Of a DNA stretch of 64,000 nucleotides, positions 1-64,000 are shown in pieces. Within the stretch, counting starts at the first letter, position 1. Each line of letters begins with the position of its first letter. The translations under genes and the position numbers were made by a program. The DNA lies in IMG/VR virus record IMGVR_UViG_3300021978_000001, positions 373,491-437,490 of that record; one strand, 5' to 3'. This DNA comes from a virus (taxonomy: Duplodnaviria; Caudoviricetes). The notes beneath the pieces are model-generated. The model had not been told where the DNA came from. It saw only the letters and a list, made by a program, of their open reading frames with translations, and did no database searches.

Positions 1-6
1 CCCCTG

Positions 7-636
7 TTGAATGACTTCATGAAACCACGTCTCGACGCGGAGCGGGATGAACATCTCAAGGCGCTTACAAGTGTGTGTTCGGCCCGCGTCAAGAAGCTCG
101 AAAAATACCTCCTCGCGACGTATCCTGTCGCAGAACGTGTAGACGCTTCGCGCGCCGGACGCTTCATGCTCACGCGCTACACCCCCTTCGAGTGGTGGGC
201 GTGCTTTCTGGCGGCTCACCACTTACCCTCAATGATGCCCATGCCCCTGGCCGCGCAGCCGATGAATGTGACCATGCCGTACCAGATCATGTCCACAGGG
301 GAGGACCCCTACTCCTATCACTGGGTGACCGTGCCGACGCGTCTGGTGTGGCTACTGCGACCCGGGTGGTATTACGTCATCGAGTTGGACATGAGAGGAC
401 ACAGGCGCGCGCAGATCTGCAAGGATGCTTTCGATTGGTGGGATGAGGATTGGCGTGACCCGCATCCTTCGGACTGGAAGACGCGAAGGTATGCGCGCGT
501 ACCTCAGACGTTCGTGCGCCCAGGGGAGATCTCTTCCGAGAGTACCCTGGCACTCTTGAGGGCTTATCAAAAGGGGCATCATACCTTGATGAAACGCTTG
601 CTCGGAGACACGGTGGAGGTGTTGCTAGGGGTGTGA
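7..636 (+). CDS. hypothetical protein (Trp/Tyr-rich; start uncertain at window edge)
   Basis: Open frame in a co-oriented, tightly packed run; no family recognised. Confidence 0.6.
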   Translation: MNDFMKPRLDAERDEHLKALTSVCSARVKKLEKYLLATYPVAERVDASRAGRFMLTRYTPFEWWACFLAAHHLPSMMPMPLAAQPMNVTMPYQIMSTGEDPYSYHWVTVPTRLVWLLRPGWYYVIELDMRGHRRAQICKDAFDWWDEDWRDPHPSDWKTRRYARVPQTFVRPGEISSESTLALLRAYQKGHHTLMKRLLGDTVEVLLGV

Positions 637-648
637 TCCTGTGTTACC

Positions 649-1374
649 ATGGATTTGGTAGATGTGTACCATTTTCCCAGGTATGTCATGTTGATCAATT
701 ATTGCAAACGCATCGAACAGGCGACCACCGAGGAGCGCGCGATCCTGGATCGCAGAGACGCGCGCTTCGGGATGGCCCGAGCTGAGATCACAAACGCGCC
801 CATACTCCCGGCGCTGTTGCCCCCCGAACGAGTACCGCACGAGCGAAGAGATCGGGCGGTTTACTTCTATTGGTGGTTTGTGCCCGAGGACTTCCCGGAA
901 GAGGAATCCCTCTGGGAGCCTTCAGGATATGCGGAAGCGAACTTCCTGGGCACGGTGGGGCGTCGGGTCGAGTGCCTGGAATATCATGGGACTGTGAGTT
1001 GGAAAGCACATCTTTTGCACATGCTGCATACGTTGTGCCCGAAGCTCGCTTACGCTCCTTCTCCTCTTGCCATCGACCTGAATATACCCCATGTGTTCGA
1101 TGCACGCACCGAGATCATGTTGACCTGGCAAGCAGACGCGAGTAGCACGCATGTGATCTTGACGCGTGAGGGAGGCTCCTGTCAGTGGGAGGTGACTTAC
1201 ATCGACCCAGATCACAGACTGGAGACCTTGTTCACGTCGCGGTTGCACCCCTGGAACCTCCAGATCACAGATCAGCCTCGATTCCAGTACAGCACACACT
1301 TTAACCGGGCACGTCTCGCTTATATGGCCTTCTATGACCGAGGCCCGCGTTCTCTGCAACTTCCCGGAGCTTGA
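649..1374 (+). CDS. hypothetical protein
   Basis: ATG start 12 nt after previous stop; 241 aa. Confidence 0.65.
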   Translation: MDLVDVYHFPRYVMLINYCKRIEQATTEERAILDRRDARFGMARAEITNAPILPALLPPERVPHERRDRAVYFYWWFVPEDFPEEESLWEPSGYAEANFLGTVGRRVECLEYHGTVSWKAHLLHMLHTLCPKLAYAPSPLAIDLNIPHVFDARTEIMLTWQADASSTHVILTREGGSCQWEVTYIDPDHRLETLFTSRLHPWNLQITDQPRFQYSTHFNRARLAYMAFYDRGPRSLQLPGA

Positions 1375-1375
1375 G

Positions 1376-1810
1376 ATGCTTTACAACGCCTTGTGCGCGT
1401 GGCGGGACATGACCCCACAAGAACGTGAGCAGCTCTCCGCGCATGTTGGAGAGGACACGAAGAACCGTTGGGGGTTGTTTCCCTTGTGCGTGGCTCACTA
1501 CTGTGACTACAGCAGGGATTATAGCACCGTGATGGTGTATGCCTGGGCAGTTTGGGTTGGCCCGACCTTCAACGCGGCGGAGTGCTTGCTGTGTGTCCAG
1601 TCGCTTCATATCCCCATGAGTCGAGGATATGAAGGGGTGAGATGTTCGCCTTCCTGGTACAAGGAGAAAGCACAAGAGCCTGAACGCATGATCGACACTC
1701 TTCGCCGCGAGTGGAGGGTAAAGCTCAACTATCCAGCGGCTTCGATGTCCAGTGCTTTACGCTTGTGGTCTATTGACTACGATCGTCTAAGAGGCTTCCG
1801 AGAGACTTGA
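1376..1810 (+). CDS. hypothetical protein
   Basis: ATG at 1376 directly after upstream stop (1374); same frame as track ORF 1334..1810. Confidence 0.6.
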   Translation: MLYNALCAWRDMTPQEREQLSAHVGEDTKNRWGLFPLCVAHYCDYSRDYSTVMVYAWAVWVGPTFNAAECLLCVQSLHIPMSRGYEGVRCSPSWYKEKAQEPERMIDTLRREWRVKLNYPAASMSSALRLWSIDYDRLRGFRET

Positions 1811-1863
1811 CGTGCCTTGGTTGATTGGGGTAGTCTTTGGTTCGCCCTGAAACGGAGTAGCGC

Positions 1864-2181
1864 GTGATGTTGTTGAATCCTTTGTGCCATGATAAGTTGC
1901 ATTTGCCCCTCGAACGATGGTGTACAGAAGGCTGTGTCTTCACCTGTGAACACGAATGGAAGTTGTACTACAAGCACAAGAAGCCACACCACTTGATGCG
2001 CGAGTCCTGGGTACGTTGGTATATCTATCGAGCAGACGGCACGCTTGTTACAAAGGGGCGTCTGCTGGTGCAACCTGCGCATCGTGTGCAGAGCGGGTAT
2101 GACATGCAAGGCACCTATTACAGTGCCTCAGAAGAATCAAGCATTTCGAGCCATCCCAGCGTTCGTGGAGGTGGGGCATGA
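1864..2181 (+). CDS. hypothetical protein
   Basis: ORF in operon-like run; ATGA overlap with next gene. Confidence 0.55.
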   Translation: MMLLNPLCHDKLHLPLERWCTEGCVFTCEHEWKLYYKHKKPHHLMRESWVRWYIYRADGTLVTKGRLLVQPAHRVQSGYDMQGTYYSASEESSISSHPSVRGGGA

Positions 2182-2804
2182 GCGTATCTAATGCCTTGTG
2201 CAAGTGGGGGAATCTCGTGGCCTTTTTGGAGGGAATCGAGGCGCAGCTCTCCCCGTGGTGGCGCTTCGATTACAACAGCGCCGAAAAGCAGGATAACATC
2301 ACGACCGCGACGATCGTCCACACGATCCTACCCTTGAAAGCGCGCTTCAAGTACACGACCAGCCTTTACACCCCATTGCGTAGCAAGAGGGCCTACCTCA
2401 ATGACACGTATATGGCTTCTCTGGGGGTTCTCAAGGCGGTCGGGGAGGTCATGGCGCAGGCGCATTGGTCTGTGATGTATCTCTGGCCTGATGCCGATCT
2501 GAGGATGCGTTCGCTCGCGCACAGTTACGCTGCCAAGTCCTTCCAGGCTTGGCATCCTGATGGTGAGAACCCCGAGAACCGCCACGAGGTCTTTGATATG
2601 CTGGGTCAGCGTCTCATCACGATCCTCGCGCAAATGCAGAAAGACAACGCGGTTTACCCCATCACGCTTCACACATGGGAAGTACCCCCCGAGGGGTTCC
2701 CTGATTTCCTGAAGTCCGGTGCATCTTTACAGGAACGCCTGGACTGGCACCCCTATCACACGCTCCAGTTGCAACCCGTGCCCTGGGGCTTCTCTTACCA
2801 GTAG
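2178..2804 (+). CDS. hypothetical protein
   Basis: GGAGG RBS, ATGA overlap with upstream gene. Confidence 0.7.
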   Translation: MSVSNALCKWGNLVAFLEGIEAQLSPWWRFDYNSAEKQDNITTATIVHTILPLKARFKYTTSLYTPLRSKRAYLNDTYMASLGVLKAVGEVMAQAHWSVMYLWPDADLRMRSLAHSYAAKSFQAWHPDGENPENRHEVFDMLGQRLITILAQMQKDNAVYPITLHTWEVPPEGFPDFLKSGASLQERLDWHPYHTLQLQPVPWGFSYQ

Positions 2805-2812
2805 AGTCGCGC

Positions 2813-3112
2813 ATGCAAGACCTCGATCTTATCACGGATACCCCGATCACACCTGGCAACCGATACGTGTACCTGCGTAACCTGCTCTCGCTCGGGGTGC
2901 GCCACCCAACCCGAGCATGGACTTATCTGTCGCTCAAGCGTCGGAGTGGTTTCACATCCCCCGAGAGCTTCTGGCGCCTCTTGTGCACCAAGATGGGCAG
3001 CAATGACGTCTTGCTTGACGCGATGGAAGCTGTAGATTACAGGGACCCGGAGGCGGTGATGGCACAGATCACAGATGTCCACGCAGCCTCGACCACGCCC
3101 TGGCTTACTTGA
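2813..3112 (+). CDS. hypothetical protein
   Basis: ATG 8 nt after previous stop; 99 aa. Confidence 0.6.
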   Translation: MQDLDLITDTPITPGNRYVYLRNLLSLGVRHPTRAWTYLSLKRRSGFTSPESFWRLLCTKMGSNDVLLDAMEAVDYRDPEAVMAQITDVHAASTTPWLT

Positions 3113-3156
3113 ATTGGCTTACTTGAATTGGCTTACTTGACCACGTTTACTTGAAG
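3101..3156 (+). repeat. 14-bp tandem repeat (TGGCTTACTTGAAT x2, TGGCTTACTTGACC, ACGTTTACTTGAAG) upstream of thyA
   Basis: TTACTTGA core at exact 14-bp period, four copies, ending at the thyA RBS. Confidence 0.9.
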
Positions 3157-3165
3157 GATACCCCC

Positions 3166-4128
3166 ATGCAAGCCTACCTCGACCTCGTACAACATGTCCT
3201 CGATCACGGAGAGCGTAAGATCAACCGCACAGGTGTGGATACACTCTCTTGTTTTAGTCAGCACTACACCGTGGACATCTCCGAGAGCTTCCCGCTCTTG
3301 ACCACCAAGGATATGTCTGGAGGGGTGTGGAACTCCCTGATCTATGAACTGCTCTGGTACCTGAGCGGTGAGCACCACATCCGCGAGTTCGAGAAGCACT
3401 CCAAGATCTGGTCTTCCTGGGCAGATGAGAACCGAAACCTCCAGACCGCTTACGGGCGCTTCTGGCGCCGCTTCCCTTTGCCTGAGTTGTCGGACCGCTT
3501 GCCTGGAGAGGCGTGGCCTGATTACAACGCCATGCAGAAGTATGTCCGCGAGGAAGAGCGCGCCGATTTGCGCTTCACGCTGAATTTCGATCAGATCGCG
3601 TACATCTGTGACCTGCTCTTGAATCAACCCGAGTCCAGGCGCATGATCTTGAGCGCGTGGCATCCGGCAAACGCAGCGGTCTCTCTCTTGCCGCCCTGTC
3701 ATGCGTTCGTGGTGTTCAATGTCACAGGGCTCGACGAAGAGACGGGCAAGGGCAAGCTCAACTGCCACCTCACGCAGCGGTCAGGGGACATCGGGCTCGG
3801 TATCCCGTTCAACATCGCGAGCTACTCTGCTTTGACCTACATCCTCGCTCGTGCGACCGGGCATGCGCCTGGCAGTTTCTCACACACCATCGTCGATGCA
3901 CACATCTACTGTGGTGAGAACGAGGATGACCCCTTCTCTCACGTCAAGCCCTTGCGCGAGCAGCTTACACGCGAACCGCGTGCTCTCCCGACGCTCCAGT
4001 TGCACGGAGCCCCCAAAGAGTTGACGCTTGAGGGTGCATTGGCATACATCGACGGATTAACCTTTGACAGCTTCAAACTGATGGGGTATGATCCTCATCC
4101 AAGGCTGCGTATGAAGGTGGCCGTGTAA
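3166..4128 (+). CDS. thyA: thymidylate synthase
   Basis: NRTGVDT, FPLLTTK, catalytic LPPCH, QRSGDIGLGIPFNIASY, DAHIY, Y.PHP...M.VAV terminus; GAAGGA RBS before ATG 3166. Confidence 0.97.
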   Translation: MQAYLDLVQHVLDHGERKINRTGVDTLSCFSQHYTVDISESFPLLTTKDMSGGVWNSLIYELLWYLSGEHHIREFEKHSKIWSSWADENRNLQTAYGRFWRRFPLPELSDRLPGEAWPDYNAMQKYVREEERADLRFTLNFDQIAYICDLLLNQPESRRMILSAWHPANAAVSLLPPCHAFVVFNVTGLDEETGKGKLNCHLTQRSGDIGLGIPFNIASYSALTYILARATGHAPGSFSHTIVDAHIYCGENEDDPFSHVKPLREQLTREPRALPTLQLHGAPKELTLEGALAYIDGLTFDSFKLMGYDPHPRLRMKVAV

Positions 4129-4153
4129 CACCACATTGAAGAAGAGTGTGTAA

Positions 4154-4660
4154 ATGGCAGATGAATCGCAGACCCCCGAAGAGACCCTCGAAGAGATCGC
4201 AGAGCGCGAAGGTGTCGTGCTCGGTGCCTGGGGCTATCGTTTGATGCGTCACATGGCGATGGATTACGGCGAGCTTGATGCTTTCTACGGGGTCGTCGAG
4301 GTGTACTACCGCAAGGACCGCTCGATTTACATGTGGGAGGAGCCTGCGGACACGCGCCACCTGCGCTTCCTGAAATCCCCTGAAGAACTCCAGAAGACCC
4401 TGGATCGCATGCGCGCTGCATACCTCTTGCCCCCCTTGATGTTGGTCGATGACGAGACGGAAGGGAAGGAAGGTGAGAAGATTGCCGTGGAGGTCCCCCC
4501 CGAACTGCTCGCCAAGGACGCCACGCCCTGGTATGAGGCGCGCTACGCAGGTATGACTACCGAAGAGGTGGAGGCGGCCCTCGACGCGGAAGACGCGCGC
4601 ATGGATGAGGAAGACGCGCGCCTCGATGCAGAGGACGCAGAAGGCTCGGAGGAAGAATGA
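4154..4660 (+). CDS. hypothetical phage protein (YR-x-EVY family; acidic tail)
   Basis: WGYRLMR...VEVYYR...SPEEL...MR...PPLM; paralogous to next gene. Confidence 0.75.
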   Translation: MADESQTPEETLEEIAEREGVVLGAWGYRLMRHMAMDYGELDAFYGVVEVYYRKDRSIYMWEEPADTRHLRFLKSPEELQKTLDRMRAAYLLPPLMLVDDETEGKEGEKIAVEVPPELLAKDATPWYEARYAGMTTEEVEAALDAEDARMDEEDARLDAEDAEGSEEE

Positions 4661-5037
4661 GAGAGAACCCCGAGGATAAAATCTGGATGGACTACCGCAT
4701 TGTTCGGTACATCCATGAGATCCCCATCGAAGGGTACCCCGATCAGGTGTTCTACCAGCTCTGCGAGGTCTACTTTCGTAACGGCATCCCGGTTTCCTGG
4801 TTGAACGATAAGAACCCTGTGATCTTTGCGGAGACCCCCGAAATCCTCGTGCAATGTGTCGAGGATATGCGAGAGGGTGCCAAGCATCCCCCCTTGATGT
4901 GGGATGATGCACAACGCAGGTTGATCGAGGTGCCCAAAGAGGTGATCGAAGCTGATCGCGCGGCTGATGTGGCGCGGACCGAGGAAGCCTGGACCCGTTG
5001 GAAAGAAGCGAACAGTGGTCAATCCGAAGAGGAATGA
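4657..5037 (+). CDS. hypothetical phage protein, paralog of 4154..4660
   Basis: MDYRIVR...CEVYFR...TPEIL...MR...PPLM; ATGA overlap. Confidence 0.75.
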   Translation: MRENPEDKIWMDYRIVRYIHEIPIEGYPDQVFYQLCEVYFRNGIPVSWLNDKNPVIFAETPEILVQCVEDMREGAKHPPLMWDDAQRRLIEVPKEVIEADRAADVARTEEAWTRWKEANSGQSEEE

Positions 5038-5077
5038 CACTCATACTCTGACACGCTCGAAGAAAAAAGGAAGTCTC

Positions 5078-5695
5078 ATGAACATGTACGGCACACATCA
5101 CAAGCTCATCCACATCGTCGCGATGGACAGCGCGGGCGTGATCGGGGTCAATGGTAACATCCCCTTTCGCTTGAAGGGAGATCTCGCGCGCTTCAAGACG
5201 CTGACGCTCAATACCCCTGTGATCATGGGACGCAAGACCTACGAGAGCCTCCCCACGCCGGGCCTCAAACACCGCATCAACATCATCCTCACGAGGCAAA
5301 GCGAGATCGAGATTCCTACGGGTGACGGCCAGGGAGGGAGCGCTCTCTTGCATGTTGGGCCAGGTCAGGTCGCGACGAACCATGATGAGACCACCGAGCG
5401 CTACTACGTGGCGACGATGGAAGACGCGCTCTCGCTCGTACCGAGGGCGCATGATGTCTACATCATCGGCGGCGGGGAGATTTACAACATGACCCTCGAC
5501 GCGGTGCATGAGGTGCGCGCGACCTTCGCCATGAAGTCCGTCGAGACGAAGGACACCGATGAGGTCGTGCGCTATCCGATTCGTCGCCTCGATGATGGGT
5601 TCGTCAAGGGCTACGAGCATGCTGTATACGGGGATGACGGCAGCCCAACGCACGTCTACCAGGATTGGACGAGGTTTCGAGGAGACATGCGATGA
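5078..5695 (+). CDS. folA: dihydrofolate reductase
   Basis: IVAMD..GVIG.NG.IPF.LKGDLARFKTLT..PVIMGRKTYESLP..GL..R.NIILTR, YIIGGGEIY; start trimmed to ATG 5078 with AGGA RBS. Confidence 0.95.
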   Translation: MNMYGTHHKLIHIVAMDSAGVIGVNGNIPFRLKGDLARFKTLTLNTPVIMGRKTYESLPTPGLKHRINIILTRQSEIEIPTGDGQGGSALLHVGPGQVATNHDETTERYYVATMEDALSLVPRAHDVYIIGGGEIYNMTLDAVHEVRATFAMKSVETKDTDEVVRYPIRRLDDGFVKGYEHAVYGDDGSPTHVYQDWTRFRGDMR

Positions 5696-6528
5696 GCTTT
5701 CGTGTCTTATTTCGAGTAGACCGTGATAACGAGGACGAGTATCGCGCGGCGGTCAAGGTCCTCGGGGGCTCTTGCGTGACGATGTTCCGTACCTCGATCA
5801 ACGAGGGGGATGTTGTGATGGGGCGTTATAGCGTCTTGCCCTGGTTCAAGGATCTGGAAAACGAACTCCAGTACAATGGCGCGAGTCTTATTAACAGCTA
5901 CACGGATCACTGCTACATCGCAGAGATGCAATGGTACGAGGACATCCGACACCTCACACCCGCGACCCATACCAACATGGGGTGGGCAAACGTGCCGGAC
6001 GCGCCGCACGGGTGGGTCGTCAAGGGGGCCACGAACTCGCGCAAGCAGAAGTGGTCTACGCACATGCGCGCGCCAACACGAGAGAAACTCAAGGATGTGA
6101 TGGGCCTGCTCTACGATGACCCGCTGCTCGGTGAGCAAGGTCTGGTCATTCGCGAGTACGTTCCGCTTCGCACCTACGAGATCGGCGTGCGCGGGATGCC
6201 CATGACCAATGAGTGGCGTTGCTTCTTTGACGGCACAGACCTCCTGGGAGCAGGCTACTACTGGTCGCAAGCTGAACACGCTGACCAGCGTGGTGCTATC
6301 CCCGAGGAAGCGCTCGCCGTGGCACAGGAAGCGGCCAACATCCTGGCAGAGCATGTTCGTTTCTTTGTGGTAGATGTGGGCGAGGTGGTCAAAGCGCCTT
6401 ATGGTCAGCCTGGACATGAGGAGCACGATTACTGGACGGTGATCGAAGTGAACTCGGGCCAGATGGCCGGGTTGTCGATGATCGACCCACACGACTTCTA
6501 CACACGAATCAAGGAGAACTTTACATGA
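5692..6528 (+). CDS. ATP-grasp domain protein (R2K/DUF4343-like)
   Basis: WVVKG..NSRK..W, VIREYVPL, NEWRCFF, FFVVDVG, W.VIEVNSGQMAGL. Confidence 0.8.
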   Translation: MSFRVLFRVDRDNEDEYRAAVKVLGGSCVTMFRTSINEGDVVMGRYSVLPWFKDLENELQYNGASLINSYTDHCYIAEMQWYEDIRHLTPATHTNMGWANVPDAPHGWVVKGATNSRKQKWSTHMRAPTREKLKDVMGLLYDDPLLGEQGLVIREYVPLRTYEIGVRGMPMTNEWRCFFDGTDLLGAGYYWSQAEHADQRGAIPEEALAVAQEAANILAEHVRFFVVDVGEVVKAPYGQPGHEEHDYWTVIEVNSGQMAGLSMIDPHDFYTRIKENFT

Positions 6529-6869
6529 GCGAAGATACTCGACATGACGCTGAAAAAGAGCCAGAACAAGAGGGCTCGGAGGATGGCTCGACCGAGACCC
6601 TGAGTTGGCCACGCGCTAGAAAGGAGTTGGACCGCCTGATCGGGTGGGTCGTATATCTTCTGGGGTTGACTTTCGTGCTCATGATGCTCGGGTTCATGTT
6701 CGAGGGTTGCACGATAACCACTTCGACACATGAGTACAGCGTGGGTATCCTTGGTAAGGGCGGTCCTCACATGACTGCCCGCCCCTTGAGTGAGACCTTG
6801 AGTGAGAAGAGCGAGAAGCAGGACGCAAAGCAAGAAGGCTCGAAGCAAGAAGCGAAAACAACCCCTTGA
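6525..6869 (+). CDS. membrane protein
   Basis: ATGA overlap; one hydrophobic segment LIGWVVYLLGLTFVLMMLGFMF. Confidence 0.65.
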   Translation: MSEDTRHDAEKEPEQEGSEDGSTETLSWPRARKELDRLIGWVVYLLGLTFVLMMLGFMFEGCTITTSTHEYSVGILGKGGPHMTARPLSETLSEKSEKQDAKQEGSKQEAKTTP

Positions 6870-6910
6870 ACGCAGCAGATCAAGGGTAACACAAGAGAAA
6901 GGAGAACATC

Positions 6911-7279
6911 ATGGGTGAACATCAAAGTGTATCGGTAAGTGGTGGGGGGTGCTTCGGTTGCCTGGGAACCATCGCCTTTTTTATGGTCGTGTGGGCCTTG
7001 ATCTTCGGTGTAACGATCGGGGGTGTGCATCACTCACTCTCGTGCAGCAAGGACAAGGGCGTGGCGATCCGACAGGAGGTGGAGGAGAACGCGAAAGCGC
7101 CAACGCAATCCGACATGTCCCCCAATGCAACCGACTTCGAGTCAAGCGGACCTGGTGACATCGCGCCGGGGGATACGGTGATCTATGAGAAGGCCCCCGC
7201 GCGCTACGAGCATGTGCCCGAGACGAGCAGTGAGTCCATGACACCTGTCGCATCTCCAGGTGTCCTTGTGACGCCTTGA
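6911..7279 (+). CDS. membrane protein
   Basis: AAGGAG RBS; GGGCFGCLGTIAFFMVVWALIFG hydrophobic stretch. Confidence 0.7.
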   Translation: MGEHQSVSVSGGGCFGCLGTIAFFMVVWALIFGVTIGGVHHSLSCSKDKGVAIRQEVEENAKAPTQSDMSPNATDFESSGPGDIAPGDTVIYEKAPARYEHVPETSSESMTPVASPGVLVTP

Positions 7280-7330
7280 GCCTTATGAGGTTCTCGGATC
7301 ACATGACTACACGAGACGAAGGAACCACAC

Positions 7331-8062
7331 ATGAGCCTCGAAGACGAAATCCATGAGGTGCTTCGGCGCAGGAAGAGCCTCGCAGACTTTATCACCGCGA
7401 AGGTAGGGCACCAGGAATGGGAAGCTCGGTTGTTGGGCATCTTCAATCGGCATGATCGCTATTCCACGTCTAGCAAAGCGACCAAGAGACGCGAGGAGTA
7501 TGTGCGCACGCTCGCAGACGAGATCCGCCGCGTGACAGCGGACACGATCTCTTATGCGGAGGTGCGCTCAGTGTTGCAAGGGCACCCCCAGACGCGCACG
7601 GGCTTCAAGACTGTGCTCTATCACTTGCGTGATCTGGACAAGAAGTACAAGCAGGGCTCGCATGATCCGCCTATCGAGGTCGTGTGGCATTGCATCACGC
7701 GGGAACTTTCGCGGTGGGAAGAGAAGGCGAGGTGGGTGGACATCGTGGTTCCTGACCCCCTGTTGAAGATAGGTCTCGGTGGTGTGCTGCGTACCAAGTA
7801 CATGGCGGAGTGTTTCGAGGCGGGGAAGCTGCAACACTTCACACGGTTGGAGATCGAGCGTCCTGGCTTTCGACGCTTGCAACTCTACAAGAAGAGCATC
7901 CCGGAGCACCCCAACATCACTCGACTCGTGATCGAGGGGAAGCCTTCTCGATTAGACGCGGAGATGTACCTTCGGGATACCTTCCAGGAGATTTGCCCGA
8001 ACGCAGAAGTGTCCTTCAAGAAGCCTTCCCTGTACAAGAGTTACACGAAGTGGAACCGCTAA
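7331..8062 (+). CDS. hypothetical protein
   Basis: AAGGA RBS; 243 aa. Confidence 0.7.
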   Translation: MSLEDEIHEVLRRRKSLADFITAKVGHQEWEARLLGIFNRHDRYSTSSKATKRREEYVRTLADEIRRVTADTISYAEVRSVLQGHPQTRTGFKTVLYHLRDLDKKYKQGSHDPPIEVVWHCITRELSRWEEKARWVDIVVPDPLLKIGLGGVLRTKYMAECFEAGKLQHFTRLEIERPGFRRLQLYKKSIPEHPNITRLVIEGKPSRLDAEMYLRDTFQEICPNAEVSFKKPSLYKSYTKWNR

Positions 8063-8073
8063 GAGAGAGCCAC

Positions 8074-8310
8074 ATGACCTTGCCTGAACCTCTTACTCGT
8101 GACCATGTGACGCTTTGCTTCGCGATAAGCGCGTGGAAGGTGTCAGATGCGACGTGCCGTGAGCGCTTGAGCGTGGAAGAGCAGGAGCATTTGAACACCC
8201 TGTACAGGCATTGCTATGTACATGTCCGGGATGAGAACGTCGTGGTCTTGACGCACAAGGGAAAGGACCTCTTGTTGAAAGCCTCTGATATGATGTCTGC
8301 ACATCGCTGA
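8074..8310 (+). CDS. hypothetical protein
   Basis: ATG at 8074 after GAGAG; frame of track ORF 7810..8310. Confidence 0.5.
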   Translation: MTLPEPLTRDHVTLCFAISAWKVSDATCRERLSVEEQEHLNTLYRHCYVHVRDENVVVLTHKGKDLLLKASDMMSAHR

Positions 8311-8333
8311 TAACCAGAACAAGAGAGGAAGAG

Positions 8334-8789
8334 ATGGGAACACGCGCAGATTTTTACGTGGGCAAGGGGAAGGACGCCGAATGGCTCGGGTCCATTGCCT
8401 ATGATGGGTACCCGGACGGGAACACCGCTGAACATGATGTGAACATCGCGAGCACCGAAGAGGAGTACCGTGAGCGCGTTCTCGCGATGATCGAAGCGCT
8501 GGATCACGGCACCAAGCCCGAGCAAGGCTGGCCATGGCCCTGGGAGGATAGTTCGACCTCGGATTATGCTTACACCTGGTGTAGCGAGAACGAACGCGTC
8601 GAGGTCACGGATTCAGCTTTCCCCTGGTGGCCCGCGCAGGATCTCCATGATCACGGGGGCGGGGAGTATGAATACGGCAAAGCCTACAAGGAAGGGTTGG
8701 TGGTCTTTCCCGACATGACCGAGCGCAAGAACGTGACATTGGGACGGCGGTCAGGAATGCTGGTCTTCGGCTTCCAACCCCCGGAGTAG
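8334..8789 (+). CDS. hypothetical phage protein (MGTRA... N-terminus)
   Basis: GAGGAAGAG RBS; MGTRADFYVG...YDGYP pattern recalled from phage proteins. Confidence 0.7.
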   Translation: MGTRADFYVGKGKDAEWLGSIAYDGYPDGNTAEHDVNIASTEEEYRERVLAMIEALDHGTKPEQGWPWPWEDSSTSDYAYTWCSENERVEVTDSAFPWWPAQDLHDHGGGEYEYGKAYKEGLVVFPDMTERKNVTLGRRSGMLVFGFQPPE

Positions 8790-9032
8790 GCGCGGGTCGT
8801 GCTCGGTTTCCTGTTGCCAGGTCATACATGCGTCACGTAACGGTGCCCATGCAGGCAGCTTTTCCCGAACTACAAAAGAGGCGCGCAGGCATCCTATTTT
8901 GAGCCTCCATTTTTCGGGCTGTTCGGATACGTCGAGCAAAATCTGATTCATGCGTGCCCAGTCTCGTGCTTGACCAGCGCGGTGAATCTGCCCGAACCAG
9001 TGCTCCATTTCCTCTCGGAACGAGTGCTCCAT
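8751..9032 (-). CDS. hypothetical protein
   Basis: AGGAGG RBS upstream of ATG on minus strand. Confidence 0.6.
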   Translation of the reverse strand: MEHSFREEMEHWFGQIHRAGQARDWARMNQILLDVSEQPEKWRLKIGCLRASFVVREKLPAWAPLRDACMTWQQETEHDPRLLRGLEAEDQHS

Positions 9033-9068
9033 TTCAACCTCCTTCGTTTACAGGTAGAACGCTCTCCA

Positions 9069-9109
9069 ATCAAAGAAGCCCCTGGGAATGACCCAGGGGC
9101 TTCTTTGAT
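9069..9109. terminator. intrinsic terminator-like hairpin (18-bp perfect stem)
   Basis: ATCAAAGAAGCCCCTGGG-AATGA-CCCAGGGGCTTCTTTGAT just downstream of the 9138 stop. Confidence 0.85.
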
Positions 9110-9137
9110 CCATCATATAGCAACACAACATATCACG

Positions 9138-9917
9138 TCAAGGGTTGGTCGGCACGTAGCAGATCCAGATGTCGTATGCATCTTCGAGGCGGTAGCAAGC
9201 GACGCCATCACGCGCGAGGCCCTGTGCATCGAACGGAGGCATGGCGGTGATGATCGCGGGGCGTCCCCAACGCGTGTGCGTGGCATCGTAGCTTTTGATC
9301 ACAGCACGGCTCAGGAGGGTGGTGTTGTTCCCGGACTTCAGGCGCTTCATGAAGTCACCATAGGTGGCATCGAAGTCCTGGAGGTAGCCCTTGGGGTTAG
9401 CTGGGAACCAGCTCTTTCCGCCCTTCTGCTTGCCTTCCTCGGGGAAGTCCCCCGCGAACTGATCACTCTGTTCTTTCCAGCGCTCAATCTTGTTGGGCTG
9501 CGCGACCATCAAGTCTTTCCAATCACGCACCAAGGGACGAGAGGCTTGCTTCTCGGTTCCTGCTTCAACGGCCCCCTCAGAAGCATCTTCAGAGACGAAG
9601 GCATACTTCTCGATCAGGGGCATGAGCACCGAACGGTGTTCAGGCTGCTCGAACGCGATGCGGATGAGTTGATCACGAATATCTTGTGCGGCTTTTCGGT
9701 ATTTCATGTCGCTGTGGCTGTAGAAGCTGGGGTCATCGGTGGTCTTACCCTTGAGCGCTCCCTCATCGACAAGCTCATCGAAGGCTTCATACATCGCGAG
9801 GTCGTCGGGATCACTCTTGTCCATGTACACGTCTTGCATGCTGAATTGCTTGCCACCAGGGGCAAACTTATCCATGATCAGGCTCTTGATGCGTTCGATG
9901 TCACGGCGCGTGGGCAT
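9138..9917 (-). CDS. hypothetical protein, possible internal virion protein
   Basis: ATG 9917; RKAA / LIRIA...P.L motifs resembling other R/K-x-A proteins in the window. Confidence 0.6.
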   Translation of the reverse strand: MPTRRDIERIKSLIMDKFAPGGKQFSMQDVYMDKSDPDDLAMYEAFDELVDEGALKGKTTDDPSFYSHSDMKYRKAAQDIRDQLIRIAFEQPEHRSVLMPLIEKYAFVSEDASEGAVEAGTEKQASRPLVRDWKDLMVAQPNKIERWKEQSDQFAGDFPEEGKQKGGKSWFPANPKGYLQDFDATYGDFMKRLKSGNNTTLLSRAVIKSYDATHTRWGRPAIITAMPPFDAQGLARDGVACYRLEDAYDIWICYVPTNP

Positions 9918-10059
9918 GTTTGTCTCTCGAAGGGCGAGCAAGGAGGCTTGACGCCTTGCTTGTTCTGTGTTATCATCCAGAGTCTTGCATACAGCAGTCT
10001 CGGTGTGAATCATCATGCTGTGATTACAAACACAATACCAACGTAAAGAGGACCCCTAC

Positions 10060-12351
10060 ATGGCGGACATGTCGGCTCAGATCCAGGACCTTTACCTCGA
10101 ATACGCTGTCGCGGTCGTAACGGGACGCGCGCTTCCCGATGCTCGCGATGGCTTGAAACCCGTGCAACGTCGCATCCTTTATGCAATGGCCAGGGACCTC
10201 AAGCTCTCGCCAGGTGCCAAACATCGCAAGAGCGCGGCTATTGTGGGGCGCGTGCTCGGGGCGTATCACCCGCACGGCGATCAGTCAGTGTATGACGCCA
10301 TGGTGCGCATGGCACAGGACTTTTCGATGCGTTATCCGCTCGTGGACCCACAAGGTAACTTCGGGTCGATTGACGGGGATAACGCTGCATCGATGCGCTA
10401 CACCGAAGCGCGCCTCGCGCCCATGGCAGAGCGTCTGCTCGGGGAACTAGGGCAAGACACCGTGGACCATGACGAGAACTACGATGCCACCACACAGGAG
10501 CCCGTGGTGCTGCCTGCGGAGATCCCCAACCTGCTCATGAATGGTGCCCAGGGGATCGCTGTGGGGATGGCTACCAATATCCCACCCCACAATGCTACCG
10601 AACTGCTCGACGCGCTTATCGACCTGTGCAATCACCCAGAGCGCAGGGTATCGACGCTCATCAAGAATCACATCAACGGCCCTGATTTTCCATCGGGAGG
10701 TGTGATTGTCGAGGGTGAAGACGCGATCATCAAGGTCTATGAGGAGGGCACAGGCTCCCTGACGATGCGGGGTCAGTGGGAACTCGAAGACATGGGGCGT
10801 GGGCGCCAACGTCTGGTCTTTACTGAACTGCCCTATCAGGTGAACAAGGCAGACCTCTTCGAGAAGTGCGCGCAAGCGGTGTATGATGGGGAGATTCCCC
10901 AGGTCTCCGAGGTGCGAGATGAATCGACCGATGACATTCGCCTCGTGTTTGACCTCAAGAAAGGGGAGGACGTCGAGGTCGTGCTCGCGTACCTGTTCAA
11001 GCACACGGCATTGGAGACCAAGTTCCATTACAACTTGACCGCGCTCATTCCGCTCGCGGTGCACGAAGGGGAAGACCCGAGTGACCCGGACACCGAGTTG
11101 ACGCTCGTGCCTTTGCAAAGCGACCTCGTGACGTTGCTCAAGGCGTTCCTTCAACATCGCGTGCGCACGGTCACGCGCCGCACGCGTCACGCGCTCAAGC
11201 TCTTGCAACGCCGCATTCATATCCTGGAGGGCTTCGAGGCCGCGTTCGCAGATGTGGACCGCCTCGTGGCGCTCGTGCGTCAAGCGTCCTCCAAATCAGA
11301 TGCGCGAGAGAACGTCCAGGAAGCCTTTGGTCTCGACCATGATCAAGCTGAAGCGGTCGTGGCGATGGCCTTGCACCGTCTCGCGAGCACCGAGGTCGCT
11401 GATGTCCTCGCGGAACTCGCGGACAAGCGCGCGCAAGCAGAGAAGCTCAAGACCTTACTCGGAGATGCGACCAGCGTGCGAAGTCTCGTGCGCGAGGAGT
11501 TCATTCAGGTCAAGCAGACGCTCTCGGATGCGCGCAAGACACGTATCGAAGCGGCACCCGCGCGAAGCTACGAGTACGAAGAGGAAGCCTACATCCAATC
11601 GCAAGATGTGCATGTCATCTTGACACGTGAGGGTTGGGTGCGCGCGCAGAAGTCTTACTCGGACCTTTCGGCCTTGCGATGCAGGGACGGGGATGAGGTC
11701 GGTTGGGCGCTCGCATGCAACACTCGGGATGTCCTGGTTGTGTTCACTTCGCGAGGCAAAGCCTACAGCGTGCGCGTCGATGAGCTGGAGCTGACGACGG
11801 GGTATGGTTCCCCTGTGCAGACCTTCCTCTCTTTCGAGGATGGCGAACGCGTGGTCGCGGCGCATGTATGTTTGTACGAGCAAACACCGACCGAGGAGAT
11901 GATCAGCGTGACCAGTGATGGTCAGGTGGTTCGTTTCGCCCTGGAGGGGTATCATATCCCATCCAAGGTGACGGGACGTCTCTATCAGCGCATCAAGGCA
12001 GGGGCGCGCGTCCTCAACGTCGAGTGCTACCACCAGGGCCAGGAGGATCGCGTGGTGCTCGCGACGCGCGATGGTAAGGGGATCAGCTTTGACCCGGAAG
12101 AGTGCCGGGTCTTTTCGGGCGCGGGGTATGGCTTGACCGCCATCAACCTCGGGAAAAAGGATGAGGTCCTGGCTTACATGCTGCTCGGTCCTTCGCGCGA
12201 TGATAACATGTACCTGGAGACCAACCGAGGCGCAGAACGCATGCTTACCCACCAGACGTACAAGTCACAGCGTCGCGGGGGCAAGGGCTTCACCATCATC
12301 AAGCGAGGTCACCTCGTGGTCTGGAGACGTCCTGTGGTGCAACAGCTCTAA
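10060..12351 (+). CDS. type IIA topoisomerase subunit A (GyrA/ParC-like)
   Basis: [33 protein letters not shown], catalytic [32 protein letters not shown]-terminal pinwheel blades; gyrase versus topo IV not resolved. Confidence 0.95.
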
Positions 12352-12410
12352 CTTCTATATACCAACAAAGATATAAATCATAAAAAGGGGCCTTTTCTTT
12401 CGGCGCAGGC

Positions 12411-12440
12411 TTTACGCTCCTGCTATCTTGTGGTAAATAT
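12411..12440 (+). promoter_or_regulatory. recurrent phage promoter class I
   Basis: TTTACG-N17(...CTTGTGG)-TAAATAT in intergenic region. Confidence 0.7.
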
Positions 12441-12494
12441 TCTAACGTGACGACATCGAAGCAATGCTCTATCATGAAAGAAGAGGAGGTCTGT

Positions 12495-13397
12495 ATGAAG
12501 GTCGAGACGACACCCTGGTTATTATCCAGTCACTTGCACACCAAGATCGGTGTCCCTACGGGTTCGATGCATGCCCTCGAAAGAGATAAGAAGCTCTGGA
12601 GAGGGTGGCTCATTCAACGGCGCCCTGCGTCCGCGCTCGAACGGACGTACATCACGCAGGATTGGCTCTGGCGTGGTGTGAGGCTCGGGGAGTACCAGGA
12701 GGCGACAGGTATCACCGTTATCGAGGTGCCTCTCGCGTGGTTCGGGGAACTTTCCAGGCTTCGGCAAGGCAAGTGCGATCTCAAGGTTGTGAGAGAACTC
12801 GAAGACGACCTTGACACCTTGCGGACAGACAAGGGTATGATCCGTTCTCTGGAGTATGAACGAGCCACAGCGCTCACCCAGATTCAACGTGCTGTGCAAG
12901 CGATCTGGTCACACCCGAGAGCCAAGGATATGCCGCTCGGGTCCACGGATGAGTTGCTCAATCTCTTTCGTGACGTGACCCTGATACCGATGCTCGAAGA
13001 CACGTCGGAAGCGGTGACCGAGGAGATCCTTGTACCTGCAAAGAAAGGCGTGTGCGCGAGCATGGCCCGAGCCCTGATCGTGGGAGGAGACCCGAGAGCC
13101 CATGTCGAGCGCAAGGTCAAGAAAGAGCTGGGGTTCGATGATGTGGAGTGGTGGGCCACGAATGAGAGGACCAACCTGAGTGTGCACAGCGGGAAGATCA
13201 GTCAGGTGGCCCACGGGCAGTATGACATCGTGTTTTGCTTGCTTCGTTTTTGCAGACATCGTATGTTCTATGCCTTCAGGGACGCATGCAAGGCTTCGGG
13301 CACGCCTTATGGGGTCTTGCAGCGGGGCTACGGGATCAGTCAGTTCGAGCAAGCTGCTCGTGATGCCCTGGGCAAAGACGTTTATGTGCACGGGTAA
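12495..13397 (+). CDS. DUF2325-like domain protein
   Basis: GAGGAGG RBS before ATG 12495; C-terminal LIVGG...DIVFCLLRFCRH.M...RDACK..G.PY...GYG. Confidence 0.65.
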   Translation: MKVETTPWLLSSHLHTKIGVPTGSMHALERDKKLWRGWLIQRRPASALERTYITQDWLWRGVRLGEYQEATGITVIEVPLAWFGELSRLRQGKCDLKVVRELEDDLDTLRTDKGMIRSLEYERATALTQIQRAVQAIWSHPRAKDMPLGSTDELLNLFRDVTLIPMLEDTSEAVTEEILVPAKKGVCASMARALIVGGDPRAHVERKVKKELGFDDVEWWATNERTNLSVHSGKISQVAHGQYDIVFCLLRFCRHRMFYAFRDACKASGTPYGVLQRGYGISQFEQAARDALGKDVYVHG

Positions 13398-13444
13398 CAA
13401 ACCTCTTCGAGCTGTAGAACAAAAGCTGTAGAAAGACAGGAGCA

Positions 13445-13675
13445 GTGATGATCAGTCCTTATCAGGTAGCTCACCCTCACTACCGCCTCGTGGAAGCCAC
13501 CATTGATGGTTTCTTGCGCGCGCATGAATGGTCCCAACATCGGGGGTGTATCATTCACGTTCAGCGTGCATGGCACCCTGATGTGCTGGAGAACCTGCTC
13601 GCGAACTACCGTCGCACGGGGTGGTTTATCTACTACTATACCGCAGAAGAGATCGAGGCGAAGTCTCTCCAATGA
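13445..13675 (+). CDS. hypothetical protein
   Basis: AGGAG RBS; 76 aa. Confidence 0.55.
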   Translation: MMISPYQVAHPHYRLVEATIDGFLRAHEWSQHRGCIIHVQRAWHPDVLENLLANYRRTGWFIYYYTAEEIEAKSLQ

Positions 13676-13823
13676 AATGGAGAGCTTCACAGAGCTTTAT
13701 GGGGAGCTGCCGGAGACCTACGATACGATGTATGGGTTTGTGCTCGACGCTTCCCTGGTGTCGTAATCTCTTCTCACATTGGCCAAACACCCAGGCAACA
13801 CACCAAGGTCACACGAGGTTCCT

Positions 13824-14282
13824 ATGTTTCTCGACACCCAGGCTCCGACCACACTCGAAGAGATCACCACCTACCACGAGCTATGTGCTTACCTCGCGCT
13901 CATGTCCACCCACACCGCGCGTAATGCAGGGGTGCTGCATCATAGCGGAGATGAGTGGCACGCGCGCGCCCCTGGGGTCTTGTTATCCGAGGCAGGAAAC
14001 GCGGGATGTACCTTGCTGGTTGCCAACCTCAAGACGTGCTTCGCGCTCTCCCGGGCTTTCCCGCAGATGATCGAGGTCGAGCACGCTGATCTGGAGCACG
14101 GGTACCGCGCTAAGGTGCACGGTTTGCCTGCGCTGTTTCACGGGCAGTTCCCCGAAGATGTCATGCTCCTGCTCGCGAGCAGGGGAGAGGGGAAGCTCGC
14201 GCGTGGTTCGTTCTGCACGAACACCATGCGTTGCATCGAGGAAAGCTATCTCTTCGATGCGTTGATGCAGCCTTCTACTTGA
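13824..14282 (+). CDS. hypothetical protein
   Basis: GAGG RBS before ATG 13824. Confidence 0.6.
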   Translation: MFLDTQAPTTLEEITTYHELCAYLALMSTHTARNAGVLHHSGDEWHARAPGVLLSEAGNAGCTLLVANLKTCFALSRAFPQMIEVEHADLEHGYRAKVHGLPALFHGQFPEDVMLLLASRGEGKLARGSFCTNTMRCIEESYLFDALMQPST

Positions 14283-14320
14283 GGGCAGGTGGTGGGACCT
14301 TGTGGAGCCTCGAAAAGTGC

Positions 14321-14349
14321 TTTACAGGTTTTAGGTCTTGCGGTAAGAT
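14321..14349 (+). promoter_or_regulatory. recurrent phage promoter class I
   Basis: TTTACA-N17(...CTTGCGG)-TAAGAT. Confidence 0.75.
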
Positions 14350-14411
14350 GCGTTGTGGTAACAAGGAAAGGACACATCTAACACAGACACGAAACCAGAG
14401 AGGAGCATGCC

Positions 14412-14717
14412 ATGTTGCTGAATAAATACTACCTGAGCTTGCCGCTCGGAACGAACGGTGAGTGGGTAGCCGCGAGCACCCCGGAAGAGGCGATTCGCCA
14501 GCTCTTGCCCGAGGAAGACATCAAGGTTGTGGACACGGCGCGCGCCAAACCGCAACAGAAGAGCCCTCGTTGGGTGGTTTACGAAGTCGGTCGTGACCTC
14601 GCCCCGTGCTGGCCACGGGAGAACATCGACAACATGCCCGGTTCTGGGGGTCGTCGCGTGGACGTGGAGTATCGCGGTCAAATCCATGTCGCGTACAACG
14701 GAGACAAGAACACATGA
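14412..14717 (+). CDS. hypothetical protein
   Basis: GAGGAG RBS; first gene after promoter. Confidence 0.7.
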   Translation: MLLNKYYLSLPLGTNGEWVAASTPEEAIRQLLPEEDIKVVDTARAKPQQKSPRWVVYEVGRDLAPCWPRENIDNMPGSGGRRVDVEYRGQIHVAYNGDKNT

Positions 14718-15226
14718 AAGAGATCTCATCTTATGCCCTCACGTGGCTCCGCAGTGAGCCGGTGATTGACCTCGACGCAGACGGCGCTGTGAGCGTTGCA
14801 GAGCTGCTCGAAGCGTTCGAGCAGTACACACCCCTGGAGTTGGACCTCGACGTCCTCATGAAGGCGCTCAAGCGTTCTTCTGCGGTCGAGCTTCTCGATG
14901 GGCAGCAGCGTGTACGCGCTCGCTCGGGACATCTCCAGGACGTGGTGGTTTACCCACGCGCTGCACCTCCTCATCCTTTGTACATGGCTTGTACGCGAAG
15001 CCAGTGGGCTTACCTTCAGGATCAGGGGATCGAGGAAGGTCCCGGATACTTCGAGGTGTATGAAAGCAGTGAGGACGCGCTCAAGGCCAAGCGTGCCAAG
15101 GGCGCGCATGTCTTCCGCCTCGACGCACATGAGGGAGATCCCGAGTGCTTTTTCTTCGCAGGGCGCTGGTACATCACGTCATGCACGCCGGATGCGATGG
15201 TGCATTTGGGTTTCATGACCCGATAA
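14714..15226 (+). CDS. Tpt1/KptA (RNA 2'-phosphotransferase)-like protein, degenerate
   Basis: WLRS.P.I.LDADGAVSVAELL and RVRARSGH resemble KptA LRH...LD.DGW and RIRA.QGH; ATGA overlap. Confidence 0.65.
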   Translation: MKEISSYALTWLRSEPVIDLDADGAVSVAELLEAFEQYTPLELDLDVLMKALKRSSAVELLDGQQRVRARSGHLQDVVVYPRAAPPHPLYMACTRSQWAYLQDQGIEEGPGYFEVYESSEDALKAKRAKGAHVFRLDAHEGDPECFFFAGRWYITSCTPDAMVHLGFMTR

Positions 15227-15280
15227 AGTCTTGTTGGCCCCTGTCCTATAGACACTCTCTCGCGTCGAGAGATACCCTGT

Positions 15281-15646
15281 ATGGATGAGGCTGACGTGAA
15301 CTTCCGCATTTATGTGTATGAGTTTGAATGCAACGTGTGTGGGCATAACTGGCGCTCACACTCTACCGACGCTGATCACGAATGCGATTGCGTGCATTGT
15401 GATGGCAGCGAGGACGTGGACCGTGATCTTGTCGAGGTGGTAACCGATGAACGGGCTGCCCTGGCGTTGGTGGACGAGGAAGAGGCTTCGGCGTTGCCTG
15501 AAACCTGGGAGGAATCCTGGACAGGCATCTCGGAGCCTTTTTATCGTGGTCCACGTTTCGAGGATGACGAGAATCCCGAGGACATCCTCGCGAGACAACG
15601 TGACCCGAGACCCAATCCCGATGAATGGGAAGATGAGGAGTGGTGA
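15281..15646 (+). CDS. Zn-ribbon protein with acidic tail
   Basis: ECNVCGH...CVHCDG Cys pairs; D/E-rich C-terminus. Confidence 0.65.
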   Translation: MDEADVNFRIYVYEFECNVCGHNWRSHSTDADHECDCVHCDGSEDVDRDLVEVVTDERAALALVDEEEASALPETWEESWTGISEPFYRGPRFEDDENPEDILARQRDPRPNPDEWEDEEW

Positions 15647-15900
15647 TGCGAGCTGAAATCGAAGACGCTTTTCTGGAGTGGCAATGTGGCATCTCCCCCG
15701 ACAACCTTCAAGACTGGGTGGAGTTTGATTCTTACGATGAGAGCCTCATGTGTGTCTTTGTATGGCGTCACCAGGACTTCGATCGAATCTTGATTGCAGC
15801 TTTGGAGAATTTCCTGCAAAATGAAGTACACCCGGACCTTCGGGTTTCGACCCTCATGTGGAGGGAAGCGAAGAGGCAGCAGGGAGAAGACTCGGCATGA
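15646..15900 (+). CDS. hypothetical protein
   Basis: TGATG overlap with upstream gene. Confidence 0.6.
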   Translation: MRAEIEDAFLEWQCGISPDNLQDWVEFDSYDESLMCVFVWRHQDFDRILIAALENFLQNEVHPDLRVSTLMWREAKRQQGEDSA

Positions 15901-15927
15901 GATTTCTCGGGTCACTGGTGCTTTCTT

Positions 15928-15956
15928 TTTACACCTCAACGAGGTTATGGTATATA
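15928..15956 (+). promoter_or_regulatory. recurrent phage promoter class I
   Basis: TTTACA-N17(...TATGG)-TATATA. Confidence 0.7.
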
Positions 15957-16030
15957 GGTTATGTAGAACGCCGCTCGGGGTCCCGAACCCGTAGTAACCC
16001 GTCTCACCCCGTCAAGGAACAGGAGACATC

Positions 16031-16219
16031 ATGTTGGACAAGCTCCCGCCCGATCATATCATCGAAGAATGGCTCAAGCGCGAGAAGCAAGAGCGCGAGA
16101 GACCACGAATTGATCTACCTCTCTATCCTCCGCAGGCGCCACCTACGGAGCGAGCATCGGAGAGCCCTGTTGACCCAGATGCGCCACAGCGGGGAGTAGA
16201 TACGTTTCAGATGTGGTAG
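16031..16219 (+). CDS. small hypothetical protein (IIEE...ERPRIDLP...RGV motif)
   Basis: AGGAG RBS; 62 aa; pattern resembles a small conserved protein I recall from myxobacteria (unverified). Confidence 0.65.
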   Translation: MLDKLPPDHIIEEWLKREKQERERPRIDLPLYPPQAPPTERASESPVDPDAPQRGVDTFQMW

Positions 16220-16249
16220 CGTCCTCCTCCCCCATTATGGAAGTTGAAT

Positions 16250-16789
16250 ATGCAAGCACAGAGACAGACACGATTCTCGACCCCCTGGACCTTGCAGCTA
16301 CGATCGCTGCTCGATCATATCCAGGATGGGTTCATTCAGATGCCGGAGCACGAGGTCCCCACGGCTCCACCCCCCGGCTTCGATCAATACGTGCGTCTGA
16401 TCCTCCAGGGTTCCTTTGCGGGGACCTTCCATGTCGAAAATCTCTTCGAGGACGATAACGTGGTGAATCGGTTGGTCGATTACAAGCTCAACCACCTCCA
16501 GGCATTGATTCACGCTCTCGATGACACCATGCCTTACGAGCTTGATCTACGTGAGTACAACGCGACGATCGCAGCGTACCCGGAAGACCAACCGACCACG
16601 GTACTCTTGAGCGTCTTTAGCAATCGTTCGTTGATCTTCGAGGCGGGACGTGAGATGGGGGAGCAAGTCCAATTCGTGTTGGAAGCGTATCTGGACAGGT
16701 TCTATGAGGCGACGGTGACACGCGTGGATTGGTGTGAGGACCCTTCGCCTTACCTGGATATGACGCAGCGCGAAGGGCTCCCGTTCTGA
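16250..16789 (+). CDS. hypothetical protein
   Basis: Open frame 179 aa, converges on the tmk-like gene. Confidence 0.65.
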   Translation: MQAQRQTRFSTPWTLQLRSLLDHIQDGFIQMPEHEVPTAPPPGFDQYVRLILQGSFAGTFHVENLFEDDNVVNRLVDYKLNHLQALIHALDDTMPYELDLREYNATIAAYPEDQPTTVLLSVFSNRSLIFEAGREMGEQVQFVLEAYLDRFYEATVTRVDWCEDPSPYLDMTQREGLPF

Positions 16790-16792
16790 GCG

Positions 16793-17488
16793 TTACAGGA
16801 GAGCTACCTGACCATCGACCAGCTCGGACAGGATGTTGTGACCGACCTCGAAGACCTCTTCGGGGTTTTTTTCTGTCGTGTCGATGGTCCAAAAGTTGAA
16901 CTTCACGTCAGGGTAGTAGGAGGGCAAGGTCGAGACCAGATCACCCCGGATGATCTCGTAGCGTGTCTGGAGGCGCCGAAGATGAGAGACCCGGCGAAAC
17001 TTGGTCATGGCTTCGACCTCATCCGGGCGCGTCCCCTGTTGCATCTCGGCTGCCAGACGCGCTTCCACGCGGTCACTCGCCTTGTTGGGGTCGCAAGTAA
17101 GCTGGACAATAGAGCATTCCATACGCGTGCTCTTGACCGTACCGAGGCGCGTGATCCCGAAGAACGCTTCTGCCCCGAGCTTGTAAATAGCGTCGTAGCG
17201 CATCGCGTCCTTGAGGCACCCCTTGCCAAAACCCTGGTATGCCAGGGTGGTGATGAAGGAACGGTCAAAGATCAACACGCCCGGGTGACCGAGGCGTTGA
17301 GACACCTCGCGCTGGAAGTCTTGCAGGTGGTAGAGCGAGCGCGCGGTGAGGTCTGCCTTCTGCTCGCCTTGAGGGAGCCTTGTGGGGAAGTTGTGCGACT
17401 TGATGTCGGGTTGCTTTTGTGTGAGGTGCTTGACCAGCGTGCTTTTGCCGGTGCCGTCGATCCCGTCGATAATCATCATCTTGATCAT
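16793..17488 (-). CDS. thymidylate/dNMP kinase-like protein
   Basis: P-loop IIDGIDGTGKST, LIFDRSFITTLAYQG. Confidence 0.85.
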   Translation of the reverse strand: MIKMMIIDGIDGTGKSTLVKHLTQKQPDIKSHNFPTRLPQGEQKADLTARSLYHLQDFQREVSQRLGHPGVLIFDRSFITTLAYQGFGKGCLKDAMRYDAIYKLGAEAFFGITRLGTVKSTRMECSIVQLTCDPNKASDRVEARLAAEMQQGTRPDEVEAMTKFRRVSHLRRLQTRYEIIRGDLVSTLPSYYPDVKFNFWTIDTTEKNPEEVFEVGHNILSELVDGQVALL

Positions 17489-18045
17489 GTGTCTTCTCCT
17501 GTGTTGTGTGTAAGCTCCGCATCGAGCGCGTCGAGGTCAAAGATTGCGTATTCGCCCTTGTCCCTGTCCTTGTTATCGTGAATGAACATGGGGTGTTCGT
17601 TACTGCGTGGGTGAGGCATGTTGTTGATAGGAATCCCCCAGAAGCCTTGCGTCTGGGAATGTCTCCAACCTCTAACATCCCCCAAAGGGACCTCATCCAT
17701 GCGCAACCCCAACCAGGTCTTGATCAGGGTGGTCTCGTAACCTTGGGATAAGGTGAGTTCGACGACTTGATTGTGCAAGAGCGCAAAGCCGTAACCCTTC
17801 TCTTTCTGTTCATCGGTCAAGCTCATGTTGACCCATTCGATTTGCAGCTCGCGGGGACGTTGGTGTCTCACTTGCCGGGGTTTCCAGTTCAAGCTCTTGG
17901 CGTAGGTGGTCGCTTCATGCCAATCTTCCCAGATCCAGTTGTCCAACAAGGCATCGACTCGCTCCGCGTCCCAGTTGGAGAGCGCACTGCGCAGGTCGCC
18001 CCATACCGAGTCGGGAGCCTTGAGTGATTGCTTTTCTTCGGACAT
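17485..18045 (-). CDS. hypothetical protein (WGDLRSAL N-terminus)
   Basis: AGGAGG RBS; ATG 18045. Confidence 0.7.
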   Translation of the reverse strand: MSEEKQSLKAPDSVWGDLRSALSNWDAERVDALLDNWIWEDWHEATTYAKSLNWKPRQVRHQRPRELQIEWVNMSLTDEQKEKGYGFALLHNQVVELTLSQGYETTLIKTWLGLRMDEVPLGDVRGWRHSQTQGFWGIPINNMPHPRSNEHPMFIHDNKDRDKGEYAIFDLDALDAELTHNTGEDT

Positions 18046-18046
18046 G

Positions 18047-18077
18047 AAAAAACCTCCTGTGTAGGTCACAGGAGGTT
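18047..18077 (-). terminator. intrinsic terminator whose 3' arm is the RBS of the next gene
   Basis: Minus strand: AACCTCCTGT-GACCTAC-ACAGGAGGTT-TTTT-C-ATG. Confidence 0.75.
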
Positions 18078-18112
18078 CTCATAAAAGCGGGGCGCCGTCA
18101 AGAGAAACGGCC

Positions 18113-19093
18113 TTAGCCGTAGTATTTCGCGCCCCAACAGAAGGTGCCGTCATACTGCATGTAGATGGGGTGGAGTTGTGTGACACACTCGCTCACGACC
18201 TCGCCCTGGTCGTCCGTGATCTCGGGGCGCTGATAGACCACACAGAAGCCGTTTTGCCAGTTGGGGTTGAACATGTACTCGCACTGCGCGAGATCGTACA
18301 GGCCGCCGTTCTCCAGTGCTTGTTTGTTACGGCGGCGATCCTTGTGGTGGTACCATCCCATGCGGTGCGTGTGGCCCGTGATCAGGAAGTCGGAGCCCGC
18401 CTTGTCCAGTTCGCCACGAGCCGAGTACGCACTCATGCCGCGCGTCACGGTGCCGTGGTAGACGTCGAGGTTGCCGATGGTCAGCATGACGCCATAGTCG
18501 TAGTAATGAATCCCGAGACGCTCGAACTCCAGCAGGCTTTCGAGCGAGAAGGAACGCAGGCCATAGAGACCGTGCTCGCGCTTGATGAGGCGGCGCAGGC
18601 GCTCTTCGTGGTTGCCTTCGGTGAAGTGGAGGACGGCGGTGGGGCAGGAGCGGCGGAGACGTTCGAGGATTTCGAGGCCCTCATCGAGTTCCTCTTGCAG
18701 GGTGGGGAACCCGACATCCTTGGGGAAGGTCGAGATGGAGTGGCAGTCGAGGAAGTCCCCGTTGATCACGATGATCTCGGGTTGGATGTCCCTGCACAGC
18801 TCCAGCCACCCTTCGACCGCCTGTTTGTTGTGGAAGGGTACGTGTACATCGTTGACCACGACAATGGTGCGCCATCCCTCGGGTGCGCCTCCAAGACGCC
18901 GCCGCGCTGCTTCCTCTTCCGAGGAGGCCAGGTAGAAGGTAGGCGCCTCCAACCCGTTTCGGGTAAACGCACCGGCGAGTGCGTTCGAGGTCTCCCCGAT
19001 CTTCTCCAGCGCTTCCTCGTAGTTGGTGGTGTGCAACAGCGTGTCGAGCGCTTCACGGATGAAATCGGGTGTCCACTTCTTACTCGTGCTCAT
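18113..19093 (-). CDS. calcineurin-like metallophosphoesterase
   Basis: NDVHVP, INGDFLD, EGNHEER, VYHG, ITGHTHR motifs; start trimmed to ATG 19093. Confidence 0.9.
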   Translation of the reverse strand: MSTSKKWTPDFIREALDTLLHTTNYEEALEKIGETSNALAGAFTRNGLEAPTFYLASSEEEAARRRLGGAPEGWRTIVVVNDVHVPFHNKQAVEGWLELCRDIQPEIIVINGDFLDCHSISTFPKDVGFPTLQEELDEGLEILERLRRSCPTAVLHFTEGNHEERLRRLIKREHGLYGLRSFSLESLLEFERLGIHYYDYGVMLTIGNLDVYHGTVTRGMSAYSARGELDKAGSDFLITGHTHRMGWYHHKDRRRNKQALENGGLYDLAQCEYMFNPNWQNGFCVVYQRPEITDDQGEVVSECVTQLHPIYMQYDGTFCWGAKYYG

Positions 19094-19299
19094 GTTTACC
19101 TCTGCAACGGGTGAAATCCCTTCAAGTCCCTCGAAGATTGTTTTTTCTTCTCGGTTGGGGTGTGGTACCGTGAGAGCGCCGTCCCCAACGCACCAGACCT
19201 GACTTACAAAACGAATGTTGAAGTCATTGATCGGATGAATGGGAAAAAGATGCCTCGGGGCCACAGTTCTTGATTGAAATCCCTTGAAAGGATCGCATT

Positions 19300-20190
19300 A
19301 TGCCGGATAACACGCCCTCTCCTGAGTCTTCTCAGCTTCCTACGTTGCAAGACCGTCGTATTCGTATTGTTCCGCACCTCAAAGGACACAAGGAGGGGGT
19401 GATCTGTTTCGAGACTGGATGTTCGCGTGACGAGGTTTGTGATCTGCATCACTTCGTCTTCGATCATCACGGTTCCGAACACCATCCCTTGTTTTCTCCG
19501 TCTGCGTTGAGGCTGTTTCATGAGCGTTTGATGCTTGGCCAGGCCATGCCTTCTGTCTTGCTGTTGACCCGATGGTATCGCATCGACCAGATCATGGCGT
19601 CTGCGATGTTCATCGAACCCGGTCTCCTCTTGCTTCAAGGCTTTACTAGCCTGGTGCAATCGGTCGATCAGGTCGAGCGGCTGGGTCCTCTCGCCCTGGC
19701 GCATATCCCCTGGGAACACAAGGAATTGATCCGCCTACTCCGTCACGTTACCCGATTGTACAGATCACGTCAAGCACATCAGGAGTCTCTTTCGACACAA
19801 GACCATGAAAACGCATTGACTTTACTCGTGCAATGCACCCAATACATCGCGACCTATCTTATGGAAGGCACCTTGCCTCTCGAACCTGAAACCCCTCCTG
19901 AGCTGGACGTGCTCGCCGCAGGAGAGGGGTTTATCGCGTTTACATGTGAGGAGTGGCCCTGGGATGTGGCGTGGTCGAGTGGCGCGGTGTGGGGTGTGTG
20001 GTTTGGTCCAAGACAAACCGAGGTGCGCGCGAAGTCCACCTTGATCGGGTTGGAGACGCGCGTGGTCACAGAGCGACTCGGGGAGATGTTCACCTATCAG
20101 GATGACATCTCCCCGGGTTGGGTGTCTTCGTCTGTGTTCGAGGACCGGGAAGCTCAGGAAGAGCTGTTGGAAAGGCTACTGGGCTCTTGA
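19300..20190 (+). CDS. hypothetical protein
   Basis: AAGGA RBS; 296 aa; divergent from phosphoesterase. Confidence 0.65.
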   Translation: MPDNTPSPESSQLPTLQDRRIRIVPHLKGHKEGVICFETGCSRDEVCDLHHFVFDHHGSEHHPLFSPSALRLFHERLMLGQAMPSVLLLTRWYRIDQIMASAMFIEPGLLLLQGFTSLVQSVDQVERLGPLALAHIPWEHKELIRLLRHVTRLYRSRQAHQESLSTQDHENALTLLVQCTQYIATYLMEGTLPLEPETPPELDVLAAGEGFIAFTCEEWPWDVAWSSGAVWGVWFGPRQTEVRAKSTLIGLETRVVTERLGEMFTYQDDISPGWVSSSVFEDREAQEELLERLLGS

Positions 20191-20224
20191 AGACGGGCTC
20201 GTGAAGGCAGGTCCTTGACCGCGC

Positions 20225-20356
20225 TCAAATGACTTCGAGGTACTTGAGCCCTGCCATAATCGCGATGATGACCAGGACCAGGAACACCATGACGAGAACC
20301 AGAATCACGATGAAGATCAGAAGTTCGATCAGCGTGAAGCCCTGACGTTGCTTCAT
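20225..20356 (-). CDS. mini-prepilin (type IV pilin N-terminal cleavage/methylation motif only)
   Basis: MKQRQG^FTLIELLIFIVILVLVMVFLVLVIIAIMAGLKYLEVI; 43 aa. Confidence 0.6.
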   Translation of the reverse strand: MKQRQGFTLIELLIFIVILVLVMVFLVLVIIAIMAGLKYLEVI

Positions 20357-20523
20357 CGAGGCAGATAAAGCCTCACGCAATGCGCCAGGCAGCGCGTGAA
20401 GCCTTGCGTACCGTGAATGCGCGGAGAGATGCGCGGAGAGATAAGCGAAGATAGCCAACATGTGTGCTCCTATGAGAGGTGTAAAGGACTCCACCTCCAG
20501 GGTAGCTCGACACATCTTGCTCG

Positions 20524-21321
20524 TCAAGCTCCCTCGAACGCGCGCTTTGCCTGGTTGTAGCCCGACTCGATCAGGGCTTCTGCTTCCTCGCGGTTCATGT
20601 TGAAGTTCAAGCTCCCGGAGCCCGCCTTCAACCCTACCATGCGCGCGTGCACCGCGTCTTCGATGTGCTCTCTCGCGATTGCCCCCATCATGATGTCCAC
20701 GACGCTCATGGCGTAATCCTTGAGCGTCTCGGGTGGTTGTGGCGCTGCGAGGGGCCTGATCTGGAAGCCAAAGACCCCCTCACCCAGCCCATAGATGTCA
20801 AGCGGGAAGTTCGATGCGACGCCGCCGTCAATGTGACGCTCACCCTTGATGCGCGCGGGCCGGAACACGAACGGGATCGAGATCGAGGCGCGCACGGCGT
20901 CTGCCATGTTTACATGGGGTGTGCCCTCAGTGGAGTAGACCATGTGGTTGGGGCCATAGTTGCCCGCGCCATCGAGGTTGACTGTTCCGATGTTGCACGG
21001 GATGTAGGCGTCCCCGAGGGTCGCGACAAACACCTGCTGCATCGCGTGCTTGATGCGGTCCCCTTTGATGAGCCCCCAGTCACACCAGGGCTTCCAGGAC
21101 CAATCCACGAGCTTTTTGGGACCGGGGAGCATGTCGAGCAGCATATCGTTAAGCTGCGGTCCCGGGCTGTATCCCGAGGCAACAGCGGCGGCGATGATGG
21201 CGCCTCCCGAGACACCTGTGATATGCTCGATCTGGTAACCTTGGTCGGCCAAATACCAGAGCGCGCCTGCGTGGAGAGGGTACAGGAGCCCTGCACCTGA
21301 GAGTACGATCTTGAGTTTCAT
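20524..21321 (-). CDS. patatin-like phospholipase
   Basis: VLSGAG, nucleophile GVSGG, AVRASISIPFVF.P, IDGG..SNFP. Confidence 0.9.
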   Translation of the reverse strand: MKLKIVLSGAGLLYPLHAGALWYLADQGYQIEHITGVSGGAIIAAAVASGYSPGPQLNDMLLDMLPGPKKLVDWSWKPWCDWGLIKGDRIKHAMQQVFVATLGDAYIPCNIGTVNLDGAGNYGPNHMVYSTEGTPHVNMADAVRASISIPFVFRPARIKGERHIDGGVASNFPLDIYGLGEGVFGFQIRPLAAPQPPETLKDYAMSVVDIMMGAIAREHIEDAVHARMVGLKAGSGSLNFNMNREEAEALIESGYNQAKRAFEGA

Positions 21322-21322
21322 G

Positions 21323-21757
21323 TCACTCCTCCTCGGTGAGTGTGGCGAGGTCCACATCGACCATGCTGTCTTCCGGGCGGAGTGCAGGGGCAGGGAGTCT
21401 CGCGTTGCTATCCAACTTCCAGGGGTTGCCCTCGCCTTCCTTTTTTATCACGGGGAGCTTGCGCGTCTCTCGAAGCTCCTGCTGACGCGCCTGGGGGAGC
21501 TGTTGGGTCACCTTGAGGGTGTCGCTCAGGCTTTCGCTGTCCAGGCTCGCAGGGGTCTTGTGCTCGTGCCGCTCGAAGGCTTCGCGCCCGCGTTTTTCTC
21601 GCAGGGCCGCACGCCATTCACTCCAGTCCACGAGTTGGTCCTGCTCATCATACCCTATGGTGCGAGAGCTTTCTGCTTGTCGTCTACGTTCACGCAAGGC
21701 GCGCTTTTGCCAGGGCGCAGGCTTGATGATTTGACACAACGGTGCTTTCTTTTTCAT
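21323..21757 (-). CDS. hypothetical protein
   Basis: ATGA overlap with upstream stop (21754). Confidence 0.6.
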   Translation of the reverse strand: MKKKAPLCQIIKPAPWQKRALRERRRQAESSRTIGYDEQDQLVDWSEWRAALREKRGREAFERHEHKTPASLDSESLSDTLKVTQQLPQARQQELRETRKLPVIKKEGEGNPWKLDSNARLPAPALRPEDSMVDVDLATLTEEE

Positions 21758-22881
21758 CCGTCCAGACCATCCTCGAAGCCATAAAAGCTCGCCGTGCAAA
21801 ACGTCCCATCAAACGGCGTGTCGGTATCCAGCTTGACCTTGATGCGGAGACCCTGATCCGCGCGCAAGCGCACGACCGCCTGGTAGTCCCAGGGGAACGT
21901 CAGCACAGGAGAGGTCGAATCTCGCCAGGTCGGGTTCGCGTTGGTGGTGTACGGGATCGTGGCGTAAGCTCCGTTTGCTTCGTTGCAGTAGTCGTAGAAG
22001 CTCTTGTAGGTCGCAGGTGCTCCGAGTTCCACACGATCTGTGGGCTGCAATAGCCCTTGCTCGACGGCATCGGGCGCGAACACAGCGGCATACCCTTCGA
22101 TGAAGAAATGGATCGTGTCACGAATCGAGGTGTCCTGGGTGAATTGAACCTCGACACGGCTCAGGTCGATCTGGCGCCCCTCTTCGGGTTGGATGTAGAA
22201 ATCGGAGGTGGTCGCATGGTAGTAATCAATAGTGACAGCTTGTCCTGCGGTCAGCGCCTCGTGGAAGTGGACGACCCCTGCGGCGTAGTCGATGGTGTAA
22301 TCTCTCTTGAAAGACGGGTCCTGGTTCTCGCCGTATTGCGCGAGCGTTTCTGTCTTGAGATCACCGTCAACGTACACGCGGGGTTGATACGAGGTTCCTT
22401 CTGGAGAGAGGATGCTGTCCTCTTTCCACTGCTTGCCGTGAGTCATGTCGATGAGGTTGACCTGGCTGACGTTGTACGTCTTGTAATCGCCTGCATGCCC
22501 CAGGGCTTCTCCCTCCACCAAAGCCGCGCAGGTGTACCAGGTGGTCGGGTCCGTCCAACGATGGGATACCTTGTTAAAGCGATCGACGCGTGGGGGGTAA
22601 GTCGAAACCGTGATCGAGGGTTGCTTTTTTACAGGCAAGTTACTTGTAGGGGTCAGCGGTTCGCCTGAATGATTGGCAATGATCTCGTCGAGTGCCGCTT
22701 TTTGGGCAGGTTCAAGCTCGACCTTGAAGTGGATGAGGATCGTCGAGCCTTCGAGCTGGATGCCGAGAGGATCGAGCGCGATCGTGATGTCTGGGCTCGC
22801 CTGGATTTCTTTTTCGAGACGTCCCGGATTAGCTTTGTTGTTCGGGGTCGCGTCGAGGTTATAGGTGTAGGTCGTGGCCAT
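21754..22881 (-). CDS. putative virion structural protein
   Basis: TGATG overlap; N-terminal domain shared with 22881..23660. Confidence 0.7.
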   Translation of the reverse strand: MATTYTYNLDATPNNKANPGRLEKEIQASPDITIALDPLGIQLEGSTILIHFKVELEPAQKAALDEIIANHSGEPLTPTSNLPVKKQPSITVSTYPPRVDRFNKVSHRWTDPTTWYTCAALVEGEALGHAGDYKTYNVSQVNLIDMTHGKQWKEDSILSPEGTSYQPRVYVDGDLKTETLAQYGENQDPSFKRDYTIDYAAGVVHFHEALTAGQAVTIDYYHATTSDFYIQPEEGRQIDLSRVEVQFTQDTSIRDTIHFFIEGYAAVFAPDAVEQGLLQPTDRVELGAPATYKSFYDYCNEANGAYATIPYTTNANPTWRDSTSPVLTFPWDYQAVVRLRADQGLRIKVKLDTDTPFDGTFCTASFYGFEDGLDG

Positions 22882-23660
22882 CAGCTTATCCTTTGGATGA
22901 AGAGACGCGCATTTTGGATATAAGCCGTACCGAGAAGCCCCGAGTCCCGGCGCCATTGGATCGCGATTTGATTGACACCGGATAACGTCGCGACCTTGAT
23001 GCCTCCATTGCTTGTCCGCACAGAACGGTAGACTTTCAAGAGGCTCAGGATAAACGTCACGTCGAGCAGGAAAGCGCTCGTTGCCGTGTTCCCATAGGTC
23101 TCACTCGTGGTCAAGTTTCGGAGCCGCGCTTGTGCGATACGGTTGGGGCCTGCGTCTCCACGAAGCTCACAGCTCCAGTAAATCAAGTATGTACCTGCCT
23201 CGAAGTCCTGCATGATACTTGCACGGGTGGCAAAAGTCTCACTCGTGGTTCCTGTTTCCGCATTCACTTCGGTATGCCAATGCTGAGACGTGATGTTGAT
23301 TTGAGCGATAAGCGCGTTGACATTCTCGCCGTTGAGGTCGCCCACGTTGTAGAGGTTGTTATTCTGGAGGTCGAGGTCTTCATCCCATGCTGCGGCCTCT
23401 TCGCTTGCTGTAGTTTCGGGATCTGAAGCGGTATGCGCAGCGATAATGCCATCCAGTTCGGTGACTTCTCCACCTGTCAATGCGGGGTCTGTCCAGACTT
23501 CGATTGAAGTTGGAGGGTTTGACATGTTATCTTCATGCTTCACGTACTCCAGCTTCGCGGCGAAGGTCGAGGCTTCGATCTCTCCACGGAGCTTGGAGAG
23601 GCTGGCGGTACCATCCAACGTATCTGTCGCAATCGTATATGTGTATACGGTAAAACTCAT
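22881..23660 (-). CDS. putative virion fibre/decoration protein
   Basis: T/S/A-rich; DLDLQNNNLYNVG fibre-like motif; beta-rich C-terminus. Confidence 0.65.
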   Translation of the reverse strand: MSFTVYTYTIATDTLDGTASLSKLRGEIEASTFAAKLEYVKHEDNMSNPPTSIEVWTDPALTGGEVTELDGIIAAHTASDPETTASEEAAAWDEDLDLQNNNLYNVGDLNGENVNALIAQINITSQHWHTEVNAETGTTSETFATRASIMQDFEAGTYLIYWSCELRGDAGPNRIAQARLRNLTTSETYGNTATSAFLLDVTFILSLLKVYRSVRTSNGGIKVATLSGVNQIAIQWRRDSGLLGTAYIQNARLFIQRIS

Positions 23661-24493
23661 GCTGATACCCTGTAGAACATGAAATAGCTACGGTCTACGA
23701 AACTATTCGTGCCGTTGGACCCCCCAAACGAGAACGTGATGTTGTATGTCCCGGCGCTCAGGTTAAGAAGGCGGAATCCCGCCGCAAGGAAGCGTTGGTT
23801 GGACCCGAAACCATCCAGGAGACCTCCCGCGTCTTGAGGCTCTTGTCTATGGAAGCTGATCTCCGTGTTGTCGAGAGAGATGCGTGCGATGAAATCCGAG
23901 TTGGTAGAGTTGTAGGCCCATGTGTAGCTGAAGTCCAGCCTGTAAAGACCGTCAACGCTGGCAGTTACACTGAAGCTGTCTCGATCAAACAAACCATCAT
24001 TTGGCGGGGGGTTACCGTTGAAGGGGGCGGATACTCCTTGCTCGGTGGTATTCGTCACCGTGGTTAGGTCGTTGAAACGACCAAGCTCTGCATTCAAGGC
24101 TTCGATCGCACTTTGAACATCGGTCACCCCCAACAGGGTCAAGGCATCATCGTAGTCGATCTCGGCTGCAAGCAGGCCCGGGTCTGCGTTTGCATCACGA
24201 ATGACTAGAGCGTATGGGCCACTATCCGGGAAGGGTACGGTCTGGAGGAAGGACTCGACATCGGCTTGTGCGACATCGGTTGTACCGTCGTTGAGGATAA
24301 GCGTGGAAGAGCCCGCACCAAAGGCGTCATCTTGCGTGAGCACCAGGAGGTTTCGGCTCTCGGAGATCTCTTGCAAGGCGTCCTGGTTGGTGAACGTGAC
24401 CGAACCCCCCGAACCCGGGATAAGGACTCCCAGGTCACTGATAAGGACATCGGTGACCTGGGAGACGTTGGTTTTGATGATCAGGGTGGCCAT
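23657..24493 (-). CDS. putative virion fibre/decoration protein
   Basis: N-terminal ~85 aa paralogous to 24503..25933; L..TDVQSAIEAL fibre motif. Confidence 0.7.
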   Translation of the reverse strand: MATLIIKTNVSQVTDVLISDLGVLIPGSGGSVTFTNQDALQEISESRNLLVLTQDDAFGAGSSTLILNDGTTDVAQADVESFLQTVPFPDSGPYALVIRDANADPGLLAAEIDYDDALTLLGVTDVQSAIEALNAELGRFNDLTTVTNTTEQGVSAPFNGNPPPNDGLFDRDSFSVTASVDGLYRLDFSYTWAYNSTNSDFIARISLDNTEISFHRQEPQDAGGLLDGFGSNQRFLAAGFRLLNLSAGTYNITFSFGGSNGTNSFVDRSYFMFYRVSA

Positions 24494-24502
24494 TCAAGCC
24501 TC

Positions 24503-25933
24503 TTACACGATGGCGAGCACTTCATTCACTTCGACCAGCGCCACCACATTGTCGAACGCGGAACCGAGCGCGATACCTCCCACGCGCTCCATACTCAAGC
24601 TCAACTCGTCTCCTGCGTTGTAAGACACGTTCAAGGCTGTGGAGGCAGCCGTGTCGTTTCCGTTAGGCAAAGACAGGGAGGCCACTTCAGTGCCGTTGAT
24701 CTTGATCGAGAGCTTATAGTTGTTCGAGGTTGGCGCCGTGTCTACTTGCAAGGTCGCAGCAGTGATCACGCCGTTGCGTGGGAGATACAACCCTGCGGCA
24801 CTGGTCGCGACATTGCCTGCGCTCTTCAGGAACCGCACACCGCCCAAGGGTACGCTCAAGTTGGAGCCGAAGGTGATCCACTTTCCAACGTATCGGGAGT
24901 CCTGGAGCGCGGGATTGTTAGCACCCGAGTTTTGCCAAACCCCTGCGTCTGCGTCCCACACGTAAATCGTGTCTTCGTCCCTGGTAACGTGGGTTTCCGA
25001 AGGTTGGAGGGTTGCAGTTGCACGTCCAAAACCAAACGTCTTGACCGCTGGGTCGGCTCCAGGCAACTGAGCGCTCACCGAAGAGGTGTAATCCAGGAGA
25101 CCCTCGAAGCTCACGTACTGCACGTCTGCGGGAGTCGTGAACGTACCGTAGATGCGATCGTCGTAAGAATCTTGAGCCGAGTTGTCGGTACGGTAAATTG
25201 CCACCACACGGGCGTTCAACTGGTCGAGGGCGTCTTCGGTGACGGCGCTCCAGAGCGTCGAGTCTGTGTTGATGGTTGTGGTCAGGTTGTCCATCGTCTC
25301 CAAGGCGTCCGCGCCGATCTCTACATCGAACGCGACCGCTGGAGTTGCAGTGAACGTGAACGTCTCGGTGGTCGTGCCATCCGTGATCACGAGCGTGTCC
25401 CCTTCGGCTGCATTATTGTCCAACCAGAATGGAATCGCTTGAGAGATCGCATCATTGACGGAATCGAGCTGCTCGGTGACGAGGATCAGCTCTTTCCAGG
25501 TGCGGAACCCGCTCGTGCGGTCATCCACGTATTGCTTGTTTGCGGCATCAGACGCATTGACAGGGGTAGGCAGTCCCGTGATCGTCGCGGTGCCGTCGAA
25601 TGTGACGTTATCATCGACTTCACCATCAGCGTTGTTCTTGACTACGCCGAAGTCATTGCTCGCGTCGGGGAGGATGAGCGTGTCGAGGAAGTTCTCGGCA
25701 TCCGCCTGGTCGATGTCTGCGGTGCCGTCATTGAGGATGAGTGTCGAGGAGCCCGCGCCGAAGGCGTCGTCTGTCAAGAGCGTGCGCAGGTTGCGCGACT
25801 CCTGAAGCTCGACAAGCTCATCATTGGATGTGAAGGTGTCTTGACCCCCACCGAGGGGGATGAAGATGCCAACGTCTGCGATCAGGACGTCAGCGCCGGT
25901 ACCTGCATTTGATTTGATAACAAGAGTGGCCAT
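24503..25933 (-). CDS. putative virion fibre protein
   Basis: ITGLPTPVNASDAANKQYVD fibre repeat motif; AAGGAG RBS. Confidence 0.75.
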   Translation of the reverse strand: MATLVIKSNAGTGADVLIADVGIFIPLGGGQDTFTSNDELVELQESRNLRTLLTDDAFGAGSSTLILNDGTADIDQADAENFLDTLILPDASNDFGVVKNNADGEVDDNVTFDGTATITGLPTPVNASDAANKQYVDDRTSGFRTWKELILVTEQLDSVNDAISQAIPFWLDNNAAEGDTLVITDGTTTETFTFTATPAVAFDVEIGADALETMDNLTTTINTDSTLWSAVTEDALDQLNARVVAIYRTDNSAQDSYDDRIYGTFTTPADVQYVSFEGLLDYTSSVSAQLPGADPAVKTFGFGRATATLQPSETHVTRDEDTIYVWDADAGVWQNSGANNPALQDSRYVGKWITFGSNLSVPLGGVRFLKSAGNVATSAAGLYLPRNGVITAATLQVDTAPTSNNYKLSIKINGTEVASLSLPNGNDTAASTALNVSYNAGDELSLSMERVGGIALGSAFDNVVALVEVNEVLAIV

Positions 25934-25954
25934 GGGTGGCTCCTTTTTTGGAAG

Positions 25955-26941
25955 TCAGGCGGCGGTCATCTGAACCGTCACCACGATGTTTTCAAATAGA
26001 CTCTTGCTACTTCCAGACGTGCGTCTTACCTGCACTTGAACACGTTGTCCCGTGATCAGGGGAATCATGACGGCTTGGGTGAGGCTCTGGACCCCTGCTG
26101 GAATGGGCACGCTCGTCATCAAGACCTGGTTCACAAATAGATCAACGGTGTAATCCTGTGTGTCTGTAGCATCGAGAGAGACTCCCACAGCCGAGAACGT
26201 CCCCGCTGCGGGTGCGACCCAGGGCGCGCTCGATGTCACGACCGTTCCTGCTTTCAGATACAAACGCCCGGCTCCCGCAGGGACCGCGATGTCCGAGGTC
26301 AACGTGAGGACGCTGAGTTCCTGGCCACCGCCCGCAGCGGCGGCGTTGGTCAACACCCACCAGTTTCCGAGACCATCTGCTTGCAAGGTCACCGCACCGA
26401 GCGCATCACTCAAAGCATAGGTGCCTGGGACGCCTTCGATGGTGTTCCCCACAGGCGCCGTGATCAGGACGCTGTTGCCATCGAGAGATGTCTTCTTGAT
26501 GGTGATGCGTGTGCCTTCTGGGGTACGCTCCTGGGGGAAGGGTTCGGAGAAGATGTCCGGGAGGTTCACGAGGACATCCCCGCCATCCGTGCTCACCGTG
26601 AGCAAGGTATCATCGGCCTGGACATCATAGGCGGGCACGAATTGCTCGATGCCCTCATCGACTTCGATGTTCTGGAGGATAAAGGCTTCGAGCAAGCCTC
26701 CATCAAGGAAACCCCGGATGCTGCCTTGCTGGTAACTGGTCAGGGTTCGATCGGTCAGGAGGATGTCCACGGTCTCTCGGAAAGGGACGTAGACCGGGAT
26801 CTTTTCATTGTCGCGTTTGTTCTCAGGGGTGTCCAGGTCACTCAGGAAGAGACTACCGCCCGAGACGCCTGTGTGCCGCAAGCGAATGAACTTCGCTCCC
26901 TTGCGGATGGGGTAGGTGTGTGCGTTGATCAGGCCAGGCAT
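25955..26941 (-). CDS. putative virion fibre/head-associated protein
   Basis: V.LP...GTRITIKKT....V.I...GNTIEG fibre module; C-terminal domain similar to 24503..25933. Confidence 0.7.
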   Translation of the reverse strand: MPGLINAHTYPIRKGAKFIRLRHTGVSGGSLFLSDLDTPENKRDNEKIPVYVPFRETVDILLTDRTLTSYQQGSIRGFLDGGLLEAFILQNIEVDEGIEQFVPAYDVQADDTLLTVSTDGGDVLVNLPDIFSEPFPQERTPEGTRITIKKTSLDGNSVLITAPVGNTIEGVPGTYALSDALGAVTLQADGLGNWWVLTNAAAAGGGQELSVLTLTSDIAVPAGAGRLYLKAGTVVTSSAPWVAPAAGTFSAVGVSLDATDTQDYTVDLFVNQVLMTSVPIPAGVQSLTQAVMIPLITGQRVQVQVRRTSGSSKSLFENIVVTVQMTAA

Positions 26942-27079
26942 GGGAGCGTCTATCCTGTGTAGAGTCCAGGTCCTCCGTAGATGGGCGGGAGGTCACACCA
27001 AGGCACTATTACAAGAGGATTAGACGATCCTGTACAGGATTCTTTTGACACTGTAATTATACTGTGGAACTGTATAAAG

Positions 27080-27577
27080 TCACCAAAGACTGGCCAGGGA
27101 TTTCGGGTACCTCTCGCCATAGGCGCCGGGGTAGTAGTAGATACGGATGGGATTCAATCCCGCGTCCATATCAAAACCGAAGCTCTCTGCGGTCCCTCGG
27201 GCGAGATCCATCACCCCTCTCCACTTGCCAGGCTGCCGTCTTCTGAACTTCACAATCCATTCGCCTTCGTGAATCGCACCATAGGGTCCCCGATCATTGA
27301 CGCGGCACCAGGTTCGTGTACCCGTGCGCACATCTTCCACGAGCACGACCGTGTTCAAGGGGATCGAACGCGAGGCACATGTGCGCTTGCTCGGGTCAAA
27401 GTCTTCACCCGTCGCGGTGATTTTCCCGTGCAGACCGCCATCTCCGGTACCCCCTCCATACCAGGACGCCATGCCCCTTTGCTGCAAGGGCATGGGGTCG
27501 ATCTCGGGGACGTCTACTCCCCCTGTTTGCAGCGTGGTGTACATCGCGAACATCACACCGAACTTCACCAGACTCAT
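27080..27577 (-). CDS. RlpA-like (DPBB) lytic transglycosylase
   Basis: GMASWYG...GKITATGE.FD...TCASRSIPLNTVVLVE......CRVNDRGPY; N-terminal hydrophobic segment. Confidence 0.9.
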   Translation of the reverse strand: MSLVKFGVMFAMYTTLQTGGVDVPEIDPMPLQQRGMASWYGGGTGDGGLHGKITATGEDFDPSKRTCASRSIPLNTVVLVEDVRTGTRTWCRVNDRGPYGAIHEGEWIVKFRRRQPGKWRGVMDLARGTAESFGFDMDAGLNPIRIYYYPGAYGERYPKSLASLW

Positions 27578-27739
27578 GACTCTCTCACCTGTTGGGGCAC
27601 CCTTTAAGGTGCGTGTTGTGGCTGTGGTCCCAAATCCCGCGCGGGATAAATGCCCAACCATTCTCGGAACCTAGCCCAACATCAGGTCGAAGTCAAACTT
27701 TTTGGTTCCCAGAAAGCGCATTTGTGCCACGAAAGTTCC

Positions 27740-27768
27740 TTGACCGTCAAGGTCCTGTGGGGTACTAT
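27740..27768 (+). promoter_or_regulatory. sigma70-like promoter with inverted repeat over -35
   Basis: TTGACC-N17-TACTAT; CCTTGAC-C-GTCAAGG palindrome. Confidence 0.6.
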
Positions 27769-27852
27769 AGTGCACCAGCTTGGGCATGAGTCCCTATGGG
27801 GTGCTCAAGTGGTTTTGCCGGACCAAGAAGGAAGAGGGGAGAACATGACAAC

Positions 27853-28464
27853 ATGGCAGGAAAGGTAACTGAGAACGCGAAGAAGTATATCCGAGAGTTG
27901 GTCCTCGCAGGAGAGACCTATGCCGATGTGGCCTCCAAGTTGGAGACTCACTACGACATCAGCATCTCGAAGCAAGCGGTGAGCTACTATGTGGGCAAGA
28001 TGAACTTGCGCGACAAGGCAGCTCAGGTGCGGGAGCAACAGCGACAGGAGCAAGAGCAGCAGTGGCGAGAAGCCCTTATGACCTGGGTCCAGACGGTCCC
28101 CGACAATGAAGTCACGTTGCGCGCAGCCTCGGATCAGGTGGGCGCACCGATTGACTGGACGCGGGACGTGTTGATCGAGATCGGCGCGTATGATGATACG
28201 ACGTTTCGTGAGCGCATTGATGTGGGAGACCTCATGACCCAGTACGTGGTCGATGATCTCTCGCTCTCCGAGCTGCACGAGCGTTACTACGCGGATGTGT
28301 GCATTTCTACCTTGACGCAGACGGTGCGCAAGTTGATGTACGAGTATGGTGTGGAGCCGCGCCCGAAGTCTTGCGCCAACAACGAGGAGCTGCGCTCTTC
28401 ATGGCGTCAGGAAACTCTGGCCAAGCTCGAAGCCAGCGGATGGCAACTTGAGCAGGTTGATTGA
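27853..28464 (+). CDS. putative HTH DNA-binding protein
   Basis: G.TYADVASKL...ISISKQAVSYY helix-turn-helix pattern; further HTH-like segments. Confidence 0.55.
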   Translation: MAGKVTENAKKYIRELVLAGETYADVASKLETHYDISISKQAVSYYVGKMNLRDKAAQVREQQRQEQEQQWREALMTWVQTVPDNEVTLRAASDQVGAPIDWTRDVLIEIGAYDDTTFRERIDVGDLMTQYVVDDLSLSELHERYYADVCISTLTQTVRKLMYEYGVEPRPKSCANNEELRSSWRQETLAKLEASGWQLEQVD

Positions 28465-28484
28465 CATCAGGTCGATTGACATCA
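28455..28484 (+). repeat. 15-bp tandem direct repeat GGT(T/C)GATTGACATCA x2
   Basis: Read directly at the 3' end of the HTH gene. Confidence 0.8.
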
Positions 28485-28589
28485 CAGCACACAGGAAGAC
28501 CACCCCTCCCCTAAGTATATCAGGTCTTACGAATACACGGGCTCTACACCGGGAAACGGCGTAACCCTCGACGACTCTGCCTGAACGTG

Positions 28590-28634
28590 ACCCGCTCTCA
28601 TGGTGTAAACAGCCCTGGAGCGGGTTTTCTTTTT
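28590..28634 (+). terminator. intrinsic terminator-like hairpin
   Basis: ACCCGCTC...GAGCGGGT followed by TTTCTTTTT. Confidence 0.6.
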
Positions 28635-28735
28635 GTATTCTGTTTGTGGGCATAGTCAGTGTCCTCCTCAGATCAGCAAGAGGGGGTTGATGAGCTTTGA
28701 CCAGGTTATCCTATTCCGATAAAGGAGAATCCCCC

Positions 28736-30724
28736 ATGAACGAATTGACTCGTATCGCGCGCTGGGTCGAGCGCTTGGAGCAGGACCTTGATAGCCTGCA
28801 ACAACGCAAGGCCCACACTGAGGGGCGCATCGCAAAGAAGATCCGCACACTCGTCAAGATGGCCAACGAAGGTGGTGTCGTGGACCGTGAAGCCTTGCTT
28901 GCCTCGCTCGCAGCGCTGGAGGCGAAGATCGCCAACGCAGAGATGACGCACAAGACCCTCGAAGAGGTCGAGCAGGAAGTGGACCGCATCTACGGTGATC
29001 AGTCCAAGAACGAGACGTACTACTTCTCGCGCCGTAACAAGGGCGCCTCCGAGCGCGTTGCTGCAACCTTCAAGAACCTCAATGACCTCGGGGATTGGAT
29101 TAACCGCCAGCTCCGTGAAGCCGAGCGCAACGCAGGGGATGTCGAGCGCAACCTCGACCACTTCCTCGCCATGAGCATGCAGCTTCGTCGTGATGAGCTT
29201 GTCAACCAGGCTCACCTCGACACGTTCTTCAAGCGCATGGAGAAGCGCCTCTCGCGCTTGCCGAGTGATCGCTTCGAGCTGGAGATGGTCTACAGCGATG
29301 TCCTGGACGAGTTTGCCGGGATGGTCAAGCGCATCAAGGCGATGCGTGGTGGCCGCTTCGATCGTCAGAGCGCCTCGAAGATCTCAAATGCGTTTTGGAG
29401 CGCTTCGTATGTGCCTTCTGACTTGAATGACTTTCGGATGTATCTCAAGTACGAGGTCGATGAACTCTACCGAGAGGCTCAGGAGTATAGTCTTCCGGTA
29501 GTTCACGAGGCTATCGGCTCTTTCCGGGATGATATGCAGAAAATCTCTCGCCTGCCTTGGGTTCAAGGGACAGAAGCGGAGATCGTTCTAAAGAAACTCC
29601 TGGGTATGCTCAGGGCGTTGCCTGGCCCGAACGACGAGGATGGTATCTCCAGGATGTTGCGAAGTCTTTCTAGCGTGGTCAATGCTTTCATCAAGCGCAC
29701 ACGCAATGCAGGCTCCAAGGTCGCCGTCAATGGGCTCAATCCCATCGGCAACACCATCCTCGAACAGATGGGCGGGCGTCGCCTCTCTGCCATGCTCGGG
29801 GTCCAGCAATACTACGACATCCGCAATGGTGTCGGGTTCAAGTGGCCGAACCGTCAGCGCTCCAAGGGGAACTACGTCGAGATCGTCCTCAATGGCAAGG
29901 ATCTCTATGACATGACGTTCTTCAACGTCTCGCGCTCCGGCAAGAAGCGCGTCGCGCAGTTCAACGATCTCTTCGCAGAGAGCCTCGTGCGCGTCTTCGA
30001 GGATCACACGGGGTGGTACCTTCGTCTGGCCTCGGTCAACGCGTCTGAGGAGAGCACAGACAGCTCCTCGGGGTACAAGCCACGTGATCTCGAAGATGTC
30101 CAGGATGACTACGATAACACGTATGGCGACCAGGGCAAGAACGACACGTACTACGACATGCCTGCATCCGAGTACAAGACCGAGCTGTACAAGGACCTCG
30201 AAGCGCTCACGACGTATGTCTACGGCGAGGAGCACGAGAGCGAGTGGGATGGAAAGATGGATCAGGGCTTCGACTCGATGAAGAACGCCTCTCCCGATTG
30301 GCTGCGTGATGCAGGCGACTGGTGGCGTGACGCCCTGGAAGAGGATGGCCTCGTGATCGACCCTGCGGACCAGCTCGACCTCGGTCAGCCTGGCCCCTAC
30401 GATTACAACGCGCCCGAGCCTCTGGACGAGAACCACCCGCTCGGGATGCATGACTGGAATGGTCATGACCCCATGGATGGCTTGCTCGGACGCCAGAGCA
30501 AGGTTCAGGAAGCCGCGCGCAAGTTGATGGCGACCTTGCATAGTGATCACGATCTTCGTGACGTGGCCGCGCGTAAGGAGGTCCTGCACCGCCTCGCCTC
30601 GCGTTACCAGATCACGCGTGCGCAGGCAGCACGTATCGCCAAGACGCTCGAAGCGCATCCTGTGACGTTGAACACGCCTGCTGCTTGTGGGCGCGTCGCA
30701 TCAGCGTTGATGAACGTGCTCTGA
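28736..30724 (+). CDS. large multi-domain protein, putative internal head/ejected protein
   Basis: AAGGAG RBS; coiled coil; NTILEQMGG.R...DLYDMTF...FEDHTG domain; many R/K-x-A motifs. Confidence 0.65.
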   Translation: MNELTRIARWVERLEQDLDSLQQRKAHTEGRIAKKIRTLVKMANEGGVVDREALLASLAALEAKIANAEMTHKTLEEVEQEVDRIYGDQSKNETYYFSRRNKGASERVAATFKNLNDLGDWINRQLREAERNAGDVERNLDHFLAMSMQLRRDELVNQAHLDTFFKRMEKRLSRLPSDRFELEMVYSDVLDEFAGMVKRIKAMRGGRFDRQSASKISNAFWSASYVPSDLNDFRMYLKYEVDELYREAQEYSLPVVHEAIGSFRDDMQKISRLPWVQGTEAEIVLKKLLGMLRALPGPNDEDGISRMLRSLSSVVNAFIKRTRNAGSKVAVNGLNPIGNTILEQMGGRRLSAMLGVQQYYDIRNGVGFKWPNRQRSKGNYVEIVLNGKDLYDMTFFNVSRSGKKRVAQFNDLFAESLVRVFEDHTGWYLRLASVNASEESTDSSSGYKPRDLEDVQDDYDNTYGDQGKNDTYYDMPASEYKTELYKDLEALTTYVYGEEHESEWDGKMDQGFDSMKNASPDWLRDAGDWWRDALEEDGLVIDPADQLDLGQPGPYDYNAPEPLDENHPLGMHDWNGHDPMDGLLGRQSKVQEAARKLMATLHSDHDLRDVAARKEVLHRLASRYQITRAQAARIAKTLEAHPVTLNTPAACGRVASALMNVL

Positions 30725-30785
30725 ATGAACGGAAGTGGTGTCGGGAGTATATAGCTTTACGAACACTCGATAAGGAGAAGTCCAC

Positions 30786-31427
30786 ATGAGGGACAACGAC
30801 AGCTACATCTATCGCAAAGGCACCACGCCCAACACGCGTATCGCGATCAGCCAGAAGAACAAGCTCTACTCGGTGGCGCGCGGCCAGACTGCGTTTAGCC
30901 AGGTCGGGCTCGTGTCGAGCTTCGGGTTGAGCGAATCGCGCGCTGTGGACGAGGTGCGTGGGATGGGTTACGGTGATCAGATCGCAGAACTCGTGCCCGG
31001 AGTCACCGGCGCCATGAGCATCTCGGTCAGCCGCACCTTGCTCTATCTCGCAAACATCTACCAGGCCATGGGATACGCTGCGGGCATTGACGGCCTCGTG
31101 CGAAGCCTCAAGCACCACCAGTGGCCCTTTGACCTCAAGCAAGAGCTGGTGTTCTCGCGCATCGCCACCAACTCGCAGAACAACCCCAAGCTCACGGTCC
31201 CCTCTTCGGATGGGGTCAACGAGGCACTCCTCGTGTTCTTCGAGGCTTGCTGGATGGAGTCCTACTCCGCCAACTACGCTTCGGACGCGGCGATGATCTC
31301 GGAAGACGTGGGCATCAAGGCTACCGACGTGATCGACGGTACCTCGACCTACGGCGAGCTTGCTTCCGATGCAGAGTCCACGGGTAACAACCCGTTCTCC
31401 GAGATCGGTTCGCTTCGCTACGGCTAA
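30786..31427 (+). CDS. putative tail tube protein
   Basis: VG.VSSFGLSESRAVDEVRGMGYGDQIAELVPG...SISVSRT...FEACWMESYS.NY; size and pattern of myovirus tube proteins. Confidence 0.65.
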   Translation: MRDNDSYIYRKGTTPNTRIAISQKNKLYSVARGQTAFSQVGLVSSFGLSESRAVDEVRGMGYGDQIAELVPGVTGAMSISVSRTLLYLANIYQAMGYAAGIDGLVRSLKHHQWPFDLKQELVFSRIATNSQNNPKLTVPSSDGVNEALLVFFEACWMESYSANYASDAAMISEDVGIKATDVIDGTSTYGELASDAESTGNNPFSEIGSLRYG

Positions 31428-31443
31428 TCCGTCGCTTTGACGT

Positions 31444-31487
31444 AAAAAAGCCCGCTCTCCTACAAAGAGAGCGGGCTTTTCTTTTTT
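31444..31487. terminator. bidirectional intrinsic terminator
   Basis: AAAAAAGCCCGCTCTC-CTACAAA-GAGAGCGGGCTTTTCTTTTTT between tube gene (+) and solitary CRISPR repeat (-). Confidence 0.9.
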
Positions 31488-31512
31488 CGGGGATGTTTGC
31501 GTGGTAACGAAT

Positions 31513-31541
31513 CGGACCATCCCCGCGCATGCGGGGAAACC
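31513..31541 (-). CRISPR. solitary type I-E CRISPR repeat (cassette 1)
   Basis: Minus strand GGTTTCCCCGCATGCGCGGGGATGGTCCG; CCCCGC/GCGGGG hairpin; no second repeat within one period. Confidence 0.9.
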
Positions 31542-31584
31542 TTTGATACAACCTGTCACACCTTACAACACCGAACTTCGCGTT

Positions 31585-31640
31585 CCTGTACCGAGTCAAA
31601 GGGTACCTCGACTTGACACTACCTGTCAAGTGTTATTCGA
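31585..31640 (-). promoter_or_regulatory. CRISPR cassette promoter copy 1 with 8-bp inverted repeat
   Basis: TTGACA(31629-24)-N18-TACCCT(31605-00); ACTTGACA-N5-TGTCAAGT; 49/56 identical to 32398..32453. Confidence 0.8.
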
Positions 31641-31844
31641 GGCTCTTCTCCTCACTATCATCTCTTTCCCTGAGATCAAGCGCAAGACCGAATCTGCGAC
31701 GGTGCGGCGACGGCCATCATCGAAGCAGACATGCGCGCCGTTGTCATCATCCCCGAGAAGTGTTCCCATGCCGTACTCGGGGTGAAGTACGCGATCTCCG
31801 CGAAACCACCAAGTTCTTTGTACGAGCGTCGTGTCTTTTGTCAT
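31626..31844 (-). CDS. small SH3-like protein (DUF3553-like)
   Basis: AAGGA RBS; GDRVLHPEYGMGTLLG...VCFDDG.RR; stop lies inside the -35 of promoter copy 1. Confidence 0.65.
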   Translation of the reverse strand: MTKDTTLVQRTWWFRGDRVLHPEYGMGTLLGDDDNGAHVCFDDGRRRTVADSVLRLISGKEMIVRRRASNNT

Positions 31845-31855
31845 GGCGCTTCCTT

Positions 31856-32113
31856 TTATGCTGGTCGAAAGTTCCCTACCGCCCACCGTAGCAGGCGTCC
31901 CATTGCCTGAACACTCTCATCTGAGCTTGCGAGCAACCTCGTAGCGGCTTCAGTAGCGCGCTGCTCTGCATCCCCCGAGGTGCCCTCGAAGGCATCCCTC
32001 ACAGCGCGCTTGACGCTTTCTGGGACGTCATTGGCGCGCTCCACAAGGTCGAGACCTTGCGTAGGATTTGCAGCCAACGCGTCGGCGTAAAATACCATCG
32101 TTGTTCGTGCCAT
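31856..32113 (-). CDS. 85-aa helical hypothetical protein directly downstream of array 2
   Basis: ATG 2 nt after terminal repeat; GAGGA SD lies inside the repeat. Confidence 0.7.
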   Translation of the reverse strand: MARTTMVFYADALAANPTQGLDLVERANDVPESVKRAVRDAFEGTSGDAEQRATEAATRLLASSDESVQAMGRLLRWAVGNFRPA

Positions 32114-32115
32114 TT

Positions 32116-32327
32116 TATCCTCGCCCCGCACACGCGGGGAACACTGGTCAATGTCTGAGCGCACGATCTCAGTGATCGGACCATCCCCGCGCACGCGGGG
32201 AACACGGTGAGGGCTGGAGCCGTCACGAGGTGGACATCGGACCATCCCCGCACGCGCGGGGAACACATCTGGTCCCAGGTCTCGGGTGTCCAGTTCACCG
32301 GACCATCCCCGCGCACGCGGGGAACAC
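32116..32327 (-). CRISPR. type I-E CRISPR array 2: 4 repeats, 3 spacers of 32 nt
   Basis: Repeats at 32299-32327, 32238-32266, 32177-32205 and degenerate 32116-32144; 61-bp period. Confidence 0.97.
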
Positions 32328-32453
32328 TCTTCAAATGTCCAGTTCCGTAAGTCCTCGGATTCTTTACAGAATCCTCGAACCCTCGCGAACCCGCTTCCCT
32401 GTACCGACTCGAAAGGTACCTCGACTTGACAGGTCGTGTCAAGTGTTATTCGA
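32328..32453 (-). promoter_or_regulatory. CRISPR leader plus promoter copy 2
   Basis: Leader ends TTTGAAGA before GTGTTCCCC; GGATTCT-N4-AGAATCC inverted repeat; TTGACA-N18-TACCTT; ACTTGACA-N5-TGTCAAGT. Confidence 0.85.
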
Positions 32454-32697
32454 CGACTTTTCCATCACTCGCAGGGATGAACACCCCCGGCCCGCGTTCG
32501 AGCACGGCGAAAAACCCCTGCTCGCCATTATGGACCCCCCTGTGCGCGGGATGGTTACGGAAAGCGACGCGTCGGCCTTTCGAGCCATCCACGGTCACGT
32601 CGATGCGGCATTTGGTGCCAGGTCCGATTTGGGCCATGTACGTGTCGGGGTCGATGATTTTGTGGCCGTAGGTGTTCGTGCCGTCTTCGTTCGTCAT
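32446..32697 (-). CDS. hypothetical protein
   Basis: GAGGA RBS; own class I promoter; stop abuts promoter copy 2. Confidence 0.65.
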   Translation of the reverse strand: MTNEDGTNTYGHKIIDPDTYMAQIGPGTKCRIDVTVDGSKGRRVAFRNHPAHRGVHNGEQGFFAVLERGPGVFIPASDGKVVE

Positions 32698-32735
32698 AGC
32701 ATTCCTCTCTTGATGGTGAGTTCACGTTACGCTTT

Positions 32736-32765
32736 ATCTATACCACAAGAGGGACAGGCCGTAAA
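32736..32765 (-). promoter_or_regulatory. recurrent phage promoter class I
   Basis: TTTACG-N17(...CTTGTGG)-TATAGAT. Confidence 0.75.
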
Positions 32766-32768
32766 GAA

Positions 32769-33257
32769 TCAATCTCCAGGCAAGAGGGAGTGACTCGGCA
32801 CATCCTTGACACCGAGCAAGGAAGGGAGGAAGGCGAGCGCTTCTTCGATCGTGGGGAAGATGAGGTCTGCGGCTTCACGGATGAACGCGTGATCCATGCA
32901 ATGCCCATCCGTCAGCCCCGCGATCACGACCAGCGTGTGCTCTTGACGCGAGGCCCACGCGATCTCGAAGGTGGTCCCGAGCGAGCGCGAGGTGGCGCCG
33001 GTGAGATCCGCGAGCAGGACATCGGCTTGCGCGACCATCCAGGAGTCCCGCCCGAAGATGGCGCGGTCATTGGAGATGGGGTCTTTGTAGCCCTTGGCCT
33101 TGGCTTCCCCTTGCCCGAGCAAGTGCTCCTTACCGAGCATCGGATGCAGGACATGGAAACCCATCGCCTTGAGGACGGTCCCGCGCTCGTGGAAGTGGTT
33201 GTAAGCGTCGTCGAGGTCGAGGCCCGTGATCGGTCCGGCTGCGTAAATGGTGGTCAT
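32769..33257 (-). CDS. nucleoside 2-deoxyribosyltransferase / NMP hydrolase-like protein
   Basis: IYAAGPITG, VLHP, D...V.QADVLLA, S.GT.FEIAWA. Confidence 0.8.
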   Translation of the reverse strand: MTTIYAAGPITGLDLDDAYNHFHERGTVLKAMGFHVLHPMLGKEHLLGQGEAKAKGYKDPISNDRAIFGRDSWMVAQADVLLADLTGATSRSLGTTFEIAWASRQEHTLVVIAGLTDGHCMDHAFIREAADLIFPTIEEALAFLPSLLGVKDVPSHSLLPGD

Positions 33258-33380
33258 GGTGTGCTACCTGTTGGTGACCCTGGGGAGGGTATCTCTCTTG
33301 TACCTCGAATGCTCCGGCCTGTCCAGTAAGCTGTGATATTTCCCTTGTAATGTGGGCTCTTTGACCCATGAGGAGGCGCC

Positions 33381-33755
33381 ATGGCTTCGGTTCGAGAAAT
33401 CCTGCACACGTATCTTGGGATGAACGTCTCGGGGAAACTCCGTGATGCCTTGATCGACATGTTGAGCTACAAGTCCCTCCCTTCCTGGGAGGATTGGCAA
33501 ACATGGTACCTCAATACAGTCGTGGAACACCTGGTTATCTTGTTGCCGGGTGCCACAGGGGACGGTCACGAAATCACGTTCACGCACTCTGAACACGGCT
33601 GGGTTCACCTGGCCTTTTCGTTTCGCACGGGTACCCAGACGCTTTGCGTGTCGATCCGAACCTCGAATCACCATGTGTGTTTGTATGAGGAAGACCCAAA
33701 CCTGTTGAGTCTTCTGGTCGTGCGCATTCACGAGACCCTGAGAGATCTATCATGA
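33381..33755 (+). CDS. hypothetical protein
   Basis: GAGGAGG RBS. Confidence 0.65.
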   Translation: MASVREILHTYLGMNVSGKLRDALIDMLSYKSLPSWEDWQTWYLNTVVEHLVILLPGATGDGHEITFTHSEHGWVHLAFSFRTGTQTLCVSIRTSNHHVCLYEEDPNLLSLLVVRIHETLRDLS

Positions 33756-34363
33756 CACTCGACGAACTCAAGACCACCTTGCTCGCCATGGGTGTTCAAC
33801 ACCCCGAAGTCAAGCTCCAGTTGCGCGCGGTGATGGATACGCTCTCGACAGGTGTCTTCGATCCCTCCCGTATCGCACGCACGAGGCGTGTGGCCGCGAT
33901 CCCCAAGAAGTACGAGCATCTCGACTTCACGCCACCCAAGGACGTGCAGGAGGCCGCAGGGCAGGGTCTCGAACTGCGTCAGGAGCAAGAGGGCGATAAG
34001 GCGGGGTTGACCAATGAAGAGGCGAGCGATCAGGGCATCGGGTCTGGTGTGCAGCGCGCGGTCAACCTCAAGAACGGGACCAAGCTCGAACCTGACACCA
34101 TCCGGCAGATGGATCGGTTCTTCAAGCGCTTCGCGTCTCTTATCGAGAAGGCGCGTCGTCTCACCAAGAAAGAGGAGATCCTCAAGTCCAATATGCATAT
34201 CAGTGATCTGCTCTGGGGAGGCGCGCCCGGTGAGAAGTGGGTCACCAAGATGATCCGCGAGATGGATAAGGCGGATGAGGCAGAGAAGAAAAAGGAGAGC
34301 GCCCTCGCACGTCGCGTCGCTTCTGTTTACCTTATGGCGCGAGGCGTGGCTCAGGGTCATTGA
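33752..34363 (+). CDS. phage head-associated domain protein
   Basis: FTPPKDVQEAA..GLELR...GVQRA.NL.NG....DTIRQM.RFF.R...LLWGG..G..W pattern seen in phage head/protease fusions; ends ARRVASVYL. Confidence 0.65.
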   Translation: MTLDELKTTLLAMGVQHPEVKLQLRAVMDTLSTGVFDPSRIARTRRVAAIPKKYEHLDFTPPKDVQEAAGQGLELRQEQEGDKAGLTNEEASDQGIGSGVQRAVNLKNGTKLEPDTIRQMDRFFKRFASLIEKARRLTKKEEILKSNMHISDLLWGGAPGEKWVTKMIREMDKADEAEKKKESALARRVASVYLMARGVAQGH

Positions 34364-34703
34364 GCGGTCGCACGCGCTCCAGCTTCACGTCATCCTGGTG
34401 CACGAGTACGCGCTGTCCTTCCTGGCGTTGGATCTCCCAGCACGCCCATTGCACATCCTTGTAGATGGATTCACACAGGTTCTTGACCTGGTTATAGGCT
34501 TCCTTGCCCTCCTGATACCAGAGACGGTCCATCGAATCCGAATCGAAGAGAAGATAGGTACGCCTCTCTTCGGGCTGAAACCCGTGCGCCTTGTATGCTG
34601 CGTCCGGCGTATCATGCTCGGTTAGATGAATCGTGAGCTTGGTTTGTGCCAGCCCATCCTCCTGTTGCTTTATCGTACCCATTTTCACACTGAGCCATGT
34701 CAT
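34332..34703 (-). CDS. 123-aa hypothetical protein directly downstream of array 3
   Basis: AGAAGGA SD begins immediately after terminal repeat; ATG 14 nt downstream. Confidence 0.7.
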   Translation of the reverse strand: MTWLSVKMGTIKQQEDGLAQTKLTIHLTEHDTPDAAYKAHGFQPEERRTYLLFDSDSMDRLWYQEGKEAYNQVKNLCESIYKDVQWACWEIQRQEGQRVLVHQDDVKLERVRPLNDPEPRLAP

Positions 34704-34717
34704 GGTTGTTTCCTTCT

Positions 34718-35162
34718 GGGGCTATCCCCGCGCATGCGGGGAATGTCGTTTCGCGCGTAAACAGGGCATCGAGCCATCCCCACAGATGTGGGGAACATAG
34801 GAGGCGAGCGCCAACATGAGACCAGATCCTCGGACCATCCCCGCACATGCGGGGAAAACATGTCCATATTCTCACCAATGAGTGAGGGCGAGCCATCCCC
34901 GCATGCGCGGGGAACACGGGTATACCCGGTATAGGAGGTATTCCTGGAATAGGGCCATCCCCGCATGCGCGGGGAACACAAAGAGTGGTGCGTGCGCGGT
35001 TCCAGACCCACCGGACCATCCCCGCACGCGCGGGGAACACGACAGCAGCGCCCACACGGGCATCACACGCCCCGGACCATCCCCGCGCATGCGGGGAACA
35101 CTCCGTCAATGAGGTCAGCATCCGCCCATATTGCGGACCATCCCCGCGCATGCGGGGAACAC
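34718..35162 (-). CRISPR. type I-E CRISPR array 3: 8 repeats, 7 spacers (32,32,32,33,29,32,23 nt from leader)
   Basis: Repeats at 35134, 35073, 35012, 34951, 34889, 34831, 34770, 34718 (29 nt each); degeneracy increases away from leader. Confidence 0.97.
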
Positions 35163-35278
35163 TCTTCAAATGTTCAGTTCCGTAAGTCCTCGGATTCCTT
35201 AAAGAATCCTCAGACCCTTCCGAACCCGGTTCTCTGTACCGACTCGAAAGGTACCTCAACAGGCCAAACCCTGTCAAG
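35163..35278 (-). promoter_or_regulatory. CRISPR leader plus promoter copy 3
   Basis: 86/95 nt identical to leader 2; TTGACA(35277-72)-N18-TACCTT(35253-48). Confidence 0.85.
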
Positions 35279-35355
35279 TATGTTTTTTCTCCAGTGGTAT
35301 TCTTCTTGTGGCGTGAGCTTTACAGGAATGACTGTCTCTCACGCGAGTTATCATC

Positions 35356-37044
35356 ATGCTACCAAAGATCACCCCCAACCTCGAACAGCGCCTCAAGCAC
35401 GAGGTGTGCGAGGTCGCGCGCCAGGGCTTGATGCAAGTCCCTTCCAAATCCCCCAACCGCATGCTTTCCAAGCTCGCAAAGCACCTTGTCGGCAAGGTCG
35501 ATCTCCCTGCGGGCGCGTTGAGCCAACAGGAAGCGTACCGCTTCGCCATGGAGCTGCTCGGGCAATGCCGCGTCGCCTTGACCGCACATGATGTCAAGAG
35601 CGCGGTCAAGGAAGTCACCGGGGACGAAAACCCCCTCGTGGATACCTCGACCGTCCAGCGTATCGCTGCGGCACTCCAGAAAGGATGCGAAGGCATGCGT
35701 GATGACGCGGAACGTGGTGCTCAGGGCGCCTTGCGTACCGTGACCAAGCTGCTTGTCCGCGATATGGCGCTCGAAGAATGGTCCGCCATGCAAGTCAGCG
35801 ATGCCATGGTCCGTGATATGCTGATCACGCTCCCGATGGCATCCGATCAGATCGCAGGATTCCTTTCGACCTATGTGTCCCGCGCCGCGAGCATTCGGCT
35901 CGTGCAAGCGCGTAAGGTCGCGCGCGCCTTCGCCATGAAGGCTGCTTGCGTGAGCTTGACAGAAAGGACTGCATGCGAGGGCGGGAACTGTGCTTGCTCG
36001 GGCGCCTGCGCTTGCGCATGTGAGGGCTACGCGAATCAGGATGCTTGTGCGTGTGCCTCGGTGACGTCGGGCATCACGATCGCCAATGCAGAAGACTTCC
36101 CAAAGAGCACCCAGGTCGCGATGAAGCGTCTCAAGAAGATCAATGAAGATCTCGAAATGCTCTCGACCAAGATCGAAAAGCTCGAAGATCAGGGCGTGGA
36201 TGCCTCCAAGCTGCATGGGAAGCGCAATGACCTCCAGGGAGAGTACGACCGCACGGTGCGTCTCTTGGAAGGCTTCGGCGTCAAGGTCGCAAAGAACTAT
36301 CCACCCGAAGTCGAACGCTACGTCGAGGAGCACAAGGCGCAAGGCATGCCTGTCGGTAAGGCATGGGCCATCGCCTGGTCGCGCTATTGCAAGTACAAGA
36401 ACCCAGGCAGCGAGCATTGCAAGGGGAAGGATTACTTCCCGGGGCGACGCTCCGCGCAGCTCCCGCGCCGTCAACCTCGTGAAGCGGGAAAGGACGACGC
36501 CAGGATGTTCAACATGGACCCCACGCGCTACACCCGTGAAGAGCGGCGTGAGATCTTGAGGGAGCGCCCCTGGCTGCATCCCCGCAACCCGAGCGCGCTC
36601 GACTATGCCATGGATGCCTTGCGCAAGCCTCTGGCGAACTGGCAAGAGGGCGGTTCCGGGAAAGGCGCGGTATTCGCGGCATACAATGCGTTGCATGAGG
36701 ACCAGAAGAAAGCGCTGGCCATGGCAAACGCCAAGGTGATGCCTTCGAGTACAGTGGCGTTCCGCTCCAGCATGAACGGTAAGACGTTCCCCTCGTCGAT
36801 GAAGGGGCAATCGTTGCATGTCGAGATCGAACCTGGCATGGCGCGGCTCGGACCCAACCATGTCCGCGCTTACCAGGTCACGCCACGCGAGGTGATGATT
36901 CACCCGGACATCCCCGGGTCTCCGCTCGGCAAGGGTGTGTGGAAGTGGGAGCGCGAGATGATCCTGATGCCGGACGCGAACCCCAAGCGTCTTTCCGATG
37001 CACAGACCGCAAAACTTCTCGATTCGATCGCCAGGAGAGGCTGA
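35356..37044 (+). CDS. multi-domain putative internal virion protein with C-terminal ART-like domain
   Basis: R/K-x-A motifs, Cys-rich linker, AWAIAWS module, C-terminal FR...GQSL...WEREMIL. Confidence 0.6.
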   Translation: MLPKITPNLEQRLKHEVCEVARQGLMQVPSKSPNRMLSKLAKHLVGKVDLPAGALSQQEAYRFAMELLGQCRVALTAHDVKSAVKEVTGDENPLVDTSTVQRIAAALQKGCEGMRDDAERGAQGALRTVTKLLVRDMALEEWSAMQVSDAMVRDMLITLPMASDQIAGFLSTYVSRAASIRLVQARKVARAFAMKAACVSLTERTACEGGNCACSGACACACEGYANQDACACASVTSGITIANAEDFPKSTQVAMKRLKKINEDLEMLSTKIEKLEDQGVDASKLHGKRNDLQGEYDRTVRLLEGFGVKVAKNYPPEVERYVEEHKAQGMPVGKAWAIAWSRYCKYKNPGSEHCKGKDYFPGRRSAQLPRRQPREAGKDDARMFNMDPTRYTREERREILRERPWLHPRNPSALDYAMDALRKPLANWQEGGSGKGAVFAAYNALHEDQKKALAMANAKVMPSSTVAFRSSMNGKTFPSSMKGQSLHVEIEPGMARLGPNHVRAYQVTPREVMIHPDIPGSPLGKGVWKWEREMILMPDANPKRLSDAQTAKLLDSIARRG

Positions 37045-37046
37045 CC

Positions 37047-37790
37047 ATGAACCGAATGATTCGACGTATTGCTCGCCTCTACCTCGCGGGCATCCCTGAG
37101 TACGAGAAGCTGCTACGCATGCACCGTTCTGAATACGGCGAGCGCCCCTGGTCGCTCCAGATCGAGCGCTTGCATGGTGCCTGTATGGATGCGCATGCCG
37201 ACATGAACATCCGTGAAGCCCGGGAAGCTCTCGGTGCGATCTTGCGCGACATGGAAGCCCTGAGCAAATTGCTCACGCTCGAACCAGATCTCGCGAACAT
37301 CGAGGATGTGGTCAAGGTCCAGACCCTCGTGCGTATCGCTTTCCGTATGGAGCAGCCGACCGAGGGTGATCTGTTGGTGATCATCGCGAACGCGCTCGAA
37401 GCGCTCGTAACTCCCGGGCTTGGTGATTGGGCATACTCGCTCGACATCACCACACGTGAAGCAAGCAAAGCGCAGCGTGTGGCAAAGATGACTCCGACCG
37501 ATCTCGAAAACACCGTTCGCCGTCTGGAGAACCAACTCTTGCGTGTCAAGAAGACGATGGCGGGGGGCGCGCACAAGCGCGTGGTCCAGGTCGAGCTTCG
37601 TGAACTTTCTCGTGATCTTCGAGACTTCTACTTCAACGCAGGGGTCATGCATCTCGATGAGCTTCCGGGATCGACGGCCAGGCGCATGAAGGTCATCGAG
37701 CTGGAGAAGGAAGAGCTTGAGGCCATGACAAAGACCAAGGATCAGGACACGCTCGAAGTCTTCTTGCGAGACCTCGCGAAGCGTTTCTGA
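37047..37790 (+). CDS. hypothetical protein, possible internal virion protein
   Basis: GAGG RBS; MNRMIRRIARLYLA N-terminus. Confidence 0.65.
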   Translation: MNRMIRRIARLYLAGIPEYEKLLRMHRSEYGERPWSLQIERLHGACMDAHADMNIREAREALGAILRDMEALSKLLTLEPDLANIEDVVKVQTLVRIAFRMEQPTEGDLLVIIANALEALVTPGLGDWAYSLDITTREASKAQRVAKMTPTDLENTVRRLENQLLRVKKTMAGGAHKRVVQVELRELSRDLRDFYFNAGVMHLDELPGSTARRMKVIELEKEELEAMTKTKDQDTLEVFLRDLAKRF

Positions 37791-37814
37791 ACAAGCACAT
37801 AAGGGAGAAGAGCC

Positions 37815-38462
37815 ATGGTAAGAGGATTGTTGGAAGCAGGGACATACAAGCCGCGTGATCTCGAAGTCCACGAGCAGAAGAGAAAGAACGCGTTTCGCAA
37901 CATGTGCCTGATGTACGCCTTCTGTGTCGCGGCGCTCCTGGCGATTGCCTTTGCATGGTTCGCAGCACATGATGTGACCGGAACGATCGTGGCCATTGGC
38001 TTTTTCCTGGTGAGCTGCGGCGTCGCAGCCTGGGGAACGCGTGGGTACTACAAGAAGGCTCGCTACGGCTACGACATCGTGGATGGTGCAGTGCGGATCG
38101 AGTTTGACAGCCTCGATTACTACGTCCCACCAAACCTGATGGAACCCTTCCTCAAGGGCATCTTGCATACGTTCCGTGAGGAGTTTCAACGCGTTTACGG
38201 CAAGGAACCCAAGGACGTGATCCAGGTGCTCATGGTGGTCAAGAAAGAACGCCCCGAGGACCCCTTGAAGCGTGTCTCCGCCGATCGCGTCGTGGGGCTC
38301 ACCTATCATGGTCAACGCGTGAGCTATGTCTATGGCCCCTACGCCTTGAGTGATGGCGGGCTCGGGTATGAGTTTCGGCTCCAGTTGTGTCACAAGATCG
38401 TCCCGGAGATGTCTGAGCCCGAGAAGATCGAGTGGATGGCAGAGAAGGGTCTCTATCCTTGA
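37815..38462 (+). CDS. membrane protein (2 TM)
   Basis: GGAG RBS; two hydrophobic helices. Confidence 0.7.
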   Translation: MVRGLLEAGTYKPRDLEVHEQKRKNAFRNMCLMYAFCVAALLAIAFAWFAAHDVTGTIVAIGFFLVSCGVAAWGTRGYYKKARYGYDIVDGAVRIEFDSLDYYVPPNLMEPFLKGILHTFREEFQRVYGKEPKDVIQVLMVVKKERPEDPLKRVSADRVVGLTYHGQRVSYVYGPYALSDGGLGYEFRLQLCHKIVPEMSEPEKIEWMAEKGLYP

Positions 38463-38484
38463 TCGACTCGATCGTTTGAAACCC

Positions 38485-38949
38485 TCAGTACCCGAAGTCG
38501 AACCCATACCTGTAGACCACGCCCTCCACGGCCAACTCCTCCTCATAAGCGCCAACCCCGCCTCCCCTCTTGATGCGTTCGTAGACGCGTTCCATCAAGG
38601 GGTCTCCTATTTTGGCGACACGGGACGAGCTACAACAGCCCCGCGAGGCTTTTTCCGTGAGAAGGCGCGCCTTGATCTGCTCGACCGCTGGTGCAGGCAA
38701 GAGGTGCTTCCAGTACATCATGTCCCCCATCAATTCGTAGAAGGCGAGACACTCTTCACACCACACCTCATCGGGCACCTTGGGGTACCTGTCATCTCGA
38801 AAGATGTGGTCTACAGCAGATGTCCCGCAACAGTTGCAGCGGGCATCGTCAGGAGGCTCGACGGTGGTCTTGTGTCTGCGCTCCTGGAAGGCCACCGTGA
38901 TGCCCCGGTCGATCAACCAGTCCTTTTCCTTCGTGTACGTGTTCGTCAT
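38485..38949 (-). CDS. hypothetical Zn-finger-like protein
   Basis: AGGAG RBS; CNCC...WCEEC; preceded by class I promoter. Confidence 0.65.
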   Translation of the reverse strand: MTNTYTKEKDWLIDRGITVAFQERRHKTTVEPPDDARCNCCGTSAVDHIFRDDRYPKVPDEVWCEECLAFYELMGDMMYWKHLLPAPAVEQIKARLLTEKASRGCCSSSRVAKIGDPLMERVYERIKRGGGVGAYEEELAVEGVVYRYGFDFGY

Positions 38950-38984
38950 GGCCTTTGATTCTCCTGTGATGGTGTATTCCTCCC

Positions 38985-39013
38985 TTCGTACCATGACAAG
39001 TGCATCCTGTAAA
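38985..39013 (-). promoter_or_regulatory. recurrent phage promoter class I
   Basis: TTTACA-N17(...CATGG)-TACGAA. Confidence 0.6.
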
Positions 39014-39067
39014 GGCGTAATCATCTTATAACACAGGTGAAAGACAACACCTGCAAAGGGAGTAGAT

Positions 39068-40081
39068 ATGCAGATGAATACATTGAGTTTCGAGCGTGTC
39101 CAGGCGGGCATGAAGGCCATGCGTGAGTTTGGCGTCGAGCGTGATGCTTTCGAGGTACGTGGTATCGCGGTCAAGCTGCGAACGCTCGTAGGAGATGAGC
39201 ACCGCAAGGTCAACACGTATGTCACGGCATATATGGAAGAGTACCAGGACGTGGACGAGAGCGCGTTCAACTTCGACGCGACCCTGGATTTCTTCCTCGT
39301 GCGCAAGATCGAGGTTCTCGCCTACAGCATCGAGCTGATGGGCACCTTCGACTTCGACGGCATCGAGTATGTGGAGACGGGGGAGATGAATGACCAGGGC
39401 ATGCCGGTCAAGATCCCGAAGGCTGTCTTCGTGCGCCAGATGCTCCACCAGGTGGATCAGACCATCGTGGATGTGCTCTATCGCAAGTACGCAGATCTCG
39501 TCGAGGTCGCGGAAGAGAAAGCCTATGCGGGCATCGAGTTTCGCGACCCCGAGGATGAACTCGCCAAGGCGCGCGCAAAAGTCGAGCGTCTCGAACAGGA
39601 ACTCGGGATCACGCGCGAGCCCGAGCTGACCGAAAACTCCGAGCAAGAGATCGAGGACAGCGACATCCTCACGGAAGAGGCCATTCACGACATGGCCTTC
39701 CAGGTGATCCCCGAGGAAGACCGAGAGATCCTCTTGACCGAGCGCGCCGATCCGATCCCCGAGCCTCCCAAGAAGGCGCCACCACAGAGTCGTATGAATG
39801 TAGGTGGTCAAGAGTTTGTCAAGCTCGACGAGCCCGAGGAACTCACCGAGGAAGAGGCCGCTTACTTCGACGCGCAAGAAGAGCTGTATCAACAGCGGTA
39901 CGGAGAGGACGCCACGCTGCCTCCACGAAAGCCCCTGAACACTCAGGTGCCGCAGTTCCAGGCGGGCTCGCTCCCGTCTCAGGGAGCGCAGCGTCGCGTC
40001 GTGCGTCAAAGCATGCAGGCGCCTCCCGGGATCGAAGTCGCAGAAGGCATCCATGGCCCCGAGACGCTCACCAAGAAGTGA
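39068..40081 (+). CDS. putative tail assembly chaperone
   Basis: Position two genes before tape measure; KLRTL...E; KIEVLAYSI; LYRKY.DL pattern. Confidence 0.55.
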   Translation: MQMNTLSFERVQAGMKAMREFGVERDAFEVRGIAVKLRTLVGDEHRKVNTYVTAYMEEYQDVDESAFNFDATLDFFLVRKIEVLAYSIELMGTFDFDGIEYVETGEMNDQGMPVKIPKAVFVRQMLHQVDQTIVDVLYRKYADLVEVAEEKAYAGIEFRDPEDELAKARAKVERLEQELGITREPELTENSEQEIEDSDILTEEAIHDMAFQVIPEEDREILLTERADPIPEPPKKAPPQSRMNVGGQEFVKLDEPEELTEEEAAYFDAQEELYQQRYGEDATLPPRKPLNTQVPQFQAGSLPSQGAQRRVVRQSMQAPPGIEVAEGIHGPETLTKK

Positions 40082-40108
40082 TCGGGTTACTGTGCGGGAA
40101 GGAGAGTC

Positions 40109-41281
40109 ATGGGCAGGTATGATGACGTCGAAGCGCTCTTGCATCGAGGTTTCTTGAGCGCGAGGTGTGATATGTTCAATATCCCCGTCGTGTTCAAGAC
40201 CTTGACACAGGTGGAGTTTGACCTGGTGTTGATGCAGGGCGAAGACCTGGCCCGGGATTGGCGCGTTCATACAGGGTACTACCTCGCGTACTCCACGCTC
40301 TTCTTTAACCGTCAGCTTCTCTTGCCTGTTCGTCAGTTCTGGGTGACCGAGCTTGCCGAGCTGTACGCCTCCCTCCCGGATCGCATTTTGGTGGTGCTCC
40401 TCCTGATGGTCAACCGGATCAACCAGCGCTCCCGGGAAGCGCTCGAACAGGTCCAGGCATACAGCTATGGCGCCGCGTCGAGAGAACGCTGGGCTTCGGT
40501 CAAGGGACTCCCCCTGTGCGATTCCAGGGTGACGGGGATCGAGGGTACGGAGAAGGTGGGCCTGACCTATCACCAGCGATTGTGGTCTTACCTCAACCGC
40601 GCCGAAGACGAGCAAGAGCACTTCCTTCGCATGTACGGGCTCGCCAAGTTTATCACCTCTCCGCATGCGCCCAAGGAGATCCAGAAGATGGATCGCAAGG
40701 ACGCCAAGAAGATCAAGGAGATGAACAAGGTCCGGCGCAAACTCTTCGAGGGACGCGCCGCGCGTCTGGGGGAGGATGATCGTGAGGTGCGTGTGAGCGC
40801 GGAGAGTGCGGAAGAGTTGCTCGAACAAATGGAGCGCACCCTGCGTGGGGAGAAGGACTACCACGACCTCGTGATCGAAGCGCACCAGAAGAAAGTCCGT
40901 CAAGCCTACATCGCGCGCGAGGAAGAGCGTCAACGCCTGGCGAAGATGAACGCGGCGCGTCGCGAGCAGGCGCTCATGCAAGAGGCGAGCGCGCTGGCGT
41001 TTAAGGGGCTGACGCGGCAAGAGGTCGAGCATCTCATCCGTAAACAGCGCCAGGAGAGCGCGCAGATGCGACAGGAGAAGACCTGGATCGACCCGGATGC
41101 TCTCGCGGCGCAAGAGCAAAACCTCTTGCGATGGGGCTTCCTCGATGTCGAGGACATCCCGAGCAACCGACGTGAATGGTATAATCCGGCAAAGCACACC
41201 GTGACACGTCCGGGGGAGGACGACGAGAATCCATTGATGGATTCTCATTATGAGCGTGTTCACCCTGAACGTGAAGACTGA
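40109..41281 (+). CDS. putative tail assembly chaperone / pre-tape-measure protein
   Basis: Immediately upstream of tape measure; G..GTE.+GL.YHQR.W...N..ED. Confidence 0.5.
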   Translation: MGRYDDVEALLHRGFLSARCDMFNIPVVFKTLTQVEFDLVLMQGEDLARDWRVHTGYYLAYSTLFFNRQLLLPVRQFWVTELAELYASLPDRILVVLLLMVNRINQRSREALEQVQAYSYGAASRERWASVKGLPLCDSRVTGIEGTEKVGLTYHQRLWSYLNRAEDEQEHFLRMYGLAKFITSPHAPKEIQKMDRKDAKKIKEMNKVRRKLFEGRAARLGEDDREVRVSAESAEELLEQMERTLRGEKDYHDLVIEAHQKKVRQAYIAREEERQRLAKMNAARREQALMQEASALAFKGLTRQEVEHLIRKQRQESAQMRQEKTWIDPDALAAQEQNLLRWGFLDVEDIPSNRREWYNPAKHTVTRPGEDDENPLMDSHYERVHPERED

Positions 41282-41296
41282 TTTCCGAGGCGAGCC

Positions 41297-44200
41297 ATGG
41301 CAGAGGACATTCAAAAGCTGATCATTTCAGTCGGGCAACGTGGCCTGGCTGATGTCGAGCGCAGCTTCAAGAACCTCGATGGTGTGGTCTCCACGGCTTT
41401 CGACAAGCTCGGGAAGTACAACAAGAACCTTGGTGAAGATAGCGCGGATGCTGCCAAGCGTCTGCAAGCCGTCAGCGGCGCGCTTACCAGCATCGAACGG
41501 AACATCCAGAGCGCGGGAAAGGGCCTCTCGACGACCTTCGATGGTAAGAAGATCCAGAACTTCGACACGCGCGTCCGCAAACTCCAGCGCTCCCTGCTCG
41601 ACGCGGTGGATGATTTTCGTACCGCCGAAGACCAGGCAACCAAGGCGAGCGCCAAGAAGCGCATCCAATCCATTCAGAGCGTGATCGACAAGGAAGTGGC
41701 GAGCTTTGGCAAGCTGTACGCGAAGCACCGGGAGCAGTTCCAGGAGCTTTCCGAGATGCAGCGCAAGACAGGCATGCAAAACTTCGCCTCGGGCGCGCGT
41801 GGTACCGCGCAGCTCATCAATCAGCTCCGATCCGGTGATGTGGGAGGCGCTGCGAACACCCTCGGGAGCGGTGGGCAGCAACTCTTCAAGGGCGCGCAAA
41901 AGCGTTCGTTCGATTCTGCGATGAAGGGGAGCAAGGGCGCCGCTGGTGTCACACGCGCGCTCGGTGCCCTGGCCAAGGTCGCGGGTCCCATGGCGGCGGT
42001 GGCCATGGTTCTGGGCAGCGTGGTCAAGGCGTTCCTCGACCTCGACGCCAGGGTCAAGGACATCAACAAGTCGATGCTCAAGAACGTCCCGCTCACCTCG
42101 CTCGCGGCAGATCAGTTCGGTGACCTCGCGGGCCAGGTCGCAGATGGTGAGCAGGCGCTACGTGAGATCCGCAACACGATCTTGACCGATGCCGACTTGC
42201 GCATGCTCGGAATGACTCCCGAGATGATGAGCCAGACGATGCTCGCCATCGAACAGCAAGCGGGGGGTTTGAGCAACCTCAGATCACAAGGCGTGAGCGC
42301 GCGTGATGCGCTCGAAGCGGCACAGGTCGCGGCGCTTAACCTCGGTGTCGATGCCAACGAGACCATGGGCTTGATCGGGTCGCTCATCGACGTGACAGGC
42401 GCGAGCTTTAACGAGGCGGTCGATTCGCTCTCGATGGTTATCTCCAGCGCGCAGGATGCCGGGGTCTCCACGCAGAAGTTCTTCAACATCGTGCAGTCTG
42501 TTGTGGGCGAGATGGGGATGTACAACTACCGCCTCGAAGAGACGGCGGCGTTGTTCAGCAAGCTCACCAACGTCATGGACTCCAAGAGCGCGGAAGACTA
42601 CCTGCGTAACGTCGAGGGCGCGTTCAAGGGGATGAGCGCGACCGATCGCATGCAAGAGGCATTGATCCTTGGAGGGGGTGAGATGAGTGCGATGGGCGCG
42701 CGCGCACGTGAAAACGCCATCGCACAGGTAGACCCCAAGGAGCTGGCGGCACAAATGAAGGCCGCAGGTCTTGGCAGCAAGTTTATCGCAGATGACATCG
42801 GCAAAACACTTCGTAGTCTGACGGGCACCGAGCTGGCCATGGTCACGTCGGCCATGGATCGTGACCAGAAAACGCGCGTGCGCACCGCTGCGCGTCTTGA
42901 ACGGAACACGCGAGGTGGTGTGATGCGCCAGCAGGGGTCGATGCAGGACTTCACGATCGGAGACCGTATGATGGCTCCGATTATGAACCTGGAGAAGCTC
43001 CTCGGTCGCGACATCATGAACATTGATAGTGTGTTGGCATCCACGCGCGGGATCGATGAAACCCAGCTTCGCCAGATGCAGGATTTCGTGATGGAGATGC
43101 GCGGAGATTTCGCGCGCCTCGAACGCAGCGCCAAGACCATGGGGCCAGAGGAGTTTGCCAAGTTTGCCAAGGACATCGGCTACGAGGTCAGCGTCAACCA
43201 GGAAGGGCAGATTGTCGGGCGCAACGGAAAGGTGGTGCAAGGTTTCCGTGATCTCTTCACGAGCATGGGTACCGAAAAGAGTGCAGAACTCCAAAAGGAC
43301 CAAAAGACGCTCGCCCAAAAGCAAGCAGACATGCAGCGTACCATGCTCGACACGATCCGCTTCAAGCTGCTCGGGCTCGTCGAGGGTATCTACCGTTCCA
43401 TTCTCGACATCTATGACACCATGCAACGCATTCCCGGGCTCGGGAAGGATGAGCGCGCGAAGGCGACCGGAGCGTCCGCGCGTAAAGAGTTCGAGCTGCA
43501 TGGGCAACGCTCCAAGCTCGCGGACAAGCTCGTGGGTGCCTCTCCTGAAGAGCGCAAGAAGCTCGAAGCCCAGATCGCGGCCATCGACAGTCAGATCGCA
43601 GAGGAGCGTGGCTTCCGAGATGTGGTCGCCAAGGGGGGCACCTCGACGCGCACGGCGCGAAGTATGGCGCGCACTGGAAAGGCCACCGAGAATGAACTAC
43701 GGGATTATGAAGCGCGTGGGCGCGCGGTAGGTTCCATGGTGGGTGCGGATGTCGGCGCCAAGTTCTACTATGATTCAGGCATGGAGTCCGAGAAGTTCCA
43801 GGGGCGTCAAGGCGACCTCGGGACGCTCACAAAGATCTTGACCGGGAGCGGAAAGCTCTTGACCAAGCAGGAGGACATCGACAAGTACCTCGAAAAGCAG
43901 GGCGCGCTCGGGGAAGGCTATGATGTGGTCGGTAAGGTGATCGCCAAGCAGCTCGAAGAAAGCGGTGAGTTGTTCCCGGAAGACGCCAAGAAGTTGACCG
44001 AAAAGACCAACCAGATCCTCGGTGAACAGGGCATCAACCTCTCTCCAAAAGCGGTCAACAAACTTGTTCAGGCGCAGCTCCAGGCTCAAATCGATCAGCA
44101 GGTGATCCAGGATATTATGAAGATGACCGGGCGCGACATGGCGAGCGCTCAGTATGTCCTTGGAGGTTATCGGCGCGGAGATAAGGCCGCAGTGGATCAG

Positions 44201-44566
44201 TTCGCCAATGAAGAGACGCTCGCGGGCATCGCGAATTACTACGGCATCAACCCGGGCAACATTCAGCCCATGAACGTGCAGTCGGCGCAGGACGCACGTA
44301 TGGTCACCGGGGGGATGCCCTTGCTCAATCTCAAGCCTGGTGACATCATCGTGGACCAGGCCATGCTCGCGCAGACCTTGGTGGGTGGTGCGGGACAGTT
44401 TGTCCCTGACCTTCTCCGTGGTTCTGTAGCCCGCAATAGCACGTCATCGAACAGCACGAACACCTTGAACGCGAACATCGTGATCAACGGAAACAACCCC
44501 GGCGAGATGCGTACAGAGATGATGCGCATCTTGCAAGAGTGGGAAGATCTCTCGACCACGAGGTGA
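41297..44566 (+). CDS. tail tape measure protein
   Basis: 1089 aa, helical Ala/Gly/Lys-rich; C-terminal NIVING..; followed by baseplate-type genes. Confidence 0.85.
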   Translation: MAEDIQKLIISVGQRGLADVERSFKNLDGVVSTAFDKLGKYNKNLGEDSADAAKRLQAVSGALTSIERNIQSAGKGLSTTFDGKKIQNFDTRVRKLQRSLLDAVDDFRTAEDQATKASAKKRIQSIQSVIDKEVASFGKLYAKHREQFQELSEMQRKTGMQNFASGARGTAQLINQLRSGDVGGAANTLGSGGQQLFKGAQKRSFDSAMKGSKGAAGVTRALGALAKVAGPMAAVAMVLGSVVKAFLDLDARVKDINKSMLKNVPLTSLAADQFGDLAGQVADGEQALREIRNTILTDADLRMLGMTPEMMSQTMLAIEQQAGGLSNLRSQGVSARDALEAAQVAALNLGVDANETMGLIGSLIDVTGASFNEAVDSLSMVISSAQDAGVSTQKFFNIVQSVVGEMGMYNYRLEETAALFSKLTNVMDSKSAEDYLRNVEGAFKGMSATDRMQEALILGGGEMSAMGARARENAIAQVDPKELAAQMKAAGLGSKFIADDIGKTLRSLTGTELAMVTSAMDRDQKTRVRTAARLERNTRGGVMRQQGSMQDFTIGDRMMAPIMNLEKLLGRDIMNIDSVLASTRGIDETQLRQMQDFVMEMRGDFARLERSAKTMGPEEFAKFAKDIGYEVSVNQEGQIVGRNGKVVQGFRDLFTSMGTEKSAELQKDQKTLAQKQADMQRTMLDTIRFKLLGLVEGIYRSILDIYDTMQRIPGLGKDERAKATGASARKEFELHGQRSKLADKLVGASPEERKKLEAQIAAIDSQIAEERGFRDVVAKGGTSTRTARSMARTGKATENELRDYEARGRAVGSMVGADVGAKFYYDSGMESEKFQGRQGDLGTLTKILTGSGKLLTKQEDIDKYLEKQGALGEGYDVVGKVIAKQLEESGELFPEDAKKLTEKTNQILGEQGINLSPKAVNKLVQAQLQAQIDQQVIQDIMKMTGRDMASAQYVLGGYRRGDKAAVDQFANEETLAGIANYYGINPGNIQPMNVQSAQDARMVTGGMPLLNLKPGDIIVDQAMLAQTLVGGAGQFVPDLLRGSVARNSTSSNSTNTLNANIVINGNNPGEMRTEMMRILQEWEDLSTTR

Positions 44567-44569
44567 CCC

Positions 44570-45118
44570 ATGGCGTCCGATTTCCCCCGTCGTAGCATCC
44601 CTTCGGCCTTTTCTGGTCCTGCGGATACCACCAGGCTCCCGGTGCTCTTTCAGGTGCTCTCGCCGGACAGGTCCACCCTCCTGCTCCCCGAGGCCATGTT
44701 TCTGCACGTCAACCCCTCGACCATGACGTTCAACTACGCCAAGGTCAAGGAGATGATCCAGACGCGCGGGGGCTTCCAGGAGCAACACTTTGGCGAGCAG
44801 CTCGTGGAGGTGTCGTGTTCGGTTGCTTCGGGCGCGTTTATTCATGTGGACACGGGGCTCGCGGTGCGCTCCAGGATCGACACGATCGCTTACGAGAAGT
44901 TCTTTCACCTCGTCGATCTCTTTCACAACAATGGTCTGGTCTATGATCAGCGCGGCGTGGTGCAGTTTCGTGGGTTGATTCGGATGACGTTTGATGGGGG
45001 TGTGTATGACGGAGCCTTCCGCTCGATCACGATCAACGAAGCGGCGGACAGTCCGTTTATGTTGACGTGTGACTTCACCTTCCGAGTCGAGCGTGAGGCG
45101 CGCTCAGTGCTCGTGTAA
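44570..45118 (+). CDS. putative baseplate/tail tube initiator protein
   Basis: LHVNPSTM...K...QTRGGF.EQHFGE..V.VSC....GAF. Confidence 0.6.
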   Translation: MASDFPRRSIPSAFSGPADTTRLPVLFQVLSPDRSTLLLPEAMFLHVNPSTMTFNYAKVKEMIQTRGGFQEQHFGEQLVEVSCSVASGAFIHVDTGLAVRSRIDTIAYEKFFHLVDLFHNNGLVYDQRGVVQFRGLIRMTFDGGVYDGAFRSITINEAADSPFMLTCDFTFRVEREARSVLV

Positions 45119-45142
45119 GCCCTTCCATCATGGAGACCTGGT

Positions 45143-46354
45143 ATGCCCTCTATCCTCGACGATCTCGCGGTCCTGACGCGCTCTGAGGCGCTGGAACAAC
45201 AAGCCACAGGCAACCTGACCAACAAGCAGCTTCAACGCCTCGATAAGAACACGCGCCAAACGCTGTTCAACTCGTGGCGTCGCGTGCGTTCTGACATCAC
45301 CCGCTACGCTGAACTGGTCAGCGATCAGGGGTACTCGTTTAACAGCATCGCGAGCCCGGTGGACCCGGTAGCGCATGCCAAGACACCCTTGCTCCCCCTG
45401 TTCATCCAGATCATCCCGCCCGCGCTCTATCCCACAGGGCAGACGCGGACCGTGGAGATTCCCTCGCCTCAGACAAGCACCACCTCACTCACGGGGTTTC
45501 AGGAGCGCATTCGCCAGCGGAGCTTTAGCCAGGACCCCCTGAACCCAAACTTCACGGGACAGGTCAATACAGTCGATCGTATTGTCGCGGTCACGCCCGA
45601 GGTCAACATCACCGTCGAGGTGCCGGAGCTGACGCCGGACGATGAGGTGAGCCAGATCCAACGTAGCCAGGCGTTCTTGCAGAACACGCAGCAGCGCTAC
45701 CTGGACTTCCAGACCAACCGGCAAGCCTCACAGCGCGCGCTCGAAGACCAACAACCCGTGCGCCTCGATAAGCCCGAGGTCGAGGATACGGTAGGGAAAA
45801 ACGAGGATGTCAAGCGCGCCCGTAAGGAGCGCATCGCGCCGGACCTCGACTCGTTGCGTCAACAGGCCCTCCAGCTTCTTGATTTGCCTCCCTTGCTGAT
45901 GTATGTCAACCCTTCGACCTTCTCCAACACCAAGGAGTTCGTGGTCTCGGATGGGAACCGAACGCGCAATGGTTACTCTGTCGAGTTCTGGGGAGAGACC
46001 ATGCCAAAGCTCTCCATGTCGGGAACCGTTGGCGCGTTCTGGGTAGACACCGAACGCGATGGTGGGGGTGGGCTCGCGGTCCGTGATCGTCTCGGGTCTT
46101 TTGCGTACCAGAACTTCATGCAGCTTTACCAGACGTATCGCAACAACGGATACCTTTACACGCGCCGAAACAACGAAGACGCGATCCGCATCGCAACGGT
46201 GGGTTCGGTCAATCTCTTCTACGACAACACCATCTACACCGGGAGCTTCGATCAGCTCTCGATCACACATTCGGAGGATGCCCCGTTTACTCTGAGTTAT
46301 CAGTTTCAGTTTACCGTGAGATACACACAGCGTTTTCGAGACACAGCCCCATAG
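45143..46354 (+). CDS. putative baseplate/tail tube initiator protein (paralogous C-terminus)
   Basis: MYVNPSTF...RTRNGY.VEFWGE...LSMSGTVGAF...YTGSFDQLSITHSEDAPF. Confidence 0.6.
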   Translation: MPSILDDLAVLTRSEALEQQATGNLTNKQLQRLDKNTRQTLFNSWRRVRSDITRYAELVSDQGYSFNSIASPVDPVAHAKTPLLPLFIQIIPPALYPTGQTRTVEIPSPQTSTTSLTGFQERIRQRSFSQDPLNPNFTGQVNTVDRIVAVTPEVNITVEVPELTPDDEVSQIQRSQAFLQNTQQRYLDFQTNRQASQRALEDQQPVRLDKPEVEDTVGKNEDVKRARKERIAPDLDSLRQQALQLLDLPPLLMYVNPSTFSNTKEFVVSDGNRTRNGYSVEFWGETMPKLSMSGTVGAFWVDTERDGGGGLAVRDRLGSFAYQNFMQLYQTYRNNGYLYTRRNNEDAIRIATVGSVNLFYDNTIYTGSFDQLSITHSEDAPFTLSYQFQFTVRYTQRFRDTAP

Positions 46355-46380
46355 ATTTCCTGTCACCGAGAGGAGCGACC

Positions 46381-46872
46381 ATGCCCCTGTATATTTCGCA
46401 GTCACGCCCTTACGAGCGTGGAGATGTTGTTGTGGTGATTATCCCGGACATGTATGATGAGGATTGGGATGACGTAACGCTCTACCCCTACTGCCGTGTG
46501 TGCATCGGCCAGGTCGAGGGGAGGGAGAACGGACAGGACTTGTACGGGCTCGAAGAGGACTATGATGACCCGTTCATGATCTACAGCTTGAATGAATGGA
46601 TGGTCTTTCACGTGCACCCGGGTTCGTATGGAGGTGAACTGGCTGAATATCACCCCGGGGGAGACCCCTACTCGAATTACGTCACCGAGGAGGATGTCCT
46701 GGGGCGTGTCCCCGAGAGCTTCAAGTCGCGTGATCGAGATGCAATGCACAGCTACTTGAGAGAGATCATCAAGACGCATCGAGACCTCATCGCAGAGTTG
46801 ACCGTCTGGTTGCTCGAAGCGGGACGGGAGAGTCAGGCATACGCCAACGAGCTGGTCAAGGATTACGAGTAA
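46381..46872 (+). CDS. MPx paralog family member 1
   Basis: MPLY start; GAGGAG RBS; aromatic-rich. Confidence 0.65.
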   Translation: MPLYISQSRPYERGDVVVVIIPDMYDEDWDDVTLYPYCRVCIGQVEGRENGQDLYGLEEDYDDPFMIYSLNEWMVFHVHPGSYGGELAEYHPGGDPYSNYVTEEDVLGRVPESFKSRDRDAMHSYLREIIKTHRDLIAELTVWLLEAGRESQAYANELVKDYE

Positions 46873-46892
46873 GCGCACCACGAGATGCAGTC

Positions 46893-47327
46893 ATGAGAGT
46901 TCATACCCACAAGCACACCGACCCTCCCGGGACAACCATGCTCGCGCTCCGCCATGGGGTGCGCATCTACCAGGGCGGGCGCGAGGTGTGGTCCTACACG
47001 TTTATGCTCGGGAGATACTTGCGAACATCGGGTATCACGACCTACCTCGACGTGACATGGCGTGTGTCGCTTTGTGTGTATGGTCCTCATGTGGGGCTGC
47101 CTCAGATGCGACCGTGGCCCGGCGAGGACTATTACTGGCACGATGGCAAGCACTTGAGCCTTGTGTATCCTGGGGACATCGACCTCACCGATCGTATCGG
47201 CGCGCGGCGGCTCGTGAAAGATGCCTTGCCCTTGCTCGAACCTTACCTTATCATGTGTCGAGATAGCTACCTCCAACGCTTGAGTAATTGTGAGGACGAG
47301 GACATGATACCGGATGTGATCGGTTGA
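46893..47327 (+). CDS. MPx paralog family member 2 (start uncertain)
   Basis: C-terminal D....R..V...LP..PY pattern. Confidence 0.55.
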   Translation: MRVHTHKHTDPPGTTMLALRHGVRIYQGGREVWSYTFMLGRYLRTSGITTYLDVTWRVSLCVYGPHVGLPQMRPWPGEDYYWHDGKHLSLVYPGDIDLTDRIGARRLVKDALPLLEPYLIMCRDSYLQRLSNCEDEDMIPDVIG

Positions 47328-47359
47328 TTTACTCTTCTCGATGAATATGTGAGTTGAAT

Positions 47360-47845
47360 ATGCCTCTCCTCGCCAATCTACGCCCCGATAAATTGACCAA
47401 GGGAGACCTGTGCCTGGTCTGGACAGGGATTCGAGAGTATGTCAGCCCGGGGTTCGAGTTGGGGTCACATCCGTCCAATAAGCCATGGGATATGGCTTTG
47501 GCGGTCGGTTCTTTTCAGGACCTCTATGAGTCCCCGTCGGGTATCGCGGGCACCTATCACTTGCATTGCTGCTGGTTCTACACTTACGAAGCAGGGCGTT
47601 GGGGTCCGCTCACGTTTGATACATACTACGAGAGGCTCACGCCCATGACGCGTCGGTTCTTTTACACGACGCGTCATGGTGACATCTGTCACGGGGGCCA
47701 AATACGGGGAGAGCTTGATTGTGATGACCGCTATGCCATGACGCAGTACGTCAAGCAGTGTCTTCCAGTGCTCACGCCCGTGCTCGAAGACAACCTGCGC
47801 TGGCGTTGGGATCTCGGACAAGATCCTGCGGCCTGGAGGTGGTGA
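47360..47845 (+). CDS. MPx paralog family member 3
   Basis: MPLL...KGDLCLV; DDRYAM.QYV.QCLP. Confidence 0.65.
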   Translation: MPLLANLRPDKLTKGDLCLVWTGIREYVSPGFELGSHPSNKPWDMALAVGSFQDLYESPSGIAGTYHLHCCWFYTYEAGRWGPLTFDTYYERLTPMTRRFFYTTRHGDICHGGQIRGELDCDDRYAMTQYVKQCLPVLTPVLEDNLRWRWDLGQDPAAWRW

Positions 47846-47846
47846 T

Positions 47847-48263
47847 ATGCCTCTGTTTTTAAAGCCCACGCCTTCTTATCTCAACACAGACACGTGCCTT
47901 GTGCAGTTCTCTTATGTCCAGGCGACGCGAGATTGGAGTCTGGCTTCGACGTGGTGGGCTTCGTGCGTCATGGGATTTCTCGCGGATTACAAGAGTTGCC
48001 ACGGCGAGCCGATCATCCACGCACGCGCGGAGATCAAATGGCATCTCCACGGGCGCGATTATCCCGGTATCCCCAAGATCGTTTGGTGGTCAGGCTATTC
48101 GGGGGTGGGGCTCGACGCGGAGCGTGCGCAGGCTTGCGTGCTCAACCTGCAACCCGAAGAGATCACGCCCTATGTTCTGAAGCAAATCGCGCCAAAGGTG
48201 GTGGAGCGCTTCCACGAGCTTGCCTGGGAGACACGATACCAGATTAACGCGAGGGTCTACTGA
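47847..48263 (+). CDS. MPx paralog family member 4
   Basis: MPLF; LNLQPEE..PY.LKQ. Confidence 0.65.
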   Translation: MPLFLKPTPSYLNTDTCLVQFSYVQATRDWSLASTWWASCVMGFLADYKSCHGEPIIHARAEIKWHLHGRDYPGIPKIVWWSGYSGVGLDAERAQACVLNLQPEEITPYVLKQIAPKVVERFHELAWETRYQINARVY

Positions 48264-48640
48264 TGCCGTTGTTCAAGACCGTACATAGCAGGGACCACTT
48301 ACGCGAGGGTGACCCCCTGATCCTGTGCAAGTTGAGTTGGACGTGGGATGCGGAGCGCGTTGGGGTGAAGTGCTATGGCTTTTTATTTGCAGGCCACAGG
48401 GCCGGGTCCGAGTTGCGAACCCGGCACACGTTTATTTGGGATCTCGAATCCGAGCGTTGTACTCCCACAACTTCGTATGACCAATCCCTCTTCTCTTTCC
48501 ACCTGTCTGGGTGGCACGTGTACCTGACGGACGCAGAATGGGAGGATGAATACGCGGTCAGACAAGTCTGTCAACAACTCGTACCTTACTGCCAGGAAAG
48601 GATTATCGAACATTACTGGCGATACGCGGGAAGAGACTGA
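48263..48640 (+). CDS. MPx paralog family member 5
   Basis: MPLF...LREGDPLIL; HVYLTDAEWEDEYAVRQVCQQLVPYCQE. Confidence 0.7.
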   Translation: MPLFKTVHSRDHLREGDPLILCKLSWTWDAERVGVKCYGFLFAGHRAGSELRTRHTFIWDLESERCTPTTSYDQSLFSFHLSGWHVYLTDAEWEDEYAVRQVCQQLVPYCQERIIEHYWRYAGRD

Positions 48641-49080
48641 TGCCACTACTTACACGCATACGTGAGCATGACCGCTTGCGTGGGGGTGAGCGAATCATCA
48701 CTTGCCGTTTCTATTGGTCTGCGGGTAAGGTACCTGGAGGGGCCTTTTTTGTGGGCACGCACAAGGCCCCTTTCAAGACCAGCGCTTCTGTGACAGGGAG
48801 ATCTTTAGCCCGGGTGGCCACAGAGCATAAATTCACATGGGATCTTTGCTCGGACAGATGTAAGCCTTCCGCGCCCTCTCCTGGCACCCAAACACCCACG
48901 CAGTTCACGGGAAAGGATGAAGCGATCTTTGGCAGTCAGTTGATCTGGCGCGTTCATGTAACCCCGACAGAGTGGGAAGACCCTTACACCATGCGGCAAA
49001 TATGCCAAAAGCTCGTGCCCTATTGTCAGGAGGTCGTGGTGGATTACTACTATCTCTACAACCTCTTGTCGAGGGACTGA
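48640..49080 (+). CDS. MPx paralog family member 6
   Basis: MPLL...LRGGERII; VHVTPTEWEDPYTMRQICQKLVPYCQE. Confidence 0.7.
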   Translation: MPLLTRIREHDRLRGGERIITCRFYWSAGKVPGGAFFVGTHKAPFKTSASVTGRSLARVATEHKFTWDLCSDRCKPSAPSPGTQTPTQFTGKDEAIFGSQLIWRVHVTPTEWEDPYTMRQICQKLVPYCQEVVVDYYYLYNLLSRD

Positions 49081-49511
49081 TGCCCAAAGCCTACGCCATA
49101 CGCCGTTGCCCCTTCGAGGGTGACGTGATCTTGAAGTTCAACAAGACCACGCAGTTCAAGGGTGATCCAGGGTCGCGCGCGAGCATGTGGCATGAACCCG
49201 AAGGCGCGCTGTCCTATTGGGGGGAGTTTGACCTCGGGTATGTCAAGGACGGTGAGGTCAACTGGGATTACGTCGTGTATCGTTCCGTAAATGGTATCGG
49301 CTTGCGCGTGTTTTCTACCTGGCCCTACACGTCTCACGCGCACAAGCTCGACCCCGCATGTTGTTTCTTGCTCCCTGTGCCTTTCACGTTATTCCAGGAT
49401 CACGTCGCGGGGAGAGAATACCTACGCCCTGTGGTGGATGTTTTTCTTGAGGACATGCGCACATCGTGGTATCACCTCGCGGGTACAGGATACTACACCA
49501 ACCAGGAGTGA
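49080..49511 (+). CDS. MPx paralog family member 7
   Basis: TGATG overlap; MPKA...EGDVIL. Confidence 0.6.
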   Translation: MPKAYAIRRCPFEGDVILKFNKTTQFKGDPGSRASMWHEPEGALSYWGEFDLGYVKDGEVNWDYVVYRSVNGIGLRVFSTWPYTSHAHKLDPACCFLLPVPFTLFQDHVAGREYLRPVVDVFLEDMRTSWYHLAGTGYYTNQE

Positions 49512-49513
49512 GC

Positions 49514-49927
49514 ATGCCTGTGTTTCAAGGCATACAGGACGCGTGTAAGATGCGTGTGGGGGACACGGTGATCTACCTGGATGACTTCTGGCCCCCGGAC
49601 ACCGTTGCAGGCAGCAACGGGCACTACCTCGTGTGCCTGGAGGTCGCCAAGATAAAGCCCGGGCGCCACAGGGGGATCTGGCACCTCGTGGAGCCTTTGG
49701 CGCGCGTGACCTATTACATCGGACGCTACGATGTGAACCACATGAGCTTTCAAGGGCAGGAACACGAATATGCTCAGGTCATGGTGGTCGGCCACGCGCG
49801 CGAGGTCCTCAAGGTTCACCTCACACCAGAAGAGATATGGGATCGCGCGAGCTTCATGCCGTTCTTTCGGCAATGTCAGCCCTACTTCGATGACCTCGGT
49901 ATGACATGGTGGCTTGAGAATTACTAA
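49514..49927 (+). CDS. MPx paralog family member 8
   Basis: MPVF...MRVGDTVIY; KVHLTPEEIWD...QPYF. Confidence 0.65.
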   Translation: MPVFQGIQDACKMRVGDTVIYLDDFWPPDTVAGSNGHYLVCLEVAKIKPGRHRGIWHLVEPLARVTYYIGRYDVNHMSFQGQEHEYAQVMVVGHAREVLKVHLTPEEIWDRASFMPFFRQCQPYFDDLGMTWWLENY

Positions 49928-49942
49928 GGGCAGGAAGACGAG

Positions 49943-50383
49943 ATGCCGTTGATCAGTGGAGTCAAGAGTTACAAGCCCCTGGAGGTGGGAGGCGTCTACC
50001 TGCGTCTCGATGAGTTGTTTGGACCTGTACCCTGGGAAGGTTTCTCTTACAAGAAGCCTGAGTTTGATGGTTACCTCATCCGTTTGTTCATCGTCGAGAT
50101 CCTCCCCGGGACAAGAGACGGATACCAACGCTGCCGGAACCTCTGTTGGGTGTACAACTATCTCGGTTCCTATGAACTCCAGTACACATGCTTTCACACC
50201 CCAGAGACCTACCAGGAGTACGAGGACACCTTCATGGTGTGGGATCACAAGCAAGTGCTCAGGCTTCACATCACTCCCGAAGAGGCGCTCGACGAGACCT
50301 TCTGTAAGCAATGCGTGCGCCACACTCTGCCCTACTTCGAGGAGTTCGCGTTGCTCTGGCGCTACCTTTACGATAAAGAATAA
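49943..50383 (+). CDS. MPx paralog family member 9
   Basis: MPLI...LEVGGVYL; RLHITPEEALD...LPYFEE. Confidence 0.65.
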   Translation: MPLISGVKSYKPLEVGGVYLRLDELFGPVPWEGFSYKKPEFDGYLIRLFIVEILPGTRDGYQRCRNLCWVYNYLGSYELQYTCFHTPETYQEYEDTFMVWDHKQVLRLHITPEEALDETFCKQCVRHTLPYFEEFALLWRYLYDKE

Positions 50384-50384
50384 C

Positions 50385-50413
50385 TTGACCGCTTGCCGGG
50401 TTTGCTATACCCT
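50385..50413 (+). promoter_or_regulatory. sigma70-like promoter
   Basis: TTGACC-N17-TACCCT, same -10 as CRISPR promoter copy 1. Confidence 0.6.
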
Positions 50414-50448
50414 GGCGTATCCCAAGCGACACAGACAAGACGGAGAAG

Positions 50449-50916
50449 ATGATGTCCACCGCCCGCAAGCCTCAAGCAAAGCCTACACCCTGGTGCCTCT
50501 ACCTCGATGACGAGCGCTTCCCCAAGACTGATCGTGATTGGGTTATCGTGCGCAACTACGAGCAGTTTGTGGCAGCGGTGGAGGAACGTGGATTCCCTGC
50601 GGTCGTGAGCTTCGACCATGACCTCGGAGAAGATGAGCGAGGTTCGGAGACGCCTTCGGGGAACACCTGCGCGAAGTGGTTGACGGCGCTCGGTCGAAAG
50701 CTCGGTATCAACCCGCATGATGTCGAATGGAACGTGCATTCCGCGAACATGTCGGGCCAGAGGAACATCCGCGACGAGATGATCGGGTGGGAGCAGGATT
50801 GGGATCTCCCCGAGGACCGTGTGAAGTTCGAGGGCTCGCTCGAAGACTACTTCGCGTCTTTGGACGAGAACCAGGACGAGAACCGGGACGAGGACCACGG
50901 AAGCGAAGAGGAGTGA
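50449..50916 (+). CDS. cyclic-phosphate-processing receiver-domain protein
   Basis: LYLDDER.P, VSFDHDLG, VHSAN..G motifs. Confidence 0.8.
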   Translation: MMSTARKPQAKPTPWCLYLDDERFPKTDRDWVIVRNYEQFVAAVEERGFPAVVSFDHDLGEDERGSETPSGNTCAKWLTALGRKLGINPHDVEWNVHSANMSGQRNIRDEMIGWEQDWDLPEDRVKFEGSLEDYFASLDENQDENRDEDHGSEEE

Positions 50917-50918
50917 AC

Positions 50919-51098
50919 GTGTTGGCTGCGCTTTGGTCGGGCGTGGTCGCGCGTCCCTTCAGTTCCCTGATCCTCGTGCTGTTCCTTTGCAACGTGCTCT
51001 GGCATGCCGGTCAGGGCAAACACGGAAGCGCGCTGTACTGGTTGTGCAGCGCGCTTCTTATTATCGCCGTCGAGTGGGTCATTCCTCGTTATGGCTAG
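50919..51098 (+). CDS. small 2-TM membrane protein
   Basis: GAGGAG RBS, GTG start; two hydrophobic segments. Confidence 0.5.
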   Translation: MLAALWSGVVARPFSSLILVLFLCNVLWHAGQGKHGSALYWLCSALLIIAVEWVIPRYG

Positions 51099-51102
51099 GC
51101 GA

Positions 51103-52074
51103 TCAGGCAGCGTACTTGTACCTCCAGGCATCACGAACCTTTCGGACCTTGCCTAGATAGATCAAGCGGTGCAGGTGAGGTATCGACCCCGCTTCCTTGA
51201 TGAGGGTCGCCGCGATATACTTGGCTTTCTCCATTTTCTTGACCAGCTCGACTTGCTCTTCGAGATAAGCCTTTACACGTGCCACCCCTCCACGCATTCC
51301 ATACACCCGTGAGCCTTCACTGGTGTAATGGCTATCGTAGATCTTTGCACACGCCGCCACGACTCCGCTCGGGTGATAGATCGCTTCGCTATCGGTGTAG
51401 GCGCTGTTCTGCTTACGATACTTCCCTGTCGGGTCATTAAAGATCTTGACATAGTTGGACCCCAGCCTGTCTTCCTCGAACGAGATGCGTAGGCTCTTGT
51501 CCAGGTGAATCGAGGTGTAGATCGAGTCGATCACATCATAGGGCTCGGGGAAGCACTGGCGGGGGTATTGATCGCGCACGGACGGGATAATATCGAGCGC
51601 CTTCAACGCATCGAAGAGCGCCTCTATCCGTTGGAGTTGTTGCACGTCAGAGGGATACATGGGCTCCCAAAAGGAGGTAGCCTCCAGCTTCTCACGCAAG
51701 GCCGCTTCGACTTCCGGGTGCCACTTGTGGGGAATCAGCGAGGGCTTCGTGTAGCTGACTTTGATTTCAACCAGAAACGCCAAACTGGGGGACTCGACGG
51801 ACGCACGTTGACGATGAAACTCAACCTGTGGCCCTCGCTCGGGGTGGTCTCCTATCCCCTCGAACGCTTCCCTGAACATGGGCTCAATGATCTCAAGGAG
51901 CTTGTCAGGAAGCAGAGGTTGGTATCCGTGCTCGTGCGCTTCTCGGGGTGGCGCCAACAGCACGAGGTATTTGTACGTCTGCGAGTAGTCCCTCTTGTCT
52001 TCTCGGGGGTGACGAATGTCCTTGGTGTGAGTGGACGCGCGCTTGAGTGATGTGGTCGGAAACAGAATAGGCAT
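51103..52074 (-). CDS. hypothetical protein, paralog of 53137..54084
   Basis: AAGGA RBS; KRDYS and HP.R motifs shared. Confidence 0.65.
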   Translation of the reverse strand: MPILFPTTSLKRASTHTKDIRHPREDKRDYSQTYKYLVLLAPPREAHEHGYQPLLPDKLLEIIEPMFREAFEGIGDHPERGPQVEFHRQRASVESPSLAFLVEIKVSYTKPSLIPHKWHPEVEAALREKLEATSFWEPMYPSDVQQLQRIEALFDALKALDIIPSVRDQYPRQCFPEPYDVIDSIYTSIHLDKSLRISFEEDRLGSNYVKIFNDPTGKYRKQNSAYTDSEAIYHPSGVVAACAKIYDSHYTSEGSRVYGMRGGVARVKAYLEEQVELVKKMEKAKYIAATLIKEAGSIPHLHRLIYLGKVRKVRDAWRYKYAA

Positions 52075-52125
52075 GAGTATCCTTGAGGCAAAAGTCCTAA
52101 ACACCCTGGAGTATACCCCATCCTC

Positions 52126-53133
52126 CTACTCGGTGTCTATTCTCTCTTCGCCATAAGCACGTAACTTTTCCTGATACTCTTGACGCGTCCCCGTAAAGTA
52201 ATAAGGGCAGATGGTTTCGAGCGCCATGGCCATCCAATAGTCCCAGAGGGTGTCCTGAACCTTCTGCAACCTCCTCGCTATGGGGAAGTCCTCGGGCATC
52301 GTGTGTGTGAGCGCGACCGAGATGCTCGCGATAAGATTGGGCATGGGAAAGGCAATCAACGGGTGTAGCGAGGGCTTGTAGAGCCCCTGGAGGTGGAACA
52401 ACAGTTGGAACCCCACGTGATGCGCGTGTTCATCGAGGAAGTAATGCTCGGGCTCACGAGGAGGCAAGGGAACAGCGTTGTACTCCTCATGCCATTCGGG
52501 CGACATGGCGGTCGCGCGCTTGCCTAAAGAGACACGCTCTTCTCTATAATCGGTATCTGTAGCGCGAGGCTGTAAGCGTTGATAATGGAAGATCAACGCT
52601 GTGCGCTCGACTTGGGTGAGCGAAACCTGACCCTGTTCGAGAAGCTGTAAACCCTTCCTCCCTATGCGTTGCCCGTGCGGGTAGTATTCGTGCGCGACAC
52701 GTTCCATGTGCTCAAAGAAGGGCCTGGCTTGCCACTTGAGGAACGCCATATCCACATCGTACAGGAGCGCGCGTCCAACACGTGCAGTATAGCTCTGGTC
52801 TTCGGGGTCTCCGCTGGCAGACCAGAAGGCTTCACCATCCATGAGCCATTCCATCGGCGCTTCGACATGCCCGGAGGAACGATTGGTGTTGTTATAGCGC
52901 GTGGCCCAACCATTCGCGTTCCCGGGATAGTGCAGTTGTCCCCGTCTCCAGTAGACATAGGGTGCCCAGGTGTAGGGGTCCTTGAGGAGCGGGATCTTTT
53001 GCTGCGCATAGTCACGCATGGCCTCGAACGCGTCCAGGGACCGCGCGAGCACCAGGAAACGCATGACCTGATGCACATCACCGCGTTCCGTGCTCGCGCG
53101 AAGGTTGCCCCACATCTTGGAGGGATCTTTCAT
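52126..53133 (-). CDS. hypothetical protein (WGNLRAS N-terminus)
   Basis: 335-aa ORF packed between neighbours. Confidence 0.65.
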   Translation of the reverse strand: MKDPSKMWGNLRASTERGDVHQVMRFLVLARSLDAFEAMRDYAQQKIPLLKDPYTWAPYVYWRRGQLHYPGNANGWATRYNNTNRSSGHVEAPMEWLMDGEAFWSASGDPEDQSYTARVGRALLYDVDMAFLKWQARPFFEHMERVAHEYYPHGQRIGRKGLQLLEQGQVSLTQVERTALIFHYQRLQPRATDTDYREERVSLGKRATAMSPEWHEEYNAVPLPPREPEHYFLDEHAHHVGFQLLFHLQGLYKPSLHPLIAFPMPNLIASISVALTHTMPEDFPIARRLQKVQDTLWDYWMAMALETICPYYFTGTRQEYQEKLRAYGEERIDTE

Positions 53134-53136
53134 GGG

Positions 53137-54084
53137 TTATTCTGCCACGTTGACGTCACTGGAGTGGATTTCGTAGGACTTGATGGCGAGCTGGCGCCAC
53201 CGGAACCCGAGCATACTGTAGAGCTGGGAGAGCGTCAAGCCTTCTGCCTTCGCGATGCGCGCGATACGCTCCAGGCGCCTTTGTGCTTCGGCCAGCGTCT
53301 TGAGGTAACGGCTCATGCGCTCATGCTTCCTTTGGTGGTGTTGGATGGTCACATGAGACGAAGATGTAGACGCGGACACGTAGCTCTCGAAGTAAGCGCC
53401 CTCATCGAGCTTGGTGGTGTGTTCGTTCATCTCGCGGATGCCGTAATCATCCGGGGTCTCTCGGAGCGTGAGCTTCGCGTACAGCTCCCTGTGCCATTCC
53501 CCATCGAGGTTGAACTGATAGGTCAGTTCGAGCTTCTTCGTGTCCCAACTGCGGCTCAGAGACGCCCCGAGCATGCCATATGCAGGATGAAGCGCGCCGA
53601 TGTTCGGAGAGGTGTCGAGCGCGTCTCTAACCTCGGGGTCGTGCGGCATCGTGGCGATCTCGCTCAACATGGCTTCCACGCCTTCCACAGCGCTTTTGTA
53701 GGCGTCGCCCGAGGTCCAGGTCACGCTCTCTCGAAGTTCCGCTTCTACGCCTTCGAGCGAGACGTCTTCGAGGATGTCACTCGGTTTCGCGAAGGGAATC
53801 ACCACTTGCACGGCCACCTCATAGCCTTCCCGGTGGAACAAACGCGAAGGGTCGTGTGTGGAGACCTTCACGCTGCGGTCAGGGTGTGTCGCGAGCGGCT
53901 CGAAGACCTTGTAAACGGCATCGGCCACCTCGTCACGCATCCAGTCGAGGAACAGGATGAAATGGTTGCCAGGGGCCTCGTGCGTGACCTTGAACCGCAC
54001 GGTCGTGGAGTAGTCGCGCTTCTCGGGGTCCCTGGCGCGGTAGTTCTTCGTTTCGGTGTTCGTCGTTTCGATGGAGAGGGTCAT
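53137..54084 (-). CDS. hypothetical protein, paralog of 51103..52074
   Basis: AGGA RBS; KRDYS and HP.R motifs. Confidence 0.65.
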   Translation of the reverse strand: MTLSIETTNTETKNYRARDPEKRDYSTTVRFKVTHEAPGNHFILFLDWMRDEVADAVYKVFEPLATHPDRSVKVSTHDPSRLFHREGYEVAVQVVIPFAKPSDILEDVSLEGVEAELRESVTWTSGDAYKSAVEGVEAMLSEIATMPHDPEVRDALDTSPNIGALHPAYGMLGASLSRSWDTKKLELTYQFNLDGEWHRELYAKLTLRETPDDYGIREMNEHTTKLDEGAYFESYVSASTSSSHVTIQHHQRKHERMSRYLKTLAEAQRRLERIARIAKAEGLTLSQLYSMLGFRWRQLAIKSYEIHSSDVNVAE

Positions 54085-54168
54085 GGTACTTCCTATACGC
54101 TTGATGTGCTTTATGTCGTGAAGGGGAGCCCCCATCGAAGGAGGCTCCCCTTGTGTGTGAAGAGAGGT

Positions 54169-54597
54169 TCAGAACTCGCGAGAGAGTTGGCTCTCGAACC
54201 AGCACTCTTGTGGCACGAACCATTCGATGTAGACGCCTTCGCGGGTCGCGGAGAAGGCTGGGTGCACGAAGTCGATGTCCTCGTGCTTTTCCTCGGGATG
54301 GAACAGGCTGCGCCCGATGCTCTCCAGGTGTGCCTGGACTTGCTTGAAGCGCTTGATGGTGGCCTGTACCTGTGGCAGCTCCAGCATGACCGCTTCGAGC
54401 TTGGCGCGCATCTCCTCATCGAGTTCGACGTCGATGGGGAAGATCTCCTCGTTTTGCCACCAGTCGGGAGCGGTCTTGATGCTCTCGGGGAGACCGACCG
54501 TTTCCGGTGCGATGACGACAAACTGTGCCGTCCCTTCCTGTCCCGTGATGTGGCTCTGAACGTTGACCGTACCTTGCTTGATGATTTGCGTCGTCAT
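54169..54597 (-). CDS. hypothetical protein
   Basis: AAGGA RBS; first gene after class I promoter. Confidence 0.7.
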   Translation of the reverse strand: MTTQIIKQGTVNVQSHITGQEGTAQFVVIAPETVGLPESIKTAPDWWQNEEIFPIDVELDEEMRAKLEAVMLELPQVQATIKRFKQVQAHLESIGRSLFHPEEKHEDIDFVHPAFSATREGVYIEWFVPQECWFESQLSREF

Positions 54598-54653
54598 GGT
54601 GTCACTTCCTTATCTCTTGTCCGTTGTGTTGTCGTCTTTCGCTCCGTACACCT

Positions 54654-54683
54654 ACTGATACCACAAGGCATAAGGGGCGTAAA
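54654..54683 (-). promoter_or_regulatory. recurrent phage promoter class I
   Basis: TTTACG-N17(...CCTTGTGG)-TATCAGT. Confidence 0.8.
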
Positions 54684-54742
54684 AGATAAAGTTCTTGTTT
54701 TTTGTAAGTCCTTGAGAAAGGGCCAGGAGAGAGGAGAGGCGA

Positions 54743-57700
54743 GTGTATAAGGGTACCTACCAACCAAATCGAAAGCCGGTCATCTCGACCGCGCCAGATT
54801 GCCTGGTGTTCATCAACGGCGAGACCTCTCTGCCGTCAGGTGCCAACCCGAACAGGCGTGTCCCCGTGCAGCCGTTGATCACGGCGGTCAATGTCAATGT
54901 GGGGGTCAACTCGGTGCCTGGGAGTGCGTCGATCAACATGCACATCCCCAATCACTACCTCGATGACCTGTACATTGGTGATCAGCTCACGCTCACCACC
55001 ATGATGGAAGTGCAGGTGTACGCCAAGGGGCACTTCACGGTTGGCGGGGCGCCGCGTTACTACCCACTCTTCTGGGGCGTGATCACGAGCCTGGATGAAG
55101 GCTATGCCGCAGGGGAACAAACGGTCAGCCTCTCTTGCGCGGACATCCTGTACTGGTGGCAAGTCTCCCAGATCAACATCAACCCCTCTTACCTCGCAAC
55201 CCAGGTGGACCAAACGCAGCAGCTCGCCTTGCGTGGTCACACATTCACGGGCATGAACGCGTTCGACATCATCTACAGCCTGTCGCGCTACGTGTATGGG
55301 GACTCGATGAACGTGAGGAACCAGGCGGTCGATAACCGGCAGTTCCGCTCCGAGCCTATCTCGGGGGCAGAGCGCAAGCGCATGATGGCCTACTGGACCC
55401 TGAAGTGGGGTCGGATCACCCAGAACCTCAAGATGTTTGGCCCGAGCGGTCAGGTCTTGCAAGGGGGACAGCTCGCGGGTGTCTTGACGGGGGAGAACCG
55501 GGACTTCTTCCTGCGACAGCGTGCAGGCTCCTCGAAGCGAACCAAGCTCAAGGACTTCGAGCCTTTCAAGCAGGATTTCTTTGACCCCGCGTCGATCTCC
55601 CCCTTCACGCAGTCCTTGAGCCAGCTCGGGTCGATCGAGATCGAGAACAGTGAGTTTGAAACGAAGCTCAACCTCGCGCTCCAAGCCAAGGAAGCGATCG
55701 GGTATGAGTTTTACATGGATGTCACAGGGGAGATTATCTTCAAGCCGCCGTTCTATAACATGGACGTGCGCCCGAACTTCCCTGTATCCTGGATTCGGGA
55801 TGTCGATGTGATCAACTGGAACTTCGCGGAGAACCCCCCGGAAGCCACGTACATCGAAGCCACGGGTCGCTACACGCAGAACGTCGAGTTGGCCTTGAAC
55901 TCGCTCGTGCAGACCAAGGCGACCTACGTGGATTATCGCCTGGTGCAGAAGTTTGGCTGGCGCCCCGGTTCATTCTCGTCCGAGTTTATCGGTTCCGAGG
56001 AAAACGGCGGCCCCAAGGCGCTCTTCTATCACCTCGTGGATGTCCTCGATCGGCAAAACGCACGCGTCAACGCGGGGACTGTCGTAATTCCGTTCCGGCC
56101 CGAGCTGCGCCTCGGGTATCCTGTGTACCTTGAAGGGAAGGATGCCTATTACTACATCGAAGGTATCTCGCACTCGTTCTCGTATGGTTCGCGTTGCACC
56201 ACGACCCTGACCTTGATGGCGCGTCGCAACAAGTTTCGTGGTGCTTTCGAGCGCTGGCGCCAGGAGCAAGCCGAACCCAAGCCAGGAGACATCGCGCTTC
56301 CAGGAGATTTTACACGAGACATCTCCGCGCGCCCCCGCGATGTCCAGGGACGCCCTCTCGGAGACCGCAACGTGATCATGACCTACATCCCCGAGCAGGA
56401 CTTCTCACGCTTCGCGGGGGTGGTCCCCACGTTCAAGGATGATGCTACCGATGCAGATCGTCGCTTGCGCAACCTGGTCGATTTGCGGAGTCAGTTCGGG
56501 AACGTCACCGATAACCGTTACGTGTATGCCATCGACCCCAACCGTGATCAGGCATATGCTGCGACCGAAGAGAACAACCGTCAACGTGGTCCGATCACGC
56601 ATATCGAAGCGGACCCGAAGATCCAGCTCGCAGCGGTTGGGGTCAATGAAGACGGTAGCGAGCAGACCGAAACGGTCAATGTCAACGCGGTCGTGTTTCC
56701 CATCTCCGATGAGGCAGGCTATGAGGTCGTGGGGTCCTATGAGTATGGGCGTCGTGTCGCGGCGACCACCACGGGGTACCGCTTTGACCGCACACAGGAT
56801 GATGTGGCAGTCGAGCTTCTCTTGAACCTCGCGCCCGAGAGCAACAATCACGCGGGCCAGGAGAGCCCGAACATCAACGCGCGTAACGGCAACGCCAACG
56901 TGGCGTCCGCTTACGAGGCAGATCTCGCAGATAAGACCTTGCAGCTCGACCCGAACAACTATGGGCGTCGTCTCTCCGAGATCGCCCCTCCTGATGTTTC
57001 CAGTGATCCCACGTTCCTCGCGCGCGTCCAGGGAGAGACTGTCAACATCCAGGGCGCCTCTGCGTCCACGCCCGCGACCGCCGCGCCTGACCCCACGTCC
57101 ACCAACAGTGAGACCACCGACCGAGGAGTCGTGCGCAAATCTGCGGGTGGTAAGACGTTCAAGTACAACAGCAACGTCGCCAGGTGGCGCCCCACCATCC
57201 GCCAGGTTCGAGAAGAGCTGGGCTTGAGTGAGGGGGTCTATTCGGATGAGGCCATCCTCGCCGTGATTCATGTGGAATCACGCGGGAACCCCAACGCGAG
57301 GCGCACCAACAAGGATGGCGAGCTGAGTCAGTTTGTGGGCTTGATGCAGATCGGAGAAGCCAACGCCAAGGAGAGCTTCCGGGGGGTCGATACCACGGGT
57401 ACTACCAACGTCAGCTTCCAGGGAGACGGTGAGGCCAGCATCCGTCACTTCTTGCGCTATGCGGACAAGTTCAAGGCGCTTCATGATAACGACCCTGAGA
57501 AGGTCGCCATCCTGTGGAAAGGGGGGCCGGGGACCCTGGAGCGCTACAACACCTTCCTCGCGACCAATCCGACCGCGCAGGAGCAGCAAGAGTGGCTCGA
57601 TGAGTACCCCAGGCAATACAAGCCTGACAAGGCTCCATGGCGCCTCGGTGAGTATGTGTCGAGGGAGGAGGCCGCGCGTGAGGTGTGGGTATCGGCGCTC

Positions 57701-58480
57701 GATCCGGTAGGCCCTACGGACATGCTCGACGATGGAAACCCTGCGGTGAAGGAAGAGGCCGTGCTCGGGGGTGATGAGGCCAATGACCCGGCGATGCGAG
57801 ACCAGATCAACGAGGTGGGTATCCCGGACTTCATCCTGGACCCCGACCCAGGACGCGTCCAGCGCTTTGCAGAGATCCTGGAAGCCAACAGCGGCGCCAG
57901 GAGCTTGCCTGCTGGCGTGACCCCTCCACGTGATCCTGGTGTGACCGAGGCGCTCAACAAGTTCTTGTTGCGTATCTATGCACAGGATTTCCAGACAGGG
58001 CGCGCGCGGGAACGTCGCTTGCGGGGGGAGGACCGTGTGGTCCAACCGCCACCTCCTGTGACCCCTGTCTTTGGAGCCGAGACCCCTGTGGTGCTCCCCA
58101 TCGAAGCGACAACACAAGGGTCCCTCGCTCGTGATGAGATCACGGACCGCCTGGCCAATGGGGAAACACTCGGGCAAATTCTCGGGACCGAGATTCGTAC
58201 CGCGACCGAGGATGAGCGCTTGCGCCTCGATCGCGCACAGCGTGACCTGGATGATGCGCTCGCGCGTGTCTCGGGTCGCGAGCCTGAAGTCAATGATGCG
58301 AGGCTCGGGCGGGGAGAGAACCTCTCTGCGCTCACAGGGGAGAGCGTGACCGAAAGCGTGACCACGGCAACAGGGCTCACAGAGGAAGACCAGACGCGCA
58401 TCGCTCAAGGCGAAGGTGACCTCGATGAGACCACGAGCTTGCTCGATGAGCTTCGTACCCTGCTGTCCCTGGATGAGTAA
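54743..58480 (+). CDS. baseplate hub / tail protein with lytic transglycosylase (SLT) domain
   Basis: N-terminal hub-like regions (PELRLGYPVY, YYIEGISHSF...CTTTLTL); AVIHVESRGNPNA...GLMQI SLT motif near 57250-57360. Confidence 0.8.
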   Translation: MYKGTYQPNRKPVISTAPDCLVFINGETSLPSGANPNRRVPVQPLITAVNVNVGVNSVPGSASINMHIPNHYLDDLYIGDQLTLTTMMEVQVYAKGHFTVGGAPRYYPLFWGVITSLDEGYAAGEQTVSLSCADILYWWQVSQININPSYLATQVDQTQQLALRGHTFTGMNAFDIIYSLSRYVYGDSMNVRNQAVDNRQFRSEPISGAERKRMMAYWTLKWGRITQNLKMFGPSGQVLQGGQLAGVLTGENRDFFLRQRAGSSKRTKLKDFEPFKQDFFDPASISPFTQSLSQLGSIEIENSEFETKLNLALQAKEAIGYEFYMDVTGEIIFKPPFYNMDVRPNFPVSWIRDVDVINWNFAENPPEATYIEATGRYTQNVELALNSLVQTKATYVDYRLVQKFGWRPGSFSSEFIGSEENGGPKALFYHLVDVLDRQNARVNAGTVVIPFRPELRLGYPVYLEGKDAYYYIEGISHSFSYGSRCTTTLTLMARRNKFRGAFERWRQEQAEPKPGDIALPGDFTRDISARPRDVQGRPLGDRNVIMTYIPEQDFSRFAGVVPTFKDDATDADRRLRNLVDLRSQFGNVTDNRYVYAIDPNRDQAYAATEENNRQRGPITHIEADPKIQLAAVGVNEDGSEQTETVNVNAVVFPISDEAGYEVVGSYEYGRRVAATTTGYRFDRTQDDVAVELLLNLAPESNNHAGQESPNINARNGNANVASAYEADLADKTLQLDPNNYGRRLSEIAPPDVSSDPTFLARVQGETVNIQGASASTPATAAPDPTSTNSETTDRGVVRKSAGGKTFKYNSNVARWRPTIRQVREELGLSEGVYSDEAILAVIHVESRGNPNARRTNKDGELSQFVGLMQIGEANAKESFRGVDTTGTTNVSFQGDGEASIRHFLRYADKFKALHDNDPEKVAILWKGGPGTLERYNTFLATNPTAQEQQEWLDEYPRQYKPDKAPWRLGEYVSREEAAREVWVSALDPVGPTDMLDDGNPAVKEEAVLGGDEANDPAMRDQINEVGIPDFILDPDPGRVQRFAEILEANSGARSLPAGVTPPRDPGVTEALNKFLLRIYAQDFQTGRARERRLRGEDRVVQPPPPVTPVFGAETPVVLPIEATTQGSLARDEITDRLANGETLGQILGTEIRTATEDERLRLDRAQRDLDDALARVSGREPEVNDARLGRGENLSALTGESVTESVTTATGLTEEDQTRIAQGEGDLDETTSLLDELRTLLSLDE

Positions 58481-58484
58481 AGTC

Positions 58485-58514
58485 TTTACGGGTAGGCTTC
58501 CTTGTGGTAGCAGT
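58485..58514 (+). promoter_or_regulatory. recurrent phage promoter class I
   Basis: TTTACG-N17(...CCTTGTGG)-TAGCAGT. Confidence 0.8.
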
Positions 58515-58550
58515 GGGTGTACGATAAACCAAACCACAAGGAGAACGACC

Positions 58551-58940
58551 ATGACGACGCAAATCACACCAGGCATCTACAAGCTCACGCAAGACATCAA
58601 GAACCCAAACAGAGACCGCCGCCTGAAGTACGATTGGAACAAGGGCGAGTTCAAGGAAGGCATGCTGTTCAAGGTCACTGAGGAAAGGGTTGGGACGTTG
58701 CGTTTCCTTCGCATCATGAGGGCGGACACGTACCATGACGTGCCCTTCGAGTGGAATCACCCTCTCCGAGGCTACCTCGAACCCATCACCGACCCATCAT
58801 GGGCTGCTGTGCTTTACGCGCGACACGTCGGACTCTTGGCGTGTTGTGGGGAGGTCATCGACCTTCTCATCGAGCGCGGTGTCCTGACGAGTGAGCAATT
58901 TATCAGCGCCTATGAAGAGGTGTTGAACCGCGATTGCTAA
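58551..58940 (+). CDS. hypothetical protein
   Basis: AAGGAG RBS before ATG 58551. Confidence 0.7.
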   Translation: MTTQITPGIYKLTQDIKNPNRDRRLKYDWNKGEFKEGMLFKVTEERVGTLRFLRIMRADTYHDVPFEWNHPLRGYLEPITDPSWAAVLYARHVGLLACCGEVIDLLIERGVLTSEQFISAYEEVLNRDC

Positions 58941-58968
58941 TCTCTGGCTCGACATGCTACTTTGTAGG

Positions 58969-58995
58969 AGACCATAAGAAAAGCTCTTATGGTCT
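58969..58995. terminator. 11-bp hairpin, possible terminator/operator
   Basis: AGACCATAAGA-AAAGC-TCTTATGGTCT, intergenic. Confidence 0.5.
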
Positions 58996-59025
58996 TCCTT
59001 ATGTGGTACGTTCGAGAGGTATACA

Positions 59026-59268
59026 ATGTCATCGGAAAACCTGAATGAGTGGTACTTTCATTATCTGAGCGGCAACAAGATGTGGAGTTGTATCGGGTAC
59101 TTCGGGATGCTTCTCATGTTCTTGCTGGTGGATGAGTACGTCACCCAGTTGCAATGGGCGGTGGACATCACGGAGCTTGTCTCGCTGTACAGGGTATCTT
59201 TTTTTGTGCTCGGTATGGTCGGAGCCCTCGTGCTCTGGCATCTCTTGTTCACGTATGCCGAGGAGTAA
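59026..59268 (+). CDS. small 2-TM membrane protein
   Basis: GAGG RBS; two hydrophobic segments. Confidence 0.6.
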   Translation: MSSENLNEWYFHYLSGNKMWSCIGYFGMLLMFLLVDEYVTQLQWAVDITELVSLYRVSFFVLGMVGALVLWHLLFTYAEE

Positions 59269-59287
59269 TGACCTTTAGGAGTATGTT

Positions 59288-61453
59288 ATGGCGAAGCGAT
59301 ACGGACCAGTAAGACCGATGGGGGAGAAGCCCTTGCGCGCGGGGATGCCCGGGCACAAGGGACCCTTGCGTTTTTCCTTGCGTGTGGGTGAGATAAAGCG
59401 CGTGGATAACGAGAGCATGGTGTGTGACATCGCGTGGCTTCAGGGGCGCTTCCCTGACTCGCTCGAAGTCCCCCTGACCTCACCCTACTGGTCCCCGCGA
59501 GGCTTCATGGGCGTCATGCCCGAAGAGGGCGCCCTCGTGATCTGTGGCTTCTCTGCGGTGCACGGGACACAGGGATCACGCCCCTACATCCTGTCTTTCT
59601 TGCCGAGCGGTTATCGCACCGCGCTGGGTTTCCAACCCTTCGGGCTCGCAGAACGTAACGCACCCGAACTCAACGCACCGCTCGAAGACGTCCAGCGCGA
59701 GCTTGACGGGCAGTATGGCCCCACCCGCTTCAAGTACCGTAAGCTCTACTCGGGGGATGCGTATATCAGCTCGCCTCATGGGGGAGAACTGATCGTCAAT
59801 CGAGATGTGCATGCGTTCGATGCATCGGGAGGGGAGCTGTGGCTTCGCGGGGAAGACAGCTCCCTGACCATGACCACGCTCGACCATTACTTGACCACAG
59901 GCGCGGGGCGCACGAGGCACGGAAGGATCACGCGCTCTGCCCTGACTCTTCCCGCCGATGTGACGATCGGAGAGAATGGACGCATCCCTCTCGACAGCCC
60001 CTTGTTCAAGTTGTTCCTCGATGCGGGCGTGGTGTTCGCAGATGGTTCGCTCGCACCCGACATCAACGCGCTCCCCTTCCTGACCCTGGAGAGTGGCGAG
60101 CGTCTCTCTCTGATCACCGAGAATGGCCTCGATCCTGCGCGCCCGGATGCGCGAGTGTATACAGAGAGCCGTCAAGAGATCCAGGAGTTCTCCGACCAGA
60201 TGCTCGGACAGCCGGATCATTATGGTCTCGATACCGACCTCCTCTCTCCCGAGACCAGGTTCACGCCCTTTATCGAGAGCGTCAAGGGAACGCTTGTGGG
60301 TAACGACCCCTACACTCTGAGAGGGCGCCGTCAGTATGGGCAGCTCTTGCGCCCCAAGGTGTTCGACTCCCCCACGGCCACGACAGGCAACCCGGGGCTC
60401 TCGCTCGTGGATAACGACGCCGAAGAGACCGAGCAATCCCTTGTGGGGGCGGGGTTGTATCGCATGCGTCGTCCCGATGGTCTGGGAGAGCTGTTTGTGG
60501 CACACGACAAGGAAGGGCATGTGTTCCTTTCTATCCCGGGGTCGTCCTCGAAGCCCTCGAACCTCGGGGGCAACCGTAGCGTCGAGGCAGACCTCAAGGG
60601 TTCACTCAAGGTGGTGCTCGGGGCAAACACCAATGATACACAATCCATGGATCTCTTCGCGCGTGGCGGTTTCTTGTGGTCGCTCGGTACGCTGGCATCA
60701 TCGCGTCGCTCCCTGGACATGCGCATGCAAGGCGGTGTGCACCTCAAGGTCCAGCGTCCCGATGTCAACGGGTACGCATACAAGGCAGTGCTTGTAGGGG
60801 ATATGGGACATGCGATTGATGGTTCTCTTGGCTTGACGATCACAGGAGATCGGCTCGAAGAGACGCAAGGCTTGCACGAGATGAACGCGGAAGCTGTCAG
60901 CTCGAACATCGGCGCGGGCGGAAAGACCGAGACCGTTCAGGGAGACAGGCAGTCGGTGATCACAGGGAGCGAGCAGCTCAAAATCAACCAGGGGCGCGAC
61001 GTCACGATCACGTCTCCCGGACCGACAAGTCCACACGCGGACAGGCTTGAGATCCTGACGGGAACACGCCTGCAAACCTTCGCGGCACCCACCACAGACA
61101 CCATCCGTTATCAATCCGCAGCTACACGGCGCATCCAGGCGACGGGCGCATTGAGCGCGTCCTGGTCCTCGGGCGGTGTGGGGTCGTACAGCTTTTCAGC
61201 CACAGCGGGGACCTTCTCGGTGAACATGGGGACCGGCGCCATCTCGATGAATACGTCGGGTGCGGTCTCGATCACCGCTGGCGCCGCGATCTCCTTGACA
61301 GCAGCGACCATCAACCTTACGGGAAGTGTGGGCCTCGGTGCGGGCGCCGCAGCTCCGAACGCGGTCGTGGGTGGTGTGCCTGGCCCGAGTCCCTATATCG
61401 ACCCTATTTCGGGTATTCCCGCGACAGGGAACCCGCTCGTGAGGACTGTGTAA
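59288..61453 (+). CDS. baseplate central spike (gp5/VgrG-like)
   Basis: OB-fold-like N-terminus (RVGEIKRVD...EVPL...MPEEG..VICGF); C-terminal beta-strand repeats (ETVQGDRQSVITGSEQLKINQGRDVTI). Confidence 0.75.
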   Translation: MAKRYGPVRPMGEKPLRAGMPGHKGPLRFSLRVGEIKRVDNESMVCDIAWLQGRFPDSLEVPLTSPYWSPRGFMGVMPEEGALVICGFSAVHGTQGSRPYILSFLPSGYRTALGFQPFGLAERNAPELNAPLEDVQRELDGQYGPTRFKYRKLYSGDAYISSPHGGELIVNRDVHAFDASGGELWLRGEDSSLTMTTLDHYLTTGAGRTRHGRITRSALTLPADVTIGENGRIPLDSPLFKLFLDAGVVFADGSLAPDINALPFLTLESGERLSLITENGLDPARPDARVYTESRQEIQEFSDQMLGQPDHYGLDTDLLSPETRFTPFIESVKGTLVGNDPYTLRGRRQYGQLLRPKVFDSPTATTGNPGLSLVDNDAEETEQSLVGAGLYRMRRPDGLGELFVAHDKEGHVFLSIPGSSSKPSNLGGNRSVEADLKGSLKVVLGANTNDTQSMDLFARGGFLWSLGTLASSRRSLDMRMQGGVHLKVQRPDVNGYAYKAVLVGDMGHAIDGSLGLTITGDRLEETQGLHEMNAEAVSSNIGAGGKTETVQGDRQSVITGSEQLKINQGRDVTITSPGPTSPHADRLEILTGTRLQTFAAPTTDTIRYQSAATRRIQATGALSASWSSGGVGSYSFSATAGTFSVNMGTGAISMNTSGAVSITAGAAISLTAATINLTGSVGLGAGAAAPNAVVGGVPGPSPYIDPISGIPATGNPLVRTV

Positions 61454-62040
61454 TGCCTGTGACTGTTGTCAACCTCACCCCAGCCTTGATCAGCGCGCTC
61501 ACGGGAGCAGGAGTAAAGGGGACGCGCGCGCCCGCGCTCGCAGCAGGAATCGCGCAGGCTATCCCGAGCGCACTACGTGTTGCGCGCGTGCAGACGGTCG
61601 CCACAGGTGTTACAGGTGTAGGTATCGGTACTGGTAAGATCACGCTCGACCCTGTAGCGGGAACCGCGCTGCTTTCTGCGGCATTGACCGCGAATGGACT
61701 GGTGGGGTTCTTGACGCCGCGTCTTGCTTCTGGTATCATTCAGGGACTTGCGAGCGTGCTCAACACACAGGCGCTCGTGAGCACCACAGTCGCGGGGATC
61801 GGAGCTGGTACGGAAAAAGGACGTCTGTTTGCAGTGACACCCGCGACCTTGACACCTCTGTTTCTATCTGGGTTGACGGGCGTGGGTTTCCTCGGTGCCC
61901 GCGCACCCGCGCTCGCAGCAGCCCTGGGTCAAGGGATCTCGACCTGGCTCGGGACTGGCATCATCACGACCGCGATTGTCGGTACGCCTACCGTGCCTCC
62001 CGTGGCCGGGGCTGGCCCCGGAGTCGGTATTATTTTTTGA
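61453..62040 (+). CDS. putative spike-associated baseplate protein (Gly/Ala/Thr-rich)
   Basis: TAATG overlap with spike gene; GVGIGTG repeats. Confidence 0.55.
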   Translation: MPVTVVNLTPALISALTGAGVKGTRAPALAAGIAQAIPSALRVARVQTVATGVTGVGIGTGKITLDPVAGTALLSAALTANGLVGFLTPRLASGIIQGLASVLNTQALVSTTVAGIGAGTEKGRLFAVTPATLTPLFLSGLTGVGFLGARAPALAAALGQGISTWLGTGIITTAIVGTPTVPPVAGAGPGVGIIF

Positions 62041-62047
62041 GAAAGTT

Positions 62048-62077
62048 TTTACACTATACAACCCTTGTGGTATCAGC
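62048..62077 (+). promoter_or_regulatory. recurrent phage promoter class I
   Basis: TTTACA-N17(...CCTTGTGG)-TATCAGC. Confidence 0.8.
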
Positions 62078-62138
62078 ACGTGTACGGAACGAGAGACGAA
62101 CACAGACTGACAAGACGCTGACGAAGATGAGGGATGAC

Positions 62139-62636
62139 ATGACCAAGCAACTCAAAATGAAGCTCACTCCAGCACAGTCCGACTTCCTGACCGATGTGGT
62201 CAACCTTCACCTCGATGGTGAGGCCAAGGCAGCGCTGACCGTCAAGAAGAGTGTCCTGGTCCTCTCCGCAGACTGCGACCAGTACGCGGTCCTCAAGCAA
62301 CTCTCTCGGCAAATGCTCGACTGGTACGAGTACCTGAGCTTCGAGTATGACAACCCTGAAAGCGACCACAACGAAGCGCAGCGTGCCTTCGCGGTGCGTA
62401 GCCTGGAGAAGAGCGCAGACGCGATGTTCGCCAAGCTCGAAGCGTTGGAGATGCAAACCGAGCAGGGCATGGACAACGTGGTCAAGAGCTTGACCGCTTT
62501 CGCGAGCGCCGCACAGCTCGAAGCAGCCTGTGAGCACTACACCCCAACCCTGCGTGTGAATGAGGAGAACGCTCGCCACATGCATCACCTCCACGCCTGG
62601 ATGGATCGCAAAGAGCTTGCCTACTGCGCAGTGTAA
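62139..62636 (+). CDS. hypothetical protein
   Basis: GAGGG RBS; first gene after promoter. Confidence 0.65.
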   Translation: MTKQLKMKLTPAQSDFLTDVVNLHLDGEAKAALTVKKSVLVLSADCDQYAVLKQLSRQMLDWYEYLSFEYDNPESDHNEAQRAFAVRSLEKSADAMFAKLEALEMQTEQGMDNVVKSLTAFASAAQLEAACEHYTPTLRVNEENARHMHHLHAWMDRKELAYCAV

Positions 62637-62683
62637 AGCGCAGTGTGACGCGATCCATGAAGGGCTTTCCTTCGAGAGCAATC

Positions 62684-63364
62684 ATGTCTGACCTTGATTT
62701 CATCTATCCGTACAGCACGACCCCCGAGCTTCCTGATACGGTCGAACCTTACGACTCGCATCGAAAGGAAGGCCCCTGGGAGGTTCCTTTGACTCGGGAC
62801 CCCTGGGAGTACCAACCGTATACGCCGTACCAACCGTATATACCGCCGTGTACGGAGCCTTTGACGATCCCTTCAACGCCGCGCGAGTCTGCTCCCATGT
62901 ATTCACCGCTCTTTCCAACGCCTCGCGTCCCCTGGGATCACCCGGCGAAGATCTTCGAGCACACCCCAGAAGAGATCCTCGAAGCCTTCAAGCAGGCAGA
63001 AGCAGCGAAAGAAGCGGCCAAAGAGACTGCGAAAGAAGAGGCGAAGAAAGTGAGCGACTGCACCGACGAGGAACCGAGCGCGCTCGAACCGAACGGACCC
63101 CTGGACTGTCTGGTGTCCCTCTCGCGTCATGAGTACACGTGGGAAGGGGATAACCCGGGAGTTTTCTACTACCTTCGCTTCGAGTTTGCGCACGGAGAGG
63201 TCCGGTACTACCCCTTGCACAAGTTCAAGGGTGCGGTGATCGAAGGGGGTGATGATTGGGTCCGCGTGCGCTTCGCGACAGACATCGAAGACATCGACGC
63301 CCTGTTCGACAGTGCCAATAAAAACGAGCTTGGCGCTGACGGTCTCATGAAGCTGTTGTCATGA
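62684..63364 (+). CDS. hypothetical protein with Pro/Tyr-rich N-terminus
   Basis: YQPYTPYQPYIP 18-bp internal repeat at about 62809-62844. Confidence 0.6.
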   Translation: MSDLDFIYPYSTTPELPDTVEPYDSHRKEGPWEVPLTRDPWEYQPYTPYQPYIPPCTEPLTIPSTPRESAPMYSPLFPTPRVPWDHPAKIFEHTPEEILEAFKQAEAAKEAAKETAKEEAKKVSDCTDEEPSALEPNGPLDCLVSLSRHEYTWEGDNPGVFYYLRFEFAHGEVRYYPLHKFKGAVIEGGDDWVRVRFATDIEDIDALFDSANKNELGADGLMKLLS

Positions 63365-63861
63365 GCGACCTTACCCTGGGGGAGCTGTTCGCTCTCACGG
63401 AAGACGAACCTTCCGATGAGAAACGCGTCGAGGATCGCGAGCCGCCTACACGATTGGGTGTGGTGGGGTCGCGCGATTGGCCTGAGCCCGAGTTCGTGGC
63501 GCGTGAGGTCTTGAAGCTCTTTCAGCAGTTTCCCACACTCGACACCATCGTCTCGGGCGGCCAACCCAAAGGGGTGGATGGGATCGCCAAGCGCTTGGCA
63601 TTGCATTTCGGGTATGACTACATCGAACATGCCCCCGCGCACCAGCTCTCGCGTGATCACCCTCGATATGCTCCTTATCATGTGCGCAATTATCACGAGC
63701 GCAACGGTCTCATTGTCCGAGACTCGGATATGCTCGTGGCATTTCGATACCTGGGCTCGACAGGTACGACCTCGACGATCACGCAAGCGCGTCATGCCTT
63801 GCCTGATGCGTGGGTCTTCGTGCATGACTGGCCCTTACCTGGAACTACAGGAGAACCATGA
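63361..63861 (+). CDS. SLOG-family protein (DUF2493/YspA-like)
   Basis: LGVVGSRDW, IVSGG..KGVD.IA, RNGLIV..SD.LVAF....S.GT..TI..A. Confidence 0.85.
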   Translation: MSDLTLGELFALTEDEPSDEKRVEDREPPTRLGVVGSRDWPEPEFVAREVLKLFQQFPTLDTIVSGGQPKGVDGIAKRLALHFGYDYIEHAPAHQLSRDHPRYAPYHVRNYHERNGLIVRDSDMLVAFRYLGSTGTTSTITQARHALPDAWVFVHDWPLPGTTGEP

Positions 63862-64000
63862 AGCCCGCGATAAGCTACTATGGAGGAAAGCAGCGCCTCG
63901 CCTCAAGGTTGGTGAAACACATCCCACGCCATACGGTGTACGTCGAGCCTTTTGCAGGTGGAGCTGCGGTGTTTTTCAAGAAGCCCTGGCCCGCGATGCA
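63858..64000 (+). CDS. D12-class N6-adenine DNA methyltransferase (5' part only; runs off window)
   Basis: MKPAISYYGGKQRLA...IP.H.VYVEPFAGGAAVFF. Confidence 0.9.
   Translation, partial: MKPAISYYGGKQRLASRLVKHIPRHTVYVEPFAGGAAVFFKKPWPAM

Follow-up and report, generated by a model that had tools for sequence, protein, structure and literature searches.

Canonical type I-E CRISPR arrays, such as those of E. coli K-12 and T. thermophilus, are built of 29-nt repeats with a G-C stem of 6 to 7 bp, a 4-nt loop and an 8-nt handle, which alternate with 32-nt spacers behind a leader that carries the promoter, and they are served by a Cas6e with a catalytic His. In both organisms the Cas6e cut lies just 3' of the final G of the stem, and the handle in T. 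thermophilus is AUGGACCG. The array described here, which we call array 3, and the phage that carries it share all of these canonical features, with ATGGTCCG as the handle, and differ from them in four respects: a ribosome-binding site and a protein-coding gene stand in place of the trailer, the arrays are scattered through the phage operons and also lie between cas genes, Cas1-Cas2 is missing, and the repeat loops vary widely within one genome.

Another point of comparison is provided by engineered Cas6f/Csy4 hairpins, which have reportedly been put in front of coding sequences so that the mRNAs are cut and insulated (Qi et al. 2012). The phage junction is similar to these constructs in that a Cas6-type hairpin lies directly upstream of a Shine-Dalgarno (SD) sequence and a start codon, and a cut at the 3' base of the stem would leave a short 5' UTR of defined length, irrespective of the RNA upstream of it. 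The key difference is that the constructs are synthetic, while the phage arrangement, with its predicted cleavage, would be a natural one that occurs at least seven times in one genome. Engineered Csy4 hairpins of this kind are also the subject of Borchardt et al. 2015 (PMC4604432).

Viral solitary repeats, or RNA anti-CRISPRs (Camara-Wilpert et al. 2023, PMC10651486), are likewise virus-borne and transcribed together with a small neighbouring ORF, and in the published link between such repeats and acr genes, the repeats are decoys of host systems and have the ORF on their upstream side. At the phage locus, in contrast, the ORF lies downstream, no Acr/Aca signature is seen, and the repeats form a full eight-repeat array with real spacers in a virus that has its own Cas6e-Cascade-Cas3 system; with eight repeats, spacers and cognate Cas proteins encoded by the phage itself, the locus was not assigned to the solitary repeat units or Racrs. 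Also comparable are the CRISPR-Cas systems without adaptation modules that are carried by huge phages; the accessible part of a review (PMC11656645) describes phages larger than 200 kb that have arrays and interference genes and no Cas1-Cas2, as is the case here, and contains no description of arrays that are interleaved with genes or fused to translation starts. Our literature search found neither a natural fusion of a CRISPR array to a translation start nor phage arrays used as operon punctuation.

The window, that is, the whole stretch of 64,000 nucleotides that was analyzed, covers the final 64 kb of a virus record that is complete at 437,490 bp and has direct terminal repeats. Searches with Pfam identified Cas3, Cas7, Cas6e, Cas5 and a Cse1-Cse2 fusion among the phage proteins. 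Cas6e matched PF08798 with E = 2.7e-27, an alignment with E. coli CasE placed its His48 at the catalytic His20 and showed that the glycine-rich loop was present, and no close relative of this protein was found in a set of 5.8 billion proteins. Cse1 (Cas8e) and Cse2 (Cas11) form one 725-aa protein encoded at genome positions 15828-13651 (minus strand), with matches to PF09481 and PF09485. For Cas1 and Cas2, no match to PF01867 or PF09707 was found in the complete 437-kb record, while control genomes were matched; a missing adaptation module is usual for phage-borne systems and leaves the identity of the arrays unaffected, and array 3 qualifies as type I-E in all testable features other than the adaptation genes.

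The genome carries about 78 repeats, all on the minus strand, which are arranged in 12 arrays of at least two repeats and in solitary units. Among the 38 distinct repeats, the stem cells were paired in 100%, with compensatory changes in 13 cells, and one stem pair showed a compensatory change from G-C to A-U in 11 of the 38. The 4-nt loops vary widely among the repeats of this one genome, which is unusual for CRISPR arrays, and the variety of loops together with the compensatory changes is consistent with a long evolution lacking spacer acquisition. It was also observed that single repeats adjoin or sit inside tRNA-like sequences, with T-arm motifs directly 3' of them, at 120-128 kb and 148.9 kb of the genome (minus strand).

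Array 3 (34718..35162, minus strand) consists of eight type I-E-like repeats and seven spacers of 32, 32, 32, 33, 29, 32 and 23 nt in order, and the repeat consensus is GTGTT-CCCCGC-NNNN-GCGGGG-ATGGTCCG (29 nt, with a 4-nt loop and an 8-nt handle). No other part of the phage genome and no phage in the INPHARED collection matched the spacers, Rfam showed no family match in 31000-36000, and BLAST of the region against plasmids and phages returned only generic likeness to type I-E repeats. The terminal repeat (34746-34718, minus strand) reads ACAT-TCCCCGC-ATGC-GCGGGGA-TAGCCCC, in which the 5' flank (ACAT) is degenerate while the hairpin (34742-34725) is intact, with 7 bp made up of 6 G-C pairs and an outer T-A pair. 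The handle of this repeat, ATAGCCCC (34725-34718), is equal to the consensus at 5/8 positions and is 1 nt away from ATGGCCCC, the handle of internal repeats in two other arrays. When the 437-kb genome was searched with a covariance model derived from 58 of its other repeats, the terminal unit was detected with E = 0.0047, and its hairpin is thus not due to chance.

The translation-initiation region (34704..34717, minus strand) starts without a gap after the terminal repeat and is composed of AGAAGGA (34717-34711, with the SD core AAGGA at 34715-34711) and the 7-nt spacer AACAACC, and it is followed by the ATG (34703-34701) of an ORF of 123 codons plus stop (34332..34703, minus strand); the distance from the end of the hairpin to the ATG is 22 nt. 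This junction had been proposed in an earlier, sequence-only reading of the same DNA as an intact terminal hairpin followed by the SD and ATG of a 123-aa ORF, and the minus-strand reading of 34746-34701 agrees with that description to the base. The same reading regarded the junction as a repetition of the coupling at array 2 with an unrelated protein, and BLASTP between the 123-aa product and the 85-aa product of the array 2 ORF indeed showed no similarity.

The last spacer of array 3 (34747..34769, minus strand) is only 23 nt long. A guide of this length is unlikely to be normal, and the terminal hairpin is therefore unlikely to serve one. One conceivable role for repeat 7, this pseudo-spacer and the terminal repeat is to act together as a regulatory cr-like RNA, which would pair partially with a phage or host promoter and repress it; the regulatory mini-arrays inside cas loci likewise have a short spacer flanked by one intact repeat and one degenerate one (Shmakov et al. 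2023, PMC10120712). Elsewhere in the genome, however, the pseudo-spacer was matched at best over 15/16 nt with E = 0.26, which is at chance level, so that such a role appears scarcely credible, and the element was not placed among the regulatory mini-arrays, of which partial complementarity is a defining property.

The candidate promoter of array 3 (35248..35277, minus strand) is composed of TTGACA (35277-35272), 18 nt and TACCTT (35253-35248), and it is followed by a conserved type-1 leader (35163..35247, minus strand) that ends ...ACATTTGAAGA right before repeat 1. The leader is 88% identical to that of array 2 over 146 nt, the same leader is present ahead of arrays G, H and I (genome 26-31 kb) and ahead of arrays in the related phages G001 and G002, and in five arrays TTGACA stands exactly 115 nt ahead of the first repeat. 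A search of the 437-kb genome with the word TTGAC[AG]-N17-19-TACC[CT]T returned 10 matches, 10/10 on the minus strand, 6/10 of which head the leaders of arrays or solitary repeats and 4/10 of which lie ahead of other minus-strand genes; the copies inside the window are at 35277-35248, 32442-32413 and 31629-31600 (minus strand). Judged by its sequence and placement, this word looks like a real promoter class of the phage, and its -10 element is weak by sigma-70 rules, with the leader promoter being missed by a generic sigma-70 scan. As a side observation on the neighbourhood of array 2, an ORF similar to nucleoside 2-deoxyribosyltransferase (PF05014, E = 1e-8) is located at 32769-33257 (minus strand), just upstream of the array 2 cassette.

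The array 3 cassette is flanked by plus-strand genes at 33752-34363 and 35356-37044. Since the 123-aa ORF is the only minus-strand gene between two plus-strand genes, it has no upstream region except the array, and since the 3' end of the convergent 203-aa gene (33752..34363, plus strand) overlaps the last 32 nt of the ORF, the array and the ORF make up a stand-alone minus-strand cassette among plus-strand genes. On the plus strand, the terminal hairpin together with ATGTCGTTTC (34725-34751) was called as a terminator-like site, which could mark the end of the transcript of the convergent gene 33752-34363.

An independent promoter inside the last spacer would speak against the coupling of array and ORF, and the sigma-70 scan together with the leader-word search found none within array 3. 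More broadly, no sigma-70-like promoter and no minus-strand terminator were predicted in 33600-36000, where the leader word is the sole promoter-like element upstream of the ORF, and from the absence of a promoter and a terminator between array 3 and the ORF we infer that the two would be co-transcribed. It could be argued instead that a promoter of an unrecognized type within the distal portion of the array serves the ORF alone and makes its expression independent of the array transcript, given that phage-specific promoters need not look like the sigma-70 consensus and that degeneration and odd spacer lengths (33, 29 and 23 nt) are seen in the distal half. Against this, neither a sigma-70-like site nor a copy of TTGAC-N17-19-TACCYT was found between 35162 and 34704, and the hairpin and the ATG are only 22 nt apart, which makes such a promoter improbable.

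With a probability of about 0.6, we read array 3 and the ORF as one transcript from the leader promoter in which Cas6e would cut the hairpins, with the last cut freeing the mRNA of the ORF. Specifically, the leader promoter, as one of the ten-member minus-strand promoter family, would drive array 3 and the ORF together, and the phage Cas6e would bind every repeat hairpin and cut at its 3' base. By analogy with the known enzymes, the cut in the terminal repeat is predicted to fall between G34726 and A34725, and the predicted product starts with the 8-nt handle, followed by the purine-rich SD from base 9. The proposal that cleavage leaves an 8-nt handle with the SD at position 9 thus fits the sequence, given a cut of the E. 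coli/T. thermophilus type. The cut at the last hairpin would part the crRNA precursor from a short-leadered and unstructured mRNA with a 5'-OH end, consisting of the 8-nt handle remnant, AGAAGGA, 7 nt and the AUG, while Cas6e would remain on the upstream cleavage product.

In RNA folding, the SD of the 123-aa ORF was predicted to be unpaired whether or not the RNA was cut, and the 5' region after the cut was predicted to be unstructured (-7 kcal/mol, z = +0.9). No basis was thus found for a strict translational switch at the junction. A long-range helix was also predicted on the minus strand (34664-34800), in which the 23-nt pseudo-spacer pairs with codons 4-11 of the ORF and which encloses the terminal hairpin, the SD and the AUG; the fold, which includes two repeat hairpins, has an MFE of -47.9 kcal/mol (z = -2.6). 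The helix, which cleavage would remove, is suggestive only.

The arrangement is not confined to array 3. A hairpin followed by an SD and an ATG at 10-26 nt ends 7/12 arrays in the genome, and the ORFs so placed are 84-241 aa long and include cas6e. The distance from the hairpin to the ATG is 19 nt between array C and cas6e, 20 nt between array D and a 96-aa ORF, 26 nt between array F and a 140-aa ORF, 21 nt between array I and a 94-aa ORF, 15 nt between array J and an 84-aa ORF and 10 nt between array K (array 2) and the 85-aa ORF, with the 22 nt between array L (array 3) and the 123-aa ORF as the seventh case. For arrays B, G and H, a same-strand ORF apparently comes next at roughly 35-45 nt, as read by eye, and for arrays A and E another promoter comes next. 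No terminator-like site was found after an array on the transcribed strand in the stretches that were scanned. The 96-aa ORF at the end of array D (genome 23004-22714, minus strand) lies between this array and cas3 and showed weak HTH-type matches (TIGR02612, E = 0.008; NF058600, E = 0.016), and its product may be a regulator of the phage cas operon.

To what extent this recurrence is meaningful depends on the null model. Such a junction occurs at random genome positions 1.9% of the time, and against random positions 7/12 gives P = 6e-10. The fairer null, however, is genome compaction rather than random position: the gaps between same-strand genes in this phage have a median of 45 nt and 42% of them are 30 nt or shorter (rough figures from heuristic gene calls), and against this null (gaps of 30 nt or less) 7/12 is not significant, with P = 0.21, whereas P is 3e-4 when only gaps of 8-30 nt are counted. 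The earlier argument that the architecture is not accidental thus holds against random sequence and is unproven against compaction. As the junction spacing fits ordinary gene packing, a special function of the junction is not required by it; spacing alone indicates that the arrays are packed like cistrons and does not demonstrate a special role of the junction.

These numbers leave room for an explanation by compaction only, under which the ORF is read through from the array promoter and the terminal hairpin just finishes the last crRNA, with no role in expression. Besides the short gaps and the unremarkable P of 0.21, the looser spacing in related phages (34-62 nt) is in favor of this explanation, as is the fact that terminal repeats degenerate at their 3' ends are commonplace in CRISPR arrays. 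Other features of the junctions, namely stem conservation, aberrant last spacers and a common AAGGAA, go beyond compaction. In the 7 terminal repeats, 0/42 core stem pairs were broken, while 11/28 bases of the 5' flank and 37/56 bases of the handle differed from the consensus, and such strict conservation of the hairpin while the flanks decay is the sequence signature expected of selection on the hairpin. The last spacer is aberrant in 6/7 junction arrays (20, 21, 23, 35, 36 and 52 nt), whereas internal spacers genome-wide are 32 nt in 38/46 cases and range from 29 to 34 nt; the last spacer of three junction arrays, array 3 among them, measures 20-23 nt, so that a perfect hairpin is kept with no normal guide for it. 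AAGGAA is common to 4/7 junctions in comparison to 9/296 other gene starts (Fisher P = 7e-5). Taking these points together with the P of 3e-4 for gaps of 8-30 nt, we consider compaction as the whole explanation to be rather unlikely, although it carries real weight.

The leader-end word found two related partial phages in IMG/VR, G001 and G002 (IMGVR_UViG_3300012271_000005 and _000928), while a search of IMG/VR with the exact repeat pattern returned two single matches only, both unrelated. In G001 and G002 the arrays are also followed by same-strand ORFs, at 34-62 nt, which suggests that the embedding of arrays in operons is a trait of the group and the tight fusion a feature of this genome. 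No homologue of the 123-aa ORF was found in G001 or G002, and searches with the 562-aa gene, the 203-aa gene and Cas6e as anchors found no related loci. Two variants of the repeat (GTGTT...ATGTCCCG and CCCTT...ATGTTCCC) occur in these relatives together with both leader types, the arrays are on both strands, and one array of 12 repeats has a spacer-less repeat pair.

We also asked what kind of gene the junction of array 3 leads to. The codon-usage score of the 123-aa ORF is 0.32 bits per codon, which is the best of the six frames, with lower scores for the overlapping alternative ORFs, and is equal to the mean of true-frame 123-codon windows of the long genes of the phage (mean 0.32, sd 0.14). 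In a search of 5.8 billion proteins, the sole credible homologue, present only in Logan assemblies, is 87% identical and also 123 aa long, with the first 15 residues identical. Codon usage and this homologue together mark the ORF as a real gene. An exhaustive search of 1.84 billion representatives with HMMER gave one extra match (E = 4e-4) to a repetitive 2044-aa protein, which was judged spurious, and no loci related to the ORF were found in viral contigs or metagenome contigs. The ORF had no match in Pfam, PHROGs or NCBIfam, and the only match among PDB sequences was the TPR repeat protein 2kck, which was insignificant at E = 0.09.

Small acidic ORFs in such positions had been put forward by the sequence-only reading as anti-CRISPR candidates, and the product of the 123-aa ORF is small and only mildly acidic, with a pI of 5.3 and a net charge of about -5. 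An anti-CRISPR made together with the array would be compatible with the processing model, and, apart from the small and mildly acidic orphan protein in a phage, there is published precedent in that viral solitary CRISPR repeats are statistically overrepresented around predicted acr genes and a bicistronic transcript is described for one acr-racr pair (PMC10651486). The evidence against it is broader. Searches of Pfam, PHROGs, NCBIfam and PDB sequences, and of the 1.84 billion representatives with HMMER, showed no likeness to a known family or solved structure. The AlphaFold2 model of the protein (34332..34703) was too poor to offer a usable fold (pLDDT 52.8), Foldseek with this model against PDB and BFVD found nothing at E <= 0.001, and the structure rows from the ESM Atlas were all below TM 0.45 and uninformative. 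As for guilt by association, no HTH domain or Aca-like gene was found in the ORFs neighbouring the 123-aa ORF in the window cassette, and the gene downstream is convergent and on the plus strand. In addition, the repeats are no decoy of a host system, and an anti-I-E protein would endanger the complete type I-E interference system of the phage itself, to which they belong. The seven array-linked ORFs are mutually unrelated and one of them is cas6e, so that the position marks no functional class. The anti-CRISPR proposal was therefore not borne out, and we regard it as quite improbable for this protein.

Returning to the reading in which Cas6e releases the mRNA of the ORF, the arrays would act as cistron-like elements of operons, and the repeat hairpins would be processing points between guide RNAs and protein messages. 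Possible benefits for the message may include stabilization by the 5'-OH end, release from the structured precursor and co-timing with guide production; for Cas6f, 5'-OH RNA ends were found more stable than 5'-PPP ends (PMC10651486). As an isolated cassette with one promoter and one gene, array 3 and its ORF offer a clean test object. A wider version of the proposal, in which Cas6e and the repeat hairpins form a general RNA punctuation that matures at least seven mRNA 5' ends, those of cas6e and the 123-aa gene included, is possible but more doubtful, and if true, it would tie the expression of accessory genes to Cas6e activity and give a natural counterpart of the synthetic Csy4-insulated operons.

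If the junction works as proposed, CRISPR repeats would be operon punctuation besides being scaffolds of guide RNAs, and a Cas6 nuclease would set the 5' ends of ordinary mRNAs, which so far has been known for engineered constructs only. It would also account for an acquisition-less phage retaining hairpins without a usable guide, and would provide a testable case of Cas6-dependent gene expression. In general, the junctions would then mark a set of orphan genes whose expression depends on the CRISPR weapon of the phage.

Follow-up and report, generated by a model that had tools for sequence, protein, structure and literature searches.

Trailer-side units of a phage type I-E CRISPR array are probably ageing under purifying selection

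The leader-distal half of one CRISPR array in a large phage combines irregular repeats and spacers with intact hairpins, and it raises the question of whether such units are decaying relics, guides with a special role, or ordinary units that have grown old. The window analysed here makes up the last 64 kb of a virus record that is 437,490 bp long and carries direct terminal repeats; the array, array 3, comprises eight repeats at window positions 34718 to 35162 on the minus strand, with its leader upstream from 35163 onwards. A sequence-only reading of this locus had described the distal half as degenerate, had seen selection for Cas6 processing in its hairpins, and had proposed that its guides, being too short for normal interference, could act as silencers or decoys. 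Our analysis indicates that the distal stretch is probably the older trailer side of a genuine type I-E array, ageing under purifying selection. The choice between 'relic' and 'functional' is a false one here: R2 to R5 have the appearance of normal, aged crRNA units, and decay seems limited to the last unit.

In crRNA sense, the consensus repeat of array 3 is GTGTT CCCCGC NNNN GCGGGG ATGGTCCG, a type I-E architecture. The features of the locus, in window coordinates, are as follows:

34332-34703, minus strand: ORF123, an orphan protein gene starting 22 nt past the R1 hairpin
34704-34717, minus strand: Shine-Dalgarno region AGAAGGAAACAACC, between R1 and the ATG, identical in a sister strain
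34718-34746, minus strand: R1, the terminal (trailer) repeat, ACATT CCCCGC ATGC GCGGGG ATAGCCCC
34747-34769, minus strand: last spacer, 23 nt
34770-34798, minus strand: R2, ATGTT CCCCAC ATCT GTGGGG ATGGCTCG, with the A:U stem allele and a whole handle core
34799-34830, minus strand: spacer, 32 nt
34831-34859, minus strand: R3, GTTTT CCCCGC ATGT GCGGGG ATGGTCCG, its handle matching the consensus
34860-34888, minus strand: spacer, 29 nt (-3)
34889-34917, minus strand: R4, GTGTT CCCCGC GCAT GCGGGG ATGGCTCG
34918-34950, minus strand: spacer, 33 nt
34951-34979, minus strand: R5, GTGTT CCCCGC GCAT GCGGGG ATGGCCCT
34980-35162, minus strand: leader-proximal half, with R6 (35012-35040), R7 (35073-35101), R8 (35134-35162) and three 32-nt spacers
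35163-35277, minus strand: leader, with TTGACA (35272-35277), 18 nt and TACCTT (35248-35253), from a side-by-side comparison of leaders

Re-reading the distal half reproduced its earlier description: five repeats with perfect stems, the same coordinates and handles, and spacers of 33, 29, 32 and 23 nt from R5 to R1. The double change in R2 at 34770, CCCCAC/GTGGGG, was seen as well and preserves pairing. R7 and R8 are identical, R6 deviates in the loop, and the repeats from R5 to R1 are progressively more diverged. R1 has six mismatches to the consensus, three of them in the handle; its hairpin is whole and its handle core is damaged (G24A). Two of the spacers have internal symmetry: the 33-nt spacer (34918-34950) holds the palindromes ATTCCAGGAAT and TATACCGGGTATA, and the 29-nt spacer (34860-34888) holds a 5-bp hairpin, CTCAC...GTGAG. 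The leader is of a type common to four other arrays of the genome. Its promoter is putative, proposed from conservation only; TTGACA-N18-TACCTT of array 3 was not scored as a promoter by a simple sigma-70 scan.

We folded seven of the repeats (R1 to R6 and R8); all of them gave a tetraloop closed by a 7-bp stem, with free energies from -12.8 to -16 kcal/mol. The R2 hairpin was slightly weaker than the rest, at -12.8 versus -14.3 to -16 kcal/mol. Folding the whole distal half was uninformative, as the repeats paired among themselves. Relative to the consensus, R1 to R5 carry changes at 14/65 positions outside the stem and loop and at 2/60 stem positions (binomial P = 7e-5), and the two stem changes make up the single compensated pair of R2. 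The layout of a type I-E array (29-nt repeat, GC-rich 6-7-bp stem, tetraloop, 8-nt 5' handle, one orientation, leader) fits all eight units of array 3 and the 73 repeats aligned genome-wide. Rfam returned no relevant family at E <= 0.1 for window positions 31400 to 35400, which is weak evidence since single 29-nt repeats seldom score.

The phage encodes the machinery that such units would need. Its cas locus, on the minus strand at 13.6-22.3 kb of the genome, comprises Cas3 (HD domain and helicase), Cas7e, Cas6e, Cas5e and a Cse1-Cse2 fusion, and CRISPR arrays are intercalated between the cas genes. The fusion joins the large and small Cascade subunits in one 725-aa protein (L002:5651-7828, minus strand). 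Aligned to E. coli CasE, the phage Cas6e (genome 17051-17776, minus strand) keeps the catalytic histidine (YALHQ versus YQLHQ in E. coli) and the glycine-rich loop. No Cas1 or Cas2 match (PF01867 or PF09707) was found at E <= 1 in the complete 437-kb record. Based on sequence, array 3 would be transcribed from its leader, cleaved by Cas6e and loaded as units into Cascade.

The system resembles canonical type I-E systems (E. coli K-12 CasE, Thermus thermophilus Cse3) in its 29-nt repeat, predominant 61-nt period, cognate Cas6e with catalytic histidine, Cascade and Cas3. The T. thermophilus repeat naturally has a CCCCAC/GTGGGG stem. Unlike the canonical systems, this one belongs to a phage without Cas1 or Cas2, and its arrays are many, small and scattered and run into protein genes. 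CRISPR-Cas systems of huge phages usually have an effector without adaptation genes and compact arrays with a median of six repeats (Al-Shayeb et al. 2020, PMC7162821), and in the portions of that study drawn on here, the present system finds its like in both respects. Those portions mention degeneration of old-end spacers in phage arrays; they make no mention of repeat heterogeneity with stem covariation, of arrays amid cas genes or of hairpins fused to ribosome-binding sites. A BLAST search of the region against cultured phages gave no match, and a search of IMG/VR for relatives by way of a neighbouring 562-aa protein found none. The repeat offered no host assignment, being present in Actinomycetota, Deinococcus, Verrucomicrobiota and Burkholderiales at loci that all lack the leader.

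Selection on the hairpin was evaluated across the whole genome, which holds approximately 75 non-identical repeat units, all in a single orientation, in about 16 small arrays and as single copies. The alignment comprised 73 repeats with 64 distinct sequences. Thus, the repeats within an array are not uniform here, in contrast to bacterial control arrays with this repeat, which are uniform, with 38-71 identical copies (Gordonia, Deinococcus, Verrucomicrobiales, Burkholderiales, Nonomuraea), some of them CCCCGC and some CCCCAC. In the 73 repeats, 99.7% of stem cells pair, a fraction that could be inflated by choosing repeats partly on pairing, although a pairing-free search gave the same set and every unit at the expected period was included. 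Double-sided changes were found in three of the six stem pairs (19 cells). Specifically, the fifth pair changed from G:C to A:U 15 times, giving CCCCAC/GTGGGG in 15/73 repeats, and further compensated stems were CTCCGC/GCGGAG, CCCTGC/GCAGGG, CCCCTC/GAGGGG and CACCAC/GTGGTG. G:U intermediates are present among the stems. The observed covariation score was reached by none of 500 shuffles, and no shifted pairing register came near it. The tetraloops, by comparison, are nearly saturated with transitions, 13 of the 16 possible RYRY loops being found.

Because CCCCAC alleles are frequent in this genome, in the related phage fragment G001 and in bacterial arrays, the double change at 34770 is a recurrent allele and no unique event; G001 has entire arrays of either stem allele. 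The sequence-only reading had named such a common allele as grounds against its own view of R2, and in part that is what we found. Compensating changes and G:U pairs in CRISPR stems have been described before and read as selection on the hairpin (Kunin, Sorek and Hugenholtz 2007, PMC1896005). Those changes lie between organisms; here, adjacent repeats in a single array differ in this way, as do two strains at an orthologous repeat. Two further observations belong with the genome-wide set. At genome 23127-23157 (L002:15127-15157), a 31-nt repeat has a stem that is longer by one base pair, CCCCGCG CATG CGCGGGG, a structure-preserving insertion. Single repeats are also found beside or within tRNA genes, at genome 120-128 kb and 148.85 kb (L004).

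The handle has a pattern of its own. Its core, A22 T23 G24 G25 C28 (AUGG..C), is whole in 53 of the 54 repeats that stand ahead of a spacer and broken in 7 of the 13 terminal repeats, among them every one of the six whose hairpin adjoins the start of a gene. Positions -4, -3 and -1 of the handle vary in all arrays of the genome, leader-proximal repeats included, so the handle variants of R2 to R5 fall within the tolerated spectrum. In bacterial arrays with this repeat, the last repeat base is variable too. In E. coli, this base (position -1) is derived from the PAM, and the variability at position -1 would fit such an origin here. Accordingly, the description of the distal half as degenerate applies to R1; it does not extend to R2 to R5, whose handles differ only at -4, -3 and -1 and keep the core A22 T23 G24 G25 C28 whole.

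A sister strain provided a second view of R1. On its contig (L084:1-806), at least six repeats form an array that leads, by way of a hairpin, GGAGG and an ATG, into an 88-aa ORF; a three-repeat array and then ORF123 come next. The first repeat of the three-repeat array lies directly past the ORF88 stop codon and has a weakened stem (ACCCGC/GCGGGG); the last hairpin stands before ORF123. The orthologue of R1 reads ATATT CCCCAC CGTT GTGGGG ATAGCTCC. R1 and this orthologue agree in the 5' part (AYATT), in the handle (ATAGCYCC) and over the 14 nt that lead up to the ATG; they differ in the stem, CCCCGC/GCGGGG in the window versus CCCCAC/GTGGGG in the sister, and at every one of the four loop positions. 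The earlier call for a comparison of orthologous arrays is thus answered for the terminal repeat, which is orthologous and has a swapped stem pair; the comparison covers one diverged sister array, in which orthology could be traced for the terminal repeat only. Together with the genome-wide covariation and the local deficit of stem changes, this swap bears out the earlier proposal of selection on the distal Cas6e hairpins. We regard the conclusion that purifying selection holds the hairpin as well supported.

The pair swaps could instead come from gene conversion or template switching inside the palindrome. On this account the distal units would be neutral relics, their stems restored by short-patch gene conversion among the approximately 75 repeats or by intrastrand template switching at quasi-palindromes. 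The hairpin core of R1, CCCCGC ATGC GCGGGG, is indeed identical to those of R7 and R8, and R1 and its sister orthologue differ at 6/16 core positions versus 2/13 flank positions, as block replacement of the core would produce. Palindrome repair cannot, however, yield the conservation of the non-palindromic ATGG..C core, which is whole in nearly every repeat ahead of a spacer and lost where no spacer follows. Moreover, the loops are too diverse for homogenising conversion, the absence of the reverse complements of the CTTT, CCTT and CTCT loops indicates that loop inversion is infrequent, and the G:U intermediates are those expected of stepwise compensated change. We therefore consider the neutral account quite unlikely.

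Divergence follows position in the array. In 11 arrays, the mean number of mismatches to the consensus climbs from 0.6 in leader-proximal repeats and reaches 3.5 or more at ranks 6-9. In 5/11 arrays the two repeats nearest the leader match each other exactly, compared with 2/40 other adjacent pairs (p = 0.003). Such a pattern marks arrays that grow at the leader end, the first repeat being copied and the copies ageing afterwards. Degenerate trailer-end repeats of other arrays are similar in that the farthest repeat is the most diverged, mainly in its 3' part, and that divergence grows away from the leader. Here, unlike at usual trailer ends, the hairpin of the terminal repeat is strictly preserved, and its degenerate handle passes over into the Shine-Dalgarno region of a gene in the same orientation.

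Spacer length shows a related pattern. Four of the seven spacers in array 3 are 32 nt long (the others 33, 29 and 23 nt), as are 41/55 genome-wide, and 33-nt spacers occur in other arrays too. Aberrant lengths are concentrated at the end: they were found for terminal spacers in 8/13 arrays versus 6/42 internal spacers (p = 0.0017), and three gene-coupled arrays have last units of 21, 22 and 23 nt. At genome 30948-30999 (L003:2948-2999), a last spacer has grown to 52 nt, its 32 nt being extended by an internal tandem duplication of 20 nt (GGTTCCTCGTGCAGTACACG twice). Elsewhere, two arrays carry a paralogous spacer (genome 25917-25948 and 28873-28904; L002:17917-17948 and L003:873-904) with 28/32 identical positions and four T/C transitions, and the repeats that follow it differ by a G:C to A:U stem swap. 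The differences within this spacer pair indicate that array units were duplicated and then diverged within the genome.

Published data from the E. coli type I-E system allow the odd lengths to be judged. How long the spacer is does not affect processing by Cas6e; with a -3 (29-nt) spacer, phage and plasmid are blocked as in the wild type; a -6 spacer is partly active and a -12 spacer weakly so, with some interference remaining above 20 nt (PMC5159557). By these data, the 29- and 33-nt guides of array 3 would lie within the working range of a type I-E Cascade. The claim that the distal guides are too short does not survive this comparison: a 29-nt guide is fully active in E. coli, 33 nt is a length present in other arrays, and at most the 23-nt unit qualifies.

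That last unit, R2-23 nt-R1, would be the main candidate for a different function, in which odd-length distal units would be regulatory guides (CreR/CreA/Cracr-like) or Cas-soaking decoys (Racr-like) directed at host or phage Cas proteins. Such crRNA-like regulators and mimics include CreA/CreR (PMC8501985; bioRxiv 10.1101/2023.03.10.532045), Cracr (bioRxiv 10.1101/2024.10.29.618823) and the solitary repeats of Racr (PMC10651486). What defines CreA, CreR and Cracr is that they partly match a cas or toxin promoter, which they repress without cleavage. A published prophage type I-E Cracr array with pseudo-spacers of 24 and 21 nt silences casA (bioRxiv 10.1101/2024.10.29.618823). In layout, the last unit of array 3, and it alone, is Cracr-like: degenerate repeat-like sequences surround a short pseudo-spacer, of 23 nt here. 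It also gets a whole handle core from R2, and the short last units of the three gene-coupled arrays point the same way.

The target searches give this function no such match. None of the four distal spacers had a protospacer in IMG/VR in a scan that left every sixth position free. Within the phage genome there were no self-targets, the sole match being the paralogous spacer pair of the two other arrays. We applied a Cracr-type criterion of at least 9 PAM-proximal bp complementary to a cas or toxin promoter. Seed-type partial matches were at chance level only, both in the phage genome, with its cas locus, its leaders and its promoters (promoters being where the sequence-only reading had suggested looking for targets), and in 57 bacterial loci with this repeat and related phage loci. 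Unlike Cracr, CreR and CreA, the unit thus shows no promoter match in these sequences, and unlike all of these elements, Racr included, it is part of a leader-driven array, in a phage that supplies Cascade and Cas3 itself and does not depend on host Cas proteins. Nor are the units solitary repeats as in Racr, since they belong to an eight-repeat array with a leader. The 29- and 33-nt guides are functionally not short. Finally, the last spacer of the sister is 31 nt long and barely similar, so that neither its length nor its sequence is conserved. A derivation of the 23-mer by deletion from this 31-nt spacer was considered and dropped, as the 11/14 match was equalled by 3.6% of shuffles and by one unrelated spacer. 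On this evidence, a silencing or decoy role for the distal units, as had been proposed, appears very unlikely.

The other distinctive feature of the trailer end is the gene that follows it. ORF123 is a real, conserved gene, as judged by a dN/dS of 0.14 against its sister orthologue (87% identical, dS 0.43). Searches of Pfam, PHROGs and a protein atlas assigned no function or family to ORF123 or its neighbours, and no terminator was found between array 3 and ORF123. The junction is not peculiar to this array: six arrays, array 3 included, end 10-26 nt ahead of a Shine-Dalgarno sequence and ATG, one of them preceding cas6e, and in the sister strain ORF88 is also preceded by an array hairpin and a Shine-Dalgarno sequence. 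Extra degenerate hairpins (TTCCCCAC CTTT GTGGGGA) were noted past the last repeat of three arrays (genome ~23000-23045, 28655-28690 and 16640-16665), two of them directly before a Shine-Dalgarno sequence and ATG; gene-coupled arrays therefore outnumber those that a repeat scan shows.

With no terminator between the array and the ribosome-binding site of ORF123, a Cas6e cut would free the ORF123 mRNA. Cleavage after G21 of R1 would leave it a 22-nt 5' UTR beginning AUAGCCCC, and on the basis of this arrangement the R1 cut may have a role in ORF123 expression. Carried further, the distal units would be exapted processing signals and no guides at all, with Cas6e trimming the 5' leader of the ORF123 mRNA and tying its expression to the phage Cas6e. 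The terminal hairpin 22 nt ahead of the ATG, in a junction conserved in the sister strain, is consistent with this, as are the recurrence of the layout at six or more phage arrays and at the sister ORF88 and the preference of aberrant lengths for terminal spacers. Against it, R1 alone would suffice for the cut, and the whole handle cores of R2 to R5 point to selection for Cascade loading. Folding of the uncut RNA also gave no sign that the Shine-Dalgarno sequence is sequestered, and so no evident gain from cutting. We consider a purely processing role unlikely. Similarly doubtful is a combined version in which the trailer units have been exapted twice over, the terminal hairpin as a Cas6e signal that sets the mRNA 5' end and the 21-23-nt last 'spacers' as Cracr/CreR-like regulators of a host promoter. 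If true, part of the array would be a gene-expression device rather than immune memory, and the exapted terminal hairpin would do in nature what Cas6/Csy4 RNA insulators are engineered to do.

The history of the site in relatives was examined using window positions 34320 to 35368 and contigs L086, L087 and L089-L092. Two contigs with an identical ORF123 (L082 and L083) have arrays identical to that of the window, with nothing added. No spacers are shared between the window array and the sister strain. In G001 and a 373-kb contig, the flanking genes (encoding 203-aa and 562-aa proteins) are adjacent, with a gap of 10-48 bp and no array. A third lineage has a plus-strand GTGACAGGTTGTCTCAGA leader and repeat at the site, and four assemblies break there. 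In this phage and its sister, a minus-strand cassette of putative promoter, leader, array and ORF123 occupies the site. With three states among relatives, the interval between the genes for the 203-aa and 562-aa proteins appears to be a hot spot of array insertion, and the cassette is an accessory insert with fast turnover. The distal units are not old conserved elements.

Taken as the ageing trailer side of a type I-E array, the locus may be pictured as follows. New units would be added rarely, at the leader end, and repeats, not being kept uniform, would age in place. Drift is free where Cas6e and Cascade probably do not read the sequence, which is in the tetraloop, at repeat positions 1 to 3 and at -4, -3 and -1 of the handle. 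The 6-7-bp hairpin and the handle core AUGG..C are under purifying selection, met in part by G:C to A:U pair swaps. R2 to R5 would remain ordinary crRNA units, and the last unit, a 23-nt spacer followed by R1 with its damaged handle, would be the usual decayed trailer end. The R1 hairpin may persist for two reasons: it would form the 3' end of the last crRNA, and its cleavage by Cas6e would free the co-transcribed ORF123 mRNA.

The interest of the locus lies mostly in genome-wide features, namely non-identical repeats and arrays fused to genes, of which the distal stretch is a compact example. With about 75 independently drifting copies, this one genome amounts to a natural mutational scan of what Cas6e and Cascade need: stem pairing, U5, A22 and the handle core AUGG..C appear as needed positions, and the loop, the three bases at the 5' end and -4, -3 and -1 of the handle as free ones. 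Rare acquisition shows as a clear age gradient with decay confined to the last unit, which is useful for orienting and dating phage arrays. The junction of hairpin, ribosome-binding site and gene is a testable case of CRISPR RNA processing coupled to the expression of a protein gene. Overall, the distal half of array 3 is best read as a case of normal ageing, with purifying selection at work, in a phage CRISPR system that is itself unusual.
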